Positions 1-64,000 of a DNA stretch of 64,000 nt are shown one piece after another; positions within the stretch are counted from its first letter, which is position 1, and each line of letters starts with the position of its first letter. The notes beneath the pieces were generated by a model. It saw only the letters and a program-made list of their open reading frames with translations. It was not told the origin of the DNA and ran no database searches. Source of the DNA: Candidatus Onstottus arcticum (GTDB lineage Bacteria > Acidobacteriota > Blastocatellia > UBA7656). The DNA lies in contig JBBPIE010000001.1 of NCBI GenBank assembly GCA_038040485.1, forward strand, positions 152,014 to 216,013, written 5' to 3'. The translations under genes were made by a program, and so were the position numbers.

Positions 1-246
1 AGCGCGGGCGTTAACCAGGGGGTACCCGGCGAAGTGGGGCCGGAGTTCAAGTTCCAGTGATAGCCGGGGACCGAATCCTCACGGTCCCTGTTCCATAGAG
101 GCAGACCAGCGGCAATTGTGCTATTCTGTATACGGTTTCAGGCGCCCCAGTTCATAGTCCTAAGATCACAGTTGCCCCTGTCGCGCTGGCGCAAGTTGGC
201 CAGGGCGAGTCGGAAACCATCAAAGTACAAAATCGAAGCTGAGTAA

Positions 247-2526
247 TTGGAAATAAGGCAGGTCATGAAAAGAAAGCTTTATGTAGTTGCGTTACTAGTG
301 CTGGCGCTTGCCATGCAGGCGTCGAACGGGTTGCTGGGCACGACTCGAGCGCAGGTTCGGGTCCGCGATGACGGCCAGCCGGCCCGCAAGTCGCAGCAGT
401 CCACGGGACGAGCAAGGGCGATCGTCGAGCTTGAAAGCGCTCCGGTTGCGGCGCATGAACGAGCAGCAGTTGGTCTGCCCCGGAGAAGCATCGACTTTGA
501 AGCGCCGAGGGCAAGGGCTTATGAATCGCGGCTGGAAGGCGAGCAGCAAGACTTCATGACGCGCGCAGCGCTGGTTTCGCCGGGCATTCGAGTGAGGGCG
601 AAGCTTCGAAGGCTTGCCAACGCGGTATCCGTTGAGGCCGGCGCGAGTGAGGTTGCGGCGCTTGCGAGTCTGCCGGGCGTAAAGCGAGTACAGATCGCCC
701 GCGAGTATCACTCCACACTCGATACGAGCGTGCCGCTGATCAACGCGCCGGCAGTGTGGAACAATGCGGCCGGACCATCAGCCAAGGGTGAGGGGATGAA
801 GATTGCGATTCTCGACACGGGGATCGACATAACCAACGCGTTGTTCTCCGGCGCTGGCTTCATTGCACCTGCCGGATTCCCACGCGCAAACCACGGCAAC
901 CTGGTGTTCACCAACAACAAGGTCATCGTCGCGAAGTCATTCCTCGACGAGTCGACGTCGGCGCAGGACGAGTTCGGGCACGGGTCGAACGTAGCTGGGA
1001 TCGCGGCCGGAAACTCCGGAACAGTATCGCCGCTCGCCGCGCTTTCCGGAGTTGCACCGCGCGCTTTCCTCGGAAACTATCGAGTGCTGGACGAAGAGGG
1101 CAACGGTTTTGAAGACCAGATTGCGTTGGCTCTCGATGAAGCTCTGTCCGACGGATTCGACGTAGCGAACCTGAGTCTTGGCGGGCCGGCCGACGACACG
1201 ATTGGCTTTCTGGATCAAGCAGTTGAGGATGCGGTGAGTGGGGGAATGATCGTTGTCTGCTCGGCGGGCAACGAAGGGGCCGGCGGCGAGGATGATGACA
1301 TGACAATCGGATCGCCGGGCATCGCGCCTTCGGCGATCACCGTTGCCGCTTCTTCAAACGCTCACATTGTTGGGCCGGTCATCACGGTCGATCAACCGGC
1401 GCCGGTCGCGGAGACTCTGCTGAAGATAGGCTCGTCAACCGGCAACTCGGTCGTAGTGGGAGACACCCTTACTCAGGTGCCTTATGCCTACGTGGACCCG
1501 CAGCGCCGGGCATGCGGCGGGAGCCAGATTGGCTCACTGACAGGAAACGTTGCGCTAATCGAACGCGGCGGAACAAAGCCAAACGGGAGCGCGTGTGGCT
1601 TCGCGGATAAGGTCAATGCAGCGAGCGCGGCGGGCGCCCGGGCGGCGATCATCTTTAACAAGGACGTATCAGAGGGAGCAGACGGCGGCGAGAGTATCCT
1701 CAACATGGAGGTTAGCGGCACGACCATTCCTTCGGTGTTCATCGCACGAAGCGCGGGTCTGGCGCTTCGAGATTTTCTGGCTGCGAATCCGAGTGCGCTT
1801 CTGACCATCAAGCCGCTAGGAACCGGGAGCTTTACGGCGGACGTGTTAGCTGATTTCAGCTCGCGTGGTCCGTCCACGATCCTGGGCTTGAAGCCGGACA
1901 TAACCGCGCCGGGAGTCATCATTTACTCGGCCGCGATTACGGACCCGAACGGGGCCGTCACAGACCCAAGCGGATTCGCAGCGGTGAGCGGCACTAGCCA
2001 GGCTGCACCCCACATCGCAGGCGGCGCCGCGTTGATCAAGCAGCTCAACCCCAACTTCACTCCGGTGCAGGTCAAATCGGTTTTGATGAGTTCCGCTTTG
2101 GCCGACGTGTTCGACACCGTCAACAAAACCACGCGAGTCCCTGTGCTGGCACAGGGCGCGGGGCGCGTGGATTTGGCTCGCGCTGCCGCGGTCAAAGCGA
2201 GCTGTTCTCCGGCCAGCGTGAGCTTTGGAATCGTCAAGCGAAAGAACAAGCTGACGCTCACTGCCGCTCTGACCTTCACTAATGTCGGCGGCAACCAAAA
2301 CACGTTCAACCTGAGCACGCTGCAGCTCGATACAGAGTCGCCTCTCGTAGTGTCGGTGTCCTCGCCGGCGATGACTCTCGCCGCAGGCCAGACGGGTACG
2401 GTGGAGCTTTCGGTCTTTTTGAAGAAGAAGAACAAAGCTGAGAAGCGTGACTACACGGGCTACGTGAACGTCACGGACTCGCTCGGCCTGACCGTTCACG
2501 TTCCTTACTGGGTGCGCTACAAGTAG
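247..2526 (+). CDS. Secreted subtilisin-like serine peptidase (S8 family) with N-terminal signal peptide
   Basis: 759-aa ORF. Catalytic-triad motifs DTGID (Asp), HGSNVAGIAAG (His) and GTSQAAPHIAGGAALI (Ser) are present. Hydrophobic N-terminus. Confidence 0.9.
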   Translation: MEIRQVMKRKLYVVALLVLALAMQASNGLLGTTRAQVRVRDDGQPARKSQQSTGRARAIVELESAPVAAHERAAVGLPRRSIDFEAPRARAYESRLEGEQQDFMTRAALVSPGIRVRAKLRRLANAVSVEAGASEVAALASLPGVKRVQIAREYHSTLDTSVPLINAPAVWNNAAGPSAKGEGMKIAILDTGIDITNALFSGAGFIAPAGFPRANHGNLVFTNNKVIVAKSFLDESTSAQDEFGHGSNVAGIAAGNSGTVSPLAALSGVAPRAFLGNYRVLDEEGNGFEDQIALALDEALSDGFDVANLSLGGPADDTIGFLDQAVEDAVSGGMIVVCSAGNEGAGGEDDDMTIGSPGIAPSAITVAASSNAHIVGPVITVDQPAPVAETLLKIGSSTGNSVVVGDTLTQVPYAYVDPQRRACGGSQIGSLTGNVALIERGGTKPNGSACGFADKVNAASAAGARAAIIFNKDVSEGADGGESILNMEVSGTTIPSVFIARSAGLALRDFLAANPSALLTIKPLGTGSFTADVLADFSSRGPSTILGLKPDITAPGVIIYSAAITDPNGAVTDPSGFAAVSGTSQAAPHIAGGAALIKQLNPNFTPVQVKSVLMSSALADVFDTVNKTTRVPVLAQGAGRVDLARAAAVKASCSPASVSFGIVKRKNKLTLTAALTFTNVGGNQNTFNLSTLQLDTESPLVVSVSSPAMTLAAGQTGTVELSVFLKKKNKAEKRDYTGYVNVTDSLGLTVHVPYWVRYK

Positions 2527-2530
2527 ACGA

Positions 2531-2660
2531 AGCGAGGGCGCGAAGGGGATAGGGAGACAGGGCGAAGGGGAGACGGGGTGAAGGCATCTCGTCTCCCCTT
2601 CGCCGCGTCTCCCCCTCGCCCCCTCTCCCCTTCGCCCCTTCGCCCCTTCGCCCCTTCGCC
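2531..2660. repeat. Imperfect palindrome made of CGAAGGGG(A) / (T)CCCCTTCG tandem repeats, between convergent genes
   Basis: G-rich arm 2534-2583 and complementary C-rich arm 2590-2660 around centre 'aaggcatctcgtc'. The C-rich arm carries extra CCCCTTCG units. Confidence 0.8.
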
Positions 2661-2674
2661 GAGTCACTCCTCAA

Positions 2675-3787
2675 TCACGGCTTCTTCCGCCTCTGCTTCT
2701 CCTTTTCCCTCTCAAGCTCTCGCTGTTTTCGAAGTTCTTCTTCCATCTCGAGAATCGAAGGGGGAGGCGGCGCAAACGTTAGTTCCTCGCGATAAGTCGC
2801 GTAAACCGGCTTGCCGTTGAGCAGCGCAGGCGAGAAGCGATACTGGCGGAACGCGTCGATCGCGCGTTCGTCAATAATCGCATCCAGCGAGCGCATCACT
2901 CGCACGTTCACGATCTTCCCTTCGGGTGTGACGACGCCGCCCAACAACACCGAGCCTCGGATTGCGCGGACGGCCTCGAACTTTGGCGCCACCCGCTCGA
3001 GCGGAACCGGCAGCGTGAACCGATCGTTTTCCGTCATCTTCAACGCAGCCCCGAACTCATCGACTGGATGCGACAATTCCTGGGGCCGGTTGCGCAGGTT
3101 TGCAAGCGGGACGATCTCCGGCGTTACCGACATCAGCAGCGTCCGTTCGATTGGCACGCTTTCCTGGCGCCCGCCTGCTCCGATGTAGCTTTTTACGCCG
3201 AACATTCCTTTTCCGCCGCGAAGCAATACCGTCTCGAAGTTGTCCAACTCGACGCCCTTCAGGTCAAGCAGTGGTTGGTTCGCGTAGCGAACCTGCACGT
3301 CCAGTTTCATGAATCCCCGAACCACTTCGCGCGGAGTCACCGAGAAAACCATGTACTCCGGACCGAGCAAGACCGCGTCGCTGAAAGTATCGCCCGAGCG
3401 CAGACCGACTTCGCGCACGTGGCGCATCGCAAGTTCTTCGAGCTTGTGCTTGTCCTTCACATAGGCGCTCTCTTCTTGCGCGCTCGAAGCGGTGCTTGCA
3501 AGACGCGTGACTTCTTGCATCGCAGGCGAGCGAGCCGCATCGTATTGGTACGCGGCAAACGTAAAGTTGACTGCGTACTCGCGGCCGCCGGATCGCACGC
3601 CGCCCGACCCGCTTTGACCAGGCGCCGGCGAAGAACAAGTCAGAAACAGCGCAATAGCCGAGAGCGCGCAGAACGCCTTCCGCGAGCCTTGCGGTTTACT
3701 TTCCTTGAGCAAAGGAAGGGTCACTAAACGGCGCGAACGCGCCAGGACTAACCGCGAGTTTGAAACCCAACGGAACCAGTAGCTCAT
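2675..3787 (-). CDS. Lipoprotein/secreted protein with C-terminal TonB_C-like domain
   Basis: C-terminal segment VLLGGVVTPEGKIVNVRVMRSLDAIIDERAIDAFRQYRFSPALLNGKPV resembles the TonB C-terminal domain. N-terminal lipobox-like LTCSS. Start moved to ATG at 3787 (MSYWF) to avoid overlap with rsmI; start uncertain. Confidence 0.55.
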   Translation of the reverse strand: MSYWFRWVSNSRLVLARSRRLVTLPLLKESKPQGSRKAFCALSAIALFLTCSSPAPGQSGSGGVRSGGREYAVNFTFAAYQYDAARSPAMQEVTRLASTASSAQEESAYVKDKHKLEELAMRHVREVGLRSGDTFSDAVLLGPEYMVFSVTPREVVRGFMKLDVQVRYANQPLLDLKGVELDNFETVLLRGGKGMFGVKSYIGAGGRQESVPIERTLLMSVTPEIVPLANLRNRPQELSHPVDEFGAALKMTENDRFTLPVPLERVAPKFEAVRAIRGSVLLGGVVTPEGKIVNVRVMRSLDAIIDERAIDAFRQYRFSPALLNGKPVYATYREELTFAPPPPSILEMEEELRKQRELEREKEKQRRKKP

Positions 3788-3791
3788 ATGA

Positions 3792-4658
3792 TTAACCCCC
3801 GTCGCGCTCGCCATCGCGCTCGCCGGCGCGCTCAGTCAGCATTTGCCGATAAGCTTCGCTTTTGCCAATTCCGCGTGCGCGAGCGACTCGCTTGAGCGCG
3901 GTTTTCTTGTCAACGCGTTCAACGCGCATCAGTTCTTCGACGTCTTCAATCACCGGGCGGCTTGCGTGGACTTCCCCTGTGCGTGTCGCGGCCGGCGGAC
4001 CGAATAACAACACTATCTCGCCGCGTGTGCCTTCGGGAAGCTCGATCTCCGTCAGGTCGCCCCTGATGAATTCCTCGTGAATCTTTGTCAGCTCGCGCGC
4101 AACCACGACCCGCCGTTCGCCGAGCATCTCGCGCGCGTCGGCAAGCGCTTGTTTGATGCGATGAGGAGCTTCATAAAAAACAATCGTCATCGGCAGCGTC
4201 CCAAGCTCCGCGAGCCTCGCGCGGCGCGCCGTACGTTTGGACGGCAGAAACCCGGCGAAGATGAACTGATCGGTTGGAAGCCCTGAAGCTGCAACCGCCG
4301 CAATAAATGCCGACGCTCCGGGGATCGGCACTACGGGGATTCCTCGCTCGATCGCTTCCTGAACCACGCGAAGGCCCGGGTCGGAAACCAGCGGCGTGCC
4401 TGCGTCCGAGACCAACGCGATATTCGCGCCCGATTCGAGCCTGGCTATAAGCTCGCTCGTGCGCTCGCGCTCGTTGTGTTCGTGGTAGCTAACCGTCGGC
4501 CTGGAAATCTGATGGTGAGAGAGGAGCTTCCTCGTGTGGCGTGTGTCTTCACAGGCAATGAGATCCGCTTCCTTGAGGATGCGAAGCGCTCGAAGCGTGA
4601 TGTCTTCGAGATTCCCTATCGGAGTTGCAACTATGAAAAGCGTTCCTGACATGATCAA
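3792..4658 (-). CDS. rsmI: 16S rRNA (cytidine1402-2'-O)-methyltransferase
   Basis: N-terminus LFIVATPIGNLEDITLRALRILKEADLIACEDTRHTRKLL is the RsmI/YraL tetrapyrrole-methylase signature. Has a C-terminal ERDGERDGG extension. Confidence 0.9.
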   Translation of the reverse strand: MIMSGTLFIVATPIGNLEDITLRALRILKEADLIACEDTRHTRKLLSHHQISRPTVSYHEHNERERTSELIARLESGANIALVSDAGTPLVSDPGLRVVQEAIERGIPVVPIPGASAFIAAVAASGLPTDQFIFAGFLPSKRTARRARLAELGTLPMTIVFYEAPHRIKQALADAREMLGERRVVVARELTKIHEEFIRGDLTEIELPEGTRGEIVLLFGPPAATRTGEVHASRPVIEDVEELMRVERVDKKTALKRVARARGIGKSEAYRQMLTERAGERDGERDGG

Positions 4659-4855
4659 GCCCTTTAGTCCGGACGCTTCGATTATAGGCAGTCAAGGGGG
4701 CCGCGTATAATCGCTTTCAGTGTATTCGCGGAGATTAGCGTTATTCGTGGATGAAGTGGCCGCCAACCTGAATAGTTCGGCTACTGGCACTCTCGCCGCT
4801 CGCGTATAATCGAATGCGGGCAATCGTGGAAATTCGTGTTATTCGCGGAGGCGAT

Positions 4856-5287
4856 ATGCTCATATACAAGGAGGAGGTCTACTCCATAGTCGGCGCGGCG
4901 ATGGAAGTCTACAATACCCTGGGTGCAGGGTTTCTAGAACCCGTGTACCAGGAGGCTTTCGAGATCGAACTTGGGTCACGGGGCATCCCGTTCGGAGCCA
5001 AAAGGGAACTAAGAATAGCCTACAAAGAGCGCATACTCAGCAAGTCTTACGTGGCCGATCTGATTGTCTTCGAGAAGATCATCGTGGAGGTCAAAGCTCT
5101 AACAAATCTAACGTCTCGCGAAGAAGCTCAACTGCTCAACTATCTCAAAGCAACTGGCCACCAGGTCGGCGTGCTCATCAACTTCGGCTCTGATCGTAAA
5201 CTGGACTGGAAGCGTATGGTATTCACAAAGCTGTCCACGAATAACGCGAATCATCGCGAATTTTCCGGGGACATTGGCGAAGATTAG
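4856..5287 (+). CDS. GxxExxY family protein (PD-(D/E)XK nuclease-like)
   Basis: Matches the family pattern: EVYSIVGAAMEVYNTLGAGFLEPVYQEAFEIEL ... YVADLIVFEKIIVEVKA. Start chosen at internal ATG 4856 (MLIYKEE). Confidence 0.75.
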   Translation: MLIYKEEVYSIVGAAMEVYNTLGAGFLEPVYQEAFEIELGSRGIPFGAKRELRIAYKERILSKSYVADLIVFEKIIVEVKALTNLTSREEAQLLNYLKATGHQVGVLINFGSDRKLDWKRMVFTKLSTNNANHREFSGDIGED

Positions 5288-5402
5288 TGTTGTTCGCGGA
5301 GCAAGGCATGAAGTTTGACAGTCCAAACACTCTACACTATAGTGTGCCAGGCCGTTATTATAGCGCTATTCATAGTGGCCACGCTGAGCCACGGGGTTTT
5401 GA

Positions 5403-8400
5403 ATGTTCAGACTCGAAAAACTTGAGATCATCGGATTTAAGTCTTTTGCCGACCGCACAACTCTCGTCTTTGGCGAAGGGATTACCGGCGTCGTAGGCCC
5501 GAACGGCTGCGGCAAAAGCAACATCGCCGAAGCCATCTCGTGGGTGCTGGGCGAACAGTCCGCCAAGAATCTGCGCGGCGGCAAGATGGAAGACGTCATC
5601 TTCAACGGCACCCGTGACCGCAAGCCCACTGGCCTCGCCGAAGTGTTGCTCACGATGGTAGCTATCGAAGACATCGCTGCTCGCGACGCCCAGGAGCCGG
5701 ACGGCGACGACGAACTTGAGTTCGACGAAGCGCTCTCCAGCGCCCAGCGCGCCGCCGATGCCGCGCGCTCGCTAGTCGAGGAGCTTGCGCCGCCTGAGGA
5801 AGAAACAGCCGAGCTTCCGGAAGCCACGGCATCCGAAGCCGGCGAAACAACCGAACCGCTGGCGCAGCCCGACGACGTTGATTGCGCACTCTCTGATCAG
5901 GCAGGCGCAACCGAGCCAGCCACTGACGATCAATCGGCGGAAGTGCGAGGCGATTCCTCCCTCTCTCAACTTGAAGTCGAGCCCGTCGCCGGTGAGACAG
6001 ACGCGCAAACCGATCGCGAGGAAAAGAAGAAGCGTCGCTCGCCGCGCCCGCCCAAGCGCCGCACGATTGCAATATCGGCGGGTGAGCGCGTCACCGTCGG
6101 CCGCAGGCTTTACCGCACGGGCGACAGCGACTACCTCATGAACGGCCGGCCTTGCTTGTTGCGCGACGTTCAGGATCTGTTCGCTGGAACCGGACTGGGC
6201 GGCGCGCACTACGCGATCATCGAACAAGGCCGCATCGGGCAGATACTCTCTTCAAAGCCGCTCGACCGCCGCGGCCTGATCGAAGAAGCTGCGGGCATCA
6301 CTAAGTTCAAATCTCGCAAGCGCGCCACCGAACTCAAGCTCGATTCGGCCAAGCTGAACCTCACCCGGCTCAACGACATCATCAGCGAAGTCGAGCGGCA
6401 AGTGAACAGCCTCAAGCGGCAAGCGCAGAAGGCGCGCCGCTATCGCCGCCTCCGCGAAGAGATGCGCTCGCTGATGAAGGTGGTGTTCACCGCCGACCAC
6501 TACCGGCTCAGTGAAGCCAACGAGCGAGTTGCACGCGAGCTTCAAGAAGCCGGGCGCAACCAGACCGAGCTTGACACCCAACTCACCGAGCGTGAAACCG
6601 AGCATCGCGGTGTTTCGGGTCACGCGCGCTCGGCGGAAGACCAGCTTGCGGGTCTGCGCGAGCAGGCGGCGGCGCTCGAGCTTGAAGCGGACCGGGCGCG
6701 CAATCGCCGCGCGTTCGAGGAACAACAGATCAAGGAACTCGGCGCGCGGATCGAAGAACTCAATCGCGATCAACAAGCTTTTGACTCGCGGCTCGAGTTA
6801 CTGGACGAAGAAGCGAAGCGCCGCGGCGAAAGTCTCAGCGCGCTCGAGACTGAACTTGCGGCCGCGCAAGCCGGGCTGCTGACCTGCGACGGCGAATACC
6901 AGGAAGAGCTTTCGCGATTGCGCGCAGCCGAAGTCGAGATCGAAGCGATGCGCCAGCGAATGGTCTGGGAGATCGGCGCAACCGAACGGCTCCGGAACCT
7001 GGGCGCGAGCGTTCAGGATTCGTTTAAACGGCTCGAACTGAGGCAAACAACCCTGCAGGCTGAGTTCGAACGCGCGACGGCCCGGCGCGACGAAGCCGCA
7101 ACGGAGCACTCGCGCGTCCAGAGCGAATCCGACGACGGCCGCCGCCGCCTCGACGAACTTACTGCAAGAATCGCGGAGCGCGCTGCTGAAGTGATCACGC
7201 TACGCGACCAGCGCGCCGCGCTTCGCGCCGAGCTCGAGAAGACACAGGCCGAGCGGGTTGCTGCTCAGCACAGGCTTGCGTCGCTCGAAGATCTCGACCG
7301 ACACCGCGCCTACTACACCGACGCGGTTCAACAAGTGCTGTCGCCCGAACAAGCCACGCGCATAAACGCGCTTGGCACTCTGGCCGATTTCGTCGAGGTC
7401 GATAAGCCATACGAGGCGCTCGTCGAAAGCCTGTTTGGACGCGAGCTGCAATCCGTCCTCGTTCCCACCATCGATGATGCGCTTGCCGGCGTCGATTACA
7501 TCAAGAGCGAAGAACTGGGTCGCGGCGCGTTCCTTGTGGTTGGCCTGCACGGGGGCGAGGAAGACGCTTCGGATTCGGACGGTCGCCCAGACGACGAAGG
7601 CAGAGAGCCAAGCGACGACTCGCGAACCGAATGGTCGCAACAACCGGTCTTCGAAGTTGACGACAGAGGCCGCGTCTTCGACTCCGCGTCCGAGCCCGTG
7701 CCTATGCAGTTTCATCTCGAAGTGCTGCGCGCGATTGACCTGCTGGGGTTGAGGCCGGAAATCAAGAACGTAGTCGAACACGCTTTCCCGGAGAAATGCG
7801 GCGCGGCGGTCGTGCCGGATCTCGAAGCCGCGCTTCACCTCTCAATCGAGAACCAGTCGCGAATCTACGTCACGTCGGACGGCGAAATGGTAGTCAACGG
7901 GCGTTTGATCGTCACCGGCGCACAGGCCGGCCAGCGCGGGACTTCGCTTCTAGGGTTGAAGCGCGAGATCAAGGAGCTGCGAATTCAGAGTGAGACGCTT
8001 GGCCTCGAGCAAGAGCGGTTGAGCGGCGAGATGGACGACGCCGAGCGGAAGCTTGCGGGGATGGAAGGCGAGGCCGCCGCGCTCGACGGCGAGCTTCGCG
8101 AACACGAGAAGACCGCTGCCGCGCGAAGCTCCCAGCTCGAAGGGTTGGCACGGGATCTCGAACGCGCCGAGCAGCACGTGCGAGTCGTCGGGCTCGAGTT
8201 AGAGCAAACTGCCGATGAGCGGCGCGAGCAAGAAACACGTGACGAGCAGATCGCGGCGGAGCTCGCGGCTGCCGAAGCTTCCCGACTGAGCGTGCAGGCA
8301 TCGCTCGCGGAATCTCAGTTGTCTCTCTCTGAGATGCGGGCGGGCGCGGAGCAGATCTCCGAGCGATTGTCCTCAGCGAGGGCTTCGGCTGCGGCGCTTG

Positions 8401-9605
8401 GCGAGCGATTGCAAGCGGCGCGCGCTGAGATGCGGCGAATCGAAAGTGAGACTGAGGAGTTGAACTCGCGGATTAACCGCAACCGCCTCGAGATGTACGA
8501 GAGCCACGGCCGCATCGAGGAACTGACCGTCTCGCAGACCGAAGCGGCGGGCGCACTGGCGCGCTTCGAGGCCGAGCGCGCGTCGCTCGATGAAAGCATC
8601 GACGCCGCGAGCAAGGAACTTCAAACGGCGCGCGCAAGGACCGACGAGCTCGAGACGATGCTCAGCGAGATGCGCCAGGCCGTTTCGGCGGCGCACGACC
8701 GGCGAAGCCAGTTCGAAATCGAACGTGCGAGAATCGAATCCGAGGCCGAGCATCTCGCGCGCACCTGCCTATCCGAGCTTGCGATGTCACTCGAAGACGT
8801 GGTGACCAGCGTTGAGATCAGTGGTCAGTGGCCGGAAGGCGGAGGCCAGAGGTCAGAAGTCGGAGATCAGAAGTCAGAAGTCGGCAGTCAGGTCCCGGAT
8901 CATTTGGCAGAGACTGATGGGGAGCAGACCGATCTGACCTCTGACCTCCGACCTCTGACCTCTGATTCCGCGCGCAGCCGCCTCGACGAGTTGCGCCGAA
9001 AGATAGACGAGATCGGGCCGGTCAATATGATGGCGCTCGAGGAGCTGGAGGAGTCCGAGCAGCGGTTCAAGTTCCTGAGCGAACAACGACGCGACATACT
9101 TGACTCGATCCGAATGACCGAGGAAGCGCTCACCGAGATTCGGCGGAGGTCGCGCGAGCGATTCCGCCACGCGTTCGCGCACATCAATGAAAACTTCCAG
9201 CGGATGTTCGTCGAGTTGTTTGGCGGCGGGCGCGGCGAGATGATTTTGATCGACCAAGACGACGTGCTCGAGTCGGGCATCGATCTGATCGCGCAGCCGC
9301 CCGGTAAGCGATTACAAAACGTGTTGCTCTTGTCGGGCGGTGAGAAAGCGATGGCGGCGATCGCGCTTGTGCTTGCGATCTTCCAGTACCGGCCTTCGCC
9401 GTTCTGCATACTCGACGAAGTCGATGCGCCGCTTGATGAGGTCAACGTCGGCCGGTTCTCGGACAAAGTGATAGAGATGAGCCGCGACACGCAGTTTCTG
9501 GTCATCACTCACAACAAACGCACTATGGAAGCCGCGCGAGCGCTTTACGGCGTCACTATGCAAGAGCCCGGCGTATCGAAACTCGTCTCGGTCAAGTTCG
9601 AGTAG
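5403..9605 (+). CDS. smc: Chromosome segregation protein SMC
   Basis: N-terminal head MFRLEKLEIIGFKSFADRTTLVFGEGITGVVGPNGCGKSNI (Walker A). Long coiled coils. C-terminal LSGGEKAMAAIALVLAIF signature and Walker B (ILDEVDAPLD). Confidence 0.93.
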   Translation: MFRLEKLEIIGFKSFADRTTLVFGEGITGVVGPNGCGKSNIAEAISWVLGEQSAKNLRGGKMEDVIFNGTRDRKPTGLAEVLLTMVAIEDIAARDAQEPDGDDELEFDEALSSAQRAADAARSLVEELAPPEEETAELPEATASEAGETTEPLAQPDDVDCALSDQAGATEPATDDQSAEVRGDSSLSQLEVEPVAGETDAQTDREEKKKRRSPRPPKRRTIAISAGERVTVGRRLYRTGDSDYLMNGRPCLLRDVQDLFAGTGLGGAHYAIIEQGRIGQILSSKPLDRRGLIEEAAGITKFKSRKRATELKLDSAKLNLTRLNDIISEVERQVNSLKRQAQKARRYRRLREEMRSLMKVVFTADHYRLSEANERVARELQEAGRNQTELDTQLTERETEHRGVSGHARSAEDQLAGLREQAAALELEADRARNRRAFEEQQIKELGARIEELNRDQQAFDSRLELLDEEAKRRGESLSALETELAAAQAGLLTCDGEYQEELSRLRAAEVEIEAMRQRMVWEIGATERLRNLGASVQDSFKRLELRQTTLQAEFERATARRDEAATEHSRVQSESDDGRRRLDELTARIAERAAEVITLRDQRAALRAELEKTQAERVAAQHRLASLEDLDRHRAYYTDAVQQVLSPEQATRINALGTLADFVEVDKPYEALVESLFGRELQSVLVPTIDDALAGVDYIKSEELGRGAFLVVGLHGGEEDASDSDGRPDDEGREPSDDSRTEWSQQPVFEVDDRGRVFDSASEPVPMQFHLEVLRAIDLLGLRPEIKNVVEHAFPEKCGAAVVPDLEAALHLSIENQSRIYVTSDGEMVVNGRLIVTGAQAGQRGTSLLGLKREIKELRIQSETLGLEQERLSGEMDDAERKLAGMEGEAAALDGELREHEKTAAARSSQLEGLARDLERAEQHVRVVGLELEQTADERREQETRDEQIAAELAAAEASRLSVQASLAESQLSLSEMRAGAEQISERLSSARASAAALGERLQAARAEMRRIESETEELNSRINRNRLEMYESHGRIEELTVSQTEAAGALARFEAERASLDESIDAASKELQTARARTDELETMLSEMRQAVSAAHDRRSQFEIERARIESEAEHLARTCLSELAMSLEDVVTSVEISGQWPEGGGQRSEVGDQKSEVGSQVPDHLAETDGEQTDLTSDLRPLTSDSARSRLDELRRKIDEIGPVNMMALEELEESEQRFKFLSEQRRDILDSIRMTEEALTEIRRRSRERFRHAFAHINENFQRMFVELFGGGRGEMILIDQDDVLESGIDLIAQPPGKRLQNVLLLSGGEKAMAAIALVLAIFQYRPSPFCILDEVDAPLDEVNVGRFSDKVIEMSRDTQFLVITHNKRTMEAARALYGVTMQEPGVSKLVSVKFE
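8818..8965. repeat. Imperfect palindromic simple-repeat element, in-frame inside smc
   Basis: Left arm 'agtggtcagtggccggaaggcggaggccagaggtcagaagtcggagatcagaagtcagaagtcgg'. Right arm 'gatctgacctctgacctccgacctctgacctctga' is the reverse complement of the GTCAGAGG-type units. Centre contains GGATCAT. Encodes QWPEGGGQRSEVGDQKSEVGS...TDLTSDLRPLTSDS. Confidence 0.85.
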
Positions 9606-9685
9606 GGAAATCTCAAACAGGGATGGTCGCACGCACGAGGAGGCCCGGATCACGGGGCGTCTTGTGCGCGCGGCCATCCCTGTTT
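9606..9685 (+). terminator. Long stem-loop immediately downstream of smc
   Basis: AAACAGGGATGGTCGCACGCACGAG ... CTTGTGCGCGCGGCCATCCCTGTTT are near-perfect inverted arms. No clear U-tract follows. Confidence 0.45.
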
Positions 9686-9703
9686 AAGCTCTGTAGTTGG
9701 GAT

Positions 9704-10408
9704 ATGAGTGCAACCCCGCTTTCATTTCGACTTCTGCTGCTGCTGATGGCCGCCGCAAGCCTCGCCAGTCCGACGGCGGCGCAAAACGGTGACGCCGGGA
9801 CAGGACCAGCGGGCTTGAGCTTGGCATACAAGTTTGAGAACGCACGCTTCTATATTCCGTTGTTGGAGATCGACCTGGCGCGGGACGGCGCCGGCGAGTT
9901 GCGCTTCAAACGCGGCGAATCCGACGAGGTCGTCGATCTAAAATTCAGACTCCTGCCGTCAACGCTGGCCCGAGTTCGCCAGTTGTGCGCAGCGACCCAG
10001 TTTCTGACGTCGGACGCCGGCTATCAAGATAAGAAGGACTTTTCGCATCTAGGCTGGATCAGCATTTCGGCGAGGCAAGGCGCGCTTTCCCGGTCCGTCC
10101 GTTTCAACTACACGACGAACGCCGAGATTCGCGAGTTGGCCGACATCTTTCGGGCTATCGCGACTCAGGAGATCCATGTGTTTGACATGGAGACGGCACA
10201 GCGGTATCAACCGCTCGATCTGCCTGGGCGGCTGGAAGCGGTTGAAAACGATTTGCGGCTGGAGCGGCTGGCCGAGCCCGAAAGGATGCTTGTGCCGCTT
10301 AGCGAGATCGCCGGCGACGACACGCAAGCGTTGATCGCGCGCAATCACGCGAGCCGAATCATCGACGCCATCAAGAAGGGTAAGTTCAAAGCGCCGGTGA
10401 AGAAATAG
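9704..10408 (+). CDS. Hypothetical secreted protein
   Basis: Start chosen at internal ATG 9704 giving a signal peptide MSATPLSFRLLLLLMAAASLASPTAAQ. No recognisable domain. Confidence 0.5.
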   Translation: MSATPLSFRLLLLLMAAASLASPTAAQNGDAGTGPAGLSLAYKFENARFYIPLLEIDLARDGAGELRFKRGESDEVVDLKFRLLPSTLARVRQLCAATQFLTSDAGYQDKKDFSHLGWISISARQGALSRSVRFNYTTNAEIRELADIFRAIATQEIHVFDMETAQRYQPLDLPGRLEAVENDLRLERLAEPERMLVPLSEIAGDDTQALIARNHASRIIDAIKKGKFKAPVKK

Positions 10409-10560
10409 TGGTCAGTCAGTAGTCCGTAGTCCGTTGTCAGTAGTCCGTAGCTACGGATCATCGAGCATAGACGGACTCGTGACTACAGCCGCTGAGTGCG
10501 AGTTACGAACTGCTAACTGCGAGCTACTGACTAAGGACTACTGACTACTGACTACGTGCC
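10408..10560. repeat. Intergenic palindromic simple-repeat element (GTAGTCC/AGTCAGT units)
   Basis: Left arm 'agtggtcagtcagtagtccgtagtccgttgtcagtagtccgtag'. Centre contains ACGGATCATCGAG. Right arm 'ctactgactaaggactactgactactgactacg'. Confidence 0.85.
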
Positions 10561-12081
10561 ATGTTCATACCGAGAGGAAGAGTCATTCACGAGAACCTGG
10601 CGACGAGCTACGTGCTTGTAGAAGCGCTGGTCGCCGACTTGTCTGAGGGCGGCTTCACCGGAGTGGTAGAAGTACTCCTGCGCGATACCGACAGTCACGT
10701 CATCATTTCGCGCGGCGAAGTGACGGCTACCGTTGAAACCCGGCTCAATGCTGAAAGCGGAGCCCGAGCGGTCCTCACGCCTGCGGTTGCCGAGCTTGCA
10801 GCGCGGGCGAAACTCGAACGCGGCCGCGTCTCCGTTTTCAGCTATCCTATGGCCACCTGCAGCGCGATCTCTGGACGAATAAACTCTCAACCGCTCTACA
10901 CGAAGCTGAGCTCCGAATTTGCGGACCTCGAAAGGATGCTCTCCAAACTCGGGCGCGAACCCGACAAGCAGTGGTTTATCGAAATCGAATCGGCAAGCGG
11001 GCTATGCGCGCTGATCCACCTTAACGGCGAACGCTGTCTGGTGATGAGCTCCGACGTTGACCGTCGCGAGGCGGAAGCTAACAGCGCTGATTTGATGCAG
11101 AACTCGGAGGTTCGAGGACTCATCGACGACTTCAACCGGGCGGGAGGCACGTTCGATGTGTTCTTCAAGGAATTGGAAGCGCCAGCGCGCGCGACTGAGT
11201 CGTCGCCAACCCTGCATCAGTGGATTGAACCGCCGGGACTCGCTCGCGAAGGCGTGACCGCCGTTGCGCCCACCTCCGGCAAAGAAGACCACCCGGCAGT
11301 GGCCGAGTCTCAAGACGAAGTAGCCCAGGCGGTGCTGGATGCCAAAACCGCCTATGACTCGCTGTCAGTTGCGGATTCACCTTTCAGCGCCATCGACGAA
11401 CGGGAAGCTGAAGTCGAGTCACCGCCCGATCCGTTGCCACCAAGTCCCGCGGAGTTGGAAGAAGCAAGGCTCGCGGTGCTCGGGCTGGCTCGCGAATCGG
11501 AGTTCGGAAACGATCCGTTCAACGACGAAGCTTCCGAACAGTTTTCATCGGACGAGACGCAATACTCCTCGTTCACGTTCGACTCGCCAGAGGCGGCGGC
11601 TGACGAGAGTCAAGAAGGCGATCTATTGGCTGTCGGTTACGACTTCAAGACTTCGGACGACTTGCAGCGGGCCAGCGAGGCCGAAGTAATGGCCGAAGTG
11701 AAGCGGCTGATGGCTGAGATCGCAAGGACAATCGAAGAGGCTATCGAGTCCGTCGAACAGCGAAGCACGTTTCCGATACACCTTCGCGCCGGGCAGTTGA
11801 AAGTAGCGGACCGCTATCCATTTCTCGATCCGTTCGGACCCGAGTTCGAATACCTGGCTGGCGAGATCGTCTTCGTCGGGCACGTAAGTCCGGCTGAGTT
11901 TGTCGAAGGGCTGACCGAAGCGCTAAAGCTCGCGGTTGACGGAGTGGCTCAAGTCAGCGCGCAGCCTGCGCGGGTCCGCGGGCGTGTCGCGGACGTTCTG
12001 CGAAGACTGCTGAACCGGCAGCAAACGGAGTTTGAAGCGTATGGGTTGGATGAGTCGGTCCGTGAAATCCTGGATGCATGA
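10561..12081 (+). CDS. Hypothetical protein with acidic low-complexity central region
   Basis: 506-aa ORF with good coding periodicity. The N-terminal segment is possibly duplicated around residue 140 and looks DUF4388/roadblock-like (weak). Central region is D/E/S-rich and likely disordered. Confidence 0.5.
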   Translation: MFIPRGRVIHENLATSYVLVEALVADLSEGGFTGVVEVLLRDTDSHVIISRGEVTATVETRLNAESGARAVLTPAVAELAARAKLERGRVSVFSYPMATCSAISGRINSQPLYTKLSSEFADLERMLSKLGREPDKQWFIEIESASGLCALIHLNGERCLVMSSDVDRREAEANSADLMQNSEVRGLIDDFNRAGGTFDVFFKELEAPARATESSPTLHQWIEPPGLAREGVTAVAPTSGKEDHPAVAESQDEVAQAVLDAKTAYDSLSVADSPFSAIDEREAEVESPPDPLPPSPAELEEARLAVLGLARESEFGNDPFNDEASEQFSSDETQYSSFTFDSPEAAADESQEGDLLAVGYDFKTSDDLQRASEAEVMAEVKRLMAEIARTIEEAIESVEQRSTFPIHLRAGQLKVADRYPFLDPFGPEFEYLAGEIVFVGHVSPAEFVEGLTEALKLAVDGVAQVSAQPARVRGRVADVLRRLLNRQQTEFEAYGLDESVREILDA

Positions 12082-12099
12082 CCTCCCTTGAAACTCGGC

Positions 12100-13047
12100 T
12101 CAAGACGATCCTCTCAGGTACTCAACTGCCTCTTCGAAAGCTCGCTGCTCATCGCCAAACCGATTGATCCACTTCACATCAGGCCACGAGCGCCACCATG
12201 AAAGCTGACGCTTGGCATAGTGGCGTGTGTCGAGCTTCATCTGATTCAACGCGTCTTCGCGTGATCGCTTTCCCTCCAGGTACTCCACCACCCTTCGGTA
12301 TCCATGAGCCCCGAACGCCTTTGCCGATGCGGGCACGCCTGACGCGATCAGCGATTCAACCTCTTCGACAAGTCCGCCGGCAAACATGCGCTCGGCCCGG
12401 GCGTTGATCCTCGCATACAGCTCGTCGCGCGGCGGGTTGAGTGCGATCACCCGAATGCGCGCGGCGAATTCCGGAGGAGCAGGACCGCCGGTTCTCACTT
12501 CCGAAATTCTCTGCCCGGTTTGAAAAAAGACTTCCAGAGCACGCATCGTTCGAGACCAATCTCGAGGGCTGATTGTCTTTGCTGCCTCGGCGTCCACGCG
12601 GCTGAGGATGTGGTGCAAGTGTTCCGTGCCTCGCTTGTCGCGAAGCGCAATGAGCCTGTTGCGAAACGCGGTGTTTGTTTCCGGCCCTTCAAACAGCGGG
12701 CGCATCAAGGCGCGCAAGTAGAAGCCGGTGCCGCCAACCAAAACCGCGGACCGGCCGCGCGTTTCGATCTCGCTCACAGTCCGCGCAGCAACCCGCGCGT
12801 ACTCGCCGGCTGTGAAGTTCTGGGCGGGCTCGGCAATATCGATCAAGTGATGAGGCACCCCGCGGCGCTCGGCAAGCGGCACCTTCGCAGTGGCGACGTA
12901 GATTCCTCGATAGACCTGAACTGAATCGAGGTTGACGATTTCGCCCGAGGAGACCAGCGCAAGCAGCAGACCTAGCTCGCTCTTGCCCGAGGCGGTCGGA
13001 CCAACGATCGCCGGAATCAATCGCGCCGGACCATCATCGCTTTTCAC
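12100..13047 (-). CDS. miaA: tRNA dimethylallyltransferase
   Basis: P-loop IVGPTASGKSELGL. Also the motifs NLDSVQVYRGIYVATAKV and HHLIDI typical of MiaA. Confidence 0.9.
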   Translation of the reverse strand: MKSDDGPARLIPAIVGPTASGKSELGLLLALVSSGEIVNLDSVQVYRGIYVATAKVPLAERRGVPHHLIDIAEPAQNFTAGEYARVAARTVSEIETRGRSAVLVGGTGFYLRALMRPLFEGPETNTAFRNRLIALRDKRGTEHLHHILSRVDAEAAKTISPRDWSRTMRALEVFFQTGQRISEVRTGGPAPPEFAARIRVIALNPPRDELYARINARAERMFAGGLVEEVESLIASGVPASAKAFGAHGYRRVVEYLEGKRSREDALNQMKLDTRHYAKRQLSWWRSWPDVKWINRFGDEQRAFEEAVEYLRGSS

Positions 13048-13445
13048 GCGGCGATGTTAGCAACCGACCCGAGGAGTAACAAGCGAACGAGCTGCAAACG
13101 TTGCCGGCAGATGGGTCTCCGGTGGCGGTTCCGACCAAAGCTTGGATTTTGCGCTACGTTCTTCTTGACACTGATTGGTGGTTGCGCTAGGATGCGGCCC
13201 ACCTCGCAACAACTAAACATTCACTCAGAGCAGTCGGGAAAAGGCTTGAGCAGCACGCATTCAAAGCTTGGTAAAGCCACAATATCGAAGCTCGCAAGGG
13301 CGGAGCTTCCGGGTTGCGGTCTTGCGTTCTACGCTTCGCTCCCGGCGTCGAAACGCCTGGGGCAGCGGCTGACAACGGCACCGAATGCAAATTCACTGAG
13401 GTGAATGAGGCTCAGCGCGGCAACACTTGGAGGAGGATTCTCAGG

Positions 13446-13652
13446 ATGTCAACATCACAGGGAAAGGTGAAATGGTTTAGCAATGCCAAGGGCTATGGCT
13501 TCATCGAGCAGCCGGGAGGGGCCGACGTATTCGTCCACTACTCGGCGATTCAAGACGAAGGCTACAAGTCTTTGAAGCAAGGCGAGACGGTGGAGTACGA
13601 AGTAGTCGAGGGCCCCAAGGGACCTCAGGCCGAAGCCGTGAAGCGGCTCTGA
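13446..13652 (+). CDS. Cold-shock protein (CspA family)
   Basis: [14 protein letters not shown] (RNP1) and VFVHYSAI (RNP2). About 68 aa from internal ATG 13446. The listed longer ORF start at 13314 is unlikely. Confidence 0.9.
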
Positions 13653-13685
13653 GCATAATCAGGCGCATCTATTACGCTCGCAAAG

Positions 13686-13715
13686 GCCCCGCCCTGAGAA
13701 AGCGGGGCTTTTTTG
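13686..13715 (+). terminator. Rho-independent terminator after the csp gene
   Basis: GCCCCGCCC-TGAGAAA-GCGGGGC followed by TTTTTTG. Confidence 0.8.
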
Positions 13716-13728
13716 TCACGAAACTGTC

Positions 13729-14298
13729 TCACTCCGCGGCCGCCGCGCGCGCCGAGAATTTCACCCGGCCATTTTGGACGCCTACTACAAAGTCAACTGC
13801 GCTCGTCGCCAAATGACTCTTGATGTTGTAAGCGCGTGAGGTGAGGAACTGAGTGAACACCTCGAGGCTTAGCGCGCCGATTCGTTCGCCGCACTCGCGC
13901 TTGGCCGCGATCAAATGATCGTAAAGCTCGCTGACCTTCTCCGGTTCCTGCAGCGGGTCGTAGCAGCGTATAACCGTGGTGTGCTCGCGAAGCGCTGTGT
14001 GAGCTTCCACCGTAGGCGGCCGCCCGCTCTCCTCGCGCTCTTGAGTCTGCCGCCGCCACAGCTCGCGCATCACGTTGTAACGCGCGACCAGACCGTTGTA
14101 TCTGAACCGCTGGCCAAAAGACGTTCCGCGCATGTCGTAGACGCGCTTGATGCTGGTTTCGACGCGACCCTTCGTTTCATACGGCGGGCGAATAGTTCCA
14201 CCGTTGAAGAAGATGTCGTACTCGACCTTCAGCCGGCGAATCTCGTGTTCGAGGCGATCCAAATCCAGATCAATTGGATTAATTGCTTTAGCATCCAT
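13729..14298 (-). CDS. Hypothetical protein
   Basis: 189-aa ORF with good codon usage. No domain recognised by eye. Confidence 0.45.
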   Translation of the reverse strand: MDAKAINPIDLDLDRLEHEIRRLKVEYDIFFNGGTIRPPYETKGRVETSIKRVYDMRGTSFGQRFRYNGLVARYNVMRELWRRQTQEREESGRPPTVEAHTALREHTTVIRCYDPLQEPEKVSELYDHLIAAKRECGERIGALSLEVFTQFLTSRAYNIKSHLATSAVDFVVGVQNGRVKFSARAAAAE

Positions 14299-14390
14299 AC
14301 GGGTGAGTCTCGATTCGAGGACTTATTTTAGGGCCGTGGGGGATGTGTTAGAATGTACGGCAGGCACTCAGAGGTGTCAACAGAAATCAC

Positions 14391-15872
14391 ATGCACAACG
14401 AACTGCTTAGATCGCTGCCCTCGATTGAGCGGCTGCTTGCCGGTGAAGCTGCCGAGCGGCTCTCAGCAGCGTTGAACCGCGGCATCGTGCGCGACTTGTT
14501 ACGCGAGATCCTGGAGCAGATGCGGCACGAGATCGAAGTCCAAAGTCCAAAGTCCAAAGTCCAGAGTCCAGAGTCCGGCGTGACGGATCAGACGTTGGAC
14601 TTTGGACTTTGGACTTTGGACCTTCCTTCCGAGATCGAGCGGCGGCTTGAAGCGCGCGCGGCGGGTCTGACCACTCCTTCGCTGCGCCGGGTGATCAACG
14701 CAACCGGTGTCATAATCCACACAAACCTGGGGCGCGCTCCGCTTGCAAAAGCAGCGATCGAGGCGCTGGCCGGCGTGGCTTCTCGCTACTCAAACCTTGA
14801 ATACGACCTCTCCCGAGGCGAGCGAGGGCATCGCGAGTCGCATTGTCAGGAGCTGCTGGCACGCCTTGCAGGAAGCGATGCTGCCATCGTCGCCAACAAC
14901 AACGCGGCAGCCGTGATGCTTGTGCTGAATACGCTTGCGGAAGGCGGCGAAGCGATTGTCTCGCGCGGCGAGCTGATCGAGATCGGCGGGAGCTTTCGAA
15001 TTCCCGACGTGATCGAAAAAAGCGGCGCGCGATTGCGCGAAGTCGGAACGACCAACAGAACACGCATCGCCGATTATGAGCGCGCCATCAACGAGCGGAC
15101 GAAACTCGTTCTGCGAGTGCATCCTTCGAACTACAAGATCACTGGCTTCACCGAACGGCCCTCGGTTCACGAGATCGCCGAGCTCGCGCGGCGCGCCGGA
15201 ATTCCATCTTTCGAAGATCTCGGCTCGGGGTGTTTGATCGATCTTTCGCGTTACGGAGTTACCGGCGAGCCTGTTGTCCGGAATTCGCTCGACGCTGGAA
15301 TCTCGGTAGTCTCGTTCAGCGGCGACAAGATGCTGGGCGGCCCGCAAGCGGGAATCATCGCCGGCTCGCGCGAGATCATCGATCGCGTGCGTAAGAACGC
15401 GTTGATGCGGGCACTTCGAGTTGACAAGATGACTTACGCCGCGCTCGAGGCGACCCTGAGGCTCTATGAGCGCGGCGCCGCGGAATCGGAAGTGCCCGTC
15501 ATCCGCGCGATCGCCGCCTCGCGGGACGAGGTCGCAGACCGAGCCGCCAGCTTCAGCATTCTGGTCGAGGCCAGAACCAACGGGCGGGTCAAAGCCTCAT
15601 GCGAAGACGGCGAGTCAGTCATTGGAGGCGGCTCAGCACCTGACGCGAAGCTTCAAACCGTTCTAGTCTCGCTCGAACACAGCGAGGCGTCGGCGGCCTC
15701 GCTGGAAGCGCGGCTTCGATGCAACCCGGTTCCGATCATCGCACGCACCGAGCGCGGCCGCGTGTTGATCGACTTGCGCACGGTGGCTGCCGATGAGGAG
15801 AAGACGATTCTGGATGCGCTGGCCGCAATCGGCGAACCCGTGCCGGTGACTGCGGCATCAGCAGAGATGTAG
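14391..15872 (+). CDS. selA: L-seryl-tRNA(Sec) selenium transferase
   Basis: RRVINATGVIIHTNLGRAPL, the PLP-lysine region FSGDKMLGGPQAGIIAG and the overall SelA layout. Confidence 0.88.
   Translation: MHNELLRSLPSIERLLAGEAAERLSAALNRGIVRDLLREILEQMRHEIEVQSPKSKVQSPESGVTDQTLDFGLWTLDLPSEIERRLEARAAGLTTPSLRRVINATGVIIHTNLGRAPLAKAAIEALAGVASRYSNLEYDLSRGERGHRESHCQELLARLAGSDAAIVANNNAAAVMLVLNTLAEGGEAIVSRGELIEIGGSFRIPDVIEKSGARLREVGTTNRTRIADYERAINERTKLVLRVHPSNYKITGFTERPSVHEIAELARRAGIPSFEDLGSGCLIDLSRYGVTGEPVVRNSLDAGISVVSFSGDKMLGGPQAGIIAGSREIIDRVRKNALMRALRVDKMTYAALEATLRLYERGAAESEVPVIRAIAASRDEVADRAASFSILVEARTNGRVKASCEDGESVIGGGSAPDAKLQTVLVSLEHSEASAASLEARLRCNPVPIIARTERGRVLIDLRTVAADEEKTILDALAAIGEPVPVTAASAEM
14537..14624. 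repeat. Palindromic simple-repeat element, in-frame inside selA
   Basis: (GTCCAAA)x3-(GTCCAGA)x2 ... centre GACGGATCAGACG ... (TTGGACT-type)x4. Encodes VQSPKSKVQSPESGVTDQTLDFGLWTLDL in the N-terminal region of SelA. Confidence 0.85.
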
Positions 15873-15887
15873 AGAGGAACAACCCCT

Positions 15888-17456
15888 TTGGCAAAGATGA
15901 GTCTGTTGTTGTTTGCTTTGATTCAAGCACAAGAGCCGCGCCGGCTTTCAAAGACCGTAGTAGTCGTTGTGGTTTTTGTTTTTCTGGCTGGTGTGTCGCT
16001 GCTTGTTTACTTTTTCCGCCGCTACAAGAAAACCGAGAAGGAAGCTCAGGACGAATGGGATCGGCCGGAGCAGAGCTTGTTCGCGGCCCCTGCACTGCCG
16101 GCGGATCGAGAACAGCCGCATTCGGCAGCAACGGCTGCGAGCGCTCACGATGAAATTCCTGAACCGGTTGGCGAGCCAATGCACGACCCGTCTCTGGCCT
16201 TGGCGATTGATCCTCAGCCACCGGTTGAGACGCAGCCGTCTACCGCGGGGGTCGACAACGATGTGACGACACCGATCATCGCCGCCGCGCCAATCGATGA
16301 GATTTCTCAACCTGCAACCCAGGTACTTTCAAGCCCGAGTCGCGAACCAGAAAGCGACGCTGCGATTGAGGCGATTTCCTTCGATGATGATGATCTGTGG
16401 GCAGGGCTCGAGGCGGCTGAGCAGGAGAGTCCGGCATCCACGCAACTACTGGGAGTCGAAGCAGCACCGGCGGAACCACTCGCGGAGATTCAAATCCCAA
16501 CCGAGATCGCCGAGCCCGCGAAGCTCCAGTCCCAAACGTCCCAAACCGAACTGCTCGGAGCTGCACGCGTCGATGCGCCAGCGCCGCGCGAGCCCTTCGA
16601 GCCGCCCAGCATCACGCGCATCGTTCATCGTGAGCCCTGGGAGCCGCCGCACATCGAGCCGCTCAAGCCGCGCGTGCAATCGCCCCCAACGCTCGCGGAG
16701 CCAACCGCTGCGAACACCCAGTTGCTCGCGTCGCCGCCGGCCTTGCACCAGCCGCCGCCCGCGTCTGCTGAAATTGTCGCTGCATCCGGAACATCGCTAG
16801 CAGAAACAGAAGCTCCTTTAGTTGCTCCGGCCGGCGCGCGCGCGATGAGAATTCCTGCCGGCTCGATCTTAGGTCTTCCGGCTGAGCGATCGCACGCGCC
16901 GCTGGTGCTTGGAGAGCCGGCGAGGCCAAGGGATGAGATAGGAATCGGCGCTCTCTCGAACTACGGAAAGAGCGCCGAAAGCGGCGGGCACGCGGGCACA
17001 ATCGCGCTGGGAGTAGTGATCTTGCTGGTAGGTGGAGCGATCGCGTCGTATCTGCTCGTGCCGTCGGTCAAAACACGAGCTAACGAGGTAGTAGCGCGCA
17101 TTCGCGGAATCGATCCGAACCCACCTCCAGCGATCGACCAACCAAAGGCGAGAATCTTCCTGGCGCGTGGCGAGGCTGTTAAGAACACCGTCAAGGCGCG
17201 GGGCGCGGTCGACAACGTCTCCGAAGAAACGCTGAACGACTTGTCGGTGGAAGTGTCGATCGAGCGGTGGAACGGAGCGCCTCCCGAAATCCGAAAGATC
17301 GCAGTCAAGCCTGCTCAGCTCATCCCGAACCAGCGCGGTGTTTTTGAGTTTGAGTACGACGGCAACCGGGCTACGGGTTTTAGCGGCTACCGGCCCGTGC
17401 GGCTGGTTTCAGGGGAAGCCGAGATCAAATTCTCGACGCCCGCAAAAACGGGGTAA
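15888..17456 (+). CDS. Proline-rich membrane-anchored hypothetical protein
   Basis: N-terminal TM helix VVVVVVFVFLAGVSLLVYFF. Long P/A/E-rich low-complexity region. Second hydrophobic segment near residue 370. Confidence 0.5.
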   Translation: MAKMSLLLFALIQAQEPRRLSKTVVVVVVFVFLAGVSLLVYFFRRYKKTEKEAQDEWDRPEQSLFAAPALPADREQPHSAATAASAHDEIPEPVGEPMHDPSLALAIDPQPPVETQPSTAGVDNDVTTPIIAAAPIDEISQPATQVLSSPSREPESDAAIEAISFDDDDLWAGLEAAEQESPASTQLLGVEAAPAEPLAEIQIPTEIAEPAKLQSQTSQTELLGAARVDAPAPREPFEPPSITRIVHREPWEPPHIEPLKPRVQSPPTLAEPTAANTQLLASPPALHQPPPASAEIVAASGTSLAETEAPLVAPAGARAMRIPAGSILGLPAERSHAPLVLGEPARPRDEIGIGALSNYGKSAESGGHAGTIALGVVILLVGGAIASYLLVPSVKTRANEVVARIRGIDPNPPPAIDQPKARIFLARGEAVKNTVKARGAVDNVSEETLNDLSVEVSIERWNGAPPEIRKIAVKPAQLIPNQRGVFEFEYDGNRATGFSGYRPVRLVSGEAEIKFSTPAKTG

Positions 17457-17738
17457 AGCGGAATCCGGCGAGTCAGATCACTGCGGTACGGGCTCCGGAG
17501 CCCTCCCGCTATCCCCTGACTTAATTACTGTTGCGGCGGATTTGGGTTGCGCTTATAATACGACCCGCTGAGCTTAACCCCCTCAAAGTTCTCAAAGATG
17601 CCCTCGTAGTTCGACGCAAGCCCGACTTCCTGCGTGACTCGTGCTGTGTCGGGCGTTTCCCTTCGGTCGCGATAAGCGTCGCGGCCGTCCCCGCGTGATT
17701 CCTGAACCAAGCTGACAAGCTTTGCGAGGCAAGCGCTA

Positions 17739-18947
17739 ATGTCACCGAGCATCGATCAACTCCTCACCATTGCGTGCAGTAAGGGCGCGTCTGATCTTCA
17801 CATCAAAGCGGGAAGCTTTCCTTTCATGCGGATCAACGGCGAGCTTCAGCCGATGGTCGAAGCTCAAAGGTTGTCGGGCGAAGACACGCTCAACATGGCC
17901 TTCTCGATCATGAACAATCGCCAGAAGCAACGCTTCGGTGAGAACTCGGAAATCGATATCGCATACGGGGTTTCCGGGCTCGGCCGCTTTCGCTGCAACA
18001 TCTTCCAACAGCGCGGAACGGTCGGCATGGTGTTGAGGGTCATCCCTACGACAGTCCGGACCACCGAAGAGTTGCGGCTGCCAACAGTCATCGAAAAGAT
18101 AGCCGACGAGAATCGCGGGCTGGTGCTGGTCACCGGCTCGACCGGATCAGGCAAGTCAACCACGCTCGCGGCGATGATCGACTACATGAACCGTGCACGG
18201 ACCGGCCACATAGTCACGATCGAAGACCCGATCGAGTTTCTTCATCGCGACAAAAAGTCTTATGTGAATCAGCGAGAGGTTGACGTCGACACCCGAAGCT
18301 TCTCGGAAGCCTTGCGAGGAGCATTGCGGCAAGACCCCGACATCATCCTGGTTGGCGAGATGCGCGACTACGAGACAATAGAAACCGCGATGACCGCCGC
18401 CGAGACGGGACATCTGGTGCTGTCGACTTTGCACACGCTCGACGCGACCGAGACGATCAACCGAATAGTTTCGGTCTTCCCGCCGCATCAACAGCGCGCG
18501 ATTCGTTTGCAGCTCGCCGGAGTTCTCAAATCGGTTATCTCGATGCGGCTCGTTCGCGCAGCCGAAGCCATACAGGGCCGCGTCCCCGCGGTCGAAGTGA
18601 TGATCGTGACCCCTTATATTCGCGATTGCATTATTCATCCGGAAAAAACCGCGATGATTCGCGACGCGATCGCGCAAGGAACCTCGCAGTACGGTATGCA
18701 GACCTTCGATCAGTCGTTGTTTGATCTGTACACTCGCGGGTTGATAACATACGAAGAGGCACTCAACGGAGCGACCAACCCCGACGAGTTCCGATTGCGA
18801 GTATCCGGCGTGAGGTCGGCGGCCGACCAGGGACGCGACGACATGGAGCGCGCTCGAAGGAAGACCGGCCCGCTTGATGCCACCAAGCCCGAGACTAAAC
18901 AGTTCGTCAATTGGCTTTTAGAAGGAACAGAACAAGTGACAAGGTAG
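17739..18947 (+). CDS. pilT: Type IV pilus retraction ATPase PilT (twitching motility protein)
   Basis: GLVLVTGSTGSGKSTTLAAMIDYMN Walker A. Also IVTIEDPIEF and ILVGEMRDYETIETAMTAAETGHLVLSTLHT, typical of PilT/PilU. About 55-aa C-terminal extension. Confidence 0.88.
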   Translation: MSPSIDQLLTIACSKGASDLHIKAGSFPFMRINGELQPMVEAQRLSGEDTLNMAFSIMNNRQKQRFGENSEIDIAYGVSGLGRFRCNIFQQRGTVGMVLRVIPTTVRTTEELRLPTVIEKIADENRGLVLVTGSTGSGKSTTLAAMIDYMNRARTGHIVTIEDPIEFLHRDKKSYVNQREVDVDTRSFSEALRGALRQDPDIILVGEMRDYETIETAMTAAETGHLVLSTLHTLDATETINRIVSVFPPHQQRAIRLQLAGVLKSVISMRLVRAAEAIQGRVPAVEVMIVTPYIRDCIIHPEKTAMIRDAIAQGTSQYGMQTFDQSLFDLYTRGLITYEEALNGATNPDEFRLRVSGVRSAADQGRDDMERARRKTGPLDATKPETKQFVNWLLEGTEQVTR

Positions 18948-19507
18948 GCCGCCGAGACGTGGAGGCCGGCACCGCTTCTCGCGCGCGCGGCGAAACGGAA
19001 CCGCCGGGCAAACCCGGAGATCGGGAAGCGGAAAAAGTCACTGCTGCCGCGTTGAAACTGCTCGCCGCGCGTCCGCGAACTGAAATGCAACTGCGCGAGC
19101 GACTGATGCAAAAGCCCTGGGCGAATCGAAGGCTGATCGATGATTGCATTCGCCGTTTGAAAGAAATGGGCTATGTTGACGACGGCCGCTTCGCCGAGAG
19201 TTACGCAAGCCATCGGCTGAGCATGAGGCCAATCGGACGAGCCAGGCTTGCGCGCGAGCTTGCACTCAAGAAGGTCGACCGGACAACGATCAATCGCGCG
19301 CTCGACCAGGCGTTTGGCGAAACCGGGGAGGATGGCCTGATTGATCGGGCGATCCAAAAACGCATTCGCACTCACGGCAGCCCTGCGGACCGCCGGGATG
19401 AAAAGCGAATGTTCGACCATCTGGCCCGGCTCGGCTTTGAGTTCGATTTGATAATGCGCAAGCTGGATGCCCTTAGACGACAAGCCACAATGACGAATGA
19501 TCCTTAA
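18911..19507 (+). CDS. recX: Regulatory protein RecX
   Basis: AAALKLLAARPRTEMQLRERLMQK...YVDDGRFAESYA fits the RecX repeats. The listed start overlaps the pilT 3' end by 37 nt, so the true start may be internal. Confidence 0.7.
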   Translation: MAFRRNRTSDKVGRRDVEAGTASRARGETEPPGKPGDREAEKVTAAALKLLAARPRTEMQLRERLMQKPWANRRLIDDCIRRLKEMGYVDDGRFAESYASHRLSMRPIGRARLARELALKKVDRTTINRALDQAFGETGEDGLIDRAIQKRIRTHGSPADRRDEKRMFDHLARLGFEFDLIMRKLDALRRQATMTNDP

Positions 19508-19545
19508 TCGTCCTTCGTCATTCATCACTTCGAAGTGGGATTCGG

Positions 19546-20250
19546 ATGGGGCACGGTCGAGACAGGCGCAACGCCACACGCGTAAGCTACGTTTGCGCGC
19601 TTGAATGTGAAGACGAAGCCGCCGGCTCCGCTTGCGAGACGACACGCATCTCCGACTTAAGCCTATCCGGCGCGTTCGTCGATTCGACGACCTCCTTCGC
19701 GCCGGGCACCTTACTCACTCTCACCTTCCAGGCCGGCAAAACCCAAATCCGTACTGGCGCCGAAGTGCGCTACTCCATTCCGCAAAACGGCATGGGAGTC
19801 CGATTTCTAGGCCTGACGCCCGAGCACTCCGTCGCGATCGAGTGCCTGATCGGAGGAGAACCCCGATCTACTCCCGCCGATGAGTTGCCGCACCGTTCGG
19901 ACGCTCGCCCGGGGCAGCCCGATAAGAAACTGTTCCTCGGGAGCTTTACCGTCATAAGCCTGTTTGATGTGATTCAGATGATCGAGAACTCGCGGCTCAC
20001 CGGAGTTCTGACCGTCTCGCTTACATCGGTAAAGGGCGACGTTCACTTCGATGAAGGCGAGATAATCGGAGCCGCAACCGAAGGCGAGACAGGCTCGGAA
20101 GCTCTGAGCAAACTACTGAATGCGGTCGAAGGCACATTCGAGTTCAGGAAATCCGCCGCCCACCTCGAACGCACCATCCATGCTGCGAGCAACATCGCTC
20201 TCCTGCTAGACCTCCTGCGCGCCACGGACGAGCAGTCCGCTCTTCGCTAA
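19546..20250 (+). CDS. PilZ domain plus DUF4388 domain protein
   Basis: N-terminal PilZ-like RxxxR...DLSLSGAFV. C-terminal FLGSFTVISLFDVIQMIENSRLTGVLTV...GEIIGA matches the DUF4388 pattern. Confidence 0.6.
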   Translation: MGHGRDRRNATRVSYVCALECEDEAAGSACETTRISDLSLSGAFVDSTTSFAPGTLLTLTFQAGKTQIRTGAEVRYSIPQNGMGVRFLGLTPEHSVAIECLIGGEPRSTPADELPHRSDARPGQPDKKLFLGSFTVISLFDVIQMIENSRLTGVLTVSLTSVKGDVHFDEGEIIGAATEGETGSEALSKLLNAVEGTFEFRKSAAHLERTIHAASNIALLLDLLRATDEQSALR

Positions 20251-20382
20251 TACACATAGATCCCTTGGGCGCCCGGCGGCGCTCCGCGACCCTCCCAGGC
20301 TCACAGACTAAAGTCTATGCCACTCTCTCGCCCGCGTTTGCTATAATTCAGTTTTCAAATCTGAACGGAAAAGACGACTGAT

Positions 20383-23115
20383 ATGACTGGACCTGAAATA
20401 AGACAGAAGTTTCTCGACTACTTTGCCGAGCGCGGACACCGCATCGTCAAGAGTTCGCCGCTGTTGCTTCCCAACGACCCGACACTGCTTTTCGCAAACG
20501 CCGGTATGAATCAGTTCAAAGAAACGTTTCTCGGGCTCGAGACTCGTGACTACAAGCGCGCTTGCTCGTCGCAGAAGTGTATTCGCGCGGGTGGAAAGCA
20601 CAACGACCTCGACGAGGTAGGCCGCACCACGCGGCATCACACGTTCTTCGAGATGCTCGGGAATTTTTCCTTCGGCGACTACTTCAAAAAGGAAGCGATC
20701 TATTTCGCATGGGATCTCTTGGTGAATGAGTTCAAGCTCGAACCGGCGCGGATGTGGTTCTCGGTTTTTGAAGGAGATGCAGAGGTCGGCGCCGATGAGG
20801 AAGCGATCAGGTACTGGCAACAAGTAGGCGCGCGGCCCGAGCGCATTCTTCGCTTTGGACGCAAGGACAACTTTTGGCAGATGGGCGAGACCGGGCCTTG
20901 CGGGCCGTGCTCGGAGATTCATTACTACCAGGGCCCGAACCCCGAAGACCCCGAGTTCAACAGGCCCGAGCTGGTCAACGGGCCCGACGATACGACGATG
21001 GAGATCTGGAACCTGGTCTTCATGCAGTTCAATCGATCCAGGATTTCAGACAGCGAGTACAAGCTCGATCCACTGCCTGCTCCTTCCGTTGACACTGGCG
21101 CGGGACTCGAACGCGTCACCGCGGTCATTCAGAAGGTCGGATCGAACTACGACACCGATCTGATTAAACCGATCATCGACTTCATCGCCGGGCTGTCCGG
21201 CAAGCAGTACGTCTACGAATCGCCGGAAGGAATGTCGATGCGGGTGATCGCCGATCATGCTCGCGCGACCGCGTTCTCGATCGCCGACGGCATCGCGCCG
21301 GGCAACGTGGGCAGGAACTACGTTCTGCGAAAGATCATGCGCCGCGCGATCTATCACGGCGCAAAGGAACTTGGGCTAAAGCCTCCGTTCCTTTACCGCG
21401 TGACCGAGTTCGTCATTGAATTGATGGCTGACGCGTATCCCGAGCTTGTCGCGTCGCGGCGTCTGATCGATCAGACGGTGAGAAGCGAGGAGCAACGCTT
21501 CGCGCGGATACTCAACGTCGGTGAACCGCGCCTCGCGGAGTTGTTCGCGCGCTTCGCACCGGCCGCGCCGCCGATGATCGAGCTTGCGCGAACATATGAT
21601 ACGTATGGTGTGCCGCGCGATTTGATCCGCGTCGTTCTGGACCAGCACGGAACAGCGATCAGTGAAGAAGAATTCAACGAGCAGTTCGAGGCGGCGCTTC
21701 GAGAGCTTCAGCAGCAAACAGCTCCCTCCATGGCCGAAGCGGCCGGGGCGCGACGCTCGCGCGAGGTCTACAGCAAAGCGACCGAGTCGCTGCATCGAAC
21801 CGACTTCACCGGCTATCGCGAGACCGACAGCGCCGAAGCGCGCGTCCTCGCAATCATAGTCGGTGACAAGCAAACCAAGGCACTCGAAGCTGGCGAGACC
21901 GGCGAAGTCATCCTGGATCGCACTCCGTTCTACGCCGAAGCCGGCGGTCAGATCGGCGACACCGGTATGTTCGAGGGCGAAGGCTCGCTTACAACGGTCG
22001 AAGACACATACTCTCCAACGGCCGGCTATCACGTGCACAAGACCAAAGTCGAGCGCGGCGTTCTCCGCGTTGGCGATACGGTTTATGCGCGGGTTGACGT
22101 CGAGCGTCGGCGGCGCATCCGCGCCAATCACACCGGGACTCACTTGCTGCATGCCGCGCTGCGCGAGGTACTCGGGCCTCACGTCAAACAAGCCGGCTCG
22201 CTTGTAGCGCCCGACCGCTTGCGATTCGACTTCACTCATTATGCGCCTCTCACTGAAGACGAGATCGCCGACATCGAGCGACTGGTGAACAACGAAGTGC
22301 TGCAGAACCGCGCAGTCGAGACCGAGATACAGCCGCTCGAAGAAGCGCTCAAGTCCGGAGCGATGGCGTTGTTCGGAGAGAAGTACGCTTCGGACGTTCG
22401 AGTCGTGAGCGTGCCGGGATTCTCAACCGAGCTGTGCGGCGGCACTCACGTTCGGGCGACCGGCGACATCGGGCCTTTCAAGATTACAAGCGACCAATCG
22501 ATCGCGGCGGGCGTGAGAAGGCTTGAAGCTCTGACGGCTGATGGTGCAATCGCGCGGCTTCAGACGGATGAACACATCATCAAGCAACTGACCGAGCGCT
22601 TCAAAACAAAGACGGAAGACATTCCGGCGCAGGTCGATAAGCTTGTCGATCAGGTTCGCCGCTACGAGCGCGAGATCAAGGAGTTGAAACTCAAGCTTGC
22701 CCAGGCCGGCAGCAGTGTTGGACTAAAGGGCGAGCTAAAGGGCACGGTGTTGACTCCAGCGGATAGGGCCCGGAAGGTGCTCGACTGTCTCGTGCTAGCA
22801 GAGAGAGTTTCGGATCTCGACCCCGGTAGTATGCGTCAATTTGCCGATGCGCTGGCTCAGAGGCTCAAGTCAGGCGTCGCAATACTGGGCCAGGAAAGCG
22901 ACGGGAAAGCGTCGCTTGTGGTTCGCGTGACCGACGACCTGACGACACGGCTTAATGCGGGTCAAATCGTGCGCGAGATTGCTAAGGTTATCGGCGGCAA
23001 AGGCGGCGGCCGCGCAGACATGGCAACTGGCGGCGGGGCCCAACCGGAGAAGCTGGACGAAGCGCTTGAAGCGAGTTACTCGACGGTAGAACGAATGCTG
23101 GAAGTAGCAGGGTGA
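20383..23115 (+). CDS. alaS: Alanine--tRNA ligase
   Basis: 910 aa with class II AlaRS N-terminal motifs (FLDYFAERGHRIVKSSPLL, FANAGMNQFK). Editing domain HTGTHLLHAALREVLG. C-terminal DHHA1-like GGKGGGRADMATGGG. Confidence 0.95.
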   Translation: MTGPEIRQKFLDYFAERGHRIVKSSPLLLPNDPTLLFANAGMNQFKETFLGLETRDYKRACSSQKCIRAGGKHNDLDEVGRTTRHHTFFEMLGNFSFGDYFKKEAIYFAWDLLVNEFKLEPARMWFSVFEGDAEVGADEEAIRYWQQVGARPERILRFGRKDNFWQMGETGPCGPCSEIHYYQGPNPEDPEFNRPELVNGPDDTTMEIWNLVFMQFNRSRISDSEYKLDPLPAPSVDTGAGLERVTAVIQKVGSNYDTDLIKPIIDFIAGLSGKQYVYESPEGMSMRVIADHARATAFSIADGIAPGNVGRNYVLRKIMRRAIYHGAKELGLKPPFLYRVTEFVIELMADAYPELVASRRLIDQTVRSEEQRFARILNVGEPRLAELFARFAPAAPPMIELARTYDTYGVPRDLIRVVLDQHGTAISEEEFNEQFEAALRELQQQTAPSMAEAAGARRSREVYSKATESLHRTDFTGYRETDSAEARVLAIIVGDKQTKALEAGETGEVILDRTPFYAEAGGQIGDTGMFEGEGSLTTVEDTYSPTAGYHVHKTKVERGVLRVGDTVYARVDVERRRRIRANHTGTHLLHAALREVLGPHVKQAGSLVAPDRLRFDFTHYAPLTEDEIADIERLVNNEVLQNRAVETEIQPLEEALKSGAMALFGEKYASDVRVVSVPGFSTELCGGTHVRATGDIGPFKITSDQSIAAGVRRLEALTADGAIARLQTDEHIIKQLTERFKTKTEDIPAQVDKLVDQVRRYEREIKELKLKLAQAGSSVGLKGELKGTVLTPADRARKVLDCLVLAERVSDLDPGSMRQFADALAQRLKSGVAILGQESDGKASLVVRVTDDLTTRLNAGQIVREIAKVIGGKGGGRADMATGGGAQPEKLDEALEASYSTVERMLEVAG

Positions 23116-23513
23116 GGTTGCCGGACCGCCTGAACGGTTTCACCAAAACGAGCCGTGAGACGCTGAACGTTCGGGTTCATCTACGAGTTTGCGTATCACG
23201 CCTTGCTGATTAGCCGTAGATCCAACCGTGCTCCGTGCGCCTTTCTGGACTTGAAGTCCGTAACCCAGGATCGGATGGTATCCATGATTTGAACCTCCTC
23301 TGACCGTTCCTCGATTTTGTCTGACTGTTGCTCAGTTTTGTTTTGTTTGGCGCGTGATGCGCCCGGTTTGGTCAATCGTACGTTCATCATTGCACTCATT
23401 CCTATTTAGTTTGGTTGTTTCCAACCGTTGGAACCGAGACTCGATAAGACTCGCGCGTTGTGTTTTCGAAATGCCCCTGCGCGAAGTCAATGCGCTGCAA
23501 GTCCCCCCATCCC

Positions 23514-23945
23514 TTAGACTGCTACCTTGCGGTGCGCCACTAAGCGAAACGCGCCGTTGATGGCAAGGTGAAGGAGGATGTACACGACGAGCGCGAATAG
23601 GTACGACATACGAAATTGATGAACCCCGGCCGTGGGCGTTCCGACTATCCGCTCGAAGGGCGCGAGCAGAGGCCGCGTAAGAAAGCCGATAAACTGAACG
23701 AATCCGTTGCCGGCGCGCGCGCCCATCAGGCCTAACAAGAACCCCAGGGCAATCAGCCCGTAGATGAGGTAGAAGACGTAATCCACCACCTGTGAAACTC
23801 GCGCTGCTGTTCTGCCGCGCTCCAGTTCGCGTTCCGTCGCAACCGCTTCGTGCACAGACTTCTGCTTTAGACTCGTGAGCCACTTCGGCCACGTCGGCTG
23901 CTTCAGATGGCTCGACTCGGGCAGATTCCCGCTTGATGCGAGCAT
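23514..23945 (-). CDS. Hypothetical membrane protein
   Basis: Three hydrophobic helices (YVFYLIYGLIALGFLLGLMGA; LFALVVYILLHLAI). A frameshift from an upstream ORF (24061-23940, other frame) may extend the N-terminus. Confidence 0.45.
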   Translation of the reverse strand: MLASSGNLPESSHLKQPTWPKWLTSLKQKSVHEAVATERELERGRTAARVSQVVDYVFYLIYGLIALGFLLGLMGARAGNGFVQFIGFLTRPLLAPFERIVGTPTAGVHQFRMSYLFALVVYILLHLAINGAFRLVAHRKVAV

Positions 23946-25014
23946 TCACATCGTTATCAACCTGAGCCTTGACCTCCTGATGCGAAGCCAGCCGACGCTC
24001 TTCGTCCAGCAACACGTTGTTCTTATCAACACCTTCGCTCATGCGATCTCCTTCGTATCTGCGACTCATCACACGGCAACCAACTACGGCTTCACTGTTC
24101 TTTTTATTGCTTTCCTGGTGCCGCGGCCGACGTGCCGTGCTGCGTGACCGATGCGTTTGCCAAAGCAAAAACCGCGAACCAGGATCCAAGCATGTCAGAA
24201 ATAATTCGTAACGCGCTGCCCGACGCCCGGCATAGCAAACCGGTGCTGTTCCCAAACTCGCGATTCCCGTGGTTCATCCAGCAGTTTTGCAACGCTGCAT
24301 TCAAAGTCTTCGTCTGATGAAACATAAAGCAGCGGCCTAATGCCCTTTGCCGCGCGTGCGAAGAGCATCTCCTCGCAAAGGTCGAGCACATTCGAATCCA
24401 TTATTTCCTGGGCCATCTCATCCCCTTTCGCTTAGCTTCCTTAGACCGGAAGCTCTGGCGATTGTATCGGATTAGGTCATCGTTCCTGCCCGGCCGTACC
24501 GAAAACAGCCAACACAATCGATAAAGCAGCCTCGCAGAAAAGAACGGCAATATCCGTGCCTTCCCCCGACAGCACCGTGCTCAACGATTGAGAGTTACGT
24601 GGTCTCCGATGAATGGAGTGTTTTTGGGGAGAAGGCAATGGCCCCTCTGTGCCTTCTCCCCAGCATTCAAAACTTTCGCGCAAGCGTCTTGGGTGGACGC
24701 CGCGGGAAGGCTCTTGTTCCAGGTTGCGCGAACATCACTCTGGGGGTGATGCTGCCGAAAACTGCATATCTTATACCCTTCAAAGACTCACAGGTCTGTT
24801 CAATATTAGACAATTCCCTAAAAAAACCTGATTCGTTTCGGCGGAGACTCAGGAGCCAATCTGCAATCTCTCTCTTTCGGCGCCTCGATCCTACTGAATA
24901 CAAGCAATTCTTTTCGAAACCCTCCAGTATTGAACGTTGAGCTTTGATTCTTCAGCTTTAACACTTCTAATGATAAGCCTCAGCATCAACCATAAAGAAA
25001 GCTGCCATAAAGGA

Positions 25015-26547
25015 TCACACACTCACTGACTTTAAGTAGGCATTGGGGTCGTGATGCATCGCGCCTTGCGGAAGCCACTCCCAGAGCGGCCCAAGATCTC
25101 TTCGCGCGAGGTCCAGATAGAATTGCGGAAGCTCGCTTGTCTCCTGCTCGAAATAGCTTCGGAACTGCCGGTCCGCGTCCAGCCGCCGGCGCACTTCAGT
25201 GTGGTATTTGATCCTGCCGAACCCTTCAGACGAAACCGCCCGCACAACATTCATCCATCGGGGAATTGTGGACTTGTTCGCTCTTACCCGGTTGAAGATC
25301 GCGCGCTTTGAATAGGTGTATTTCACCAGACCGATCACCTGCTCGTAGAAACCCGGCCAGGAATAGTTCTTCGGCTTCACGTTCATGGCTTGATTGTTGT
25401 TGAGGAACTGGAACGGAAAAGGCAAAACGCGATTGGCGCGCTGGTATTCCAGGTTGAGCGGCGCAGCCTGTCCAAAGGCGGAGAGGAGCGAATAACCCGG
25501 AAACGCTCCGGGCGCAAGATCCACAAATCGCTTCGTCAACTCGAATGGTTCCGATCCTTCCTCCGAGTCGAGTCCCAGCACGAAGTTTGTCTGAATGTAG
25601 GGCATATATCTCAGAATCATGTTGACGTGTTCCGCGACTTGCCTGACCTTGTCCGTACCCTTCAACTTCCCGGTCTTCGATTTGTCGCCGACGTCATACC
25701 ACGACTCGACGCCGGGCAGCAGAGCTTTGAATCCATTTCGCTTGAGCCGTTTCAGATGAGGCTCTGACAGCAGCGACAGGCTGCTTTCGGCGATGAAGTC
25801 GATGCTGTCAGGAGGTGCGGCGTCTTCGATCGCATCCATCACGTTGTTGAACCGGACTCCGAAGTTTGGATCGTGCCAGCCTACAAGCGGCCGCTTGAAC
25901 TTCCCCAACAGAAATCGCAGGTCCTCCTTGATCACGTCGAAGTCCAGCGGTTGATATGGTATGACCGAGTCGATGCAGAAGCTGCAAGTGTAGGGACACC
26001 CCAGGCTTCCGATCATCGGGACCATCTTTATGAATGGCGCTTTTCGAAGAGTCGGTTCGATGAACTTCCAGCGCTCGCGCACACCGGGGAGTTCCTCAGG
26101 CTGCCGACTGGCCGCCAATCGCACTCCGAGCGGCCTGTGTCTGGAGCAGTCCTGCAAGACATCGCAAACCGTCTTCTTGTCGGTGAAGCCCAGAACGTAG
26201 TCGAAATACTTGAGCGCGTCCTCGGGGTAGCAGCGGGCGTGAGGGCCGCCGATGACGGTGACCGCGCCCCTGGAGCGGAACAGATTGCTGAGCGCGTAGG
26301 CCAGTTGCGCGGCTTCGGTGAACGCGCCTATGAAGACGAGGTCTACATTCTCCGGCAACTCTTCGACCAGATTCTCAAACCCCGTGTAGCACACCAGAGT
26401 GACCTCGTGTCCCTGTTGCTCGCACCACACGGCGATGACCTGCGGCATGATGGCGGCGAAGTTGGCGTTCATCACGCGCGCGAACATCGCCCGAGTGGGT
26501 CCTTTGGAGACGAGATCGATGATTCCTATGCGAAGCTTTCGAGTCAT
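25015..26547 (-). CDS. B12-binding domain / radical SAM domain protein (class B radical SAM)
   Basis: N-terminal Rossmann-like B12-binding region (LRIGIIDLVS...VIGGPHA) followed by CPYTCSFC (CxxxCxxC). Start chosen at ATG 26547 (MTRKL). The listed longer ORF extension is probably not coding. Confidence 0.75.
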   Translation of the reverse strand: MTRKLRIGIIDLVSKGPTRAMFARVMNANFAAIMPQVIAVWCEQQGHEVTLVCYTGFENLVEELPENVDLVFIGAFTEAAQLAYALSNLFRSRGAVTVIGGPHARCYPEDALKYFDYVLGFTDKKTVCDVLQDCSRHRPLGVRLAASRQPEELPGVRERWKFIEPTLRKAPFIKMVPMIGSLGCPYTCSFCIDSVIPYQPLDFDVIKEDLRFLLGKFKRPLVGWHDPNFGVRFNNVMDAIEDAAPPDSIDFIAESSLSLLSEPHLKRLKRNGFKALLPGVESWYDVGDKSKTGKLKGTDKVRQVAEHVNMILRYMPYIQTNFVLGLDSEEGSEPFELTKRFVDLAPGAFPGYSLLSAFGQAAPLNLEYQRANRVLPFPFQFLNNNQAMNVKPKNYSWPGFYEQVIGLVKYTYSKRAIFNRVRANKSTIPRWMNVVRAVSSEGFGRIKYHTEVRRRLDADRQFRSYFEQETSELPQFYLDLARRDLGPLWEWLPQGAMHHDPNAYLKSVSV

Positions 26548-26702
26548 AGAAGTATTCCCACAGTGGGGACTTGGTTGTTGACGGCCTGTGCTTGTCTTTT
26601 GAATTTCAAGTACCGGGCAAGCACCTGTTCGTTGAGTGGGGCCAATATATCGGCTGACCTGGGGCCTGTCAATGGTGGCACGCCGGGGGTTGTGTCCTAG
26701 GA

Positions 26703-26782
26703 ACCGCCAAGCCGCAAAGGCCGCCAAGATCATCCATAAGAACTTATCGAACTCTTGGCGTCCTTGGCGGCTTGGCGGTTAG
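26703..26782. repeat. Palindromic simple-repeat element (GCCAAG-type units)
   Basis: CCGCCAAGCCGCAAAGGCCGCCAAG | ATCATCCATAAGAACTTATCGAACT | CTTGGCGTCCTTGGCGGCTTGGCGG. Centre again contains GATCAT. Confidence 0.8.
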
Positions 26783-26883
26783 TCGTTTCGCTGCCGAAAC
26801 AGATCAACACGAATCTAGGACAGTACCAGGCCGGAAGGTGAACAAACCGATTCAGTTCCAGATAGAAAAACGAGGCTCGCAAG

Positions 26884-26918
26884 CTGAAGCTTGCGAGCCT
26901 CGTCGTTTGCGAGAGGAT
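26884..26918 (-). terminator. Rho-independent terminator of the TonB-dependent receptor gene
   Basis: Perfect palindrome CGAGGCTCGCAAGCT-GA-AGCTTGCGAGCCTCG. On the minus strand it is followed by TTTTTCTATCT. Confidence 0.75.
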
Positions 26919-26935
26919 GCGCAATGACTCGCGCT

Positions 26936-29896
26936 TTAGAACGTGAACTTCACGGCAAGCTGCACTTGTCTGGGGTCCCCGACTCCCTGTCTCAGGAAGC
27001 CGTCGAAGTTGAACAGCCCCGGAGTGGTCAGCGGGTTCACGTTGTTGTCGTTGTTAAACGTGTTGAACATTTCGAACGTAGGCGTCAGCGCCATTCGCTC
27101 TCCTAACTTGAACGGCCGCAGCAAGCGCCAGTCAAACGAAAAGTACTTGTTGTCCTTGCGATCGGTGTTGCGATTGGTCGCAGTGCGGGCGCCGGGCGTG
27201 ATTGGTTGAGCCGACCGAGCCTGAATCCGTCCGCTGACCTGGAAGCTGTGTCCCAGCTCGGCGTACGAGTAGAGGTTGAACTTGTGACGGATGTCGCGAT
27301 CCGACAAGGCATAGTCAAGCGATAGGTTGTTGATATCGAACGCGCGGTCCGTGAACGGATCGCGCTCATTCGAGTCGTCGTCCAGATCCTTTGAAACGAC
27401 GTAGTTGCCTTCGAGTTGAAAGCGATCGCTGAATCGTTTCCGGATCCCGATTGTGAACCCGCGATAGAGCGACTTGCCCGGGCTGCCTGTAACCATCACT
27501 TCGCCCAGGTCAGGACCGAAGATCGGGTTTCCGCTTCCGTCAAGCTTGCGATTGAAGTTCAGGAAGCGGGTCAGGTGGACGCCTTTTGCATGCGTGAAGT
27601 CGAGATAGAAAGCCCAGTTCGGAGCGATCTCCTGTTCATAGGCTACGTTGGTTGTGTAGATCCGCGGGTTGGCATAGTCCCGGCTGAAGACGCGAACTCC
27701 GCTAAAGCATGGGAACGGGTTTGAACCGCAGCTCTGTGCAGTAGGCACGACCACTCCCGGCCAGGTCGGCAGGATTGTCGGATTTGCAAATAGGCCGCCG
27801 GCGATGGTTTGCTGCTGAACGCCGTTCGTCGTGATCGAACCGACCTGCGACAGCATATTCTGCCGGGCGCTGTAGATTCCCCAACTGGCTCGCAGCACCG
27901 ACTTGCCGGCCCCTCTCAAATCCCAGGCGAATCCAACCCGAGGCTGAAACATCTTCTTCTGATTGGGCAGCGTTCCATCGGACGGGAACCTGGGATCATT
28001 CAAGAATTTGCCATACGCGGTCTGAGCAGGCGCGACACTCGGGTCCGGGAATATCTGGGCTTCCCATCTTAGCCCGTAGTTCAAAGTGAAGTTCGGCTTA
28101 ATTTGCCACTTGTCCTGAACGAACAGTGCGTATTCTTCGTTGTCGATCGTCGACGCGCCGGCGGCGTCGGTCGCTGGCCCGGACGGCCCCGCGCCCTGCA
28201 AGTAGAGCAGGAGGTGTGCGCCATTTGCACTTGGACCAAACCCGGGGCCAAGCCCTGGTGACGCGTAGCGCAAGAAGCCGGTCACGCTGTCGAACAGATA
28301 GCGTCCTTGGAAGAACCCGCGGAAGATCTGATCGTTGAGTGTGTGCAGCCATTCGCCGCCGAACTTGTAGGTGTGCGTGCCCGAGACGATCGCGAAACTG
28401 TCTCTGAGTTGCGTGCGCCAGATCAACTCGTCCACGTTGGGTCCCAGAAAGAACGGATTGCCGAAACGGAAGTCAGGCGCGAATCCAATGCCGGTGTCGG
28501 CCCCGAGGTTCGACGGAGTGGCCGAGCGCGGACGCGATTCTCGCGCGTATGTGAAGTGCGCCTCGTTGAGCTTCGTCGGTGAAAACGAGCTGAACAGGTT
28601 CAGGTTGAACACGTTGATTTTCGACGGACCCTCGGTCCCGTTCGCCGAAGTACCGTAGGTTGCAACGTCAAAGGTCTGGTTCTCATTCTTCGAATAGTTG
28701 AAGTTGTGAGACGCGGTAAGCTTGTTGGTGGTGGAAAGCTCCCAGTCGAGCTTGCTCAGCACTCCCCCGTTCCGGATCGGGTGCTTGACTGGCAGGCCTT
28801 CGTTCTGGCTCAGCCTCGCCGAAAAGAAGTTTATGAGAGCGACGCGCTGACAGTCGGCGTTGCTGTCTATCAGCGCTTCGTTTCCGGTAATCGTAGGAGC
28901 GGAAACCGGACACGGGGTGCCAATTGCCTCGCTCAAATTGGCGCGGGTCAGATTGGAAATAATTCCCTCGGCCGCGACGAAGAAGAACACCTTGTCCTTG
29001 CGAATGGGCCCGCCGATGGTTCCTCCGAACTGCTCGCGGTGAAAGTCGGTGAGCGACTTGCCGTCCGACGTATTGGCGCTCAAGCTTTCCAGGCGCTGAA
29101 AGTAAAAGAGGCTGCCGTGAAAACTGTTGGTGCCCGACTTCGTGATCACATTGACGATGCCGCCTGCAGTGCGTCCAAACTCCGCGCTGGCACCGGTTGC
29201 GATTACCTGGAACTCCTTGACGGCATCGAGCGGAATGTCCATCGCGGCTCGCTGGCCCCCGGCTTGTTCGCCAAAGAACCCGTTGTTGTAGTCGCCGCCG
29301 TCCAGGCTGATGTTGTTGAATATCCCGCGCTGCCCGGCGAAGTTGATCTCGTCACCGTCGGGTCCTTGAGTTATGCTTACTCCCGGTGTCAGAGTGAGCA
29401 GGTCTTCGAACTTCCTTCCGAGAATCGGCAAGTTACTGACCGCTCGTTCGTTGAGCGTCGTGCTGGACTCAGTCTTGACCGTGTCGATTGTGGGCGCGGC
29501 GGTGATGGTTATCTTCTCTTCCAGCCGCGAGACTTTCATGTTCAGGCTTAGACTAATGGTCTGGCCGACAGTGAGATCGAGATTCTCCTGAACCAAAGTA
29601 GCGAAACCTTGCTTCGAGACCGTCAACAGATACCGGCCAGGTTGCAGTTGGAGAAACACGAACCGGCCCGACGAGTCGCTGGGGAGGCTGCGGGTGAAGT
29701 TCGTGTCCGGGTTTTTGACTTCAACGTTTGCCGCGGGTAACACCGCGCTGGATTCATCCAGCACCGTTCCCTGAATTACTCCGGTGGTTGTCTGAGTCTG
29801 CGCTCTCGCGCCGATACCAAGTGCAAGAAGCAAAACCAGGCAAAAGGTGCCTCGCCAAAACGATCTGTCCATCCTTGTTATCCCTCCAATTGTCAA
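26936..29896 (-). CDS. TonB-dependent outer-membrane receptor with N-terminal carboxypeptidase-regulatory-like domain
   Basis: Signal peptide. CarboxypepD_reg-like TGVIQGTVLDESSAVLPAANVEVKNPDTNFTRSLPSDSSGRFVFLQLQPGRYLLTV. Plug region. Long beta-barrel ending in the aromatic residue ...VKFTF. Confidence 0.85.
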   Translation of the reverse strand: MTIGGITRMDRSFWRGTFCLVLLLALGIGARAQTQTTTGVIQGTVLDESSAVLPAANVEVKNPDTNFTRSLPSDSSGRFVFLQLQPGRYLLTVSKQGFATLVQENLDLTVGQTISLSLNMKVSRLEEKITITAAPTIDTVKTESSTTLNERAVSNLPILGRKFEDLLTLTPGVSITQGPDGDEINFAGQRGIFNNISLDGGDYNNGFFGEQAGGQRAAMDIPLDAVKEFQVIATGASAEFGRTAGGIVNVITKSGTNSFHGSLFYFQRLESLSANTSDGKSLTDFHREQFGGTIGGPIRKDKVFFFVAAEGIISNLTRANLSEAIGTPCPVSAPTITGNEALIDSNADCQRVALINFFSARLSQNEGLPVKHPIRNGGVLSKLDWELSTTNKLTASHNFNYSKNENQTFDVATYGTSANGTEGPSKINVFNLNLFSSFSPTKLNEAHFTYARESRPRSATPSNLGADTGIGFAPDFRFGNPFFLGPNVDELIWRTQLRDSFAIVSGTHTYKFGGEWLHTLNDQIFRGFFQGRYLFDSVTGFLRYASPGLGPGFGPSANGAHLLLYLQGAGPSGPATDAAGASTIDNEEYALFVQDKWQIKPNFTLNYGLRWEAQIFPDPSVAPAQTAYGKFLNDPRFPSDGTLPNQKKMFQPRVGFAWDLRGAGKSVLRASWGIYSARQNMLSQVGSITTNGVQQQTIAGGLFANPTILPTWPGVVVPTAQSCGSNPFPCFSGVRVFSRDYANPRIYTTNVAYEQEIAPNWAFYLDFTHAKGVHLTRFLNFNRKLDGSGNPIFGPDLGEVMVTGSPGKSLYRGFTIGIRKRFSDRFQLEGNYVVSKDLDDDSNERDPFTDRAFDINNLSLDYALSDRDIRHKFNLYSYAELGHSFQVSGRIQARSAQPITPGARTATNRNTDRKDNKYFSFDWRLLRPFKLGERMALTPTFEMFNTFNNDNNVNPLTTPGLFNFDGFLRQGVGDPRQVQLAVKFTF

Positions 29897-30175
29897 AGGT
29901 AAGAAGCGACGCCCAATGGGCTGTCGTTTCTATAAAACAGAGCGGCTTCAAAGTCAACAAATAGTATGCGAAGCGCTGCATGACTTCTTGCAAAACACAC
30001 GTTTTCCTTCGGTTGGCGACCGATAGTTACTCTTTTCGCGCGCAGACAACGCCTGCTCCACGTTGTGTCAGATTGCGCTCGACCATCACGTCGTGGCTGC
30101 TCCCAGTGAGTGCGGCTCAAGCCGGACACGGAAAAGAGCGCCCCCGATTGTTGCCGCGAAGGATGGCAGGCTCCA

Positions 30176-30865
30176 ATGATTCTCGCTTTCATCGCAATAT
30201 TAGTTGTGCTGGCGGCCGCCGCTTCCGTGATGTATCTCCTGAAGCGCAACAATCCTGATCCCAGGTGCGCTCCCGCGCTCGAACCGCCGGTGCAACGGGG
30301 GTTGTTCGATCATTCCGTCAAGAACGCCGAGCAAACGGAACTCCTGGCAGCAGACGAGGCTTTCGAGCGCCGGGCGGCATTGACGAAACGCGCCGCTGCC
30401 GGCGAGGCTGCGGCACTGCTCGACGCTCACGAGTTGAACGATGCGAAGCTCTGCCGCGAAGTGCTTGACGCGCTGGTGGAGCAAGCTGCGACTCGGCGGG
30501 AAACTCTAAGCGCGCTCGTATCGCTGGTTGCTTCAAGCAACGGCCTGCGAGCGAACATCCGAATGGCCGAGCTTGTGATCGAAGCGTGGAAGAACGAGCC
30601 AACCAGTCGCGGGACTGCTGATACCCTGCACATAGCGGCGCTGTCCGATGATGCGACAACCTATCAAGCAGCGGTTGAGCTGGTCAGTGAGTACTCGCGC
30701 AGCGGAAGGCTCCCCCAGGTATCCGCCGCCGATTTGATCGCTCTCGCCGAGAGCCAGTACTGGGTGCTTTCTTCGGAAGCGAGGAGTTCGGGCGCGGGCT
30801 TTGCCTTGAAGCAAAGACTCGCCCGTGTTCGCCGTGAACTGACCGCGGCGACATCCACACGGTAA
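30176..30865 (+). CDS. Hypothetical membrane-anchored alpha-helical protein
   Basis: Start at ATG 30176 gives N-terminal TM MILAFIAILVVLAAAASVMYLL. Remainder is A/E/L-rich. Abuts the SPFH gene. Confidence 0.5.
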   Translation: MILAFIAILVVLAAAASVMYLLKRNNPDPRCAPALEPPVQRGLFDHSVKNAEQTELLAADEAFERRAALTKRAAAGEAAALLDAHELNDAKLCREVLDALVEQAATRRETLSALVSLVASSNGLRANIRMAELVIEAWKNEPTSRGTADTLHIAALSDDATTYQAAVELVSEYSRSGRLPQVSAADLIALAESQYWVLSSEARSSGAGFALKQRLARVRRELTAATSTR

Positions 30866-30901
30866 GTGTGCGGCTCTAAGAGTCAGCCATCGAGGTTCAC
30901 C

Positions 30902-33100
30902 ATGCCAAACAGTTTCTCACCTTTTCTTCCCTTTGTTATCGCGGGCTTTGTCGCGCTGGTCGTGCTGGTTATCGTACTGCGCCGAATACTAGTCAACGTA
31001 GGCGCGCGAGAAATCGCCATCAAGGAGCGCCGGTATATCGGCGCAAAGATGCCGCCCGGGCGAGTCGTCGCCACTGAAGGCGAGGTCGGCATTCAGGCCA
31101 ACGTGCTCAAACCGGGCTTGCACTTGATCAGATGGCCGGTCGAGCGTGTGGTTCGCAAGGTTCCGCTGATCGAGATCGGCTCGGACGAGATGGGTCTGAT
31201 CGAAGCGGTAGACGGCGACCCGATGCCTCCTGGCAGAATCTTCGCGCCCGATCGCGCGCAGAACGCGCATAACAACTTTCAGGACCCGATCGCGTTCATC
31301 AAGGAGGGCGGCGTCAAAGGCATTCAGCTTCGCACACTGCCGCCAGGCTTGTGGCCGATTCATCCCTACCTGTTTCGTGTTTCGATCGCCAAGACGACGG
31401 TGATCCCGCAAGGTAGAGTCGGCATCGTCAGCAGCGCCGATGGCGCGCCGCTCGATCCCGGACGACTGCTCGCTAAAGCGATCGGGACTCATATGAACTT
31501 TCAGGACTCCGAACAGTTCATCGCTTCGGGCGGCCAAAAGGGGCCACAGGTCGAGATACTCACTCCGGGAACGTATCGTATCCTGACCGATTCGACTCCG
31601 ATCGACGGCGGCAATGAACGAAAGCCCGGGCTGTTCACGATGCGGCTTTATGACGCGACTGTGATCAGCGAGAACACGATCGGACTGGTCGAAGCGTTGG
31701 ACGGCGCGCCACTCGATCCGCGGGACTACGTCGCCACTCCGGTGGAGGGCCACGACAACTTCCAGGACGCCAATGAGTTCATCAAGAGCGGCGGACAGCG
31801 CGGCCCTCAAAAGGACATCCTTCTGCCAGGCACGTACTACATCAACCCGTTGCTCTTTAAAGTCATTCCCGAGACGGCGAAAGAGGTGAAGCCGGGCGAG
31901 GTGGCAGTCATTGTCTCAAACGTCGGCAAGGACCCGTCGGATGAGGTGCGCCGCGCGATGGCTCAGAAGGTTCGCGAGCGGCTCGACCGCGAAGAGCACG
32001 CGCACGTCACTCAAGTTGCGGCGCGTTTGGACAAGCTTGATACGGAGACGCGCACCGTCGAGGAGATCGAAGAGGATCTGACGCTTTCCGATCCCGCTGA
32101 TCGCCGGCTCGATGAAGGCGCGCACGAAGCTTACGTGGTACCCGCCGGCTATCGCGGGATCCAGGAGACGGTGGTCGGACCCGGCCGCTACTACGTAAAC
32201 ACGCTCGCGATCACGCCGATTGTAATACCTACGACGAATCAGACGGTCGAGTGGACAACCGGCGAAGTCGCAAACACGTTCAACCCGTTCGAGGTGATTT
32301 CGAAGGACGGCTTCACTATGCAGCTCGAAGTGCGCGTGGTTTTTCGAGTCAAGCCGAAGGACGCGCCGTTCATGGTGGCGAAGATCGGCTCGATCGAGAA
32401 GCTGATCCAAAACGTGATGCATCCGCTCATCGACTCGATCTTCCGCAACCAGGCTTCCGAGTCGTCTGCGATGGCTTACCTTCAAAACCGTCACGAAGAA
32501 CAGGAGCGCGCCGAAGCACGAGTGCGCGCGCACCTGCTCAAGTATCACGTCGATGTGGTCAACGTGCTGATCTGCCACATACGCCTGCCTGAAGAGCTGA
32601 TGAAGACTCAAACCGAGAAGATCCTGGCTGAGCAGAAACAAAGCATGTTCGACGCGCAGCGCGAGGCTGAGGAGAAGAGGATTCAGCTCGAGAAGACCAA
32701 GGCTCACGCCGACAATCAGCGCGACTTGATGGTAGCGACCGTGGGCGTCGAGATCGCCGGCAAGCGAGCCGAACAGCGTAAAGCTGAAGGCGAAGGCGAA
32801 GCTCACTACATTCTCGCCACCGGCAAAGCCGAAGCCGAGAAGGTTCGCTTGATGGGTGAAGCGCAGGGCGTGGCTTACTCCGAGCAGGTGAACGCGATTG
32901 GTCCGCAAGGAGTCGCGCTCATCGAGACGCTCAAGGTCATCGGCGAAAAAGGCGTCCGCATCACGCCCGACGTAATGGCATCCGGTGGTTCGGGCGACGG
33001 CGCGAGCGGCATTGGCACGCTTCTGCTGTTGAATTTGTTCCGCGACCGGTTGAGCCTGACACCGGGGACTGACAACGGCGCGCCCGCGAAGCAGAAGTAA
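30902..33100 (+). CDS. SPFH/band-7 (flotillin-like) protein with N-terminal TM helix and three tandem ~110-aa NFQD-containing repeats
   Basis: TM FLPFVIAGFVALVVLVIVL. Repeats each contain DG.P..PGR...H.NFQD..xFI..GG.KG.Q...L.PG.Y..P.LF. C-terminal SPFH core plus EA-rich coiled coil (flotillin-like: RAEQRKAEGEGEAHYILATGKAEAEKVRLMGEAQG). Confidence 0.7.
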   Translation: MPNSFSPFLPFVIAGFVALVVLVIVLRRILVNVGAREIAIKERRYIGAKMPPGRVVATEGEVGIQANVLKPGLHLIRWPVERVVRKVPLIEIGSDEMGLIEAVDGDPMPPGRIFAPDRAQNAHNNFQDPIAFIKEGGVKGIQLRTLPPGLWPIHPYLFRVSIAKTTVIPQGRVGIVSSADGAPLDPGRLLAKAIGTHMNFQDSEQFIASGGQKGPQVEILTPGTYRILTDSTPIDGGNERKPGLFTMRLYDATVISENTIGLVEALDGAPLDPRDYVATPVEGHDNFQDANEFIKSGGQRGPQKDILLPGTYYINPLLFKVIPETAKEVKPGEVAVIVSNVGKDPSDEVRRAMAQKVRERLDREEHAHVTQVAARLDKLDTETRTVEEIEEDLTLSDPADRRLDEGAHEAYVVPAGYRGIQETVVGPGRYYVNTLAITPIVIPTTNQTVEWTTGEVANTFNPFEVISKDGFTMQLEVRVVFRVKPKDAPFMVAKIGSIEKLIQNVMHPLIDSIFRNQASESSAMAYLQNRHEEQERAEARVRAHLLKYHVDVVNVLICHIRLPEELMKTQTEKILAEQKQSMFDAQREAEEKRIQLEKTKAHADNQRDLMVATVGVEIAGKRAEQRKAEGEGEAHYILATGKAEAEKVRLMGEAQGVAYSEQVNAIGPQGVALIETLKVIGEKGVRITPDVMASGGSGDGASGIGTLLLLNLFRDRLSLTPGTDNGAPAKQK

Positions 33101-33366
33101 CCGCGGCCGGAAAGGGCCGCGCTCTCAGGAACCGTTCGGCGGCTTGCTTCGTGCAGGCCGCCGAGCATCATCTCTTAGAAACTCGCTTCGCCAGCGCTCC
33201 GATCCCCTCGATTTCAAATTTATTGCTTAACCTCACCGCTCGCGATTATAATTGCCTGTCTCCGAATCCTTTCGCAGTAGAAACTCTGACTGTATTCGAT
33301 CAGCCTCACTGAGCCACACGCAACCCGTTGCGCCGGCTTTGACAATCGCGAGATAGAGGTAAGCAG

Positions 33367-35025
33367 ATGAAGAAGGTCTTGTCATTCGGGATTCTCGTGA
33401 CCCTGCTCTCGGCGTGGGCAGTGCCGAGTTATCCCGTTTACTCCCAACCCCGGCAGCCGGGCGACCAGTACGTCGATGATCAGATACTCGTCAAGTTCAA
33501 AGCCGACGCTGATCTTGCCTCCGACGCCGAAGAACTAGCCGACGAGATCTTTCAAGTGCGCGGCGCACACGCCGAAGCGCTATCAGCACGTGGCCGGAGT
33601 TCTCAACTGGTTCACTTGAATGGAAGGCTGTCCGTTGACGAAGCCGTTCAGCGCGCCAAAGCCGATCCGCGGGTCGAATACGCTGAACCCAACTACCTCG
33701 TGCAAACCGGCCAGACGATACCCAACGACCCGTCATTCAGTCAGATGTGGGGCCTTTCCAATGCCGGATGTCCCGGCTGCGTGGCTGTCCACATCGACGC
33801 GACCAGAGCGTGGGACATTTCTAAAGGAAGCGACGACGTTGTGGCAGTGGTTTTGGACACGGGAGTGGACATCGCGCACGAGGACCTCGCGCCGAACGTC
33901 TGGGTTAACCCTCGCGAGATCGCGGGCAACGGCGTGGACGATGACGGCAACGGTTTCGTGGATGACGTGAACGGTTGGAATTTCCGTGACAAGACAAACC
34001 AGGTCTTCATATCGTCGAGCGAGGACCTTCACGGCACTCATGTGGCAGGCACGATCGGAGCTCTCGGGAACAACGGGAAAGGTGTCACCGGAGTGGCGTG
34101 GCATGTGAAGCTGATGTCTCTGAAGTTTTTGGGTGGGCCCGAGGGTAAGGGCTCGACTGGAAACGCGATCAAGGGAATCAACTACGCGATCGATCAGCGC
34201 AATCGAGGCATCAATGTAACAGTCATCAACGCGAGCTGGGGCGGCTCGGGCAGTTCGCAATCGCTGCAGGACGCGATAACGGCAGCCGGAAACGCGGGCA
34301 TCCTGTTTGTGTGCTCGGCTGGCAACAACGGCACCGACGTGGCCGAGGATCCGGAGTTCCCTTCGGGATTTGGCGCGCTGCCAACGTGCCTGTCAGTGGC
34401 GGCGATGGATTTTTTTGACAACCTGGCTTTGTTTTCAAGCTTCGGGCATTCCGCGGTTGGAGTCGCGGCACCCGGTCTTAGCATCCTCAGCACGTCGCCT
34501 CGGAACCAGTTTTCACCCAACGGGGGATACGCAACGTTGAGCGGCACATCGATGTCAGCGCCTCACGTCACAGGAATAGCGGTGCTGTTGTGGTCGCTCG
34601 AACCGTCGCTGTCGCCCGCCGAAGTAAAGCAGCGCATCGTTTCTACTTCGGAACCGATACCGGCTCTCGCGTCCAGGGTCGCGAACTCCGGCCGGGCAAA
34701 CGCTTTTTACGCTTTAACAAGGCGAACAGCGCCGCCTCGAAGCCCGATTATTACCAGAGTGGATTTCACAAAGAAGTTTGTAACTCTGGATGGGCTCGGC
34801 TTCGTGAACGGCGCGACGGTCATCGAGGTCAACGGCGTGGCACTTCCCACGGTTGAGTACGAGGCTTCGTATACACTTTCAAACGGGACGTTTACGCGGA
34901 TATCATCGAAGCTCGGCACGAAACCGATGAAAAAGACCTTCCCGAAAGGTCAGTTTGTTGGGGTCACGGTCTTCAACCCGGCTACCGGCGAGCGCTCAGT
35001 GCAGTTCACAACAGCGAGATTCTAG
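33367..35025 (+). CDS. Secreted subtilisin-like serine peptidase (S8) with I9-like propeptide
   Basis: DTGVDIAHEDL, HGTHVAGTIGA and GTSMSAPHVTGIAVLL catalytic motifs. Signal peptide. Confidence 0.9.
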   Translation: MKKVLSFGILVTLLSAWAVPSYPVYSQPRQPGDQYVDDQILVKFKADADLASDAEELADEIFQVRGAHAEALSARGRSSQLVHLNGRLSVDEAVQRAKADPRVEYAEPNYLVQTGQTIPNDPSFSQMWGLSNAGCPGCVAVHIDATRAWDISKGSDDVVAVVLDTGVDIAHEDLAPNVWVNPREIAGNGVDDDGNGFVDDVNGWNFRDKTNQVFISSSEDLHGTHVAGTIGALGNNGKGVTGVAWHVKLMSLKFLGGPEGKGSTGNAIKGINYAIDQRNRGINVTVINASWGGSGSSQSLQDAITAAGNAGILFVCSAGNNGTDVAEDPEFPSGFGALPTCLSVAAMDFFDNLALFSSFGHSAVGVAAPGLSILSTSPRNQFSPNGGYATLSGTSMSAPHVTGIAVLLWSLEPSLSPAEVKQRIVSTSEPIPALASRVANSGRANAFYALTRRTAPPRSPIITRVDFTKKFVTLDGLGFVNGATVIEVNGVALPTVEYEASYTLSNGTFTRISSKLGTKPMKKTFPKGQFVGVTVFNPATGERSVQFTTARF

Positions 35026-35097
35026 CGCCGCAAGCTTGAGTCCGTGCCTTTGCGTGTTGACCTCTAAGCCTTATCCCAACGGGATTCCATCTCCTAG

Positions 35098-35343
35098 CCC
35101 AAGGTTGCCGTACTCGGCTACCTTGGGTTGGCTGATCGCGATGCGTTCAAACCCCAACGGGGTTGCGGCACTCGCAGCCAGGATGATGAACAATTAGACC
35201 ATGGCAGTTCTACCTGCTACCGTCGGCTGCAACGTCTTCGAGGTTGGCACACGACCGACCCGACCTCGGGACCGGCACCGTCACCCAAGGTAGCCGAGTA
35301 CGGCAACCTTGGGCTGCGAGTCGCAACCCCTTCGGGGTAGGCT
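35098..35343. repeat. Nested inverted-repeat / multi-hairpin structure upstream of thyA
   Basis: 31-nt perfect inverted repeat 35098-35128 vs 35283-35313; each arm is itself a hairpin (CCCAAGG...CCTTGGG). Adjacent module 35146-35178 (CCCCAACGGGG + TTGCGGCACTCGCAGC) is reverse-complementary to 35314-35343 (GCTGCGAGTCGCAA + CCCCTTCGGGG). Confidence 0.8.
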
Positions 35344-35390
35344 TGTCCGCCTGAGCGCCGTGCCAATAGAATACCCTCGCGATCAAAGCC

Positions 35391-36185
35391 ATGAAACAAT
35401 ACCTCGACTTGATGAAACACGTTCTCGATCACGGCGCGACCAGGCAAGATCGAACCGGAACGGGAACGCTGTCAGTCTTCGGTTATCAAACGAGGTTCGA
35501 CCTCGCCGAGGGCTTCCCGCTTCTTACCACCAAGAAGCTGCACGTCAAGTCGATCATCTACGAGTTGCTCTGGTTCTTGAGAGGCGATACGAATGTCCGC
35601 TACCTGAAAGAGCACGGCGTGAACATCTGGAATGAGTGGGCCGATGAGCAGGGCGAACTGGGGCCCGTGTACGGCTCGCAGTGGAGGTCGTGGCGCACCG
35701 CGGAGCGCGGATCGATCGACCAGATCACCGAAGTGATCGGCCAGATCAAGACTAACCCAAACTCACGCAGGTTGATGGTCACGGCGTGGAACCCGGGCGA
35801 ACTCTCCGAGATGAAGCTGCCGCCTTGCCACGCGCTCTTTCAGTTCTACGTCTCCCAGGGGAAGCTTTCGTGTCAGCTCTATCAACGCTCGGCCGACGTG
35901 TTTCTTGGCGTGCCGTTCAACATCGCGTCTTACGCGCTGCTGACTATGATGGTAGCTCGAGTGTGCGATCTCGAACCGGGAGAGTTTGTGCACACCTTCG
36001 GGGACGTTCACCTTTACTCGAATCACATCGAGCAGGCAAGGGAGCAGCTCACTCGTGAGCCTTTCGAGCTTCCGAAGATGAAGATCAATCCGGAGGTCCG
36101 GTCGATCTTCGAGTTCGACTATGCGGATTTCGAGCTTGTGGGCTACCGGGCTCATCCTCACATCAAAGCCGAGGTCGCGGTGTGA
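35391..36185 (+). CDS. thyA: Thymidylate synthase
   Basis: [31 protein letters not shown]...[11 protein letters not shown] is the classic ThyA sequence. Confidence 0.95.
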
Positions 36186-36676
36186 TCATCTCATTGATCG
36201 TTGCAATGGACGAGAAGCGCGGAATCGGCAAAGCGGGCACGCTGCCCTGGCGGCTGTCTTCGGACCTGAAGCGGTTTCGCGAGCTGACGATGGGTCATCA
36301 CATCATCGTCGGCCGCAAGACTTTTGAATCGATCGGCAAGCCGCTGCCCGGCAGGCACACGATAGTCGTCACCCGAAGCGAGGCTCGCTATCCCGAAGGT
36401 TGCCTGGTCGCGCTTTCGGTCGAAGCTGCAATTCAACTCGCTCGCGAACGAGGCGAGACCGAAGCGTTCATCTGCGGAGGCGCGGCGATCTACTGCGGCG
36501 CGCTTGCTGTTGCTGATCGGTTGTATGTAACCGTGGTGCAGGCTTCGGTTGACGCCGACGTGTTCTTTCCGCATATCGATGACGCAGCCTGGGTCGAGAA
36601 GGAAAGCGAAAGCCACAACGCTGACGAGAAGAATCAATACCCATTCACGTTCAAGCTGCTAGAGAAGAAGGAGTGA
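36182..36676 (+). CDS. folA: Dihydrofolate reductase
   Basis: [50 protein letters not shown] start overlapping the thyA stop (GTGA). Confidence 0.9.
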
Positions 36677-36722
36677 TCGCTGGTGGGAGCGCGCAGTCCC
36701 GGCAGCTGCTCGTACTTAGTCG

Positions 36723-37172
36723 ATGATCGAACTCAAGATAAAACTGCTTGATCCCGATGGTACGTTGCCGCGCTATCAGCACGAAGGCGACGCGGGCCTC
36801 GACTTGTCGAGCCGTGTTGACCTGACGCTTCAGCCGGGCGATCGAGCTACGGTTCCGACGGGCATCGCGGTGGCGATACCGGGCGGCTACGCGGGGTTTG
36901 TGTTGCCTCGCAGCGGGCTTGCAGCGCGCCACGGAATCGCGCTGGTGAACTCGCCCGGGTTGATCGATGCTGGTTATCGTGGCGAGGTAGCCATCGTCAT
37001 GATCAACACCGACAAGAACGAAGCGTTTCACATCAAGTGCGGCGACCGCATCGCCCAGTTGGTACTGCAACAAGTCGTTGAAGCTACGACCGTCGAAGTC
37101 GAAGAGCTGGATGAAACGTCGCGCGGCTCGGGCGGCTTCGGAAGCACCGGCACTTCGAAAGGGCGTGAGTGA
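36723..37172 (+). CDS. dut: dUTP diphosphatase
   Basis: dUTPase motifs AGLDL, PRSGLA, GLIDAGYRGE and the C-terminal RGSGGFGSTG. Confidence 0.92.
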   Translation: MIELKIKLLDPDGTLPRYQHEGDAGLDLSSRVDLTLQPGDRATVPTGIAVAIPGGYAGFVLPRSGLAARHGIALVNSPGLIDAGYRGEVAIVMINTDKNEAFHIKCGDRIAQLVLQQVVEATTVEVEELDETSRGSGGFGSTGTSKGRE

Positions 37173-37198
37173 TTTCCCTCTGGCGCCTGGTTGGCAAG

Positions 37199-37260
37199 CA
37201 ATTTTGGATTTTAGATTTTGGATTTTGGATTAGCGGAATGGCCTGTTTCACAGGCCCTCG
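37199..37260. repeat. TTTTGGA(TTTTAGA) tandem-repeat half-element followed by a small hairpin
   Basis: aattttggattttagattttggattttggatt, then GGCCTGT-TTCAC-AGGCC. Same repeat unit as the full palindromic copy at 41578-41692. Confidence 0.75.
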
Positions 37261-37292
37261 GTTCAAAGCATCAAGCCAGGAGAGGAGACGAA

Positions 37293-37514
37293 ATGGGTTG
37301 GAATGATGAGGAAGACAATAACATCTACAAAGTCGTGATGAACCACGAAGAGCAGTATTCAATTTGGCCTGCCGATCGAGAGAACCCGCTTGGCTGGACG
37401 GACGTCGGCAAGGTTGGGCCAAAAGCCGAATGCCTGGACTACATAAAAGAGGTGTGGACCGACATGCGGCCGCTCAGCCTGAGAAAAAAGATGGAAGAAG
37501 ACGCGAAACGCTAA
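37293..37514 (+). CDS. MbtH-like protein
   Basis: [51 protein letters not shown] is a textbook MbtH-like sequence with conserved W residues. Strong SD (aggagaggagacgaaATG). Confidence 0.88.
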
Positions 37515-37672
37515 AGGAGATGCGCGATCAGTGCCGGCTAGGCGAGCGCGGGCTGTAACCCGTGTGTTTGCGGCCGTGATAACGCAAGGCACGGGTCTTT
37601 CCTGGCGACACCGCCAACATACTGTGGGCTCCATCCGAGAGTCTGGTAGAATGACGCCGAGGTAACCAGGCT

Positions 37673-37900
37673 ATGGAAGCATTAAGCGCCAAGGAAGTAT
37701 ACGAACTTCACGTGAAACGGCTGCCACCAGAGGAGCGCAAGCGATTGGCGGAGATGATTACCCGCGCGATAGAACCACCGACTCATCAAGGCGAACGCAG
37801 CCTCCTGGAACTAGAAGGGCTCGGCGCCGAACTCTGGGAAGGAGTCGACGCCCAGGAATACGTCAATGAACTGAGAAAAGAATGGGACCACCGCCCGTAA
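37673..37900 (+). CDS. Putative antitoxin (VapB-like)
   Basis: 75-aa ORF immediately upstream of and overlapping a PIN-domain gene. Charged and helical. Confidence 0.55.
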   Translation: MEALSAKEVYELHVKRLPPEERKRLAEMITRAIEPPTHQGERSLLELEGLGAELWEGVDAQEYVNELRKEWDHRP

Positions 37901-38346
37901 TCAAGCTCGACGACGCTCTTGAGGGTGTTACAAGGCTCGGCTTTGACACGTCGCCCTTCATCTACTTTGTTGAACGTAACCCTAAGTATCTGGATCTGGT
38001 CCGCGAGGTTATTCGCAGAGTTGATCTTGGGGAAATTGAGGGCCTGAGTTCGGTCGTTACCCTCACCGAGGTACTCACCAAGCCCAAGCAATCCGGCAAT
38101 GCCGTCATCGAAGCCGAGTACAGTTCCTTGCTGCTCACCAGTCGAAACTTCGCGCTCTTGCCAATCAGCATCGGAGTTGCTGAGATCGCTGCAGATTTGC
38201 GCGCGCGATACAGCATACGCACACCGGACGCTCTGCAGATCGCCGCAACTCTGAGCGTGGGCTGCCAGGCGTTCCTCACAAACGATGCCGCGTTACGGCG
38301 TGTAAACGACCTCAGGATTCTGGTCTTGGACCAACTGGAATTGTGA
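37882..38346 (+). CDS. PIN-domain toxin (VapC-like)
   Basis: LGFDTSPFIYF...SVVTLTEV...FLTNDAALRR fits the PIN acidic residues. The 19-nt overlap with the upstream ORF suggests the true start may be a downstream codon. Confidence 0.65.
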   Translation: MGPPPVIKLDDALEGVTRLGFDTSPFIYFVERNPKYLDLVREVIRRVDLGEIEGLSSVVTLTEVLTKPKQSGNAVIEAEYSSLLLTSRNFALLPISIGVAEIAADLRARYSIRTPDALQIAATLSVGCQAFLTNDAALRRVNDLRILVLDQLEL

Positions 38347-38348
38347 AT

Positions 38349-38939
38349 CTACACCTTCGCCAACGTGAGTCCATTCTGGTCTTGATACTTCCCGCCTCGG
38401 TCGCTGTAGCTCGTTTCGCAATCTTCGTCCGATTCGAAAAACAGTATCTGAATAAAGCCTTCTTCCGCGTACAGCCTCACCGGTAGGTTCGCAGCATTGT
38501 ACAACTCCACGACTAACCTTCCGCACCAGTTTGCTTCCAGCGGCGTTGTGTTTGCCATCAACCCGCATCGCGCGTAGGTGCTCTTTCCTATCGCAAGCGC
38601 AGTCACTCTCCGCGGAATCTGGAAGCGCTCGATGGTGACTCCCAGTGCGTAAGAGTGGGGAGGCAGCAGCCAGTAATCCGAACCGTCTTCCGCGCGGCGG
38701 ATCGGAACATCCAACAAGCTGTTCGGATCAAAGTTCTTGGGGTCGATCTCAGTGCCGGTCACGGGCGAGAAGACCTTGAACTCGTCGCGCGCCAGGCGGC
38801 AGTCATAACCGTAGCTCGACAGCCCGCAGCTTATGATGCGGCGATCCTCGACCGTCCGAACGAGCTTCTCCTCGAACGGGTTGATCAGCTTCTGCTCGCG
38901 GCACATCTGCTTGATCCAAGTGTCTGACTTGATGGACAT
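38349..38939 (-). CDS. dcd: dCTP deaminase
   Basis: MSIKSDTWIKQM...SCGLSSYGYDCRLA...VELYNAAN...ILFFES is the conserved Dcd sequence. Confidence 0.9.
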   Translation of the reverse strand: MSIKSDTWIKQMCREQKLINPFEEKLVRTVEDRRIISCGLSSYGYDCRLARDEFKVFSPVTGTEIDPKNFDPNSLLDVPIRRAEDGSDYWLLPPHSYALGVTIERFQIPRRVTALAIGKSTYARCGLMANTTPLEANWCGRLVVELYNAANLPVRLYAEEGFIQILFFESDEDCETSYSDRGGKYQDQNGLTLAKV

Positions 38940-39063
38940 CGGGCCTCCGGTGAGTGGTAATCGAGCGAGGAATCTAACGGGCTGCGATGAGGCAAGTCAA
39001 ACGGCCTTCAAACCAAGCCGGGCAGTGCTTTTCGAGCAAACCCGTTTTGGCTAAGATGCTTGC

Positions 39064-40632
39064 ATGCCTGAGCGCTTACCCGAGAACGTACGCCAACTGC
39101 TCGAAGCACAGGTAGAGCTGTACGCAGGCAAACGATTTCTGATCCTCGAGTCCGGGGAGCGCGAGTTCACCTACCGCGAGTTTGACGACCAGGTCAATCG
39201 AGCCGCGAATGTGCTCATCGAGCTTGGCGCGGTAAAAGGCGATCGGGTGAGCTTGCTCCTGACCAATCGCCCCGAGTATCTGATCTTCTATTTCGCTTGC
39301 TTCAAGATCGGCGCCTGGGCGGGTCCGGTGAACTCTCTGCTCAAGCCCAACGAGATCCAGTTCATCGTCGCCAACTCAGAAGCAAAGATCGTGGTCACCG
39401 AGTCGTCGCTTTCTCCGGGGATCGAGCAAGCACGCGCGAACATAGACTCGCTCCGTCACGTGCTGGTCATCGACCAGGATAGTAGTCAGTGGTCAGTGGC
39501 GGAACAGTCCGAAGGTTCAGGGTTCAGGGTTCAGGGTTCCGAATCAGACCCGGAACTCGGAACGCGAGACTCGGAACCGCGCGCCGACGACGAAGCCGTC
39601 ATCATCTACACCTCGGGCACTACCGGCAAGCCAAAGGGCGTGCTGCTAACGCACGGGAACTTGCTCTCAAACGCACAGCAGATTGCCGAATGGCTTCGGC
39701 TCACGGAAGAAGACCGCTCGCTGATGATAATGCCGCTGTTTCATGTCAACGCGCTGATGACCACGTGTCTGGCCGCGATGTGGGTCGGCGGGAGCGTCGT
39801 GCTGGCGCCGCGCTTTAGCGCCTCGCGTCACTGGGAGACAGTCACGCGACACGGGGTTACCTACTTCGGTTCGGTCGCGACGATGTTGTCGTTGCTCAAC
39901 CAGACTTATCCCGAGGGCGTGCCCTCAGGAGTGAACATCAGCCGCTTGCGATTCGCGCTCTGCGGTTCCGCGCCCGTTCCGGTCGAGGTGCTGAAAACTT
40001 TCGAGTCGCTGTTTCAGTGTCCGGTGATCGAAGGGTACGGCTTGTCGGAATCGACCTGCCGCTCGACGTTCAACCCGCCGGACGAGCGTCGCCGAATTGG
40101 GTCAGTCGGACTGCCGATCGGCAACGAAGCCAAAGTCTTTGACGAAAACGATCGCGAGCTTGGCGTGGGTGAGGTCGGCGAGATCGTTCTACGCGGACCG
40201 AACATCATGAAGGGCTACTACCGGAACGAGGACGCGAACGCCGAAGCGTTTCGTTCGGGCTGGTTTCACACCGGCGACCTCGGCTGTTGCGATGAGGACG
40301 GGTTCTTTTTCGTGGTGGACCGTAAGAGCGACATGATCATTCGCGGCGGCGAGAACATATACCCGCGCGAGATCGACGAAGTGCTCTACCAACATTCGAA
40401 GGTGCAAGACGCTGCAACGATCGGAGTGAAAGACGGTCTGTACGGGGAAGAAGTAAAGTCGTTCATAGTGTTGCGCGAAGGCGAGGAGGCCGGCGAAGGA
40501 GAGATTCTTGATTTTTGCCGCGAGCGGCTCGCAGATTTCAAATGTCCAAAATCGATAGAGTTTCTTGACGAGATTCCGAAGGGCCCAACGGGTAAGCTTC
40601 TAAAGCGGGAACTCGCGTCGAGGAAACCATGA
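39064..40632 (+). CDS. AMP-dependent synthetase/ligase (acyl-CoA synthetase family)
   Basis: AMP-binding box IIYTSGTTGKPKGVLLTH, TGDLGCCDEDGFFFVVDRKSDMIIRGGENIYPREIDEVL, and the C-terminal K of ...PKGPTGKLLKREL. Confidence 0.88.
   Translation: MPERLPENVRQLLEAQVELYAGKRFLILESGEREFTYREFDDQVNRAANVLIELGAVKGDRVSLLLTNRPEYLIFYFACFKIGAWAGPVNSLLKPNEIQFIVANSEAKIVVTESSLSPGIEQARANIDSLRHVLVIDQDSSQWSVAEQSEGSGFRVQGSESDPELGTRDSEPRADDEAVIIYTSGTTGKPKGVLLTHGNLLSNAQQIAEWLRLTEEDRSLMIMPLFHVNALMTTCLAAMWVGGSVVLAPRFSASRHWETVTRHGVTYFGSVATMLSLLNQTYPEGVPSGVNISRLRFALCGSAPVPVEVLKTFESLFQCPVIEGYGLSESTCRSTFNPPDERRRIGSVGLPIGNEAKVFDENDRELGVGEVGEIVLRGPNIMKGYYRNEDANAEAFRSGWFHTGDLGCCDEDGFFFVVDRKSDMIIRGGENIYPREIDEVLYQHSKVQDAATIGVKDGLYGEEVKSFIVLREGEEAGEGEILDFCRERLADFKCPKSIEFLDEIPKGPTGKLLKRELASRKP
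39478..39600. repeat. Palindromic simple-repeat element, in-frame inside the acyl-CoA synthetase gene
   Basis: agtagtcagtggtcagtggcgg... (GGTTCAG)x3 ... centre CGAATCAGACC ... cggaactcggaacgcgagactcggaaccg. Encodes DSSQWSVAEQSEGSGFRVQGSESDPELGTRDSEPR between conserved AMP-binding subdomains. Confidence 0.85.
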
Positions 40633-40972
40633 TCCGTGACCGGGGTTTGATCCGGCAGCCGTCGCCTCCCAATCCCCCGAGCGCAGGTCCCGAATCACTG
40701 GTCACTTCATCTGCAGCCAGATAAGGCGCCCAACCCCGAACGCAAGGGCAATGCACGCGAAGAACAGCGCGCCGCAAGCGACCCCCTCCGCGATACGCAG
40801 ACTCCTCGTGCCTGTAAGCTGAGGATGCCGAGTCTCGACTCGCTCGAGAGAGGTCGCGATCCATATGGAACCGCCGCACCAAAAGGCGATCCCTATTGCG
40901 AAACCACAGACTGTCGGTACCAGGTACAAGCGTGTTCTCCCCCGCCGACTGAACGGTAGAACTCTCTTAAGG

Positions 40973-41482
40973 TCAGCCCTTGGCAAGCAAGCGGAGCTGT
41001 TTTGGTGTCATCAGCCACACCAGCTCACCGCGAAACGCCGGAACTGTCTCAACGACGTTGATGCTGCAGACGCTTCCCTTCCTGAGGTTCATCGCAAAGC
41101 GCCCGCTGCCCTGCACCATCCGCGCCGCCAGTTCGCCCAGGTACGGCTCGTGCCCGACTAAGGCCGCTGACTCAACGCCGGTGTGGCTCTTGATCTCAGC
41201 GAACAACTCGTCGGCAGAACCGCCTGGCGCAAGCCCGCCAGTTTGGATGATCTCCTTCTTGCTAAGCCCAACCGCCTCGGCAACCAACTCAGCCGTCTCG
41301 ACCGCGCGCACGAGCGGACTGGTGAGCAGCAAGTCCAACTGGACTCCGAGCTTCCTCAAGCCGCGAGCAGCCTCACGCATGCGGTCGCGGCCCTCGGTCG
41401 TGAGCGTGCGCTTCTCGTCGGTGAAGTCGTTCTTCAATCCGAGCTGCTGAGCTACGCCGTGTCTGATCAGATAAAGTTCCAT
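40973..41482 (-). CDS. sixA: Phosphohistidine phosphatase SixA / histidine phosphatase family
   Basis: MELYLIRHGVA...TEGRD...LLLTSPLVRAVETAEL...LVGHEP. Start chosen at ATG 41482. Confidence 0.8.
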   Translation of the reverse strand: MELYLIRHGVAQQLGLKNDFTDEKRTLTTEGRDRMREAARGLRKLGVQLDLLLTSPLVRAVETAELVAEAVGLSKKEIIQTGGLAPGGSADELFAEIKSHTGVESAALVGHEPYLGELAARMVQGSGRFAMNLRKGSVCSINVVETVPAFRGELVWLMTPKQLRLLAKG

Positions 41483-41577
41483 TGAGAATTGCGCCTCGCG
41501 CCGCGCGTGGTGATTATAGGACATCGTCTCGGAAGCAGTCTACGCACAGTTCCGCGGGAGCACAGGCAAAGGTGATT

Positions 41578-41692
41578 TTTTGGATTTTAGATTTTAGATT
41601 TTGGATTTTGGATTTTGGATTGCGCCGCTGCCCTTGTAGCTCTTGGTGGCAAGCTCGAGCTATTCCAAAATCCAAAATCCAAAATCCAAAAT
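41578..41692. repeat. Palindromic simple-repeat element (TTTTGGA/TTTTAGA units)
   Basis: tttttggattttagattttagattttggattttggattttggatt | gcgccgctgcccttgtagctcttggtggcaagctcgagctatt | ccaaaatccaaaatccaaaatccaaaatg. Confidence 0.85.
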
Positions 41693-41791
41693 GACCTTCG
41701 CCTCCCAGGGACTACCGGCAAGTAGGGCTTCTTGTTCGCTGAACGCGGCCAAGGTAGACTCGCCTTTGAGCGCAAGCTTGGTCATCGGGCA

Positions 41792-42925
41792 ATGATATTC
41801 AACTCGAAACCGTTTTATCTGGGCCGCGTCCTGGGCATACCGATCCGGGCACACTACAGTTGGCTGCCCGTCTTCCCGTTCTATGCGTGGGCGATCGCGT
41901 CGGGGTTGCTGCCTCGCGAGGCGCCCGGCCGCAGCACCTTTGAGTACTGGGCGCTCGGGCTTCTGACGACGATGCTGTTGTTTGTTTCAGTGCTCGCGCA
42001 CGAGCTTGCGCACGCATTAATGGCAAGAGCGGAAGGGCTCGGCACCGGCAACATAACGCTCTATATGTTTGGAGGGCTCGCATCGCTGAACGGGCAGCCG
42101 GCCTCGCCTTCATCTGAGTTCAAGATCGCCATCGTCGGTCCGGCTGCCAGCTTCCTGATCGGCGGCGTTTTCTTTTTGACCGTCGAACTACTCCTTCACG
42201 GTACAACCCATCGAGCGCTTGGGCAGGTGCTTCGGCACCTGGGTCTGGTGAACTGGTTTCTGGCGGGCTTCAACATATTGCCCGGCCTGCCGCTTGACGG
42301 CGGACGAGTGCTTCGCGCGGCGCTGTGGCGGTACAACAAGAATTTTCGAGTGGCAACCCAGATCGCGGTGCGCTCGGGGCTGATGATTGCAATAACGCTT
42401 GTGGTGTTTGGCGTCTACTTTTTTTTGAAAGTACCCGATTACGGGATCACCGGGATTTGGTGCGCGATCGTCGGGTTGATAATCGCCTTGATGCTGGGCA
42501 CAACCGAGGGCCGCAGCCGCGGCGTCTGGCGCGTGAAACGCGGAACCGTCGAGGATGTGATGATCCAGGACGTGGTTCAGATTCCGCCGTCGATGAAGAT
42601 CAATGACTTCATTGACAAGGTGCTCAATAACAATCACCACACGAGTTTTCCGGTGGTCGACAACAGACGACTTCACGGGTTGTTGCTGCTGGAAGAGTTA
42701 AAGAAAGTGCCGCGCGAGGAGTGGCCCCAGCTTGAAGCCCGTGACGTGATGCGCCCGGTTGACCCTTCGATGTTTGTGAACTGGAACGCGACGATTGATC
42801 AGGCGCAGTCTATGCTGGCGGCCAATGGCCTCGAGCGCGCGGTAGTATTAGACTCGAATGGATTCATTGTGGGCTATATCAGCTTGCAGGATGTCGCCAA
42901 GGTGCAGGGCGGTAGGCCCAGCTAG
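41792..42925 (+). CDS. Site-2 protease family (M50) zinc metalloprotease with tandem CBS domains
   Basis: HELAHALMAR (HExxH) in TM helix. Multiple TM segments. C-terminal CBS pairs (VMIQDVVQIPPSM...; GYISLQDV). Start chosen at ATG 41792. Confidence 0.8.
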   Translation: MIFNSKPFYLGRVLGIPIRAHYSWLPVFPFYAWAIASGLLPREAPGRSTFEYWALGLLTTMLLFVSVLAHELAHALMARAEGLGTGNITLYMFGGLASLNGQPASPSSEFKIAIVGPAASFLIGGVFFLTVELLLHGTTHRALGQVLRHLGLVNWFLAGFNILPGLPLDGGRVLRAALWRYNKNFRVATQIAVRSGLMIAITLVVFGVYFFLKVPDYGITGIWCAIVGLIIALMLGTTEGRSRGVWRVKRGTVEDVMIQDVVQIPPSMKINDFIDKVLNNNHHTSFPVVDNRRLHGLLLLEELKKVPREEWPQLEARDVMRPVDPSMFVNWNATIDQAQSMLAANGLERAVVLDSNGFIVGYISLQDVAKVQGGRPS

Positions 42926-43007
42926 CAGGAAGTCAATCTGGTGTGTTCTCGAAGGCGCAAACTAGTATACTGTACGCGCGCAACGTGGGTGCGTCGGAGA
43001 CGCTCGA

Positions 43008-43448
43008 TTGAACAAGACCTTTAGCCCTTTGGAATGGCTGAACATTATTGGCAGCGTTGCGTCCATCGTCGGAATTGCTCTTTCAGTTTACGTGATCTAC
43101 AATCTTCGTCAAATTCGAAGGTCGTATATGTTCACAGCGAGAGCCCCCGACCTGCTTAAGCGACTTAAGGCGCACTCGTCCCAAGTAAAGAAACTGTTAA
43201 TCGACTTCGACAATTCAAGAGATGAAATCGAGGCAGAGTTGGCGCTGTGCTCGGCCGTTCTAGGCTCTCTCTTGAACAAGGTTAGTCGGAATGAACGTAA
43301 AACCATCTTGAATGTTATTCAGTTGATCGCTGAGAATAGAACTTTGGGCGAGCAGTCCAAGGATCAAGTTTGGATGGTATACAAAAGACTTGTGGGAGTC
43401 GGTGAAACGTTGCGGAACCTGCAAAAGGATAAGCTATGGGAGAAGTAA
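43008..43448 (+). CDS. Hypothetical protein with one N-terminal TM helix (AT-rich cassette, gene 1)
   Basis: 146 aa with TM LNIIGSVASIVGIALSVYVIY, then a helical K/E-rich domain. Codon usage and GC clearly lower than flanking genes. Confidence 0.6.
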   Translation: MNKTFSPLEWLNIIGSVASIVGIALSVYVIYNLRQIRRSYMFTARAPDLLKRLKAHSSQVKKLLIDFDNSRDEIEAELALCSAVLGSLLNKVSRNERKTILNVIQLIAENRTLGEQSKDQVWMVYKRLVGVGETLRNLQKDKLWEK

Positions 43449-43868
43449 ATGACATCCGAAAAAGAAAAACTCATTGAAGTAATCGTAAAGTTAATAAGGG
43501 AAACGCAAGAAGGCAAAATCCGATGGGACATTAAGGAACCGCCTGCCTCATTGAAGTTAGATGTCGATGCCGCAGTCGATTTGGCCTATGAAACGGAGTA
43601 CAAAGGCAAACGACTTCGATTGTACAAAGAGAACTACGTGGTCGAGCGAGGTCTCATTCAGCGAGATCCCATCTTGGATAACCTGCTCGGGACAAAATAT
43701 CCCCACTGGGCAGCCAATATTATGTTGGAGATCACGGACGAGAAGGGAAAAACGTTATGGACTTTTCCGGACGTAAACGGCCTGGACGATCTATTGGATT
43801 CCGTGGAGTATCAAGCCGCAGGAGTAAGCGATTTCCTTGATGAAATTGTGAGTGATAAGGTCTCTTGA
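43449..43868 (+). CDS. Hypothetical soluble protein (AT-rich cassette, gene 2)
   Basis: 139 aa. Translationally coupled to gene 1 (TAAATG). No recognisable domain. Confidence 0.6.
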   Translation: MTSEKEKLIEVIVKLIRETQEGKIRWDIKEPPASLKLDVDAAVDLAYETEYKGKRLRLYKENYVVERGLIQRDPILDNLLGTKYPHWAANIMLEITDEKGKTLWTFPDVNGLDDLLDSVEYQAAGVSDFLDEIVSDKVS

Positions 43869-43877
43869 AGCATTGAG

Positions 43878-45788
43878 TCATTTGACTGCGTCGCTGCCTT
43901 TTGGCAAGCCCGCGCGCAGCTTCCTTAAGTAGGCATTCAAACCCGCATACAACGAAGCCGCAACGCGCTCGCGGAATTCAACTGTTTGCAGCAGAGCTTC
44001 GTCTTTCGGGTTCGAGAGGAAGGAAACCTCAGCGAGCACGCTTGGCATCGACGCGCCGAGCAGCACGACGAACGGCGCGTGCTTTACGCCGCGATTGGCA
44101 GCAGTTCGAGGTGATTGAGCGCCAATGCCTCGCACCAATCCTGATTGAATGTACCGCGCAAGCTCACGGGACTCGGCTACGCGATTGCCCATGGTCGTAA
44201 CGCTGGCGACTACCGGTTGAGCACGATCGGCGGTCTTCGCGCTCGCAAGAGTCGCGTTCTCGCGAGCCGCTGTCTGCAAGTCCTCGGCTGGAACGCGGTC
44301 CGGGCTGACAAAATAGGTTTCCACTCCAGAAGCAATGCGCGATTGGCTCGCGTTGGCGTGGATCGATATGAACAGATCTGCGCGCCGCGAGTTCGCAATC
44401 GCAGTGCGCTCCTCGAGCGCGACAAATCGATCCGCGTCCCGCGTGAGAATCACTTCGACCTCCGGGTAACTGTGTTTGATGTAACCCCTCAGCCTTCGTG
44501 CTACGTCCAGCACGAGGTCCTTCTCGCGCATGCCGCCTGAGCTGATTGTACCGGTGTCGTGTCCGCCGTGGCCGGGGTCGATCACGATACGATGGATCGA
44601 AGCTACGGCGGCTTTGGCGTCGATTTTCGCGCCCAGCGCCTTTGCGAGGACGTCTGCCGGGTTAGCAGCGGGCGGCGCGCTGCGAGCTGTCGCGAGCGTG
44701 ACTATCGGCTCCTGGATCTCGGGTAATGAAATCAGCGGGTTCCGATCGGCTGCGCTCAGTTTGCCCGCGCGAGCCTGCTCGTCTGAAGAGTGCGCGTTCG
44801 CAGATCGCGACTCGCTCGATTCCGATGCGTGAGCAATCCCGCCCGCTCGAAGATCGATCACGATGCGTTCCGGATCCGAAAGACGAAAGGCCGAGTAGTC
44901 GAACGCCGTGCTCAGGTCGATGTCGATCTGAATCCCCGTTGCTGTGCCCTGCGAGACTCTAACTCGTCTCAACAATCCCGACTCGCCGACTATGAATCTG
45001 CGGCCGTACAGCGAGCGCGCGACCGTCGATTCATCAAGCTCAAAGCTCACTCGATTCGCCTCGCGGCGCGCGATGAACTTCGATGCATCCGACAGGTCGA
45101 GCACGACCCGCGCATAGTCCGGTCCGCTGAAGCTCCGGACGTTGGTGAGTCGCGAAGGCCCAATCGTTGCGGCGTCTCCCGCGCCGACCCCCGGAGCTAC
45201 AACAACGTCGACCGGTCTGCGTGCGAGTTCGGCTTCGAATCGCGCGACAACCGCCCGCGCTTCCCGGCCCAAAACAGAGGCGGGGAAATGGGCCGCCAGC
45301 TCTCGATAAGCGCCAGCGGCTCCATCCAGGTCCTGAAGGTTCTGTTCGTAGATTTGCGCTATGCTGATCAACGCGTCGCCGACAAACGCGCTGTTCGAGT
45401 GCTCATCGATCACGTTGCGATAGGTTTCAATCGACTGCTGATACAAAGCGGAATCGCCGGACACATCGGCCATTTCGCGCAAGAGTTCCGCGCGACGGGC
45501 AAGCGACTCTGCGGAAAAGTACATCTCCGTGTTGAGCCTTATCACTTGCCCATAGGCGTCGAGCACGCGGCGATAGTCGGCGGCGCTTCGCTGCTCGGGC
45601 GGCCGGTTATGCAGGTCGCTGCTTAGCGTGCCGGCATACTGGAAGAGTTCTTCGGCAAGAGATCGCGAGATGTGGGAAGGAGAACTCTCAGGATCGGCGG
45701 CGTTCAACACGGGGCGGACCGCCAGACAGAAAACCAGCGCGAAGACAACGCCGTTGAATATCACCTTGTCGCGCACCTGTCGTCGCAT
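43878..45788 (-). CDS. N-acetylmuramoyl-L-alanine amidase (Amidase_3/AmiC-like) with N-terminal TPR-like and AMIN-like regions
   Basis: C-terminal HRIVIDPGHGGHDTGTIS...DLFISIHANAS is the Amidase_3 catalytic core. Signal peptide. Confidence 0.85.
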   Translation of the reverse strand: MRRQVRDKVIFNGVVFALVFCLAVRPVLNAADPESSPSHISRSLAEELFQYAGTLSSDLHNRPPEQRSAADYRRVLDAYGQVIRLNTEMYFSAESLARRAELLREMADVSGDSALYQQSIETYRNVIDEHSNSAFVGDALISIAQIYEQNLQDLDGAAGAYRELAAHFPASVLGREARAVVARFEAELARRPVDVVVAPGVGAGDAATIGPSRLTNVRSFSGPDYARVVLDLSDASKFIARREANRVSFELDESTVARSLYGRRFIVGESGLLRRVRVSQGTATGIQIDIDLSTAFDYSAFRLSDPERIVIDLRAGGIAHASESSESRSANAHSSDEQARAGKLSAADRNPLISLPEIQEPIVTLATARSAPPAANPADVLAKALGAKIDAKAAVASIHRIVIDPGHGGHDTGTISSGGMREKDLVLDVARRLRGYIKHSYPEVEVILTRDADRFVALEERTAIANSRRADLFISIHANASQSRIASGVETYFVSPDRVPAEDLQTAARENATLASAKTADRAQPVVASVTTMGNRVAESRELARYIQSGLVRGIGAQSPRTAANRGVKHAPFVVLLGASMPSVLAEVSFLSNPKDEALLQTVEFRERVAASLYAGLNAYLRKLRAGLPKGSDAVK

Positions 45789-45856
45789 AGCTTCTGACTT
45801 TCGCTGGGGACGGTCGGGGCATTGAGTCTATTCAACAAGGGAGCGCAAAGCAACAG

Positions 45857-46594
45857 TCACTGTTGGCGTACCACGGCCAGGTCGGGGTCCTCGCGCCGGC
45901 CGCCATACCAGACTTCCAAAGCGTCGCGGCTTCTTAGCGCCTTCGGTCCGGTGAGCAGAATACCTCCAAAGAACCGGAGGACGTCCCTGCCGGAGTACAT
46001 TCGAAGTTTTCTGCCGGACGTCGTGACGGACTCGCGAAGAACAACAAAACGGCCTTGTCGCTTCAACGAGCGGCTCATTGTGACCTCTTCTGATGCGAAG
46101 AGCGTTTCGTCGAAGCCGCCTGCCGCTTCGAAAGCGCGACGCGTGCAGAAAAGAAAACAGCCGCACGCAATACCGAGAGCGCGGAAGATCCGTACCATTA
46201 CAGGGTGGACACGCTCTGCGTACTTTGGAACCTTGCCGTCGAATTTGACCGCTGAGCCGCCCCCGCTCGCTCCGTCGTCCATTGCTTCGATCGCAGCTCG
46301 AACGACCGCCTCGCAGACCACAGTATCGGCATCGACGAAGACCAGTTTGTCGCCCGTTGCTTCTCGCGCGCCGGCGTTGCGAGTGGCGGCTATCTGCCGG
46401 AGTTCGACTCTGACCACTCGAGCCCCGTGAGCCCTGGCAATCTCAGTCGTTAGGTCGGACGAAGCATCGTCCGCGACCACGATCTCATAAGCTTCACCAA
46501 GCGTTTGAGCGACTCGGTTCAAGGCCTCGAGCGTGCGGCCGATAAGCGCTTCTTCGTTGTAAGCTGGGACGATGAATGAAATCATTCGAGTCAC
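45857..46594 (-). CDS. Glycosyltransferase family 2
   Basis: ISFIVPAYNEE...VVADDASSD...FVDAD are GT-A fold DxD motifs. Confidence 0.85.
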   Translation of the reverse strand: MTRMISFIVPAYNEEALIGRTLEALNRVAQTLGEAYEIVVADDASSDLTTEIARAHGARVVRVELRQIAATRNAGAREATGDKLVFVDADTVVCEAVVRAAIEAMDDGASGGGSAVKFDGKVPKYAERVHPVMVRIFRALGIACGCFLFCTRRAFEAAGGFDETLFASEEVTMSRSLKRQGRFVVLRESVTTSGRKLRMYSGRDVLRFFGGILLTGPKALRSRDALEVWYGGRREDPDLAVVRQQ

Positions 46595-47410
46595 TTAGTA
46601 GTTATTCGACAGACGCCCGTTCGCAAACGTCTCGGCGCTTGGAGCAACCGCGACCGCGGCGATTCGAGGCGAGCCGGCAGCCCTACTCCTTGCGCGATCA
46701 TAGCGCGCCGAGATGCTCTTCACGTAGTTCTGCGTCTCGCGATAACGCGGCACTCGATAGCCCGAGTTCATCACCGCGTGCTCGCCTGCGTTGTACCCGG
46801 CAAGCATCAGTTCGACGTCTCCGTTGAAAGTGTCTGACAAGAATCTCAGATACTTCGCCCCGCCTTCGATATTCTGCGCAACGTCGTAAATGTTTGTCAC
46901 GCCGAACCGGGCTGCGGTCGCAGGCATCAGCTGCATCAGTCCTGTTGCTCCCTTGTACGAACGCGCGCGCGGGTTGAATCCAGACTCCTGACGCATAACC
47001 GCAACCATTAGATTGGGATCTATTCCATTGCGAGTTGCCGACTTCGCGATGAGCTCGTTGTACTTGGGATTGCCCGTGGTGTTCATCTCCGGTGCGACGC
47101 TCGAGCTTGGCGTGCCGGGCATGAAGATCGGTGGTTGAACGACGATTGGTCCCTGTGCCGTGGTCGCGGCCGCCGAGGACGGAGCTTTGCTCCCGTTCTT
47201 TAAGCCAGCGGCTGGACCGCGAGCCGGGTCAGCAACGGGTTTCTGAACTGGGATTGCGATCTCGTGGACGATCATCGCCGGCGTGCGCAAAAGCTGAGAT
47301 GTATCTGCGATTGAATCGGCGTTAATCGAAATTCTGGCTTCCTGCCCCTGAGCTTCGCCTGCTGCCAGCAGCAACGCAAAGGCGGTCAGACTTATGACTG
47401 ATTTCATCAA
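46595..47410 (-). CDS. Lytic transglycosylase (SLT domain) with signal peptide
   Basis: LMVAVMRQESGFNPRARSYKGATGLMQLMPATAARFGV is the SLT catalytic E-S motif. Confidence 0.85.
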   Translation of the reverse strand: MMKSVISLTAFALLLAAGEAQGQEARISINADSIADTSQLLRTPAMIVHEIAIPVQKPVADPARGPAAGLKNGSKAPSSAAATTAQGPIVVQPPIFMPGTPSSSVAPEMNTTGNPKYNELIAKSATRNGIDPNLMVAVMRQESGFNPRARSYKGATGLMQLMPATAARFGVTNIYDVAQNIEGGAKYLRFLSDTFNGDVELMLAGYNAGEHAVMNSGYRVPRYRETQNYVKSISARYDRARSRAAGSPRIAAVAVAPSAETFANGRLSNNY

Positions 47411-47862
47411 CGATCATTCCTCGGGCCCCATCCACATGCGGAGGCCGCACTGATTGTATTAAACGTGAGTTGAATCAATGGGGGGAGTCGTTTCAACTTC
47501 ACTTCGGTAGCCAGACTTTCTCAGGAACGAAGCTTCGAGCGACGACCTCAAGAGAAGCATTCGTCGCCAGTTGCGCAGCGTTCCAAAGACCTTGGCTTTG
47601 CGACCCAGGATCACTCCTGGTGTGCCCTTATCGGCTTCGTTCAAAACAACTTAAGTGCATAGCCAGTGTAGTCTGCGGGGTCAGGGGAGTCAATAGTTAG
47701 TATTTGCAGCGGTGTTCCCGTCGCGCGATAGAATTAGTTGCTTGATGTTGGCTTCTTTGCGCTAGGCTGAGGCGGGGTTCAGCTTGACACTCAATCTCGG
47801 CCTCCGCTATTTTGAGGGGTCTCATTGTTCGCAAAAAAGCTAACAAAGGCAGTTCCTCGAAG

Positions 47863-47938
47863 GCCAGCGTAGCTCAGTTGGTAGAGCATCGGTTTCGTAA
47901 ACCGGAGGTCAAGGGTTCGAGTCCCTTCGCTGGCTCCA
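47863..47938 (+). tRNA. tRNA-Thr (anticodon CGU)
   Basis: GCCAGCGTAGCTCAGTTGGTAGAGCATCGGTTTCGTAAACCGGAGGTCAAGGGTTCGAGTCCCTTCGCTGGCTCCA. Acceptor stem 7 bp, GTTCGAGTC T-loop, anticodon loop TTCGTAA, encoded CCA. Confidence 0.85.
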
Positions 47939-48327
47939 TAGGATCAAGACTTTCAAATCAACGCCCTAGTTCTTGTAGTCCCCGGCTGCTTCCTCCCGGT
48001 TACCTTAAGAGTCGCGCCATCGAAGCACGCCTCAGCGCGTTGAGCGGATCCAACTCAACGGACCGCCGACCCCGTACCAGGGTTTCCTCAAAATGGCCGA
48101 GCATGGCCGCCATTGGCATCGAAACTGCCGCCATCACCGGTGTCAGCCAGGCGCTGCGTTGAACCAGGTCGAGAAGGCTCCACTGGTTATCACCACAAGT
48201 TGGAGATTTCCCGCTACGGGAATGATCTAAGCCTGAATTCCTCAGACCGAGGTCTGCCGCGGGGACGTGCTGGTAGCTGTAACCAAGAGACCTTTGTTGC
48301 CAACTGGTGGTTTGCAAAAGTTCAGTC

Positions 48328-48891
48328 TTAATCTATATCGGAAGCGTCGAGGATCGCCTCGGCATCAATGGTTATTTCTACGGTGTCGCCTACGACGATG
48401 CCGCCTTTGTCCATCTTGTCGTTCCAACTTACCCCGAAGTCGTGCCGATTGATTGTGGTCTTGGCGACGAAGCCGGCGCGTGTCTTGGGTCCTTTGTCGA
48501 CCCCGTCTTCCCACCAGGGCGTTTGCCATTGCCCGAGGTAGTGAACCTCCAGCGTAACAGGCCGTGCAACTCCGCGAATCGTAAGATTACCGGTCACTTG
48601 GTAGTCTACCTCGCCTATAACAATTACCTGATTGCCGTAGAAACTGATCTCGGGAAAACTCTCTACGTCGAGAAAGTCCGCGCTGCGGAGGTGCGCGTCC
48701 CGCGCTGGCTCGCCGGTCCAGATCTTGCGCGCATCGATGACGACTTCGAAGGAAGAGCCGGCAGGGCTTTTCGGATCGAAGTTGAGCGTGCCGTGCACGT
48801 CTTTAAAATGTCCACGCACATGAGTGACCATCATGTGCCGAGCGCAGAATTCGGCGGCGGTATGTCCCGGTTCAAAAGTCCATTTAGCCAT
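48328..48891 (-). CDS. YceI-like domain protein
   Basis: MAKWTFEPGHTAAEFCARHMMVTHVRGHF...GNLTIRGV fits the YceI family. Confidence 0.7.
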   Translation of the reverse strand: MAKWTFEPGHTAAEFCARHMMVTHVRGHFKDVHGTLNFDPKSPAGSSFEVVIDARKIWTGEPARDAHLRSADFLDVESFPEISFYGNQVIVIGEVDYQVTGNLTIRGVARPVTLEVHYLGQWQTPWWEDGVDKGPKTRAGFVAKTTINRHDFGVSWNDKMDKGGIVVGDTVEITIDAEAILDASDID

Positions 48892-48922
48892 CGTTACTAC
48901 CTCCCGTGAATATTAGTAGTGC

Positions 48923-49510
48923 TCAATTCCGCAAAGTCTTCAAGGCGCCGCCCCAGGCGATGACCTGGTCAAGCATGGCGTTGACAGACTTCTCTTGCTG
49001 GGGAGCCGGCTTGAAGACGCTAAAGTTCTCGAAGTCTGTGAAGAGTGAAAGCCCGACCTGCGCGCGCACATCGGCGACCTGCAACTCGCCCATCACCAGA
49101 CGCAGATTCTCAACCGCGCGAGTCCCCGATGCGCCGCCGTAGCCAACGAACCCGGCCGCTTTGTTGGTCCACTCATTGTAGAGATAATCAATCGCATTCT
49201 TGAGCGCGCCCGAAGTCCCGTGGTTGTACTCGGGCGTCACGAAGACGTAGGCGTCGAAGGACCCGATCTTGGCGGACCAATCTTTCGTGTGCTGATGGGA
49301 GTACTGGCCCATCATCGGCGACATCGGCTCGTCGAGGAAAGGCAGGTTGTAGTCTTTGATGTCCACGAGTTCAAACTCGGCGTCGCTACGCTTTTGCGCG
49401 ATTTCGTAAACCCATTTGGCCACGGTCTCCGCCTTGCGACCGGGCCGCGTGCTTCCGATGATGATGGCAATCCTTATCATGAATTCGTCCCGTGCTGTTT
49501 CCGTTACCAA
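48923..49510 (-). CDS. NAD(P)H-dependent FMN reductase
   Basis: IRIAIIIGSTRPGRKAETVAKWVYE...YVFVTPEYNHGTSGALKNAIDYLYNEW (flavodoxin-like fold). Confidence 0.8.
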   Translation of the reverse strand: MVTETARDEFMIRIAIIIGSTRPGRKAETVAKWVYEIAQKRSDAEFELVDIKDYNLPFLDEPMSPMMGQYSHQHTKDWSAKIGSFDAYVFVTPEYNHGTSGALKNAIDYLYNEWTNKAAGFVGYGGASGTRAVENLRLVMGELQVADVRAQVGLSLFTDFENFSVFKPAPQQEKSVNAMLDQVIAWGGALKTLRN

Positions 49511-49520
49511 AACTCTACCT

Positions 49521-49880
49521 TTAACGCACCCCGGCTAAAAGATTCATCGTTCGCTGCCGTCGTCCCCACGCGACGAGGCCAGTGACAACTAAAAGAATAA
49601 TCGCCATCAATGGGCTTCCTCCGACGATGAACAGGTGCGTCACAACAGCCCCGGCCATCACCCCGGCGAGTAAGAGTGCGCCCAATCCGCTCGTGCGCGG
49701 GATCAAAAGCAGAATCGCGCCCGCGACTTCCAGCGCCCCGGTCAGGTAGCGGAACCACTGCCCGACTCCGATGGTCTCGAACAGCCCGACCATTTGCTCA
49801 TTTCCCGACAGTTTCGAGAACCCCGCCATCAGGAACATCCCGGCGGCGGCGATCTGCAAAATCCACAGTACAACGTTCAT
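49521..49880 (-). CDS. DoxX family membrane protein
   Basis: MNVVLWILQIAAAGMFLMAGFSKL...TGALEVAGAILLLI. Start at internal ATG 49880; the listed ORF extends to 49943. Confidence 0.75.
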   Translation of the reverse strand: MNVVLWILQIAAAGMFLMAGFSKLSGNEQMVGLFETIGVGQWFRYLTGALEVAGAILLLIPRTSGLGALLLAGVMAGAVVTHLFIVGGSPLMAIILLVVTGLVAWGRRQRTMNLLAGVR

Positions 49881-50085
49881 GATCTTCCCGGTCGAACTCG
49901 AACCCGACCGCGTGCCTTCTATTGTTGCCTCTTCCTCTGCCATACCTTAACCACTCCTTCCATCTTCGATCATTCAAGAGTTAGTCGCGCCCATCCTGCC
50001 CTGACGGTAATCCTCAATCGCCTGACGGATTTCCGCCTGCGTGTTCATCACAAACGGTCCGGAGCGCGCGGCGTCGCTGCCACCC

Positions 50086-50349
50086 TTAATCTTTTTCTCT
50101 TTCCATCCATTCGCAAATATATGCAGCGCAGTTCTCAAGCTCCACGCCATCCGCTTCGCAACGCACGAAAAAGCACACTACGTCGCGATCGACCACGCCA
50201 ACGTCTTTCAAATCTAAAACGATGTCGCGGTAGTCCGTTTGGAGTTCAAAGAGTCTCCTCAACTCGGCTATCGCCTGTGTTTCGATTCGGCCACTTAGGA
50301 GGAATACTGTGAATCTCCCTCGCACTGTACTCTCAATCCTAAAAGTCAT
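50086..50349 (-). CDS. Small STAS-domain protein (anti-sigma-factor-antagonist-like)
   Basis: [22 protein letters not shown]...[16 protein letters not shown] is the SpoIIAA-like pattern. 87 aa. Confidence 0.55.
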
Positions 50350-50700
50350 TGATCAGCCACAATGCAGTCGCGGCTGTGCCGCATTGCATTCCTTCCATCC
50401 GAGCATCGATCACGAGTATCGCAAACCGCGTACCCAATTGGATTTCACTGAAAACAGGGCTCGAACATGAAATTGGAGTGACAGAATGTTAGGAAGTGCC
50501 AGAATTCTGGGAGTTCAACGAGGGGACTTATCGGATGGTGTGTTTCTTCGTATTGAGTTGTTTGATTTTCAAATCTAGCGTCGACCGCGGAATTCCAAGC
50601 TTGGCAGCCGCACCAGTTGGCCCGGCAACTTTTCCGTTGCTTTCCGTAAGAGCCGCGTCGATGAGTTCTTTTCATAGTTCTGGAGGGTCTTTGTGAGAGA
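50342..50700 (-). pseudogene. Direct-repeat copy A: degenerate duplicate of the 3' end (Fis-type HTH) of a sigma-54 activator gene plus about 170 bp of downstream sequence
   Basis: About 88% identical to 62160-62520. A 1-bp deletion relative to copy B breaks the reading frame (…GPTGAAAKLGIPRSTLDLKIKQLN… is recoverable). Confidence 0.8.
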
Positions 50701-51236
50701 ACCTTGAAAATATGTCGCCGGTAGGCACGAGCGCGACTCCCTGCCAGCACATCCGCGTCAAGAGGTCTCTCCCCTCGGCGTCGATGAACGTCACATTCGC
50801 TAAGTTCACCCTGACGGCGCTGCCCGGTCTCTCCGCAACGGCGGTCTGCCAGCATTCCTCCAGTACTATCACCCAAGGGTCCTACCAGTTTTCCCGCGAC
50901 GGTGAAATTCGTCGCTTCAGTCGCGTACTGTGTGTCGATCCCAGAATGCAAGCTATTGCTGATAGTCGGCTTCCCGCGCGTCGATTTCCTTCTTCGGAAA
51001 CGGCGAGAACCTCTGGACGAACTTCTTAAAGCGGCTAAAACGATCCGCGTATTTTATTCCCACCACTCTATTGAATATCGCCGGGACGTTCGTGGAAAGG
51101 TACATCGGGCTCGTAGTTGGATTCTAGAAGCCCTGCCTGCCTGCCGGATGGATCGTATCGATCCTTGGAGTGTTAGTCTTACTGGCGCTATATCACCTGC
51201 TTTTTGTCCGCCGGCGTGCGTAGCATGTCTTTTGAC

Positions 51237-52193
51237 TTACTCTAGTGGCGCATCCATCGGATTCACAACGAAAAGCTGTTCTCTGTGCGGAGGCTCAGCG
51301 GCAGGCTTACCCATTTTCGCTGCCGCGTTCTCTATCTCGGCATTAACCTTGCCACCGACGAGAATGGCTGCGCCCGTCAGGTAGAACCACAACATCAGGA
51401 TGATCACTGCTCCCAGGGATCCATAGGTCACGCTGTATCTGTCGAAGTAATACAGATAGATGCGAAAGCAGAAGGTCACCAGCAGCCAAAGGACGGCGCC
51501 TACAGCCGAGCCTGGTGTGATCCAATGCCACTTCCGATGATGGCGGTCCGGCGCAAAGTAGTAGATCAGAGCGAAGGCAAGTAGCAGGAAGGCGATCACG
51601 ATTGGCCACTGTAGGATGTGCGAAGCCAGCCTGAAGGCTTCACCGAAACCGAAACGCTTAGACACTGCTTTACCGATCTCACCGCCGTAGAGTACCAGTG
51701 CGAGGGCCGAGATAATCAGCACGGCGAGCGTGATAGTAAGACCGACCGCGGAGAGACGCATCCTCCAAAACGAGCGCGTTTCCTTCACCCCATACGCGGC
51801 GTTCAGAGTCTCGGTGATAGCTCCCGTTCCATAAGAAGCGAACCACAGGGCCGCCAGTAATCCAAATGAAAGCTTGCTGCCGTCAGCGTCTTTGTGGATC
51901 TCGTCAATGATAGTGTAGATGAGTTGTGAACCCGAGCGAGGCACGACACGTCCGAGGTAGATGAAGAGGTTCTTGCGCAGTTCTGTTCCCGCCTCTGCGA
52001 GATAGCCGAGCATTGCCGTAAGAAAGATGAGCAACGGAAACAGTGCGAGCAGGAAGTAGTAGGAGAGAGCCGCCGCGCGGGTGAAGAGGTCGCCCTCATA
52101 AATCTCCAGCCAGATGCGCCGACCCAACTCTCGTCGTGTTAATCCGCCGAGCTTCCAAATGGATGCATCAACACTCTGTTCTTCCGTATGCAT
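51237..52193 (-). CDS. YihY/BrkB family membrane protein
   Basis: RAAALSYYFLLALFPLLIFLTAMLGY and 6 TM segments typical of the YihY/virulence factor BrkB family. Confidence 0.8.
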   Translation of the reverse strand: MHTEEQSVDASIWKLGGLTRRELGRRIWLEIYEGDLFTRAAALSYYFLLALFPLLIFLTAMLGYLAEAGTELRKNLFIYLGRVVPRSGSQLIYTIIDEIHKDADGSKLSFGLLAALWFASYGTGAITETLNAAYGVKETRSFWRMRLSAVGLTITLAVLIISALALVLYGGEIGKAVSKRFGFGEAFRLASHILQWPIVIAFLLLAFALIYYFAPDRHHRKWHWITPGSAVGAVLWLLVTFCFRIYLYYFDRYSVTYGSLGAVIILMLWFYLTGAAILVGGKVNAEIENAAAKMGKPAAEPPHREQLFVVNPMDAPLE

Positions 52194-52410
52194 TCATTTC
52201 GAACCTAACATCGAGAGAATTCCTTCACAAGACGCGGCAATAGGGTAGCAGGCAACGCGGTAGTTTATTTGAACCATCTGTTTTGAGAGCGGGAATTTCA
52301 AACTGAACCGCTCCCCGCAACGCAACGTCATAGTTTGCCTTTAACTCCGAGCGTGGGTATGCTGTTTGTCTTGGCGCTTGTGACAATCCATCCGAAGGCA
52401 AGCGGCCTAT

Positions 52411-52790
52411 GCCGAGGAAGATTCTTGTCGTTGACGATAACCTCGACACACGCGAACTAACTCACCTGACCACTGAAGGATTTACAGTAGTGTCGCAGCC
52501 GACGGGCGTGAAGGTTTGTATATGGCCGGCGCTGAGACTCCCGATCTGATAATCACCGACATCAGCATGCCTGAACGTGACGGCATCGACATGATCAGAC
52601 AAATAAGAGAGCAGCCGGATAACAACAACATGCCGATATTGGTCTTGACCGCTTTCGGCAGCGAAGTGGTAGATCAATCAATTGCAGTTGGAGCCACCCT
52701 GCTCTGAAGAAACCCGTACACCTTGATGTGCTTCTAGCTGAAGTGAGAGAATTATTAGACCTCGGAAAGCATGGTAATTAAAGTGCAAAC
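52411..52790 (+). pseudogene. CheY-like receiver-domain gene disrupted by two frameshifts
   Basis: MPRKILVVDDNLDTRELTHLTTEGFTVVS is in frame 1. ...LYMAGAETPDLIITDISMPERDGIDMIRQIRE...PILVLTAFG is in frame 2. ...KKPVHLDVLLAEVRELLD is in frame 3. Confidence 0.7.
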
Positions 52791-53065
52791 GGCACGGGCA
52801 GGCGAGCCGATCTATCGGTTAGTGCGATATAAAGTAGTGCTGTTCGTAGCAAGTTAAAATGTCCGCTTTTCATAGCAAGTTATATGTCCGGTCTGCTGGC
52901 CCTTCCATAACGATTGCTTCTTTATAAGGTTATCCGAAAAGTTTTTGCTCAAGAAATCCGAGCAGCTTTTACACAAATTGAAATAGCCACAGAGACGCCG
53001 CCCGGCGGCGTCTCTGTGGCTTCTTGTCTGTTCTGATTAGACGATCGGCTCGTAAACGGCCATCA

Positions 53066-53560
53066 TTATCTGAACAACTCCAGCGCGACTTGGGAGAGCG
53101 CCGCCACAATAGGCTCTGCAAAACGAGTGTTGCGGCTGCGCCCGCCGCCGAGACCCGAGGCGAGAAGTACGCCTATGCCTATTCCCGCGCCGAACGCGAT
53201 AAGGGTAAGCTTGCCGGGATTCTCCTTGCCGTAGCTCATCGTCTGATCGTAGGTGTTGCCAACGACTTCGCTCGTCTTGTCGTAGGCCTGGCTTACAGCC
53301 TTCACCGTCTGATCGTAGGCAGTCTGTACTCCGCTGCCAACATCCGAAACGATTTCGCGCGCACGTTGAGGCGCAGTGCCCGCGAACCCTGGTGTCCCAG
53401 ATGGTTGCGCTGTTGCGGTAGACGGCTTGTTAGCAGCATCCGGATCCTGCTGAACGTGCCTCTGTGGCTGTGAGGTGGATTGCGGGGTTGTGTTAGACGG
53501 GTTATTAGGACTACCACCGGTCGTTTTGCCCTGCTCTGTTACATTCTTGTTCGATTCCAT
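53066..53560 (-). CDS. Membrane-anchored stress protein (DUF883/YqjD/ElaB-like)
   Basis: Hydrophilic N-terminus, central helical region, C-terminal TM KLTLIAFGAGIGIGVLLASGL. Confidence 0.55.
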   Translation of the reverse strand: MESNKNVTEQGKTTGGSPNNPSNTTPQSTSQPQRHVQQDPDAANKPSTATAQPSGTPGFAGTAPQRAREIVSDVGSGVQTAYDQTVKAVSQAYDKTSEVVGNTYDQTMSYGKENPGKLTLIAFGAGIGIGVLLASGLGGGRSRNTRFAEPIVAALSQVALELFR

Positions 53561-53588
53561 TTACTTTCCTCCTTGTTAAATTGAAATG

Positions 53589-54143
53589 TCAGTCGCGTTT
53601 ACTACCTACCTGCGTAGAGAAGCGAGAAGGTTGAACATTCGTATCGGAATTGTTCGGCGTTCTGCTCTGAGTCCGTGTCTGACTTGGCCGCGATATGTCG
53701 CCGGCTATCGCGCCACTTATCCGTTTCCTCAGAAAATCTACCGCTGCCTTCGCGATCATCGCGGTAGCAGCCGCCTTCACAGTGCGGCCCGACAACATCT
53801 TCTTCTGTATCACTCCTGCCATGACCCCGCCAACGCGGTCAGTCATGTCCTCAGTGAGTTCGGCCATTGCATCCAGAATTCGCTCTTGCGGCGTGGGCTT
53901 TCGCTTGAAGATTCCTGCTATTAGAAACCCTGCTCCGGCAGCCAACCCCAACGCGCCCACAGGATACTCAGCGACGTACTCATGCCAGTCGAACGTCTCC
54001 TGTATGCGCTCGCCGAGCTTGTCTACCGTCTCGGAGATAGACTCTCGCTTGGCGGCTATATCTTGACGAATCGCGACTGCGCTTCGATCAGGCGTCTCTT
54101 CCTGCACGCGCCGTTGAGTCGCTACGTTAGTTCTTTCAGCCAT
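53589..54143 (-). CDS. Hypothetical membrane-anchored protein (stress cluster)
   Basis: 184 aa. Amphipathic N-terminus, TM VGALGLAAGAGFLIAGIF. Overlaps the next gene by 22 nt. Confidence 0.5.
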   Translation of the reverse strand: MAERTNVATQRRVQEETPDRSAVAIRQDIAAKRESISETVDKLGERIQETFDWHEYVAEYPVGALGLAAGAGFLIAGIFKRKPTPQERILDAMAELTEDMTDRVGGVMAGVIQKKMLSGRTVKAAATAMIAKAAVDFLRKRISGAIAGDISRPSQTRTQSRTPNNSDTNVQPSRFSTQVGSKRD

Positions 54144-54541
54144 TCTTTATCCTCCTCAAGGGTCTCGATGGTCTGGCTTGGCGTAAGGCTGATGCGCTTG
54201 ATTTGGCCGAGCCCTACGGAGGCGGTTACTCCTCCCACGATAGCAAGCGTTCCGCCTATGATAAGGGCCGAGTAACCAGGGCCAACATAATTGGCTAGCC
54301 CTATGATTGCGGCCGCCGTTAGCGCCAGTATTGCTACAAGTCCGATAAGCGATCCGGTTGCGACGACGAATATACCGGAGCGAAATACGCTGACTTTCTC
54401 GCTCATCTCCTGCTTGGCGAGCTGGATCTCATCGCGGACCAGAGCAGCGGAGTTGTTAGCCAATTGACCCAGCAACTCGCCAAACGATTCGCGCGGCAAG
54501 CTTGCTTCGGGTCGCTGATCAAAGTCCCTTCGCACCTGCAT
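54122..54541 (-). CDS. Phage holin family protein (superfamily-III holin-X-like)
   Basis: LVRDEIQLAKQEMSEKV followed by two TM helices (IFVVATGSLIGLVAILALTAAAII; LIIGGTLAIVGGV). Confidence 0.6.
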   Translation of the reverse strand: MQVRRDFDQRPEASLPRESFGELLGQLANNSAALVRDEIQLAKQEMSEKVSVFRSGIFVVATGSLIGLVAILALTAAAIIGLANYVGPGYSALIIGGTLAIVGGVTASVGLGQIKRISLTPSQTIETLEEDKEWLKELT

Positions 54542-54548
54542 ACGGGCT

Positions 54549-54902
54549 TTACCTCCTCCTGAATAGAAAACCGAGCAAAAGCCCGGCAGCTCCCGCTACG
54601 AGCAGGCTGCGGCCAGGATTGTTCCGTACCTGTTTTTGAAGGTCCGCCTTAACCTTTTGCTGGTCCACGTCGCGAACGTATTCCGCTGCGTCATCCAACC
54701 ATCCGGCAGCCTGACCGGCGTAGCCGGCAACTGCGTTTTCTTGATTCTGCCCTGCCTTCTGCTGAATTGCTCCGGCAACGGCGTGCAACTTGTCGGCAAC
54801 AGTGTCCTTGATTGTGTCGAGTGTGGAAACACCGCTCGTGGATGGTGATCCGTAACTAGAAACCTCTTTCCCTGCGGTCTCACTGCGGTTCATTGGATCC
54901 AT
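54549..54902 (-). CDS. DUF883 (ElaB/YqjD-like) protein
   Basis: C-terminus QKQVRNNPGRSLLVAGAAGLLLGFLFRRR is the family-typical terminus. Confidence 0.7.
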   Translation of the reverse strand: MDPMNRSETAGKEVSSYGSPSTSGVSTLDTIKDTVADKLHAVAGAIQQKAGQNQENAVAGYAGQAAGWLDDAAEYVRDVDQQKVKADLQKQVRNNPGRSLLVAGAAGLLLGFLFRRR

Positions 54903-55065
54903 ATTGCGCTCCTTGCTCAGTTTGTTTCTGTCTGCCGTTCTTCGATGAGGTATAGCATCTCGCGAGCGCCTGCCTACGCAGGCGAGGTCTTCTGCGCCTG
55001 ATTCAGAATCACGTCCCTTACTTCCTCATCTGCCTCAGTCACAGTAAAGCGGTTGCGTTTCGCTT

Positions 55066-55213
55066 AGACGGCCCTTCGGCGGCCGCTTAACAGGTTGAAG
55101 ACCAATACTATTGCCGCCACAACAAGCAACAGGTGGATTAATCCACCGCCGACGCCGCCGATCATCCCCAGCAGCCACAGGACCAGTAGAATAACTAAGA
55201 TTGTCCAAAGCAT
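55066..55213 (-). CDS. lmo0937-family small membrane protein (49 aa)
   Basis: MLWTILVILLVLWLLGMIGGVGGGLIHLLLVVAAIVLVFNLLSGRRRAV. Strong SD (cctggaggtgaaccATG). Not in the supplied ORF track in this frame. Confidence 0.7.
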
Positions 55214-55591
55214 GGTTCACCTCCAGGTGTTAGCACGTTCTCCGTGTCGAGTGCACCAAGGCTCTATCCCGACTCCGGTTTACTCTCGAATGCTACGCGT
55301 GTTCGAGATCAGTTTCTGTGCAGTATGGGACATTCTCGAAAATAGTTGGCCGGGATTAGGTGGACTAGCCAGCAGGCACAGGCAAGGTGTAGCCAGATAA
55401 GCTGCGCCCATGATCACTCAATCAACTAGTCGGGCTAAAGAGGCGGTTAGCTTCCAGTCTTGAAAGCTCTTACCGTGATTGTTTACATTATTGGCCCGAA
55501 CGGTAATTAACAGTCACTACCTCCTAAGACCCCAGAACGGAGGCAAAGCACGATTCAAGATTATCCAGAGACCGATCTATTAAAAAAGCAG

Positions 55592-56229
55592 ATGCGCGAG
55601 TCGTTGGAACGCGAGGCGAAGAACTCGCGTGCCATCAAGATTCCGAAACACGAAAACGTCACACTATTGGAGAGCAAGACGAGATGGTCTACTTCATTGA
55701 GAGCGGGGAGGTAAAGCTGCTGATGCTCTCTTCTGAAGGCAGAGAATGTCTACTTGCTATCCACGCTCCAGGAGATGTCTTTGGCGAGCTGTGCCTGTCG
55801 GGGATAGCGGGCCGGCTGGAAACTGCGACCGCAATGGAAGACACGCGATTGAAGAAGGTTCCGTGTGCAAAGTTCCTTGAACGTTTAGCCACCGACTCGC
55901 TGCTTGAAGGTTTCGTCAAGTATCTGGCTGTGCGCGTGGGAGACCAACAGGAAGTCATCGCTAATCTGGTGACGGTTGATAGCGAACAACGCTTAGGGAA
56001 GACCTTGTTGCACCTGGCCAGACAATTGGGCAAGAAAGGCCCTCGCATTACACAGATCGAGCTGAGGATTTCACACGAAGAACTGTCGAACATGATCGGC
56101 ACAACGCGGCCACGGATCAGCGTATTCATGCAGCGATTCCGGAACCTCGACCTCATTGAATACAGCACAGAGCACCATCTAATTGTTAAGGAAATTAAGC
56201 TCACCGCTTACCTGGCATCGATTGCCTAG
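55592..56229 (+). pseudogene. Crp/Fnr family transcriptional regulator, paralog 1, apparent +/-1 frameshift near 55670-55690
   Basis: N-terminal MRESLEREAKNSRAIKIPKHENV is in one frame and aligns to paralog 2 (QMQGSLFNETKNSSPIKIGKHDHV). The rest, from MVYFIESGEVKL, is in another frame. cNMP-binding region plus C-terminal HTH (HEELSNMIGTTRPRISVFMQRF). Confidence 0.7.
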
Positions 56230-56497
56230 CCGGCTGCGCACGCCCTGTCCCATCGAATCTAAATTTTTACACTTGTCTAGTATTGAACAGCATTGAATCC
56301 GCGATGCGAGTCTTGTGGCCGCAGTTTACTAATAGGTCTACCGCGTCGGCAACGATGACATTCATTCACGACGACCCCGTAGACCGATTGGTAAGGTGTT
56401 CAAGGCCTAACTGCTTCGGCAGGTACAAAGAAAGCTTAAACGTTCGATTAGAAGGGGGCCTGTATAAAGTAATAGGCTCGAAATTGCGAGGTGGTAA

Positions 56498-56908
56498 ATG
56501 ACAGCAATGGCAACCACGTCAGAAGCAAGAAAACGGATTCTCTGGGTCGATGACCATGAGGACACCAGGAATATGATGAGTGTCCTGCTTGACCAGTACG
56601 GCTACGAAGCGGAAATCGCCGCTTCTCTGTCCGCTGCGTTGGAAAGTGCCAGGTCCGGCGGGCTCGCCTTGTGCATACTCGATCATTGGATAACCGAGGG
56701 CAGCAACGGAATTGAGCTATGTCAGCAGATTCGCGCCTTTGACTCAGACACGCCGATAATGTTCTATTCAGGCGCGGGCTATCAAGCTGATATTAAGAAG
56801 GGACTGGATGCCGGCGCGCAGGCGTACCTTGTCAAACCGGACTTTGACCATCTGGAGCAAACGATTGACCGGCTTATTGACGAAGCTGACTCCACCACTC
56901 ATCACTAG
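56498..56908 (+). CDS. Stand-alone response-regulator receiver domain protein (CheY-like)
   Basis: RILWVDDHEDTRNMM...LCILDHWITEGSNGIELCQQIR...AYLVKPDF includes the Asp pocket and the phospho-acceptor D. Confidence 0.8.
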   Translation: MTAMATTSEARKRILWVDDHEDTRNMMSVLLDQYGYEAEIAASLSAALESARSGGLALCILDHWITEGSNGIELCQQIRAFDSDTPIMFYSGAGYQADIKKGLDAGAQAYLVKPDFDHLEQTIDRLIDEADSTTHH

Positions 56909-57190
56909 TCGTTTAGGAAGTAACTCTCAGAAACGAACCTGCAAAACCTGCCCTTCACCTTATTCCTTCGGCAACGGGGAATCTGAGCTAGAGATGAGGG
57001 AGAAACCGATATCCGTTCGCGTTGACGGGCTAGAAGGGACGAGTTCTTTTAGTTCAGGGTATTTTCAACTCCGTGGATGGCAAAGTGGACAATTGTTCAA
57101 TATCGAACAGCGCCGCTTTTATCGGAAGCGCATACTTAGGTAGTCGATAAGCATTGAAAGATAAATCAGCGGAAATGGAAGAGAAGAAGT

Positions 57191-57871
57191 ATGATTCAAG
57201 AAGCTTCTCAGTCGGATCAATTCAAAGAACAGATGCAAGGGTCGTTGTTCAACGAAACCAAGAACTCGAGCCCTATCAAGATCGGCAAGCACGATCATGT
57301 CTACACGCCTGGAGATGAACGCGAGACTGTATACTTCATCGAAAAAGGACAGATCAAGCTGGTCATGGCCTCGTCTGAAGGTAAAGAGTGCATGCTGGCC
57401 ATCCACGGCCCGGGAGATGTTTTCGGCGAGCTGTGCCTGTCTGGGCTTGGGGGCCGGTTGGAAACAGCGACCGCGATGGAAGATTCTTTCCTGAAAGAGA
57501 TCCCTTGTACCAAGTTTCTCGATCGCCTAGCTCAAGACTCTCTCCTCGAAGGCTTCATCAAGTATCTGGCTGTGCGGGTTGCCGACCAACAGGCTGTCAT
57601 CGCCAATCTGGTAACGGTTGATAGCGAGCAGCGCCTGGGGACGACCTTATTGCAAATCGCCAGAAAGTTCGGAAAGAAAGACCCGCGGAGCATACGCATC
57701 GAGGTCAAGATTTCTCATGAAGAATTGGGGACAATGGTGGGCACGACTCGACCGCGGGTCAGCGTATTCATGCAGCGATTTCGGAACCTCGACCTCATTG
57801 AGTACAACACAGAGCACCATCTGATTATCAAGGAAAAAAAGCTCACTGCTTACCTAACATCGATCCTCTAG
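57191..57871 (+). CDS. Crp/Fnr family transcriptional regulator, paralog 2 (intact)
   Basis: cNMP-binding domain VYFIEKGQIKLVMASSEGKECMLAIHGPGDVFGELCL plus HTH. About 80% identical to paralog 1. Confidence 0.85.
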   Translation: MIQEASQSDQFKEQMQGSLFNETKNSSPIKIGKHDHVYTPGDERETVYFIEKGQIKLVMASSEGKECMLAIHGPGDVFGELCLSGLGGRLETATAMEDSFLKEIPCTKFLDRLAQDSLLEGFIKYLAVRVADQQAVIANLVTVDSEQRLGTTLLQIARKFGKKDPRSIRIEVKISHEELGTMVGTTRPRVSVFMQRFRNLDLIEYNTEHHLIIKEKKLTAYLTSIL

Positions 57872-58008
57872 GCCCCCCGTGCCGCCCGCCAAGCCGAGGC
57901 CGCCGCGCCGAAAATGGCCGAAGCCCTCACGGCGCAGCACGCGCTCGATGATCCGACTGAAAGGCCGCCGGCATACAAGAACCAGAGTGTTTGAATTCTT
58001 CTGAGGCA

Positions 58009-58371
58009 CTATGATCGAACGTCGACCCGCCATACGTCGAGCGGGACCGACATCACATCGCTGTCTCGGCCCACCGTGGCGGCGGAGAGATCGGCCGCCA
58101 CGTTGAACAGGCCATCGAGCCTGCCGAACTCCTTGACGGTGAAGTCGACGAGCTCTTTGTACGACGCCTCGTCGGTGATATCGAACGATCGAGCGATAGC
58201 CCTACCGCCCAACGTTCGGATCTCGTCGACGACGGACCGAGCGGCCGCCTCGTTCAGGTCTGCCGCCACGACGGCCGTGCCCTCCTCAGCGAGGCGGACG
58301 GCGGTTGCCGCGCCAATGTTGCCCGGCGCCGCGCCCGCAATGATGGCAACCTTGTCCTTAAGTCCTCTCAT
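58009..58371 (-). pseudogene. Truncated short-chain dehydrogenase (N-terminal about 120 aa only)
   Basis: VAIIAGAAPGNIGAATAVRLAEEG...DITDEAS...NVAA. The ORF stops before the catalytic YxxxK region. Confidence 0.6.
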
Positions 58372-58383
58372 TGCTCACTCCTC

Positions 58384-59226
58384 TTATAGACGGCCTTCCT
58401 TCTGTAACCGCGCCTGTATGTTGGCGATGTGCCGCTCTCCGGCTTTAAGCGTGGCCGGACCTGTGTGCACGGAATAGTTTCCGAGTGCGAGTTCATACGG
58501 GTGGCTTGCCGCCGATCCAAGAACGAATTCGGTGTCGGCCTCGGCATAGAAACCGATCGCTTCGTTCGACGGCTCGAAGACCGCGAGTTCACCGGCCTGC
58601 ACGTGCTCGGGAACAAGAAGGCTTCCCGTACTAAGCGCGACCCAGCCGACGGTGTGATCGGAAGGTGGCTGGTAGCTCCAAGACTCGCCGGCCTTGAGGT
58701 GCACAAACAGGTAGGTCATTGAGGACGGTGCCGGAAGCTGACTCGACACCCCGCTGTATTTGCCAAGCAATACGATGGCGGGCCCATGCCGCTGAATGGC
58801 GGACGGTGCCAGATAGATGCTTTCGACCGATCCGAGTTCTTGTTCGGGAGGCAGGGCGATCCAGAGCTGGAATCCGCGTGCTCGCCCGGACCCGTTAGGC
58901 CCACCGCCGTGCCACGCGCCGTGACCGGCCCTGAACCATTCGACGCCACCCTCCCCCAAAATCCCGGTTGCCCCGGATGTGTCTTCGTATCGCACGCTGC
59001 CTTCGATCATGTAGGACAGTGTCGCGATGCCCGAGTGCGGGTGCAGCGCCATGCCGGAAAACGACGTTCCCTCAGTATCGAAGAGGTCGACGAAAACGAA
59101 CGGCTTGAGAACCTGGCCAAGATCAGACGGACTCATCAGGCGCGTGATGGCCCCGTGACGCAGGCCTCGGGTCCGATGCACGATCTGACGCCGGCTCTCG
59201 CTAATCGCGGCAGTGGATTTACTCAT
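58384..59226 (-). CDS. Pirin family protein (cupin)
   Basis: HPHSGIATLSYMIEG...VEWFRAGHGAWHGG fits the bicupin pirin His-rich motifs. Confidence 0.75.
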   Translation of the reverse strand: MSKSTAAISESRRQIVHRTRGLRHGAITRLMSPSDLGQVLKPFVFVDLFDTEGTSFSGMALHPHSGIATLSYMIEGSVRYEDTSGATGILGEGGVEWFRAGHGAWHGGGPNGSGRARGFQLWIALPPEQELGSVESIYLAPSAIQRHGPAIVLLGKYSGVSSQLPAPSSMTYLFVHLKAGESWSYQPPSDHTVGWVALSTGSLLVPEHVQAGELAVFEPSNEAIGFYAEADTEFVLGSAASHPYELALGNYSVHTGPATLKAGERHIANIQARLQKEGRL

Positions 59227-59448
59227 TGACGAAACTCCTTGTTTACGGCCACGTGGAAGGCCCGCGAAGATGACACAAGCCCTCCACAGTAGCGGTCTTC
59301 GGCCAAGCCTCCTGAGTTTGGGCGGATTAAACGATAAGTTATTTGGCCGCCGCTTGCGCCTGCTCAGCCGCTCGCGCGTCAGCCGCTTGGGTTCGAGCGC
59401 ACGCTGGTAAGCCCTTGAGAGGCAGATCGGAGACCGCGCCCTGTGGCT

Positions 59449-60213
59449 CTACCAAGCGGTCGCGCCGCCGTCGACCGGGTAGTTGGCGCCTGTGATGTAA
59501 GACGCCCGGTCAGAAGCGATGAAGGCCGCGAGCTCCGCGACCTCCTCGGGTTGACCGAAGCGCTTGAGAAGCGTCTTTCTGGTTATCGCGTCCCGGGCCG
59601 CCTGGTTGTCGCCGAGGTCGCGGTCGGCGGCCGGGGTCAGGAAAGGCCCGGGACTGATCGTCACCGCACGGATCCCATGGCGCGCGCCTTCAAGCGCTAA
59701 TTGTCTCGTCATGGCGATGACGCCGCCTTTCGCTGTGGCGTGCCCGACCATCGGGGGGGTCTCTTGGGCGATCATGCCTGACACGGACGCGACGTTTATG
59801 ATTACACCGCCACCGCGCTGGACCAGGTGCGGCCATGCGAACTTCGACACGAAGAAGGGAATGTCGAGGTCGCCAGTTATGGTCGCCCGCCAGTCATCGA
59901 TAGAGAAATCGGGCATCGGACCGAAGTATTGTATGGCCGCGTTGTTGTAGACCACGTCGAGCCCGCCGTAGGCGGCGACGGCATCCTCAACCATCTTCCG
60001 CGCCTGTTCGGGGTCGGTGAGATCGATCGGCGCGATGCCAGTCATCTCACCGCCGGCGCGACGTATGAGCTCGACCGTCTCGTTGTTGGCATCAGCCTTG
60101 ATGTCGCACCCGACAACCTTTGCGCCTTCTCGCGCAAAGGTCTGCGCCGCGACGCGGCCCAGACCTCCTCCGGTGCCGGTGATCAGCACGACCTTCTTGT
60201 CAAGTATTCCCAT
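59449..60213 (-). CDS. SDR family oxidoreductase
   Basis: VVLITGTGGGLG, NNAA, VASVSG, Y...K. Confidence 0.85.
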   Translation of the reverse strand: MGILDKKVVLITGTGGGLGRVAAQTFAREGAKVVGCDIKADANNETVELIRRAGGEMTGIAPIDLTDPEQARKMVEDAVAAYGGLDVVYNNAAIQYFGPMPDFSIDDWRATITGDLDIPFFVSKFAWPHLVQRGGGVIINVASVSGMIAQETPPMVGHATAKGGVIAMTRQLALEGARHGIRAVTISPGPFLTPAADRDLGDNQAARDAITRKTLLKRFGQPEEVAELAAFIASDRASYITGANYPVDGGATAW

Positions 60214-60358
60214 AGCTTCCTCCTGGTCTCAACTGTCTCAGGCCAATCCACCCTCAGCGCGTGGACTAGCCGGTCGATTTGAAATTCGGTTGTTCGACTC
60301 TCGCAACGATGAAATTGCTGCCCCATGACCATTAAAGAAACGAGGACCCGATTGGTCG

Positions 60359-61108
60359 TCAGATCTGCGCTTGTCCACCATCAACGAAAACCTCGCTCCC
60401 GGTCATGAAGCTGCTCTCGTCGCTCGCCAGGAATAGGGCCACAGCGGCCGTTTCCTCCGGGCGACCGAGGCGGCCGAGCGGGGTTTGTGCGACCAGGCCA
60501 GCGACCATCGCCTCCTGCTTCCCCGTCTTCGCCAAGCCATCAAGAAGGCCGGGCGTAGCGGTAGCGCCTGGAGAGAGCACGTTCACTCGAACTCCCGTGG
60601 CCTTCAGATCCAGAGCCCAGCTCCTGGCAAAATTTCGGATGGCAGCCTTCGTCGCACTGTAAACGCTGAATGCCGGCGTCCCGGTCGAACCCGTAGTCGA
60701 CCCACTGAGAATGATCGATCCACCGGCCTGCATCAGTGGCAACGCCTTCTGAACAGTAAACAAGGTCCCTTTGACGTTCACGCCGAACGTCAGATCGAAC
60801 TGAGCCTCAGTGATCTCGCCCAAGGGCTCACTTCCACCAAGACCCGCATTGGCAAACAGGACGTCCAAACTACCCACCTCGGCCCGGATCGTTGCAAAGA
60901 GCCGGTCCAGGTCGTCGAGATTTGCGACATCTCCCTGGACCGCCATGGCGGTGCTGCCGATTGCCTCTACAGCCTTGTCCAGTTCGTCCTGGCGACGTCC
61001 CGTAATGAAAACGCGCGCACCCTCCGCCACGAATCGCCTGGCTGTTGCCAAGCCGATGCCGCTGCTTCCCCCGGTGATCAGAGCTGTCTTGCCTTGAAGT
61101 GTGCCCAT
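60359..61108 (-). CDS. SDR family oxidoreductase
   Basis: TALITGGSSGIG...NAGL...SGSTTG...YSATKAA. Start at ATG 61108 with AGGAGG SD. Confidence 0.85.
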   Translation of the reverse strand: MGTLQGKTALITGGSSGIGLATARRFVAEGARVFITGRRQDELDKAVEAIGSTAMAVQGDVANLDDLDRLFATIRAEVGSLDVLFANAGLGGSEPLGEITEAQFDLTFGVNVKGTLFTVQKALPLMQAGGSIILSGSTTGSTGTPAFSVYSATKAAIRNFARSWALDLKATGVRVNVLSPGATATPGLLDGLAKTGKQEAMVAGLVAQTPLGRLGRPEETAAVALFLASDESSFMTGSEVFVDGGQAQI

Positions 61109-61251
61109 GCGAGCCTCCTGATTCAAATTTCCCCTTTTATTTGTAACGACCATCAAAGACACTCGGGAATATCACGACCTCGTCGTCCAGACTTGCCTGG
61201 GTCGAATGTGATTCCTCTCAAGTGGATATGTTGGAGATAGTGCCATCAAAC

Positions 61252-62148
61252 TTAGGCCGGGAAATTCGCTCGAGCCCACGTCGAGAATTTGGTCGGTTGC
61301 CGTCCTGCTATTTTGTTTGCGAGCGCAATTTCGTCGTGTGAATCCGAACCCAGGTAGGTATGAGCTTGGAAGTAACTAAACCCCTCCGCCACCGCGGCGC
61401 CCCCAGGGAAGAGAGCAGCGAAAACTTCCTTTGGCACTTGTTTGAATGAGAACTTGTGACCCTGTCGATTTAGCGTGTCCACGACTTCGTTGAAGCTCAT
61501 GAAATCACCGACCAGTGGCAGATACTCGCCATTGCCTGCCTGATCCGGATGTGCGAATGCTCCAGCAACGATGTTGCCGAGTTCGGTAATGTCGCCCATG
61601 TGGATGCAACGCACCTTTGGATCAAGAGGGAGAGCCCAGCCCAAGGATCCGTCTAATTGCTTTTGCGGAGCTAGAACGGCCACAAGATTCTGGTAGAAGA
61701 AAGGCGCGATGACGAACGTATGATTCGCAAACCCGGCTTCCTGGACTATCCGATCAATCTTGGCCTTGCCGGTAAAATGGGGAACGTCGAACTTGCCGCC
61801 GCTGATCGCTTCTACATCAGGCAGCGTTGACCAGATAAAGTGTTTGACACCAGCATCCTTGGCAGCGCGTACCGCCGCGGTTGCCTGCTTGCGCTCGTCG
61901 GTGCCTTTTTCCCAACCAGTGGTGACCAGAAAGACGCCATGCGCCCCTTCAAATGCAGCTTTGAGGGTTTCCGGGCGGTTTAAATCAGCTTCGACGACTT
62001 CGTCGGCGAGGTCGCGATGCTTGTCTGGATTGCGGCTCAGCGCGCGTACCTTAAATTGGTCGCTGGCTTGCAGGGCACGTACCACTGCGCCTCCCTGCTG
62101 CCCCGTTGCGCCGATCACGGCGATCAGTTTCTTATTGTCGGATAACAT
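61252..62148 (-). CDS. NmrA-like NAD(P)-binding protein
   Basis: IAVIGATGQQGGAVVRALQASDQFKVRALSRNPDK. Confidence 0.8.
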   Translation of the reverse strand: MLSDNKKLIAVIGATGQQGGAVVRALQASDQFKVRALSRNPDKHRDLADEVVEADLNRPETLKAAFEGAHGVFLVTTGWEKGTDERKQATAAVRAAKDAGVKHFIWSTLPDVEAISGGKFDVPHFTGKAKIDRIVQEAGFANHTFVIAPFFYQNLVAVLAPQKQLDGSLGWALPLDPKVRCIHMGDITELGNIVAGAFAHPDQAGNGEYLPLVGDFMSFNEVVDTLNRQGHKFSFKQVPKEVFAALFPGGAAVAEGFSYFQAHTYLGSDSHDEIALANKIAGRQPTKFSTWARANFPA

Positions 62149-62159
62149 GTCTAGTCCCT

Positions 62160-62520
62160 GTCTATACGATTACGATCAGCCGCATCGCCGTCGCGGCTGT
62201 GCCGCCACTGCATTCCTTCCACCGATGATGAGTAGTGCAAACCAAGTGCCCAATTGGATTTCACTGAAAACAGGGCTCGAAAAAGAAATTGGAATGACAG
62301 AATGTTAGGAAGTGCCAGAATTCTGGGAGTTCAACGAGAGGACTTATCGGAGGGTGTGTTTCGTTATATTGAGTTGTTTGATTTTCAAATCCAGCGTCGA
62401 CCGGGGAATTCCGAGTTTGGCAGCCGCACCATTTGGCCCGGCAACTTTTCCGTTGCTTTCCGCAAGAGCCGTCTCGATGAGCTCCTTCTCATAGTTCTGA
62501 AGGTTCTGTTTGAGAAGACC
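62160..62520. repeat. Direct-repeat copy B (3' end of the sigma-54 activator gene plus downstream intergenic sequence)
   Basis: About 88% identical to 50342-50700 in the same orientation. Confidence 0.8.
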
Positions 62521-63988
62521 TGATGAATCCAGGCGAGGTGCGTTCTGACTTGAAAGCCAGGCCTCATCGATCCATAAGGTATCCCCGGTGCAGAGGATCA
62601 CAGATCGCTCAATAATATTTTGTAACTCACGAATATTGCCGGGCCAATGATAGGACTGACATAACTTGAGCGTATTTTTGTCGATCTTGCTGAATTGCTT
62701 CCTGGCTTTGTCCGCATAGCGCTTCACGAAGTACTCGACCAGCATTGGAATGTCTTCTTTCCGTTGCCGGAGAGGCGGCACATCAATCGGGAAAACATTC
62801 AGCCGGTAGAAGAGGTCGGCGCGAAATGTTCCCGAAGCAATGGGCTGCCGGCAAATCGCTGTTGGTGGCGGCAATTATTCGAACATCAGTGGGAATGACG
62901 CGGCTGCCCCCCACTCGTTCAAATTGGCGCTCCTGGATCACTCGAAGGAGTGCGATCTGAGTTTCCGCGGGAAGCTCGCCGATCTCATCGAGGAAGATCG
63001 TGCCGGAGTGCGCCAGCTCAAACCGGCCTTGTCGGCGCTGCATGGCGCCGGTAAATGCCCCCTTCTCGTGGCCAAACAATTCTGAGGCGATAAGCGAAGA
63101 AGGAATCGCGGCGCAATTCACGCTAATAAAAGCCTGGCCGGCACGCTGCGAACCCTTATGTATGGCGCGCGCGATCAGTTCCTTCCCGGTACCTGTTTCG
63201 CCCGTGATCAGCACCGTAGAGTCGGTGGGAGCGACTTTCACGATGCTCGAAAGGACGGTTTTCAAGGCGGGCGAGGAGCCCACGATTTCTTCAAACATGA
63301 AGGCCTGATCGATTTGCTCTCGCAACGCGAAGTTCTCTTGCAGCGTTCTTTCCTCCGCATGTTTGCGATCGTCGATGTCGGTACCGGTCGCATACCAGCG
63401 GATGACCTTGCCGTGTTCGTCCAGCAGCGGGTTGTATTGGATCAGGAACCAACGATAGTGACCATCTCTCCGGCGCACTCGTCGTTCGTACTCGAATGGG
63501 ACCCCTCGCGAGATGGCCGCATTGCGTTCGTCGCGCAATCTCTCGGTATCCTCCGGATGAAAGACCTCACCAAAGTTTTCTGCCTTCACTTCTTCTTTCG
63601 TCAGGCCGGTGTACTCCAGTACAGCCTGATTCGCGTTTAGAAATGCTCCGTCGGCTCCGATAACGACGATGAGCTGCGGTATTGCATCGATGATTGTTCG
63701 AAGTTCAGCTTCGGATTTGGCTATTTCGGCGAAAGCCCTCTCTAATTCATCCTCAGCGCGCTTGCGCTCATCGATATCCGTCACCAAGTTATACCAGCGG
63801 ACAATGCGACCTTCGGCATCACGCTGCGGACGACCTCGTACCTGGAACCAACGGTACACGCCATCGGCTCGACGGCTACGATTCTCAACATCAAGTGGCT
63901 CCCCAGTTTCGATCGAGCGACGATAGGCGTCGATCATTCGAGCAAGGTCATCCGGATGGACAGCGTCGCTGGTGGACCAATTCTTCAT
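62344..63988 (-). pseudogene. Sigma-54-dependent Fis-family transcriptional activator with PAS domains; frameshift within 62783-62874; 5' end beyond window
   Basis: AAA+ sigma-54 interaction domain ([19 protein letters not shown]...GAFTGA...[15 protein letters not shown]) in one frame. The downstream half ([24 protein letters not shown]...HTH AAKLGIPRSTLDLKIKQL) continues in another frame. Confidence 0.75.
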
Positions 63989-64000
63989 TTCCTCAATCGT

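Follow-up and report, generated by a model that had tools for sequence, protein, structure and literature searches.

Organization of the region between rsmI and smc

The stretch of DNA analysed here, 64 kb in length and called the window below, contains a small gene for a GxxExxY protein between an rsmI-like gene and smc. The gene is accompanied by short direct and inverted repeats, which we call arms, and by two TATAAT boxes (Table 1).

Table 1. Features of the rsmI-smc region, with positions counted from the first nucleotide of the window.
Feature	Position	Strand	Remarks
rsmI-like gene	3792-4658	minus	PF00590; divergent
Direct duplication, ~100 nt	first copy 4677-4756, second copy 4776-4854	+	TATAAT region plus arm
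First CGCGTATAATCG, -10-like box	4702-4713	+	exact copy
Inserted module, approximate extent	4714-5300	+	right border well defined, left border only approximate
R-type arm 1 (ATTCGCGGAGATTAGCGTTATTCGTGGA)	4724-4751	+	three cores, 9-10-nt spacing, GGA end
Second CGCGTATAATCG, candidate -10 box for the GxxExxY gene	4801-4812	+	44 nt upstream of the ATG
R-type arm 2 (AATCGTGGAAATTCGTGTTATTCGCGGA)	4822-4849	+	3' end overlaps the Shine-Dalgarno sequence GGAGG (4846-4850)
GxxExxY / PF13366 PD-(D/E)XK nuclease gene	4856-5287	+	143 aa
L-type arm (TCCACGAATAACGCGAATCATCGCGAAT)	5234-5261	+	inside the 3' end of the CDS; encodes STNNANHRE
3' hairpin (L arm, 11-nt loop, R arm)	5234-5300	+	canonical palindromic form of the repeat family
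R-type arm 3 (ATTGGCGAAGATTAGTGTTGTTCGCGGA)	5273-5300	+	right end of the module; holds the stop codon (5285-5287)
smc promoter-like site, host	5315-5343	+	TTGACA, 17 nt, TATAGT; just outside the module
smc	5403-9605		other flank of the intergenic region

A preliminary description of this DNA had reported two copies of CGCGTATAATCG, each with a TATAAT box. Both were found as exact copies, starting at 4702 and 4801 and not at 4703 and 4806. They are the only two in the window, where 0.32 would be expected by chance, and two copies were reached in 4 of 100 shuffles. The GTTATTCGCGGAG-like copies, direct and inverted, were also present, but their coordinates had been off by 0-8 nt: the direct copies lie at 4721-4733 (2 mismatches), 4740-4752 (2), 4838-4850 (0) and 5289-5301 (1), and the inverted one at 5233-5245 (2 mismatches). 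Counted over the window with up to three mismatches, the GTTATTCGCGGAG 13-mer was not over-represented (21 found vs 24.6 expected). Matches with no more than two mismatches at 38008, 38505 and 41195 were rejected as chance occurrences inside unrelated coding sequences, which by translation are PIN-like, dCTP-deaminase-like and phosphatase-like, respectively.

The true repeat unit is longer than the 13-mer. It is an arm of ~28 nt with the consensus ATTCGCGGAGATTMGYGTTATTCGYGGA, found three times in direct and once in inverted orientation, and each arm consists of three 7-nt cores (ATTCGCG, ATTAGCG or ATTCGTG) placed 9-10 nt apart with a GGA end. Arm 1 is 89% complementary to the L-type arm over 28 nt, and 18 nt of arm 2 are 89% complementary to 5234-5251. 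Arm 3 showed 79% identity in the direct-repeat comparison with arm 1 as the reference copy. The ~100-nt duplication holds both upstream arms and both TATAAT boxes; its two direct-repeat segments are both 70% identical, with a start-to-start spacing of 98-99 nt. The 3' hairpin folds with 28 bp (-32.4 kcal/mol, z -4.2) and none of 200 shuffles was as stable, while in the minimum-free-energy fold of the whole region arm 1 pairs with the L-type arm and the ORF is enclosed. The hairpin was not called as an intrinsic terminator in a terminator scan of the + strand, and Rfam gave no match over 4400-5600 at E-values up to 1.

No further good arm copy, no other CGCGAAT array and no second GxxExxY ORF was found elsewhere in the window. 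Since motif and gene are confined to this one locus, the repetition inferred earlier holds across genomes and cannot be seen within the window. STRR-like heptamer palindromes were also observed in the window.

The likely start codon of the GxxExxY gene is the ATG at 4856, with GGAGG ahead of it at the end of arm 2, and translation probably proceeds from this Shine-Dalgarno sequence overlapping the arm. For its transcription the gene probably relies on the conserved TATAAT at 4804-4809. Its promoter function is inferred, and no matching -35 was found for it in a consensus scan. Both boxes had been described among the motifs around the gene, but the first probably lies outside the module, and only the second is invariant in 5 of 5 orthologous loci. 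Box 1 is not fully conserved in orthologues (TATATT in L002-L005). It aligns by eye with GCAGTTATAATGTCT in the empty sites of L221-L223 described below, and because it aligns with GTTATAATG, which is also present there, it probably derives from the ancestral (host) rsmI-smc spacer and not from the insertion, as far as such an alignment can tell. The window offers a rare divergent context in which the GxxExxY gene depends on a promoter of its own, and the invariance of box 2 agrees with this. The smc promoter-like site matches 11 of 12 consensus positions and is kept in filled and empty sites.

The GxxExxY protein and its selection

The assignment of the ORF to GxxExxY proteins with a PD-(D/E)XK fold was borne out by profile searches, with matches to PF13366 (E = 2.7e-40, 137.8 bits, cut-off 22) and TIGR04256 (E = 3.8e-40, 136.9 bits, cut-off 35). 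PF13366 is the only Pfam match of the protein. The GxxExxY domain comprises residues 1-126, and residues 127-143 form a tail, predicted to be disordered, that is encoded by the L-type arm and the hairpin loop. The catalytic residues D68 and E78-x-K80 are invariant. The fold of the GxxExxY protein is Cas4/RecB-like, of the PD-(D/E)XK type, and the protein can be classed as restriction-endonuclease-like. A sequence search of the PDB gave no match. Profiles of PADLOC and PHROGs did not match either, which places the protein neither in a known anti-phage defence system nor in a phage family. A query with the window protein retrieved more than 4,000 GxxExxY homologues; the protein itself was found on one Logan contig. 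PF13366 was listed as of unknown function in a superfamily survey (PMC3424549). In a passage of another article (PMC8934634), GxxExxY is mentioned incidentally.

The dN/dS of the domain is 0.05-0.06 (window vs L002 and L004), which is below the values for smc (0.13) and rsmI (0.17), whereas that of the C-terminal tail is at least 1 in the same comparisons. The nuclease core is under strong purifying selection and the arm-encoded tail is not. From the invariant residues, the fold and the dN/dS we infer that GxxExxY is an active enzyme; there are no binding or cleavage data. In many homologues the arm DNA is read as tails such as SANNANLRE, NSRLFVDK and RRFAQIRG/IRG, in differing frames and orientations, and the conservation is therefore at the nucleotide level.

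Insertion of the module between rsmI and smc

An RsmI protein with 100% identity to that of the window is present in an Acidobacteriota MAG, and relatives are annotated as Blastocatellia. Orthologues that are ~90% identical (from soil metagenomes) keep the gene order rsmI, GxxExxY, smc and vary in how many copies of a 19-nt unit derived from the arm they have upstream. In L221-L223, where RsmI is 80-83% identical, the rsmI-smc spacer is 168 nt long and contains neither the gene nor the arms, and the surrounding synteny is shared (peptidase S8, TonB_C, rsmI, smc). Homology with the empty site picks up at ...CATGAAGTTTGACAG, directly after ...TTCGCGGA (5300). The left border was not resolved by the comparison of filled and empty sites. 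On the evidence of this comparison, the module between rsmI and smc is an insertion, that is, an acquired cassette.

Arm 2 is conserved in the orthologues, and arm 3 is decaying, to CCCGGA or CAGGGA. The arm order in the window is rearranged and non-canonical, with two R arms ahead of the gene and an L arm and an R arm after it. Judged from these alignments, the window copy looks old and appears fixed in its lineage.

The same arms with GxxExxY genes in other operons

Homologues with 65-76% identity from Chloroflexi and other MAGs lie at unrelated loci, in each case within a pair of genes of the same orientation. In L007 the pair encodes ABC permeases, in L008 CoA-transferase A and B, in L013 TldD and PmbA, and in L011 glycosidases. 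At their borders the upstream stop codon is followed by TCCGCGAATAACGCGAAT..CGCGAAT, and beyond the gene ATTCGCG..ATTCGCGTTATTCGCGGA is followed by T.A, after which comes the RBS belonging to the downstream gene. A complete replicon of an isolate, pTS1 of Treponema saccharophilum, has the layout seen across the GxxExxY family as well, with arms of a single core. A comparison of these loci demonstrates, at the level of sequence, that the arms travel with the GxxExxY gene into unrelated operons. The cassettes did not qualify as integron cassettes: they are single insertions in ordinary operons, no integrase was found among the called neighbours, and the arms, when read directly, are periodic cores and not the R''/L''-L'/R' boxes of attC.

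A second site with filled and empty states is found between CoA-transferase A and B. The two genes are 12 nt apart in L228-L231, and a GxxExxY cassette fills the site in L008, L225, L226 and L227 (the L227 copy is frameshifted). These cassettes share the identical borders TAA/TCC...GGA/TAAA..ATG. Three alleles at this site are only 64-70% identical vs 86-92% for the flanking genes; they bear different core types, and allele similarity does not follow core class. The divergence of the alleles fits re-insertion or cassette exchange at one site, or fast evolution. Presence/absence polymorphism was thus seen at two orthologous sites, rsmI-smc and CoA-transferase A-B. No target-site duplication was seen in the filled/empty comparison at either of them; the TTA/TAA bases at the element flanks belong to the palindrome and are not a duplication.

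A dispersed repeat family in many phyla

One genome per species was scanned with the pattern ATTCGCGN{2,3}ATTCGCGN{2,3}ATTCGYGGA. At least 119 stretches matched, where our own estimate of the chance expectation is ~0.1. They came from Spirochaetia, Treponema, Anaerolineales, Bacteroidales, Planctomycetes, Verrucomicrobia, Desulfobacterota, Gammaproteobacteria, Bdellovibrio, Patescibacteria, Hydrogenedentes and the archaeon Methanocorpusculum parvum, and among the matches listed several genomes had 5 or more separate loci. The usual order is 5'-TCCGCGAAT...loop...ATTCGCGGA-3', with TCC and GGA outermost. Among the matches listed, there were 29 short-loop, 9 mid-loop and 5 long-loop L..R pairs vs 6 in the reverse order (29 L..R vs 3 R..L for the short-loop pairs alone), and the outer consensus was TT[A/G]TC followed by CGCGAAT, giving the tip RTC next to the core.

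Within ~8 kb around each array, a GxxExxY ORF was near the motif in 8 of 126 loci (about 7%) among the matches listed; as only these neighbourhoods were covered, a cognate GxxExxY gene elsewhere in the same genomes is not excluded. Other arrays adjoin unrelated housekeeping genes, for example a hairpin between rpoB and rpoC in two Spirochaetia. PDDEXK_3 was the most frequent Pfam family among the small ORFs adjoining the listed arrays (3 of 85), and other families occurred once or twice each and were mostly housekeeping. All-against-all BLAST and Pfam scans of the ORFs adjoining the listed arrays revealed no second recurrent cargo family, and no four-helix-bundle proteins of 23S rRNA intervening sequences were among them. 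Three HU-HIG matches beside arrays all come from three similar loci. Gene-less copies occur in every orientation context and also inside coding sequences; in L131 host ORFs end inside an arm, and in L093 one ORF is split by the element. From the pattern matches it can be stated that the arms belong to a dispersed repeat family, mostly of gene-less hairpins, in many phyla.

Four operon insertions begin right after the upstream stop codon. Among the matches listed, 178 array tips are preceded mostly by TTA or TTG, with TGA in 10 and TAA and TAG rare. As TTA/TTG is part of the palindrome, stop-codon targeting was dropped as a general rule. A viral origin was rejected, with just 7 matching stretches in 2.9 million viral contigs. 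Among plasmids just 6 records matched, all predicted to be non-mobilizable.

Arrays flanking GxxExxY genes: enrichment, core classes and tip

In 80 GxxExxY loci from metagenomes, with 45-89% identity to the window protein, periodic arrays stood beside nearly every gene. Over a set of 84 GxxExxY loci the density of arrays was 3.26/kb in the gene flanks vs 0.19/kb elsewhere on the same contigs, a 17-fold enrichment, and shuffled flanks of the GxxExxY genes contained zero arrays. At least 3 units of one core class were present in 68 of 84 loci, and the units were spaced 9 nt apart in 209 cases and 10 nt in 137. L arm, gene, R arm is the commonest layout, with the downstream R arm beginning a median of 8.5 nt past the stop codon. 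The flanking genes were co-directional in 37 of 41 loci, and in 29 of these 37 the GxxExxY gene was in the sense orientation. Roughly half of 33 arrays listed as far from the gene were, by reading, of the resident class, a count that refers to contigs and not to genomes.

The core classes are CGCGAAT/CGCTAAT/CACGAAT (the clade of the window), CACGAAR, CRCAGAT, CACAAAT and CACGGAW. All 23 members of one protein cluster (cluster 4) have the CRCAGAT class. Mean protein identity was 0.609 within a core class vs 0.522 between classes, a difference exceeded in 0 of 2000 permutations. By this measure the core sequence covaries with the protein clade, a relationship that is confounded by shared descent. 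The classes are fuzzy, with some arms mixing core types (the window; L177). Across all classes, [A/G]TC stands ahead of the outermost core, whereas TA, AA or GA precedes the internal ones. The tip is thus universal, and class specificity resides in the subterminal cores. The canonical element can be written 5'-RTCC(core)n - gene or short loop - (core)n GGAY-3', that is, with terminal inverted arrays.

The suggestion of a repeated and possibly mobile module that includes the gene has thus been strengthened by its absence from the rsmI-smc spacer of close relatives, by the recurrence of the same arms with 65-76% identical homologues in unrelated operons, and by the dispersal of the arms in many phyla together with their enrichment at GxxExxY flanks. 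Taken on sequence data alone, the cassette is a gene-plus-repeat unit belonging to a widespread superfamily that includes gene-less hairpin members. It is apparently undescribed so far. We found no literature on the association of GxxExxY with repeats or on the repeat sequences, in a search that was incomplete and is no proof of novelty.

Constraint on DNA or RNA

Spacer complementarity is only 52% within elements, compared with 31% when different elements are paired, a value that 1 of 2000 permutations exceeded. Perfect spacer pairing was seen in just 1 of 15 elements, and the cores are conserved. In 27 elements with the L-gene-R layout, the sense-strand mismatches were 20 G·U vs 21 A·C. Selection on RNA structure was rejected on this equality, which argues against a role in RNA only. 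The poor pairing of spacers, the equal mismatches, the decay of arm 3 and the lack of an Rfam match point to a constraint on the core sequence and not on RNA pairing.

Comparison with known systems

REP/RAYT (REPIN) systems are reportedly treated by Nunvar in 2010, by Bertels and Rainey in 2011 and by Ton-Hoang in 2012. The GxxExxY cassette resembles them in having a small nuclease-type gene with a short repeat in inverted copies on its two sides. Further shared traits are the dispersal of this repeat, mainly in hairpin doublets without a gene, its covariation with the protein clade, and a gene that is inherited stably and kept by purifying selection. However, GxxExxY is a PD-(D/E)XK nuclease and RAYT is a HUH/Y1 (IS200/IS605-like) transposase; the arms are tandem 7-nt cores at 9-10 nt, whereas REP is a single palindrome with a 5' GTAG. 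Unlike the one-copy RAYT, gene-bearing GxxExxY units are found in many operon positions, and we take them to occur as many paralogues per genome. MITEs and minimal insertion sequences, for example the Correia elements of Neisseria, share with the cassette the terminal inverted arms, insertion polymorphism, intergenic or operon sites, co-transcription with neighbours and non-autonomous short copies. The cassette differs in that no target-site duplication was found, in lacking a DDE, HUH or serine/tyrosine recombinase, in its arms of periodic cores and in its coding capacity of one ~125-aa nuclease.

Free-standing homing genes (T4 seg/mob; the PD-(D/E)XK enzyme I-Ssp6803I) are likewise small nuclease ORFs between conserved co-oriented genes, with presence/absence between relatives and alleles more divergent than the flanking genes. 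Unlike the cassette, homing endonuclease genes have no conserved inverted arrays at their ends and no dispersed gene-less hairpins. The ORF-bearing 23S rRNA intervening sequences of Leptospira and Coxiella also have a small ORF within inverted repeats in a transcribed region, but their product is a four-helix-bundle protein (PF05635) and their host site is 23S rRNA. Cyanobacterial STRR heptamers and Rickettsia palindromic elements are similar as short tandem palindrome-forming units that are dispersed intergenically and sometimes lie in frame within genes. They have 7-8-nt units without spacer, in contrast to 7-nt cores with 2-3-nt spacers and the RTCC tip. We know of no associated nuclease gene described for STRR or Rickettsia palindromic elements.

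Interpretation and alternative explanations

Our best explanation, whose chances we regard as evenly balanced, is a nuclease gene with cognate terminal inverted arrays, whose product binds the cores, cuts near the tip and moves the cassette and the hairpins. Both the binding and the cutting are inferences. At either end of the element the protein would bind the DNA at its repeated cores, which recur roughly once per helical turn, and would cut at or near the conserved RTCC tip. Cutting would allow the cassette to be moved or copied, and likewise, by action in trans, the hairpins without a gene, much like RAYT with REP/REPIN or a transposase with a MITE. What counts against this explanation is that a gene held in place under strong purifying selection for so long could equally serve a domesticated function without mobility. 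Further points against it are the missing binding and cleavage data, the absence of a visible target-site duplication at either site, the small share of arrays with a GxxExxY gene nearby, the fuzzy core classes, alleles at the CoA-transferase site whose similarity is not that of their core class, the confounding of class and clade by shared descent, and the non-canonical arm order of the window. A wider proposal, which we put forward only tentatively and would not yet back, is that a superfamily of minimal elements of ~0.5 kb has gone unrecognised across phyla, with GxxExxY/PF13366 proteins as its mobilising nucleases and with ends of 7-bp core arrays and an RTCC tip, of which the gene-less hairpins would be non-autonomous derivatives.

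The hairpins might instead spread independently, with GxxExxY acting as a homing-endonuclease-like gene that cuts empty cognate hairpins, with repair then copying it into the loop; in that case the arms would serve as target and homology and would not be element ends. Most hairpins are indeed gene-less, a gene in its canonical place occupies precisely the loop between L and R, the core class follows the protein clade, and different alleles with identical borders at one host site fit repeated conversion or replacement. We nevertheless consider homing into hairpins unlikely, if still worth keeping in mind, as the empty sites at rsmI-smc and CoA-transferase A-B lack the arms as well as the gene, so that arms and gene arrived together or the intermediates are unsampled, and as arms of just ~28 nt are short for recombinational repair. 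It is improbable in our view that the nuclease has only a domesticated host function, in which it would, with specificity for structure or sequence, process or control repeat hairpins or cruciforms (genome maintenance, copy-number control) while the gene, now immobile, stays beside one repeat copy through descent. Near-identical arms with 70-76% identical proteins in different phyla and in unrelated operon positions, together with the insertion polymorphism, indicate movement and speak against it. As with RAYTs, a domesticated role is at the same time compatible with our best explanation.

The arms could also act only as cis-elements at the RNA level, forming a stem around the ORF in a polycistronic mRNA for processing, for insulation or to preserve translational coupling of the host genes. 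The protein would not recognise them, and the covariation of core class with clade would be co-inheritance. This would suit the prevailing co-directional flanks and sense orientation of the gene, the abutment of the arms on the upstream stop codon and the downstream start codon, the GGA or GGAGG that the R arm provides ahead of start codons, and the predicted fold enclosing the ORF. We judge an exclusive RNA role very improbable nonetheless, given that G·U is not in excess over A·C on the sense strand, that the spacers are poorly complementary and the cores conserved, that gene-less copies lie in all orientation contexts and within coding sequences, that the last arm decays in orthologues in which the gene is conserved, and that Rfam had no match. 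A local coincidence, that is, a lineage-specific tandem duplication plus a chance inverted repeat around an ordinary gene, would agree with a motif confined to one locus in the window and with a 13-mer that is not over-represented there. It can be regarded as refuted for all practical purposes, since these arms also stand beside homologues from other phyla and were found again at the loci of the genome scan.

PF13366/TIGR04256 is a large and widespread family, as the homologues retrieved with one query indicate, and its link to a repeat that covaries with clade gives it a testable function, namely to bind and cut arrays of 7-bp cores. The same link offers a plausible origin for the periodic hairpins found across many phyla. 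It also explains some of the odd C-terminal tails that recur in gene calls (SANNANLRE, IRG): they are in-frame translations of repeat DNA. Should simple tandem cores program the nuclease for its target sequence, few site-specific DNA enzymes would be as small. If the proposal of a mobilising superfamily is true, these elements would be a PD-(D/E)XK counterpart of the REP/RAYT or IS/MITE systems, and thousands of genes of 'function unknown' would be explained.

Periodic palindromes in the source genome

Periodic palindromes are abundant in the source genome, with no cognate proteins established for them. Apart from the GxxExxY cassette, the window holds four further ones that are intergenic, and others lie within coding sequences. 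The palindrome in smc is in frame and translates to a segment of ∼45 amino acids containing …GGQRSEVGDQKSEVGSQ…DLTSDLRPLTSD…. At the same position the smc orthologue of locus L002 (rsmI/GxxExxY/smc) carries a different 45-aa sequence, and the conserved flanks are shared.

Periodic palindromes and arrays in the window and at other loci
Feature	Location	Units	Context
Palindrome	window 2532-2660	GGCGAAGG/CCTTCGCC	intergenic
Palindrome	window 10414-10556	AGTCAGT/ACTGACT	intergenic
Palindrome	window 26702-26780	CGCCAAG/CTTGGCG	intergenic
Palindrome	window 41578-41692	ATTTTGG/CCAAAAT	intergenic
Heptamer-periodic palindrome	window 8830-8964	CAGAGGT/CAGAAGT/CGGAGAT, then TCTGACC	in frame in smc
Palindrome	window 14534-14624	(AAGTCCA)n ... 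(TGGACTT)n	within 493-aa ORF 14391-15872
Hairpin	L015 4016-4090	CGCGAAT	between two large ORFs, Spirochaetia genome
Hairpin	L095 6881-6955	CGCGAAT	between two large ORFs, second, different Spirochaetia genome
Long tandem array, single direction	L045 1526-1720	∼20 CGCGAATnnn

Sequences upstream of the GxxExxY gene

Comparison of L002 5790-5880 with window 4714-4723 indicated that the copy number of the 19-nt unit CGGACATTCGCGGAGATTC, 5' of the GxxExxY gene, ranges from ∼1 to 4 among orthologous loci. Directly 5' of the second TATAAT box, CTGGCACTCTCGCCGC (window 4784-4800) has the GG-N10-GC spacing found in sigma-54 promoters; similar sequence is present at the orthologous loci L002-L005.

Disrupted genes at GxxExxY loci

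A methyltransferase-like ORF is apparently split by a GxxExxY-bearing element at L093 (4848-5829); a truncated duplicate of the GxxExxY gene and a gap in the scaffold are also present at this locus. In L227 (2484-2940), a frameshift breaks the GxxExxY gene at the CoA-transferase site into two ORFs, and this copy is therefore a pseudogene.

Array tips and CGCGAAT arrays at other loci

In array classes CACAGAT and CACAAAT (metagenome loci L141-L220, e.g., L203, L201, and L218), the tip sequence is TTATCCACA, a perfect DnaA-box 9-mer. All 9 perfect copies in 321 kb are located at array tips. The match may be a coincidence or, by analogy with the outside end of Tn5, may reflect the use of a host factor.

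The long array at L045 shows that expansion of arrays is possible. The large ORFs around the Spirochaetia hairpins were read as rpoB and rpoC by size and order, without a domain search. Occurrence of the hairpin at this rpoB/rpoC-like site in two different genomes marks it as an old insertion that is tolerated in an essential operon.

Follow-up and report, generated by a model that had tools for sequence, protein, structure and literature searches.

Between two neighbouring genes of a soil acidobacterium (class Blastocatellia), orf261 and orf506, which are predicted to be co-transcribed, lies a spacer that is wholly occupied by an imperfect palindrome built of 7-nt repeats. What kind of element is this, and how can it be tolerated between a stop codon and a start codon? 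The window referred to below is the whole stretch of DNA that was analysed, 64 kb in length. The spacer comprises 152 bases (10409-10560, sequence checked as quoted) and reaches exactly from the TAG of ORF 9623-10408 (orf261) to the ATG of ORF 10561-12081 (orf506); the element filling it is called E2. Tandem Repeats Finder (TRF) detected two period-7 arrays, with 5.3 copies of AGTCCGT at 10414-10450 and 4.6 copies of CTACTGA at 10524-10555 (83-84% matches), and a separate period scan agreed, so that a 7-nt unit is repeated head to tail at least three times in each. The top inverted repeat pairs 10414-10453 with 10514-10553 over 40 nt at 83% complementarity, the arms being 60 nt apart. The RNA fold of 10400-10570 reached -73.6 kcal/mol, compared to -49.1 +/- 4.5 for 200 dinucleotide shuffles (z = -5.4, no shuffle being equal), and the DNA fold of the same stretch was -36.8 as against -22.5 in shuffled sequence (z = -4.7). 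The TRF arrays, the inverted repeat and the fold bear out the description of the spacer in an earlier note as an intergenic palindrome of complementary 7-nt arrays. That note had also placed the centre of the palindrome at ACGGATCATCGAG (10453-10465) and regarded this copy as unmutated. The geometric centre is instead near 10483, with GGATCA in the loop of an inner hairpin, and the copy is far from pristine, since its right half contains units in decay and the elements at 14530-14626 and 41577-41695 are much cleaner. The parts of E2 and the related arrays of the window are listed in Table 1.

Table 1. Parts of E2 and related repeat arrays, with their positions in the window.
Feature	Position	Strand	Remark
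Octamer analogue, inverted pair GGGCGAAG... / CCCCTTCG x8	2530..2667	.	
E1, in frame inside SMC (5403-9605); units GGTCAGA/AGTCAGA then CCTCTGA	8820..8966	+	
TAG stop of orf261 (ORF 9623-10408)	10406..10408	+	overlaps first E2 unit
'Boundary' AGTGGTCAGT, outermost heptamer unit, GGTCAGT type	10407..10416	+	
E2 5' arm, AGTCAGT AGTCCGT AGTCCGT TGTCAGT AGTCCGT, NNNCAGT type	10414..10450	+	
Inner small hairpin, arms 10433-10448 and 10471-10486; loop with CGGATCA at 10454-10460	10433..10486	.	
Interior and decayed 3'-type units CGAGTTA CGAACTG CTAACTG CGAGCTA	10487..10523	+	
E2 3' arm, CTACTGA CTAAGGA CTACTGA CTACTGA CTAC, ACTGNNN type	10524..10555	+	
ATG of orf506 (10561-12081), 5 nt past hairpin	10561..10563	+	no Shine-Dalgarno
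E3, in frame in SelA (14391-15872); units AAGTCCA / TTGGACT; near-perfect palindrome	14530..14626	+	
Lone array ATTTTGG x4.4, no inverted partner	37200..37232	+	
E4, in frame in AMP-dependent (acyl-CoA) ligase (39064-40632); AGTGGTC boundary, GGGTTCA units	39481..39580	+	
E5, intergenic, divergent genes; units TTTTGGA / TCCAAAA	41577..41695	.	

The gene ends on either side of E2 are conserved among orthologues, with KKGKFK.P.KK* at the C-terminus of orf261 and MFIPRG at the start of orf506, and no conservation was seen in the E2 interior (10487-10523). TAG stops lie at the unit joints of the 5' arm, and the energy of pairing between Shine-Dalgarno (SD) and antiSD at the orf506 start is +0.6 kcal/mol. 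At gathering score, Rfam 15 placed no curated RNA family at E2, its only matches in the whole window being a tRNA and a c-di-GMP-I riboswitch elsewhere, and a permissive search of 10300-10700 returned chance snoRNA matches only (E>0.6). No intrinsic terminator was detected in 9400-11000, where the stem is followed by CGTGCCATG and no terminator-like site; a promoter scan at E2 gave a single 9/12 promoter-like match, which is not above chance. Short reads can mis-assemble repeats of this kind, and E2 might accordingly be an artefact, or else a palindrome arisen by chance. However, the identical E2 sequence is present in an independent Logan assembly, the same architecture recurs across dozens of assemblies made independently, some with contigs as long as 2.9 and 7.9 Mb, and the distance of the fold from its shuffles argues against chance. 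We attach practically no weight to this explanation.

The period scan located six heptamer array loci in the 64 kb. The family proposed in the earlier note thus exists, copies that share its motifs being present in the window and also well outside it. Within the window, coding copies in frame are no rarer than intergenic ones; they occupy the coiled coil of SMC (E1), the linker between the N-terminal domain and the core of SelA (E3) and a loop of the ligase (E4), whose 3' arm is decayed. In E1, one unit has CGA in place of the TGA that it would otherwise put in frame, with a matching TCGGAG in the opposite arm. Arrays in orthologues of SMC and SelA were seen decaying into ordinary variable linkers, and coding copies would probably last only if they are in frame, consist of stop-free or stop-patched units and are located in linkers. 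The lone array shares its unit and a TTTTAGA variant with the left arm of E5. The octamer pair occupies the gap between the convergent stop codons at 2526 and 2675, and it too has its G-rich arm on the 5' side.

What the copies share is limited to their units, a boundary and a core. AGTGGTCAG occurs seven times in the window against 0.19 expected, and four of the seven adjoin heptamer arrays (8820, 10407, 14667 on the minus strand and 39488); GTGGTCAG gave 57 matches as compared to 23.5 in shuffles (58 loci), 26 of them no more than 60 nt from arrays. The supposed shared boundary AGTGGTCAGT does recur, but as the heptamer unit GGTCAGT, which in many genomes stands at the edge of arrays, outer or inner. 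As to the supposed shared core (GGATCAT in the note), CGGATCA does lie in the centres of three elements (8896, 10454 and 14584), but these are three of 15 occurrences, and CGGATCA is not enriched across the window (12.1 expected). For the GGATCA core the best reading is probably a unit variant, G[G/A]TCAG, that is kept innermost.

The same junction could be followed through related genomes. A heptamer hairpin is present at 19 of 26 distinct orf261-orf506 junctions, down to about 40% identity in orf506. All junction units are one or two changes away from GTCAGNN, the loops cannot be aligned, and orthologues vary in unit, loop and copy number, as do even strains whose flanks are 95-98% identical; a site as hypervariable as this is not the unmutated reference architecture that the earlier note had seen in it. 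Strains L046 and L048 (98% identical flanks, homologous loop) carry 8 and 2.5 units, respectively, in the left arm and 6 and 7 in the right, a polymorphism of unit number such as slippage produces. L037 has another unit and another loop despite 98% identity to these two in the first 90 nt of orf506, and the whole spacer is replaced between strains of about 95% identity. AGTCCGT units also stand at the junction of lineages that share just 50-58% identity in orf506 and have saturated loops. A gradual drift of the unit that tracks phylogeny was rejected, the units being scattered over the orf506 tree and near-identical strains being wholly different.

Within each element, nevertheless, the two arms match each other. 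The duplex of an element's own left and right arms averaged -1.19 kcal/mol/nt versus -0.75 for arms taken across orthologues, and none of 20,000 permutations was as good. Placement is equally constant: in 15 of 16 hairpin-bearing orthologues the hairpin begins 0-6 nt past the stop codon (12 nt in L053), and in 15 of 16 it ends 0-14 nt before the ATG (33 nt in L038). In L050, L051 and L036 the upstream gene is a different one and the 3'-type array is still attached to the orf506 start. SD-antiSD energies ranged from +2.2 to -3.5 kcal/mol at junctions with the hairpin and from -3.9 to -7.2 at those lacking it, a contrast drawn from only about three independent hairpin-less lineages. L004 has no hairpin, its 11-nt spacer being a piece of a left arm of the L032 type; spacers in the remaining hairpin-less orthologues are 122-154 nt long and unrelated.

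These comparisons demonstrate that the element, as read from the aligned genomes, changes in place at a fixed stop-to-start junction; that copy number evidently shifts in each arm independently, with variant units spreading within an arm; and that complementarity between the arms evidently persists through the turnover of unit and loop. Replication slippage could bring about the expansion, contraction and homogenisation of each arm, and intrastrand template switching on the fold-back (quasipalindrome correction) would copy changes from arm to arm. Outright replacement of the unit may occur through occasional collapse and regrowth, or through ectopic conversion from other arrays. Template switching is known to homogenise the arms of inverted repeats (PMC7202029, PMC8604942), and heptamers are the most over-represented class of long SSRs in prokaryotes, according to the citation of Mrazek (2007) in PMC4679880. 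E1 carries the same A.C mismatch in every unit, which suggests that units are homogenised within an arm faster than the arms are corrected against each other. The sense strand folded better than the antisense in 9 of 13 elements for which the direction of transcription was known and the difference clear, and G.U pairs numbered 44 in the sense strand and 61 in the antisense. Neither the asymmetry in minimum free energy (9:4) nor that in G.U counts was significant, and this symmetry makes the process look like one acting at the DNA level.

The arrays at this junction are part of a much larger population. In 722 kb of related DNA we detected 75 period-7 arrays, as compared to five or fewer for each of the periods 5, 6 and 8-12 and none in shuffles, and 24 of 34 arrays had an inverted partner (at least 17 of 21 positions matching, within 250 nt). 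There are at least 36 distinct heptamer units, with a conserved CAGT/TCAG core, and the same few units are found again at unrelated loci and across phyla. The arms have a polarity. Among 19 chromosomal pairs, the 5' arm has more G than C in 14 and less in one, with four ties (14 of 15 scorable pairs); among viral pairs, the CAGT-type arm is the 5' one in 18 of 18 (12 with G>C, 6 ties, none with G<C). For E2 the G-C excess amounts to no more than +2/-2. That the G-rich 5' arm might indicate how an element is oriented with respect to transcription was considered and rejected, as the property is strand-symmetric and the polarity is therefore uninformative on which strand is read. Literature searches on heptamer repeats in Acidobacteria returned nothing relevant; a preprint on telomeric transposons had no bearing on the heptamer repeats described here.

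Phages carry the same class in abundance. Hairpins occupy 10 of 11 junctions in one phage tail operon (L113), making up about 11% of its DNA, and three of these junctions (3, 6 and 8) have about 90 nt of nearly identical sequence in common, which looks like selection or duplicative spread. In a related phage, arrays are present in at least 10 of the 16 junction spacers listed. The array-saturated contig is IMGVR_UViG_3300044824_000335; the closest deposited phages are less than 36% identical to it, and its host is therefore not assignable. A search of viral contigs for (AGTCCGT)x3 gave no matches.

Taking chromosomes and phages together, we lean towards the view that E2 represents, at an operon junction, a class of inverted heptamer arrays, 5'-(NNNCAGT)n ... 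(ACTGNNN)n-3', found in Blastocatellia and their phages and evolving in place as outlined above; this explanation as a whole seems to us somewhat better than an even proposition. Several observations weigh on it. Slippage and template switching by themselves do not account for the strict polarity. The phage tail operon, with its hairpins at nearly all junctions and its shared stretches, speaks for selection or duplicative spread. Moreover, the unit is conserved while the loops are saturated, although neutral concerted evolution would lead one to expect equal drift, and this points to a constraint or bias on the unit sequence.

Polarity of this kind, fixed and reading inward, is also a property of transposon ends, and the earlier note had implied a mobile element. 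E2 could be a non-autonomous element, similar to a MITE or an RPE, whose arrays are subterminal heptamer sites for a transposase encoded elsewhere and whose copies inserted into junctions and, in frame, into genes. The outer AGTGGTCAG unit common to E1-E4 and the inner CGGATCA common to E1-E3 would fit, as would the replacement of full spacers between strains of about 95% identity, the near-identical interiors in phage junctions 3, 6 and 8, the palindromes found nested in the loops of L036 and L055, and the residence of some copies in frame inside genes, as with RPEs. However, no target-site duplication exists at 10408/10556, the flanks AAATAG/TGG... and ...ACG/TGCC forming no direct repeat, and the 9-bp CGAGATCGA repeat around E3 was rejected as a duplication, being largely ancestral coding sequence (EIE...) in orthologues. 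The 36 or more different units cannot all serve one transposase, and the variation in unit number is of the slippage type. Sites move little: those in SMC, the junction and SelA are all occupied in genomes 70-80% identical, with no new heptamer site in about 20 kb of synteny, and the seemingly empty site of L004 is the remnant of a collapsed array and not a virgin site. The window copies, alike in units, boundary and core only, include no near-identical full-length copies (the shared interiors of about 90 nt were in phage L113), no conserved consensus such as the imperfect palindrome of about 20-40 nt with a GTAG-type head that marks the REP/BIME/REPIN kind, and no RPE-like family consensus among E1, E3 and E4, which reside in frame, and E2, which is non-coding; nor was a clean empty site seen among the orthologous junctions examined. 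We regard mobility as rather improbable.

If E2 evolves in place at the DNA level, its tolerance in an mRNA may lie in its folding. The insertion may be topologically silent: the paired arms would keep the orf261 stop and the SD-less orf506 start a few nucleotides apart, a folded spacing close to the 11-nt spacer of the hairpin-less orthologue, and translation of orf506 may stay coupled to termination on orf261. In our best reading, the hairpin is tolerated because folding leaves the stop and the SD-less start adjacent to each other. Coupling of the two genes is suggested by two features, this geometry and the absence of an SD sequence. The earlier proposal of a regulatory hairpin ahead of the 10561 ORF is compatible with these features, as the hairpin spans stop to start where the SD is absent, and it may hold.

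A stronger claim would be that selection maintains the hairpin as a cis-acting RNA device in polycistronic mRNAs, in which the arrays are functional and the coding copies by-products. Such a device could enforce translational coupling or re-initiation by bringing the stop and the start (or a distant SD) together; it could instead be a target of RNase III or a determinant of stability, or offer a platform to a protein, such as S1 or one with a cold-shock domain, that binds single strands with a footprint of 7 nt. The retention of a stop-to-start hairpin in 19 of 26 lineages, the co-variation of its arms, the presence of an SD-like sequence where the hairpin is missing and its absence where the hairpin stands, and the conservation of the CAGT/TCAG core next to saturated loops are all in line with a device of this kind. 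So are the phage junction hairpins and arrays, and the persistence of the 3'-type array at the orf506 start in L050, L051 and L036. In Beggiatoaceae, direct TAACTGA (ACTGATA) arrays stand just 5' of starts at canonical-RBS-poor sites (PMC4679880), and deletion of a heptamer repeat alters recO and recF reporter expression in Nostoc (10.1101/2022.06.06.494920). However, G.U pairs are not in excess in the sense strand, the arms are grossly unbalanced in close strains (L048), L004 lost its hairpin with no replacement, and no loop motif is conserved. The same elements also reside in essential coding sequences and between convergent and divergent genes, where coupling cannot be their role. Taken jointly, the variants of this idea deserve serious attention, but we consider them unlikely to be correct.

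Evolution in place by slippage and template switching remains the explanation that we prefer, and a broader and bolder view deserves mention beside it. On record from cyanobacteria since 1990, heptanucleotide tandem repeats were afterwards noted in Xanthomonas, Beggiatoaceae and Geobacter too, and we know of no established mechanism or function for them. The hairpins could be the product or the substrate of a dedicated mechanism that works in a 7-nt register across phyla, either a device of operon junctions or a DNA transaction specific for heptamers; we think this unlikely. If the first were true, the hairpins would set how polycistronic mRNAs are re-initiated or processed, and virtually every late-gene junction of phages would make use of them. 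The second might involve an end-binding recombinase or transposase, arrays of primase sites or the healing of breaks, and would explain the inward polarity, the CAGT core shared from cyanobacteria to Acidobacteria and the cassette-like replacement between strains. Whichever applies, the locus adds a fourth phylum and a richer comparison, in which one junction can be followed through about 26 lineages. Also contributed are the co-variation of arms during complete turnover of the unit, the replacement of spacers at about 95% identity and the saturation of phage operons; a polarity shared with Xanthomonas and stop-avoiding in-frame copies in the essential SMC and SelA are further additions. Two old questions thereby become testable, namely why the period is seven and which of selfish, mutational or regulatory is the right description of the arrays. 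The elements also create hypervariable linkers in conserved proteins, shift gene ends through the stop codons of the arrays and mark synteny breakpoints, which is relevant to gene calling and strain typing in soil Acidobacteria.

The nearest relatives in the literature are the short tandemly repeated sequences (STRRs) of heterocystous cyanobacteria, of which Mazel and co-workers reportedly described STRR1 (CCCCAGT), STRR2 (TTGGTCA) and STRR3 (CAACAGT) in 1990; Vioque is said to have found, in 1997, that STRRs extend a helix of RNase P RNA. The arrays described here resemble STRRs in the 7-nt unit, in forming tandem arrays at many dispersed loci with several unit types per genome, and in the CAGT core (AGTCAGT here), and E2 contains the STRR-type units AGTCAGT and AGTGGTC. 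The unit of L035, TTGGTCA, is exactly what we take to be the published STRR2 unit. Unlike STRRs, they belong to Acidobacteriota with about 58% G+C, are mostly inverted pairs in stop-to-start spacers and, in this window, occur in coding sequence as commonly as between genes. RPEs, MITEs and REP-BIME-REPIN elements are palindromic repeats of about 100-150 bp as well, with RPEs lying in frame in essential genes and REPINs forming hairpin pairs in intergenic DNA. These families, however, have a consensus each, together with target-site duplications (MITEs) or a RAYT (REPINs), and show no 7-nt periodicity. Hairpin-bridged or 'split' ribosome-binding sites and structure-mediated coupling, as in T4 genes 38 and 25 and MS2 coat-replicase, likewise have a stable hairpin before a start codon, the folding of which sets the spacing; there, upstream translation opens the base of the stem. 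Those cases are single, sequence-specific and experimentally shown, whereas the idea arises here from geometry and the absence of an SD.

In Geobacter metallireducens, class 3 paired heptanucleotide sites (MTYCTGA x5) and GGACCGG x4 elements are known (PMC2700814). Class 3 shares with our arrays the tandem heptamers, an alignment drawn looping across both strands (PMC2700814) and a TCAG/CTGA core, KTCAGRA being close to GTCAGAA/GTCAGGA in L038 and L052, and the GGACCGG family is likewise found both within and between genes. They differ in being read as binding sites of a global regulator, with a fixed copy number (4-5) and one consensus per class. The GGGAATC heptamer SSRs of Xanthomonas mostly lie between genes, close to where the upstream ORF ends (Rehm et al. 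2015, PMC4692102), with 70-75 inverted pairs per genome that are 'always' convergent, a G-rich array on the plus strand being followed by one on the minus strand; species agree in the type (pair or single) but not in the lengths, and 7-11% are intragenic (PMC4692102). Our elements show the same arrangement, with arrays of one unit close together on opposite strands and the G-rich strands convergent. Xanthomonas, however, has about one unit genome-wide, with G-quadruplex potential, compared to at least 36 units here and an E2 that lacks G-runs, and arm co-variation, unit turnover and the bridging of stop to start are not described for it (PMC4692102). Finally, direct repeats of TAACTGA occur in marine Beggiatoaceae, some cyanobacteria and Bacteroidetes (MacGregor 2015, PMC4679880), a few nucleotides 5' of starts in spacers poor in canonical RBSs, and a post-transcriptional role involving S1, Csp or CsrA has been proposed for them (PMC4679880). 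TAACTGA (= ACTGATA) is a unit of the ACTGNNN type, comparable to CTACTGA and CAACTGA in the 3' arms here. Unlike those repeats, of which 169 sets are direct and one is inverted (PMC4679880), the arrays at the junctions described here have a complementary 5' arm as the rule.

The sequence quoted for 10408-10560 in the earlier note was confirmed as quoted, and an identical sequence was found in an independent public assembly, so that the junction element (E2) is not an assembly artefact. From the TAG of orf261 to the ATG of orf506, all 152 nt of the spacer belong to E2. The genes smc, orf261 and orf506 lie in that order on the same strand, and a Pfam search gave no match for either orf261 or orf506. 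The two arrays of E2 form an inverted repeat of 40 nt that is 83% complementary, with 60 nt separating the arms. The region folded with an energy of -73.6 kcal/mol as RNA (z = -5.4 against dinucleotide shuffles) and -36.8 kcal/mol as DNA (z = -4.7). GGATCA (10455-10460), which had been read as the palindrome centre, belongs instead to the loop of a smaller hairpin inside the palindrome, and E2 is not the unmutated reference copy that it was taken for, since its right half contains decayed units.

Features of the window, with the strand in brackets for the Rfam matches
Feature	Position	Unit or sequence	Setting or remark
Octamer inverted pair	2530-2667	GGGCGAAG-type, then CCCCTTCG x8	fills gap; convergent stop codons 2526 and 2675
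smc	5403-9605
E1	8820-8966	GGTCAGA	in frame, coiled coil of SMC
orf261	9623-10408
E2	10409-10560		orf261-orf506 junction
E2 5' array	10414-10450	AGTCCGT	period 7, 5.3 copies (Tandem Repeats Finder)
E2 3' array	10524-10555	CTACTGA	period 7, 4.6 copies (Tandem Repeats Finder)
orf506	10561-12081
E3	14530-14626	AAGTCCA	in frame, SelA linker, N-terminal domain to core
9-bp direct repeat	14527-14535, 14621-14629	CGAGATCGA	flanks E3
Single array	37200-37232		one array only
E4	39481-39580	GGGTTCA	in frame, loop of AMP-dependent ligase
E5	41577-41695	TTTTGGA	intergenic, E2-like architecture
c-di-GMP-I riboswitch	47503-47636 (-)		Rfam
tRNA	47863-47935 (+)		Rfam
Tandem repeat	52839-52890		26 nt x2
Tandem repeat	53239-53320		33 nt x2.5

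E1, E3, E4, E5, the single array and the octamer pair repeat the architecture of E2 elsewhere in the window, and the unit sequence differs from copy to copy. The 3' arm unit of E1, CCTCTGA, is expected to produce an in-frame TGA every third unit; precisely that unit reads CCTCCGA, and its counterpart in the 5' arm is TCGGAG. AGTGGTCAG was observed 7 times in the window against 0.19 expected, with four of the seven adjoining arrays. CGGATCA showed no overall enrichment, yet is central in three elements. As in the heptamer pairs, the G-rich arm of the octamer pair is the 5' one, and a similar octamer palindrome, GCGCAGAG, is nested inside the junction-element loop of a related locus (L036). Rfam matched the window at two places only: a tRNA gene, and a c-di-GMP-I riboswitch that scored 47.2 bits against a gathering score of 35. 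The 26-nt and 33-nt repeats sit in a lower-GC part (~50 kb to 58 kb, 0.51-0.54 G+C) and are unrelated to the heptamer class.

Related loci were collected by a reference-genome scan with the neighbouring MiaA protein, which led to MAGs of Blastocatellia (Acidobacteriota; top match 81% identical), and additional metagenome loci were fetched by orf506 alignment. These MAG and metagenome loci contained 75 period-7 arrays in 722 kb, as against at most 5 for periods 5, 6 and 8-12 and 0 in shuffles. An inverted partner lay within 250 nt for 24 of the 34 arrays in the first locus set, and intergenic copies typically take up all of the DNA between one gene's stop codon and the start of its co-directional downstream neighbour. 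The copies in SMC and SelA were already present in the ancestor of the syntenic genomes. A conserved ISGQWP (ATCAGTGGTCAGTGGCC) marks the start of the SMC repeat region, which is a strong palindrome in both the window and L002, with different units, and has decayed to ordinary variable linker in L004 and L006. SelA orthologues behave in the same way. The direct repeat flanking the SelA copy resembled a target-site duplication and was rejected as such, since ancestral coding sequence, seen in L002 and L004, accounts for the copy on the right (EIERRLEA) and for some of the one on the left. The SMC homologue of L002 is in two frames, split at residue 772/773 (~13168) by a frameshift or assembly error away from the repeat.

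A heptamer-array hairpin was present at 19 of the 26 distinct readable orf261-orf506 junctions, down to ~40% orf506 identity. Among the 16 folded hairpin-bearing orthologues, 15 have a hairpin that starts 0-6 nt past the stop codon (L053: 12 nt), and 15 have one that ends 0-14 nt before the orf506 ATG (L038: 33 nt). Units differ by lineage (AGTCCGT/AGTCAGT, CAGTTGC, AGTGGTC, GGTCATT, AGTCAGR, GGTCAGA, GGCAGAA), each being 1-2 changes from GTCAGNN, and the loops are unalignable. The junction arms co-vary: the duplex energy of a junction's own left and right arms averaged -1.19 kcal/mol per nt versus -0.75 across orthologues, and none of 20,000 permutations of arm pairing was as good. The junction unit does not track the orf506 tree. 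L037 carries GTCATTT and a different loop from L046 and L048, which carry AGTCCGT, with orf506 DNA ~95% identical between them (98% over the 90 nt that follow the ATG). Between L046 and L048 the loop is homologous and the unit number differs (8 vs 2.5 in the 5' arm, 6 vs 7 in the 3' arm), which is ordinary slippage behaviour.

The only near-empty junction, that of L004, has an 11-nt spacer, TGGCCGGTGGC; because this corresponds to a piece of a left arm of the L032 type, the site is a collapsed element. At L050, L051 and L036 another gene lies upstream of the orf506 homologue, and only a 3'-type array (CTACGGA or CAACTGA) is kept, abutting the stop codon of the new gene. The synteny break therefore falls inside the junction element, and arrays that lie at gene borders may be points of recombinational breakage. 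Gene ends are also plastic: in L052 (1468-1584) the reading frame of the orf261 homologue runs on through the 5' arm to a TGA in the 3' arm, and in L045 (1637-1734) the stop TGA itself belongs to the first CAGTGAT unit. The junction-hairpin loops of L055 (about 195-1100) and L036 (9714-10002) hold foreign insertions of 150-250 nt (other palindromic repeats), and loops are thus safe landing sites for further elements.

Arrays were also dense in phages. (GGTCAGT)x3 was found in 59 stretches of IMG/VR contigs (~62% G+C), which hold 279 period-7 arrays in 479 kb. The viral contig L113 (IMGVR_UViG_3300044824_000335) is a siphovirus- or GTA-like tail module (Neck1, tape measure, DUF2460, phiJL001 Gp84_N plus BR0599, Rcc01698_C). 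Arrays fill 10 of its 11 co-directional junctions, 7 of the 10 forming hairpins, and a ~90-nt near-identical interior (CAGTTTTTTGCTTTTTGCCTTTACTGGCCACTGG...) is common to three junctions; no deposited phage was closer to it than 36% identity. L113, L102, L080, L065 and related viral contigs carry structural operons with a hairpin at nearly every junction, amounting to ~11% of the DNA. In a temperate relative (L122, hub protein 80% identical), most junctions carry (GAGCAGT)n or a close variant, for the most part as a single array and usually placed directly behind the stop codon, and a more distant prophage (L125, 61% identity) has tight junctions without arrays. Several L122 junctions (for example 935-1016, 3454-3551, 5618-5697 and 10870-10933) carry the same small GC-rich hairpin, GGGCGGGAAAGCGCAGCGC(C/A)TCCCGCC, a REP-like second repeat family.

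Phage array density and shared interiors keep two rival explanations alive. One is duplicative spread of a mobile element, MITE-like or conversion-driven; at E2 there was no target-site duplication, no near-identical copy in the 64-kb window and no clean empty site in relatives, and we regard this explanation as unlikely. The other is a selected RNA device with a role in polycistronic mRNAs, which we also consider unlikely, though slightly less so. Selection on sense-transcript pairing predicts more G.U pairs in the sense than in the antisense strand; no such excess was found (44 sense, 61 antisense), and of the 13 oriented elements in which the strands clearly differed, the sense strand folded better in only 9. 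Successive units of E1 repeat one A.C mismatch, so a variant spread within the arm faster than it was corrected between arms. These observations fit a strand-symmetric DNA process, in which slippage would act inside each array and the arms would be homogenised by template switching on the fold-back, as documented for inverted-repeat arms (PMC7202029, PMC8604942).

The geometry and a Shine-Dalgarno contrast hint at an mRNA-level effect. The Shine-Dalgarno sequence before the orf506 ATG is absent with the hairpin (+2.2 to -3.5 kcal/mol) and present without it (-3.9 to -7.2 kcal/mol), the latter representing only ~3 independent lineages, and the folded element brings back a short stop-start distance as in L004. 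On balance, we lean towards a self-homogenising element that evolves in situ, tolerated at the junction because folding keeps the stop codon and an SD-less start together.

With few exceptions, a pair has a G-rich, NNNCAGT-type 5' arm and an ACTGNNN-type 3' arm. G exceeded C in the 5' arm of 14 chromosomal pairs, with the reverse in 1 and ties in 4, and the CAGT-type arm lay at the 5' side in 18 of 18 viral pairs. This polarity is identical on both strands and therefore gives no orientation relative to transcription. At unit joints the T of CAGT followed by AA, GA or AG forms a stop codon, so that a run of three units blocks every reading frame; the units of coding copies, by contrast, are free of stops. 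Slippage alone leaves the polarity and conserved core unexplained, candidate explanations being binding sites like those of transposon ends, priming by the G-rich strand on the fold-back, and recombination bias after hairpin cleavage. Since the phage data and polarity point past simple slippage, the selected-device and mobile-element readings merit testing.

The element does not qualify as a REP/REPIN or an intrinsic terminator, and none of the Rfam families fits it. Literature searches turned up no account of repeats like these from Acidobacteria, which does not by itself prove that there is none. The finding is real, and represents a known-but-unexplained kind of bacterial repeat whose lineage and properties here are new. 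By its defining features the element belongs with heptanucleotide SSR/STRR arrays and with convergent inverted pairs. Its closest kinds include cyanobacterial STRRs, the Xanthomonas GGGAATC pairs, reported to be 'always' convergent and matching the polarity here (PMC4692102), the TAACTGA repeats that precede start codons in Beggiatoaceae (PMC4679880) and the paired heptamer sites of Geobacter metallireducens (PMC2700814). Another of these kinds is the Nostoc heptamers TTTTGAA / TTCAAAA, which lie near start codons and whose deletion changes reporter expression (10.1101/2022.06.06.494920).

Follow-up and report, generated by a model that had tools for sequence, protein, structure and literature searches.

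A probable non-autonomous, Y1-linked hairpin repeat between an S8 protease gene and thyA in Candidatus Onstottus arcticum

The thyA gene of Candidatus Onstottus arcticum (Acidobacteriota, Blastocatellia) is preceded by an intergenic spacer in which nested inverted repeats form a conspicuous series of hairpins. This arrangement raises the question of whether the hairpins control expression of the thyA-folA-dut genes or belong to a repeat with no particular tie to them. A first-pass annotation of the window (the 64,000-nt stretch of contig JBBPIE010000001.1, assembly GCA_038040485.1, analyzed in this work) had offered three options: a structured leader or attenuator, a MITE, or a recombination site. 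We present evidence that the feature is very probably a Y1-linked, non-autonomous REPIN/MITE-like copy inserted between an S8 protease gene and the thyA promoter. The recurrence of the repeat at many unrelated intergenic sites, together with its flanking of a Y1/HUH transposase gene, marks it as a parasitic mobile element rather than a regulator of thyA, and the family to which it belongs is an ordinary selfish dispersed repeat, parasitic and mobile.

Anatomy and genomic site of the element

The 31 nt at positions 35098-35128 are the exact reverse complement of positions 35283-35313, with 0 mismatches. No inverted repeat of this length is expected by chance, and none was seen in 100 dinucleotide-preserving shuffles. 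Both this repeat and the hairpin within each of its arms, as reported by the first-pass annotation, were confirmed, with the refinement that the stem (CCCAAGGT-T-GCCG, loop, CGGC-T-ACCTTGGG) contains an internal T.T mismatch, read as A.A in the other arm. The arms lie within a longer, 57-nt inverted repeat at 84% (35072-35128 / 35283-35339). A second module had also been described as recurring in inverted orientation, and the underlying complementarity is present, at 88% between 35151-35167 and 35322-35338 and at 100% between 35170-35179 and 35312-35321. The pairing of hairpin C with hairpin F that was drawn from it does not hold, as comparison across copies shows F to be the counterpart of A and D that of C. 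All four small hairpins (A, C, D, and F) fit the pattern CAAYCCC-loop-GGGRTTG, and this mutual likeness explains why C had been matched with F.

The same comparison with other copies raises the number of hairpins from the four originally proposed to six, arranged as two convergent three-hairpin modules in the order A-B-C...C'-B'-A' (Table 1). The earlier judgment that the order is not a simple palindrome was thus mistaken: the element is a pseudo-palindrome of ∼270 nt. As single-stranded DNA, each half of the element folds into three local hairpins on either strand. The extent of the element was delimited by using a profile of full-length Blastocatellia copies, which matched positions 35065-35345 (nhmmer, E 6e-72), and by blastn, in which the window element showed 72-82% similarity over its full length to the copies at loci L020, L021, L022, and L027. 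Hairpin A has lost its outer pairs in the window copy relative to the family consensus (CAAYCCC-AAC-GGGRTTG). Hairpin E is the exact reverse complement of hairpin B in the window copy, and its stem reads CCCAGGG/CCCTGGG in most other copies.

Table 1. Coordinates of the element, its parts, and the neighboring genes within the window
Feature	Position	Strand	Sequence or description	Evidence
S8 subtilase gene	33367..35025	+	Upstream neighbor	Pfam PF00082, E 1.9e-53
Whole non-autonomous element	35071..35340	.	Convergent dimer plus short center	nhmmer, blastn, alignment
Small hairpin A	35073..35085	+	ATCCC-AAC-GGGAT	Covariation of helix across 29 and 243 copies
Tetranucleotide foot	35094..35097	+	CTAG (family NCAG), immediately 5' of hairpin B	Column counts
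Large hairpin B	35098..35127	+	CCCAAGGT-T-GCCG TACT CGGC-T-ACCTTGGG, conserved T.T mismatch (35106 / 35119)	
Small hairpin C	35150..35164	+	AACCCC-AAC-GGGGTT	
Central non-palindromic segment	35165..35229	.	GGATGATGAACAA..., read as a probable deletion scar	Alignment, nhmmer on Y1 loci
Small hairpin D	35230..35246	+	CAACGTC-TTC-GAGGTTG, one G.G mismatch; matches C in the inverted module	
Large hairpin E	35284..35313	+	CCCAAGGT-A-GCCG AGTA CGGC-A-ACCTTGGG, A.A mismatch (35292 / 35305)	
Small hairpin F	35324..35340	+	CAACCCC-TTC-GGGGTAG, degraded outer pair region; counterpart of A	
Sigma-70-like thyA promoter (predicted)	35343..35372	+	TTGTCC-18 nt-TAGAAT, outside the element	Promoter scan
thyA (thymidylate synthase)	35391..36185	+	Downstream neighbor	Pfam PF00303, E 6e-129
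folA	36182-36676		After thyA	PF00186
dut	36723-37172		After folA	PF00692

The element starts 46 nt past the S8 stop codon and ends 50 nt before the thyA ATG. Between its end and the gene lies the only sigma-70-like site that the promoter scan returned in the region (1 site versus 0.1 expected). The ∼50 nt adjoining thyA, including this promoter, are conserved among the window and the related loci L033 and L034. In the first of these (ThyA 91% identical), the S8-thyA spacer is 129 nt long and lacks the element; in the second (ThyA 94% identical), the element was not found in the 95 nt available upstream of thyA. A third relative, L032 (ThyA 86% identical), keeps the same S8-thyA-folA-dut gene order with 5 nt between the S8 stop codon and the thyA ATG. 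As such, the S8-thyA spacer of the window appears, from these alignments, to have been expanded by a selfish insertion upstream of the predicted thyA promoter. The exact ends of the insertion are uncertain because one filled/empty pair of sites is available for comparison, and its left flank is too diverged to place them.

These observations bear directly on the proposal that the hairpins constitute a cis-regulatory RNA, namely, a structured 5' leader or attenuator of thyA-folA-dut. In favor of such a leader, the element lies on the coding strand with 50 nt left to the ATG, and its RNA fold is far more stable than those of shuffled sequences (z = -8.3). Yet the opposite strand folds equally well, and G.U/G.T pairs are very rare. 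The element is absent from the S8-thyA spacers of L032 and L033, shows no sign in L034, and is found in identical form beside unrelated genes at >150 loci. In addition, because the predicted promoter is located downstream of the end of the element (∼35340), a transcript initiated there would not contain the hairpins, and the conservation of that promoter further argues against a leader or attenuator. No Rfam family accounts for the region: a search of positions 34900-35500 gave nothing at E <= 10 except two chance-level matches, and no match reached the gathering score at the window element or across 12 related loci. We therefore consider a thyA leader exceedingly improbable and already largely refuted, which removes the tempting idea of a thyA attenuator at this locus.

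A different kind of host role concerns the upstream gene. The element could have been exapted as a stabilizer of the S8 mRNA 3' end or as a pause/termination barrier insulating thyA, in the manner of some REP/BIME elements of Escherichia coli; REPs have established roles in the stability of mRNA and in termination (reviewed in PMC3733652 and PMC6006769), which count in favor of this proposal. So do the location of the element, 46 nt past the S8 stop codon and ahead of an independent thyA promoter, and the arrangement in L032, where the two genes, which are separated in the window, lie 5 nt apart and are probably cotranscribed. On the other hand, no hairpin is followed by a T-tract, and a terminator scan of the element came back empty. 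Moreover, L033 has a separate promoter without having the element, which is thus not needed for a separate-promoter arrangement. Such exaptation would be compatible with a mobile origin as a secondary role, and we regard it as unlikely. Any local barrier to the S8 transcript at its 3' end is a matter of speculation; at most, the insertion might insulate the S8 transcript from thyA or stabilize its 3' end.

Dispersal of the repeat and maintenance of its hairpins

The distribution of the repeat was surveyed by exact-pattern scans for CCCAAGGTWGCCGNNNNCGGCWACCTTGGG, using one genome per species, which retrieved 30 loci in genome assemblies, with several loci per assembly. The hosts belong to Blastocatellia (Acidobacteriota) and to Verrucomicrobia (Akkermansiaceae, Luteolibacter, and an uncultured Verrucomicrobiae MAG). 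Copies were found on 7 contigs of Blastocatellia SMAG_U16398 and 6 contigs of Akkermansia sp. bin_89, and one Verrucomicrobiae MAG carries 5 loci on 3 contigs. A scan of metagenomes added at least 120 further loci, mostly from soil samples, going by the record names. No matches to the hairpin pattern were present in the viral contigs scanned, and a blastn search of a plasmid collection did not match the element.

In a profile search, 302 half-units were detected in 155 loci among the matches listed. Most half-units form convergent doublets; in the 87 that were collected, the half-units lie a median of 41 nt apart. L100 and L114 contain tandem arrays that repeat every 77-85 nt, and L065 and L144 contain alternating arrays. 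Homology among copies is full length, spanning about -26 to +245 relative to hairpin B, with 72-82% identity among Blastocatellia copies; verrucomicrobial copies share the same architecture in a slightly longer form. The 64-kb window itself holds a single copy by profile search (35065-35345), and the multicopy status of the element in the source organism is extrapolated from its relatives. A break of the Logan contig L001 inside hairpin E was considered as a sign of further copies and rejected, because a 31-nt self-complementary k-mer on its own breaks a k=31 assembly graph.

At every locus examined, the element is intergenic. The 110 proteins flanking the genome loci fall into 173 Pfam families, and among the top families flanking these loci we found neither a recurrent neighbor gene nor a transposase. 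The first-pass annotation had reasoned that a 31-mer present many times in non-regulatory contexts would be simply a dispersed repeat, and in related genomes that is how it occurs.

Among 29 half-units, double substitutions were seen at nine pairs of the small hairpins, and the observed covariation score is reached by 0 of 500 shuffles. In 243 unique half-units, 5911 paired positions of the three hairpins are Watson-Crick, counting every stem pair once per copy, and several compensated types occur; at pair 5/26 of the large hairpin, for instance, 135 half-units have G-C and 99 have A-T. The T.T mismatch is retained in 232 of these 243 half-units, and the AG of the foot directly 5' of the large hairpin, which lay outside the search pattern, is ∼98% conserved (A in 238, G in 240). 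Each locus retrieved by pattern has one large hairpin whose sequence was set by the search itself, so that the invariance of this hairpin is judged mainly from the partner halves and from the loci that protein homology yielded (see below).

For 57 of the 87 dimers, the large hairpins differ by the compensated A-T/G-C pair, such that each folds perfectly alone whereas pairing between B and E would carry a mismatch, which argues that local hairpins are favored over long-range B:E pairing. The perfect 31-mer of the window copy arises because this copy belongs to the rarer A-T/A-T dimer class (6 of 87). Judging from these substitution patterns, the hairpins appear to be maintained as Watson-Crick palindromes. 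On the T.T strand of the 243 half-units, G.T pairs are rare (96), yet commoner than A.C pairs (41), a hint that folding takes place on the T.T strand.

An architecture conserved across two phyla with compensatory changes could also be expected of a gene for an independent structured non-coding RNA with several copies in each genome, and the modest excess of G.T over A.C (96 versus 41) points the same way. This explanation is very unlikely: the pseudo-dyad symmetry yields equivalent hairpins on both strands, the modules occur in tandem and alternating arrays (L100, L114, L065, and L144), the element contains no conserved promoter or terminator and belongs to no Rfam family, and the repeat is physically linked to a transposase gene.

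The linked Y1 transposase gene and a proposed mechanism

Locus L100 carries an ORF on the minus strand that is bordered by four tandem modules at one end and by four inverted modules at the opposite end. Its 148-amino-acid product matches the Y1_Tnp family (Pfam PF01797, E 3e-15). Against the NCBIfam IS200 model NF033573, it scored 42.9 bits, under the cutoff of 55, and it gave no match to the REP-associated model NF047646, which does match the controls from L076 and L120. In all, module-flanked Y1 genes were found at 9 of the loci retrieved by pattern (L100, L146, L108, L099, L039, L144, L011, L065, and L127). Homologs at 70-79% identity sit directly between modules in L146, L108, L099, L039, L144, and L011 (the last from a Blastocatellia MAG), and L065 and L127 carry truncated copies. 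Intact copies contain the DHVH and YIAEQ motifs. Three of the nine genes are inactivated, by a stop at the catalytic Tyr, by an early stop, or by a disrupted HUH motif, which suggests that activity may be extinct in many hosts.

The association was also recovered from the opposite direction. A protein search returned >6000 relatives of the 148-aa protein, automatically annotated as "RayT" or "putative transposase"; among those with ≥70% identity, the annotations name hosts from both Verrucomicrobiota and Blastocatellia. All 5 loci chosen by protein homology only (L156, L158, L161, L162, and L163, including L156 from Verrucomicrobiota and L158 from Blastocatellia AA13) proved to be flanked by modules, with plus-oriented modules ending 10-75 nt before the ATG and a minus-oriented module beginning right after the stop codon. 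A PDB sequence search with the Y1 protein gave no match at E <= 0.01. The E. coli RayT protein (tblastn) found no match in the first 34 loci or the window; its only later matches, at L076 and L120, are not of the 148-aa family. These two RAYT genes were considered as partners of the repeat and rejected, because their different flanking palindromes and their distance of 3.7-6 kb from the element identify them as unrelated REP families.

The profile of the dimer connects the gene-bearing loci to the ORF-less form. When aligned to the Y1 loci with nhmmer, it covers the upstream flank of the gene to -15..-28 and then resumes over the last 14-26 nt of the ORF and the downstream flank; in L011, L100, L158, and L099, profile positions from ∼139 onward run into the 3' end of the ORF. 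In the window copy, the right part of the central segment (35165-35229) is homologous to these last 14-26 nt of the Y1 ORF in autonomous copies. The doublet therefore looks like a gene-bearing unit from which the ORF has been deleted, and the 270-nt element of the window looks like a non-autonomous, REPIN/MITE-like derivative of a Y1 unit. We found no Y1 gene within the 64-kb window, and the presence of the enzyme in the source organism is, like the copy number, extrapolated from relatives.

The earlier suggestion of a MITE can be retained insofar as the element is non-coding, terminally inverted, and dispersed; its kind appears to be Y1/HUH (REP/REPIN-like) instead of DDE. For a classical MITE, i.e., a deletion derivative of a DDE-transposase insertion sequence that moves by cut-and-paste with target-site duplications, one could cite the long terminal inverted repeats (57 nt, 84%), the length of ∼270 nt, the lack of coding capacity, and the dispersal. 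However, no direct duplication was found around the window copy or other copies, and no DDE gene is bounded by modules, the sole DDE_3 gene (in L161) merely adjoining a half-unit. The ends, furthermore, are the very hairpin modules that flank the Y1 gene. Little probability is thus left for a DDE origin. The third initial suggestion, a recombination site, is apt only insofar as a Y1 transposase probably uses the hairpins as its substrates.

Under the preferred reading as a Y1-linked non-autonomous repeat, the following course of events may be proposed. A convergent doublet of two ∼100-nt modules, each consisting of a small hairpin, a linker, a 30-nt hairpin with the conserved T.T mismatch, a spacer, and a second small hairpin, would have been inserted between the S8 gene and the thyA promoter in this lineage. 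A Y1 enzyme encoded elsewhere in the genome would act in trans, recognizing the mismatched hairpin and the foot tetranucleotide on DNA that is transiently single stranded; by cutting and rejoining, it would move or copy the ORF-less doublet without target-site duplication. We infer the single-strand mechanism by analogy with the established biochemistry of IS608/ISDra2 TnpA and of TnpAREP. The foot tetranucleotide likewise sits at the position of the guide/GTAG sequence in IS200/REP systems (PMC8266576) and may have a corresponding function. REPtrons, BIMEs, and REPINs, as well as the part played by stem mismatches and a 5' tetranucleotide in Y1 recognition, are described in PMC6006769, PMC8266576, and PMC3733652.

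Relation to known repeat families

The closest parallels are the REP/BIME/REPIN-RAYT systems (REPtrons) of E. coli, Pseudomonas, and Stenotrophomonas. These share ∼30-nt extragenic imperfect palindromes with a conserved stem mismatch; a prevalence of inverted doublets, often heterodimeric, along with clustered arrays; several copies per genome, here judged from related assemblies, without target duplications; and one small Y1 HUH gene with these same palindromes on its flanks. The present family nevertheless differs in several respects. Its foot is NCAG as opposed to GT[AG]G or CGTC, with GTAG occurring only inside the stem of hairpin E, and its unit is a three-hairpin composite of ∼100 nt where a REP is one hairpin. 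The enzyme has the class 1 tyrosine motif YIxxQxxHH and not the Y---NP of class 2 (TnpAREP). Copies from the two phyla have an identical large-hairpin stem, in contrast to the usually genus-specific REPs, and the apparent density, at 1 copy per 64 kb in the window, is low.

With IS200/IS605 elements and their ORF-less derivatives (PATEs), the family shares a Y1 HUH transposase of ∼150 aa (PF01797) that has a Y---Q motif, subterminal hairpins in which one base is unpaired or mismatched, and a tetranucleotide 5' of the foot. As in PATEs, the non-autonomous form keeps both ends and loses the ORF. Unlike IS200/IS605, whose ends are different hairpins on the same strand, the ends here are one module in inverted orientation (plus upstream, minus downstream); in addition, the NF033573 score is under the cutoff, there is no tnpB, and the flanks are often multiplied into arrays.

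Among the published TnpAY1 groups, the 148-aa protein is placed in subclass 1.2 by motif only, and this assignment is accordingly provisional. It has DHVH, WQ, and YIAEQEAHH motifs and a conserved C-terminal tail of ∼30 aa, to be compared with the DH[IV]H, WQ, and YIKNQKEHH published for the subclass (Quentin et al. 2018, Table 1; PMC6006769). Members of this subclass are described as low-copy genes, mostly of Cyanobacteria/Bacteroidetes, scored "REP: no" and generally lacking terminal secondary structures (PMC6006769). The gene described here, in contrast, is consistently flanked by genome-dispersed hairpin modules, and its hosts are Acidobacteriota and Verrucomicrobiota. Class 3, from Planctomycetes/Acidobacteria, provides another precedent, in that it includes an acidobacterial Y1 flanked by atypical high-copy structures and described as an intermediate between IS and REPtron, with ∼600 associated hairpins in Solibacter usitatus. 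Class 3 proteins, however, are longer (median 178 aa versus 148 aa here) and differ in their motifs (NHVH, W[TA], and YV..EQ versus DHVH, WQ, and YIxxQxxHH), and the associated foot is CnGA where that of the present family is NCAG.

The ERIC/IRU, Correia, BOX, and RUP repeats resemble the element: they are intergenic and non-coding, measure 100-300 nt, and have long inverted termini, and BOX is also modular. They differ in having DDE-type mobilization or no known enzyme, and Correia and RUP duplicate their target. To our knowledge, none of them flanks a Y1 gene.

We found no description of this repeat family in the searchable literature, which does not prove that none exists. It is about an even question whether the family represents an undescribed REPtron-like system built on TnpAY1 subclass 1.2, in which ORF-less doublets proliferate and the enzyme and hairpin have moved between phyla. 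In such a system, composite three-hairpin modules would replace single REPs, the ORF-less 270-nt doublets would be the proliferating form, and the enzyme (70-78% identity) and the hairpin (identical basal stem) would have moved together between Acidobacteriota and Verrucomicrobiota. If this is true, the family would stand, as a living intermediate, between insertion sequences on one side and domesticated REP systems on the other. Subclass 1.2 is close to the IS200 transposases and was published without associated palindromes (PMC6006769); the sole, modestly novel point is the partnership of a Y1 subclass published as REP-less with a hairpin repeat, common to two phyla.

Through this linkage, a very large, poorly characterized group of small Y1 proteins (>6000 relatives) is connected with a specific hairpin, its probable substrate, that is dispersed in two abundant soil phyla. 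It also provides a concrete protein/DNA pair with which the choice of hairpins by single-strand transposases can be tested, and the same pair bears on how IS200-like elements might turn into REP-like genome residents.

Three further candidates were rejected on structural grounds: an integron attC site, since no single long hairpin is framed by R''/R' AAC...GTT and a cassette array is missing; an intrinsic terminator, for which the T-tract is absent; and a CRISPR, as the "spacers" of the L100 and L114 arrays are the conserved hairpins themselves. In practical terms, such repeats cause breaks in metagenome assemblies, and a tandem array of them could be miscalled as a CRISPR.

Variation of the repeat and its behavior in assemblies

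The verrucomicrobial form of the repeat, represented by L007, L015, L024, L028, L031, and further verrucomicrobial loci, is about 300 to 340 nt long. In these copies, the loop of large hairpin E is longer, and an additional outer inverted repeat (AATGCCTTTAAGGATTGG ... CCAATCCTTAAAGGCATT) lies immediately beyond the six-hairpin core. Elsewhere, a hairpin unit of 77 to 85 nt is arrayed in tandem, with as many as 8 units (L100 and L114; see the table). Given their 30-nt palindromic repeat, such arrays could be miscalled as CRISPR; a CRISPR identity was ruled out, as the "spacers" are conserved small hairpins.

L001, the Logan contig matching the window, belongs to a publicly available short-read assembly of this organism and breaks off precisely within hairpin E, its positions 1 to 60 corresponding to the window from 35287 onward. 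The perfect inverted repeat is 31 nt long, the k-mer size of that assembler, and by itself would be enough to break the assembly graph.

Features located in the window and at other loci
Locus	Feature	Coordinates	Strand	Remark
L100	Tandem arrays of hairpin unit	3308-3665; 4139-4458
L114	Tandem array of hairpin unit	2-595
L161	Solitary half-unit (one three-hairpin module)	7773-7872		Directly adjoins DDE_3 gene
L161	DDE_3 transposase gene	7960-9372		Near Y1 locus
L076	Classical REP-associated tyrosine transposase gene	12313-12873		NCBIfam NF047646
L120	Classical REP-associated tyrosine transposase gene	3816-4415		NCBIfam NF047646
Window	Small ORF upstream of PIN-domain gene	37673-37900		Within 37173-38348
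Window	PIN-domain gene	37882-38346		Within 37173-38348
Window	c-di-GMP-I riboswitch aptamer	47503-47636	-	Rfam scan of whole window; 47.2 bits (gathering score, 35)
Window	tRNA gene	47863-47935	+	Rfam scan of whole window

Transposases and other palindrome systems

Three of the nine Y1 transposase genes found through the hairpin pattern (L146, L039, and L011) are inactivated: one has a stop codon where the catalytic Tyr should be, another terminates at codon 9, and in the third HUH has become HVP. These lesions suggest that the enzyme is decaying in some hosts while the repeats remain. The DDE_3 gene at L161, a locus chosen by Y1 protein homology, may belong to an insertion sequence targeting these palindromes, by analogy with those that target REPs.

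The classical REP-associated transposase genes of L076 and L120 are each flanked by perfect palindromes of their own, which differ from the hairpins of the present repeat (for example, TGGGAGCGCGGCCGTCCCGGCCGCAT at L076). The soil bacteria carrying these loci therefore harbor at least two unrelated REP systems.

Other features of the window

In L032, a relative with the orthologous gene order, dut (5335-5796) and a dCTP-deaminase-like gene (5837-6427) are neighbors, whereas in the window they are separated by the PIN-domain gene and small ORF. Judged from this gene order, the ∼1.2-kb toxin-antitoxin-like segment is a second lineage-specific indel in the thyA-folA-dut operon neighborhood. Farther along, the riboswitch aptamer and tRNA gene lie ∼230 nt apart.

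Follow-up and report, generated by a model that had tools for sequence, protein, structure and literature searches.

A linked pair of small genes, one for a predicted membrane-anchored protein, at a variable junction of Blastocatellia genomes and on enterobacterial prophages and plasmids

The window analysed here is a stretch of 64,000 nt of Candidatus Onstottus arcticum (assembly GCA_038040485.1, contig JBBPIE010000001.1, positions 152,014 to 216,013, forward strand), in which two small co-directional genes, g1 and g2, form a cassette between the gene of a site-2-type M50 metalloprotease and the convergent gene of an N-acetylmuramoyl-L-alanine amidase (Table 1). The TAA stop codon of g1 (43446-43448) is followed without a gap by the ATG of g2 (43449-43451), and the stop codon of the amidase gene (43878-43880, minus strand) lies 9 nt from that of g2. 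The gene sizes, the TAAATG junction and the gaps of 82 nt and 9 nt to the neighbouring genes, as described in a sequence-only reading of this DNA, are all present in the list of open reading frames and in the sequence. M50 orthologs with 65-83% identity were found at 37 Blastocatellia loci, and the amidase gene is convergent with the M50 gene at most Blastocatellia loci, in both cases irrespective of the presence or absence of the cassette. No non-coding RNA was found within the cassette and no paralogs of g1 or g2 within the window.

Table 1. Positions of the cassette, its putative expression signals and its flanking genes, counted within the window
Feature	Position	Strand	Remarks
g1	43008-43448	+	TTG start; 146 aa; membrane-anchored
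g2	43449-43868	+	ATG start; 139 aa; soluble
Upstream region of the cassette	42926..43007	+	82 nt between the M50 stop and g1
-10-like element AGTATACT	42964-42971	+	putative role
Shine-Dalgarno-like GGAG	42996-42999	+	8 nt 5' of the g1 TTG; putative role
g1/g2 junction TGGGAGAAGTAAATG	43437..43451	+	translational coupling; TAA abuts ATG
Left flank, M50 (site-2-type) metalloprotease with CBS domains	41732..42925	+	Pfam; host gene outside the module
Right flank, N-acetylmuramoyl-L-alanine amidase (TPR, AMIN and Amidase_3)	43878..45788	-	Pfam; convergent; host gene outside the module

In a DNA alignment of five cassette-bearing lineages, the -10-like element is unchanged throughout, and the GGAG together with the TTG start codon of g1 is kept in four of them; a scan with the sigma-70 consensus did not detect a full sigma-70 promoter in the region upstream of the cassette. 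The last codons of g1 (W-E-K; TGGGAG) include a GGAG-like putative ribosome-binding site for g2, and, as judged from the nucleotide sequence, the terminal W-E codons of g1 may double as the ribosome-binding site of the second gene.

Hydropathy and AlphaFold2 agree with the earlier assignment of one N-terminal transmembrane helix to g1 and of a soluble nature to g2. The hydrophobic helix of g1 comprises residues 13-31 (nt 43044-43100; mean Kyte-Doolittle value 2.15 over 19 residues). Structure prediction, which the sequence-only reading had suggested as a check, gave for g1 a long N-terminal helix that holds the transmembrane segment and leads into a four-helix bundle of approximately residues 45-140, with a mean pLDDT of 79.5 for the model and of about 90 across residues 50-140; the predicted domain consists of four antiparallel helices of the up-down type and has confident structural matches. 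The N-terminus of g1 ahead of the membrane segment is short, and the basic motif RQIRRSYMFTARAP is found in juxtamembrane position. Distant g1 homologs have in common the N-terminal transmembrane helix, a basic juxtamembrane R.Y.F.AR.P motif and an acidic/aromatic C-terminal end. As in all 14 of 14 g1-family members the N-terminal side of the membrane segment is short and non-basic and the C-terminal side carries three to six K/R within 15 residues, an N-out/C-in orientation is predicted, which would place the bundle in the cytoplasm.

For g2, neither a signal peptide nor a transmembrane segment was found, and its weak model (pLDDT 60) combines a helix at the N-terminus with an antiparallel sheet of four strands and with helices at the C-terminus, a fold which, going by this model, may possibly be NTF2-like/cystatin-like. 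Conserved motifs of g2 are LTQ.G...W, LRLY, LW.FP and YQ[VA]AGV. In both families, the positions that vary little or not at all hold hydrophobic or structural residues (W, L, P, F and Y) in addition to one R and one or two D, and a catalytic-type constellation of residues is absent among the conserved positions of the g1 and g2 families.

Both g1 and g2 are genuine genes under purifying selection. Pairwise dN/dS between Blastocatellia orthologs with unsaturated dS is 0.08-0.14 for g1 and 0.12-0.22 for g2. Close homologs are scarce (among 5.8 billion, three clusters for g1 and seven for g2), yet an exhaustive search with a g2 profile retrieved 702 cluster representatives at E<=1e-3, of which 306 reach E<=1e-10. 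Almost all of them are 120-150 aa long, and the g2 family amounts to at least 702 clusters as defined at 50% identity. Selection and family size together rule out spurious open reading frames. The two genes are also obligately linked: when profile HMMs of the g1 and g2 families were applied, g1 was found immediately 5' of g2 at every one of the 35 loci with at least 450 nt of sequence upstream of g2. Distant g1 partners match each other in blastp with E values from 1e-11 to 1e-29, and a stop/start spacing of 0-4 nt, or an overlap of 1 nt, is kept in distant family members. Two apparent exceptions to linkage (L091 and L092) and an apparent g1 of 39 aa (L064) are artefacts of the filter or of gene calling, the g1 of L091 being nevertheless genuinely truncated.

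The low GC content and deviating codon usage ascribed to the cassette from the sequence alone are borne out by the numbers. The GC content is 0.458 for g1 and 0.455 for g2 compared with 0.58-0.61 in the flanking genes, and 0.456 for the entire cassette compared with 0.577 for the window, of which the cassette is the 861-bp stretch with the lowest GC, approximately 3.4 SD under the mean and with 0.2% of such stretches within 0.01. GC3 is 0.51-0.57 versus 0.63-0.77 in the flanking genes, and the deficit extends to all three codon positions; the encoded proteins are enriched in K, L, I, D and E and depleted in A, G, P and R. The same offset accompanies the module elsewhere. In each Blastocatellia lineage that carries the cassette its GC content is 45-50% as opposed to 56-62% in the flanks, and in 10 of 10 hosts examined, the window and nine others, the GC content of the module is 4-18 points under that of its surroundings. 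Since the offset is seen in every host examined, AT-richness looks like an intrinsic property of the module rather than a sign of recent arrival.

Close homologs of the cassette all share one locus, in which the M50 gene, g1 and g2 are followed by convergent genes for the amidase, a glycosyltransferase and a lytic transglycosylase. In the first five lineages compared, identity to the window is 57-73% for g1 and 70-86% for g2, and, for the flanking proteins, 74-83% (M50), 69-75% (amidase) and 73-83% (glycosyltransferase); in L020 and L043, identity to the window goes down to 40-51%. A scan of species-representative genomes with the M50 protein yielded 37 Blastocatellia loci, 28 of them with a resolved junction between protease and amidase. 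This junction is empty, with 0-114 nt between the convergent stop codons, in 13 of the 28 (L010, L012, L025, L026, L028, L029, L030, L032, L035, L037, L042, L044 and L045); six have 218-338 nt with no convincing gene (L009, L017, L019, L022, L038 and L039), and another six hold unrelated cargo (L011, L015, L016, L027, L031 and L034), namely a 119-aa membrane protein, a Hedgehog-N-domain protein, a 382-aa protein, a 234-aa protein, a pair of 65 and 200 aa and a YycE/glyoxalase-like protein. Both g1 and g2 are present in two (L014, with a frameshifted g1, and L020), and g2 alone in one (L043). Beyond these 28 species loci, the pair resides at the junction in the window and in three metagenome lineages. 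The view that a compact accessory module sits here outside the housekeeping locus is therefore supported by the cassette or a part of it in 3 of 28 junctions, with 13 empty and six occupied by other cargo, and the order-wide conservation and host-like GC content that the sequence-only reading had named as evidence to the contrary were not found: presence is patchy, and the composition never matches that of the host.

On a neighbour-joining tree of M50 and amidase (two proteins, no bootstrap), the cassette is scattered. The sister of the window is L026, with an empty site; the closest relatives of L002 bear other cargo, and L007, with the pair, is sister to L043, with g2 only. The tip of L021 is labelled empty in this tree, its true state being a different gene arrangement. 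The g1 genes of L001 and L008 are near-identical (dN 0.024) and their g2 genes distant (dN 0.164, dS saturated), while for L008 and L007 the distances of g1 and g2 show the reverse. This incongruence of g1 and g2 distances indicates that recombination between lineages has shuffled the cassette. Direct or inverted repeats, an att-like duplication, a tRNA gene, a mobility gene and a convincing terminator were all looked for at the cassette and not found. Exchange via the conserved flanks together with deletion would be the simplest account of cassette turnover. The evidence supports the classification of the cassette as an accessory module that was acquired.

In other phyla, a prophage and plasmids carry the pair. 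One E. coli copy belongs to a circular lambdoid element of 44.6 kb, where it is located between the integrase side and the tail-fibre genes and immediately 3' of a cluster of AAA-ATPase genes; the E. coli g1 shows 22% identity to g1 of the window (E=7e-11), and the E. coli g2 is aligned to the family profile by hhalign with a probability of 99%. Of 5426 complete genomes of E. coli, 13 carry the same 833 bp at >=99.9% identity. In strains HS and TCM_B_2, the pair directly follows ssrA at the end of a lambdoid prophage, which is part-decayed in HS (prophage genes ECHS_RS13730 and ECHS_RS13735, proteins WP_000353836.1 for g1 and WP_000551278.1 for g2), and a query with the E. coli protein located pairs of this type in two IMG/VR prophage contigs, in both at the contig edge. 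Klebsiella has the pair on two different conjugative IncF plasmids, between queH and a TIR-domain gene with IS110 and IS26 at the bounds. Horizontal mobility, expected from the sequence alone, is thus corroborated by distant relatives on a lambdoid prophage and on conjugative plasmids. Neighbours in metagenomes include an Unstab_antitox toxin-antitoxin pair, RelE/MqsA with an integrase and an N6 methyltransferase, and a RelA_SpoT gene. A census of 116 neighbours at 21 non-redundant loci, which consists of raw counts with no background set and carries no claim of enrichment, comprises as defence or mobile genes a BglII-type restriction-modification pair, mad2, PDC-S15, HEC-06, three integrases and two IS110 transposases, and many housekeeping genes such as AhpC/redoxin, M24 aminopeptidase (five loci), aldehyde dehydrogenase and TsaE. 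Often, in soil lineages, it is only housekeeping genes that surround the pair.

The libraries searched were silent on both proteins, as anticipated by the sequence-only reading, which could not assign a motif to either: Pfam, PADLOC, PHROGs and NCBIfam gave no significant match for g1 and g2 of the window, PADLOC and PHROGs none for the homologs from E. coli and Klebsiella, and Pfam and PADLOC none for 66 members of the g2 family. Among 14 g1-family members compared with Pfam, scattered weak matches of coiled-coil type were seen, DUF948 being weakly matched by two of the 14 (best E=0.0084). Against sequences of the PDB, the g2 profile retrieved nothing and the g1 profile coiled-coil or compositional noise such as the DC-SIGNR neck and haemagglutinin HA2. 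The search of defence-system HMMs proposed earlier lends no backing to a defence function, PADLOC-DB v2.0.0 giving nothing significant; the match of g1 to JukA (E=0.022, 12.4 bits, 50 residues) is non-significant. In Pfam and NCBIfam, no known toxin superfamily (RelE/ParE, MazF, PIN, Fic, GNAT, HipA, Zeta) was matched by g1, g2 or their family members, and an antitoxin DNA-binding domain (HTH, RHH, AbrB, Phd/YefM) was detected in neither protein. Neither g2 of the window nor that of E. coli had a tblastn match among 50,697 cultured phage genomes, and a scan of IMG/VR with the family motif retrieved nothing. RefSeq labels the E. coli and Klebsiella proteins 'hypothetical protein'; a literature search for their RefSeq accessions found no mention, and searches on hotspots and defence returned general papers only. 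Neither protein family is represented in the curated libraries searched, their general architecture being of a known kind, and the pair is very probably a real, mobile and previously undescribed two-gene family.

In three independent cases, g1 has been lost or damaged with g2 kept. The g1 of the L002 lineage is frameshifted, having lost 2 nt and gained 1 nt at two sites 19 nt apart (net -1), and is otherwise approximately 95% identical to the intact copy of L001; the lesion is common to five independent assemblies, in which g2 is intact. In L043, g1 is deleted save its last codons (...LKDKLWER*) right after the M50 stop codon, again with an intact g2, and in L091 it is cut to 111 aa and stops 120 nt before an intact g2. 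Such loss is as expected if g1 is harmful and g2 protective. An intact g1 with a damaged g2 was not seen among loci found mostly via g2, which biases the asymmetry and renders it only suggestive; the unbiased, M50-anchored sample comprises only three occupied sites.

As neither protein is homologous to known toxin, antitoxin, defence or phage families, its function has to be read from context, and the mobile and patchy distribution over soil bacteria, prophages and plasmids is like that of a toxin/antidote or phage-defence pair. We therefore tentatively lean towards a conflict module of toxin/antidote or abortive-infection type with g1 as effector and g2 as controller. As we envisage it, g1 and g2 would constitute an autonomous, horizontally mobile two-gene module, in which g1, held in the inner membrane by its one N-terminal helix (N-out, C-in) with the four-helix bundle facing the cytoplasm, would be a membrane-acting effector, whereas g2, a small cytoplasmic protein with no enzymatic function that translational coupling keeps in a fixed ratio to g1, would be the partner that restrains g1 or senses a trigger. 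A physical interaction of g1 and g2, toxicity or membrane action of g1 and a role in phage defence or addiction would all follow from this proposal. A conflict module is favoured by the linkage and conserved coupling of the two genes, their mobility, their AT-richness in every host examined and the loss of g1 with g2 kept, and also by the cytoplasm as the predicted compartment of both g2 and the g1 bundle and by the lack of conserved catalytic-type residues in either protein; on the opposite side, selection as measured by dN/dS is purifying and not diversifying, the neighbours are mixed with many housekeeping genes, cultured phages gave no match, and the model of g2 is of low confidence.

The closest analogues, by architecture and behaviour, are reverse-order type II toxin-antitoxin modules and RexAB-like prophage pairs, while all homology-based tests of membership failed. 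Reverse-order type II modules are represented by HigBA, MqsRA and HicAB. Like them, the pair consists of two small, adjacent, co-directional and coupled genes (TAAATG; linkage in 35/35 loci) with abutting or overlapping stop and start codons and the putative harmful partner first, is AT-rich and patchy, occurs on plasmids and prophages and near other toxin-antitoxin loci, and has a second gene that can be orphaned. Unlike them, it is without sequence or profile similarity to toxin or antitoxin families, g2 lacks a detectable DNA-binding domain, and g1 is membrane-anchored with no nuclease or enzyme fold. RexA and RexB of phage lambda are a prophage abortive-infection pair of a membrane and a soluble protein, which resembles the present pair, lambdoid in its E. 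coli relative, in being prophage-borne, in combining a membrane with a cytoplasmic protein and in having no enzymatic motifs; RexB, however, is polytopic as opposed to the single membrane helix and four-helix bundle of g1, the gene order is different, and PHROGs and PADLOC reveal no homology. JukAB and other two-gene systems of PADLOC-DB share the small two-gene architecture, but no family member meaningfully matches any PADLOC model, the non-significant contact of g1 with JukA being the sole one.

A rather unlikely alternative, which nevertheless has to be weighed seriously, is a mobile accessory pair with a non-conflict physiology, for instance an adaptor or stress-response pair that is tethered to the membrane, where g1 would bring g2, and that has spread horizontally in the manner of niche-specific genes. 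The many housekeeping neighbours, between which the pair often stands alone, steady purifying selection (dN/dS of about 0.1-0.2) and the missing match in defence libraries are in accord with it. So is the architecture of g1, an N-terminal transmembrane helix followed by a cytoplasmic helical domain, which also characterizes non-toxic envelope proteins such as YhcB/DUF1043 and DUF948. These proteins are similar to g1 in size and in the helical/coiled-coil nature of the cytoplasmic domain; they are, however, conserved core genes without an obligate g2-like partner, whereas g1 has such a partner, and the DUF948-type Pfam matches of its family are sporadic, weak and inconsistent. Carriage as a prophage moron, neighbouring TIR, toxin-antitoxin, restriction-modification and integrase genes, the extreme patchiness (13/5426 E. 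coli genomes and few Blastocatellia lineages) and the repeated loss of g1 with retention of g2 also speak against a non-conflict function.

Alternatively, g2 might itself be the active component, as a sensor, superinfection exclusion protein or inhibitor, with g1 only as anchor or regulator and no toxic effector involved, which we consider improbable. Such a role would suit the intact g2 where g1 is frameshifted, deleted or truncated, the shorter g2 relatives without a g1 directly upstream in L066 and L067, and the better conservation of g2 compared with g1 in the first five Blastocatellia lineages. The place of the pair in the prophage, beside att and the tail-fibre genes, is, moreover, typical of exclusion genes. 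However, the presence of g1 in all 35 loci with sufficient upstream sequence and a purifying selection as strong as that on g2 argue that g1 is not generally dispensable, and g2 is without conserved polar or catalytic residues that would hint at an activity of its own.

That the cassette is a recent one-off horizontal acquisition by this particular genome is highly improbable, and the description 'recently acquired' in the sequence-only reading is not supported. It had in its favour the lowest GC content of the window and the empty site of the relative whose flanking genes are closest. Yet the cassette occupies the equivalent site in at least five other lineages, its alleles among Blastocatellia lineages differ by 14-49% at the protein level with dS from 0.6 to saturation, a divergence like that of the flanking genes, the GC deficit recurs in every host examined, and insertion scars, att repeats and mobility genes are absent; the saturation of synonymous sites indicates that the pair has long been resident in the clade.

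Hardly any credence is left to a partnership with the flanking genes, with g1 as a substrate or regulator of the M50 protease, single-pass membrane proteins being the substrate class cleaved by site-2 proteases, or the pair as an amidase regulator or holin-like partner, because, despite the adjacency in the window and six related lineages, a link to M50 or amidase is rejected on distribution: most Blastocatellia have the convergent M50 and amidase genes without the pair, the pair is never beside either of them at the loci examined outside Blastocatellia, an anti-sigma domain and a nearby ECF sigma factor are absent, and the amidase is convergent with TPR and AMIN domains of its own. A site-2-protease-regulated anti-sigma factor is discarded with it, having neither anti-sigma domain nor sigma factor at hand and an M50 association in few Blastocatellia only, as is a phage holin/lysis cassette, since the adjacent amidase gene is convergent and conserved without the pair and neither PHROGs nor cultured phages gave a match.

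The M50/amidase junction of Blastocatellia is a small variable spot which gathers orphan genes without recognisable mobility genes, and can be useful as a natural trap of accessory genes in a poorly studied phylum. It is possible, if doubtful, that the tentatively favoured conflict module is the founding example of an undescribed family of conflict systems with a membrane effector, serving either abortive infection against phages or addiction. Such a family would span phyla from Acidobacteriota to Enterobacteriaceae with at least 702 clusters and possibly employ an NTF2-like g2. If this is true, a new pair of protein families would be added to the small mobile conflict systems, one that has been missed by Pfam, NCBIfam, PHROGs, PADLOC and the sequences of the PDB; if the conflict assignment fails, there is still a well-delimited and widespread two-gene family. 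Because E. coli HS and plasmids of Klebsiella also carry the module, what was found in an uncultured acidobacterium from soil is open to direct tests in standard strains and with standard phage panels.

Among three of the loci compared with the window (L001, L002 and L008), the alleles of g1, which encodes the membrane-anchored protein of the cassette, are almost identical, with a dN of 0.024 between L001 and L008 and approximately 95% nucleotide identity between L001 and L002, and the alleles of g2, which encodes the soluble partner, are clearly different (dN 0.13-0.17, dS 0.9 to saturated). On this pattern of divergence, a recombination breakpoint seems to be located near the g1/g2 junction of these cassettes.

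A shorter relative of g2 is encoded in two further loci, L066 and L067 (Table). There, g1 is absent from the 80-144 nt available upstream, a stretch which is AT-rich and non-coding, and the genes located downstream, of approximately 212-222, 114-134 and 89 aa, are without a recorded Pfam match. In these loci, the g2 domain may form the core of a different architecture. On the E. coli lambdoid element (L059), the AAA ATPase of the cluster preceding the g1/g2 pair shows a weak match to a PADLOC candidate system (PDC-M28B, E=2e-7), and the cluster may be a second defence candidate of the same accessory region as g1/g2.

Table. Coordinates of features in the window and in compared loci
Feature	Locus	Position	Remark
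N-terminally shorter g2 relative	L066	81-449	122 aa
N-terminally shorter g2 relative	L067	145-513	122 aa
Three-gene cluster, AAA ATPase and two hypothetical proteins	L059	5307-7229	immediately precedes the E. coli g1/g2 pair
Heptamer array (TTTTGGA)x6	window	41578-41621	between histidine-phosphatase gene and M50
Inverted heptamer array (TCCAAAA)x4	window	41664-41692	between histidine-phosphatase gene and M50
tRNA-Thr (CGT)	window	47863-47938	sole tRNA gene of the window
ORF resembling that at 57191-57871	window	55684-56229	beside low-GC stretch 56251-57870
Receiver-domain-like ORF	window	56498-56908	inside low-GC stretch 56251-57870
ORF resembling that at 55684-56229	window	57191-57871	beside low-GC stretch 56251-57870
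Gene for 149-aa protein	L015	7371-7820	M50/amidase junction
44-aa remnant of the L015 gene	L017	1283-1417

Upstream of the site-2-type metalloprotease gene M50, the two heptamer arrays are inverted to each other and form one long hairpin (41578-41692), for which Rfam returned matches to miRNA families, all sub-threshold. In L025, L029 and L032, the gaps between M50 and the convergent amidase gene are taken up by similar palindromic arrays (GGATCTAGGATT / AATCCTAGATCC type) and are otherwise empty. Such arrays may represent either an intergenic repeat particular to the clade or a terminator that acts in both directions. The longest M50 ORF has a TTG start at 41732 and codes for 397 aa; the alignment of its relatives begins only at approximately residue 20, and gene callers assign 377 aa to M50 in related contigs. 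The ATG at 41792 (MIFNSKPF...) is probably where translation truly begins.

Apart from the cassette, GC falls below 0.50 at this scale only at 52071-53140 and 56251-57870 of the window. The two similar ORFs beside the latter stretch look by eye like Crp/Fnr-type regulator paralogs, the first of which seems N-terminally shorter than its neighbour. The tRNA gene, located 4 kb downstream, is not adjacent to the cassette.

The MAG records of L015, L017 and L030 bear the title 'uncultured Clostridia bacterium'. All three display the Blastocatellia M50/amidase synteny with an M50 67-82% identical to that of the window, and the 'Clostridia' labels are probably wrong. At this junction, the protein encoded in L015, from one Blastocatellia MAG, matches the Hedgehog N-terminal signalling domain PF01085 over the full length of that domain (E=2e-49); its gene is a predicted bacterial Hedgehog-N/LAS-peptidase-like orphan which occupies the variable spot.
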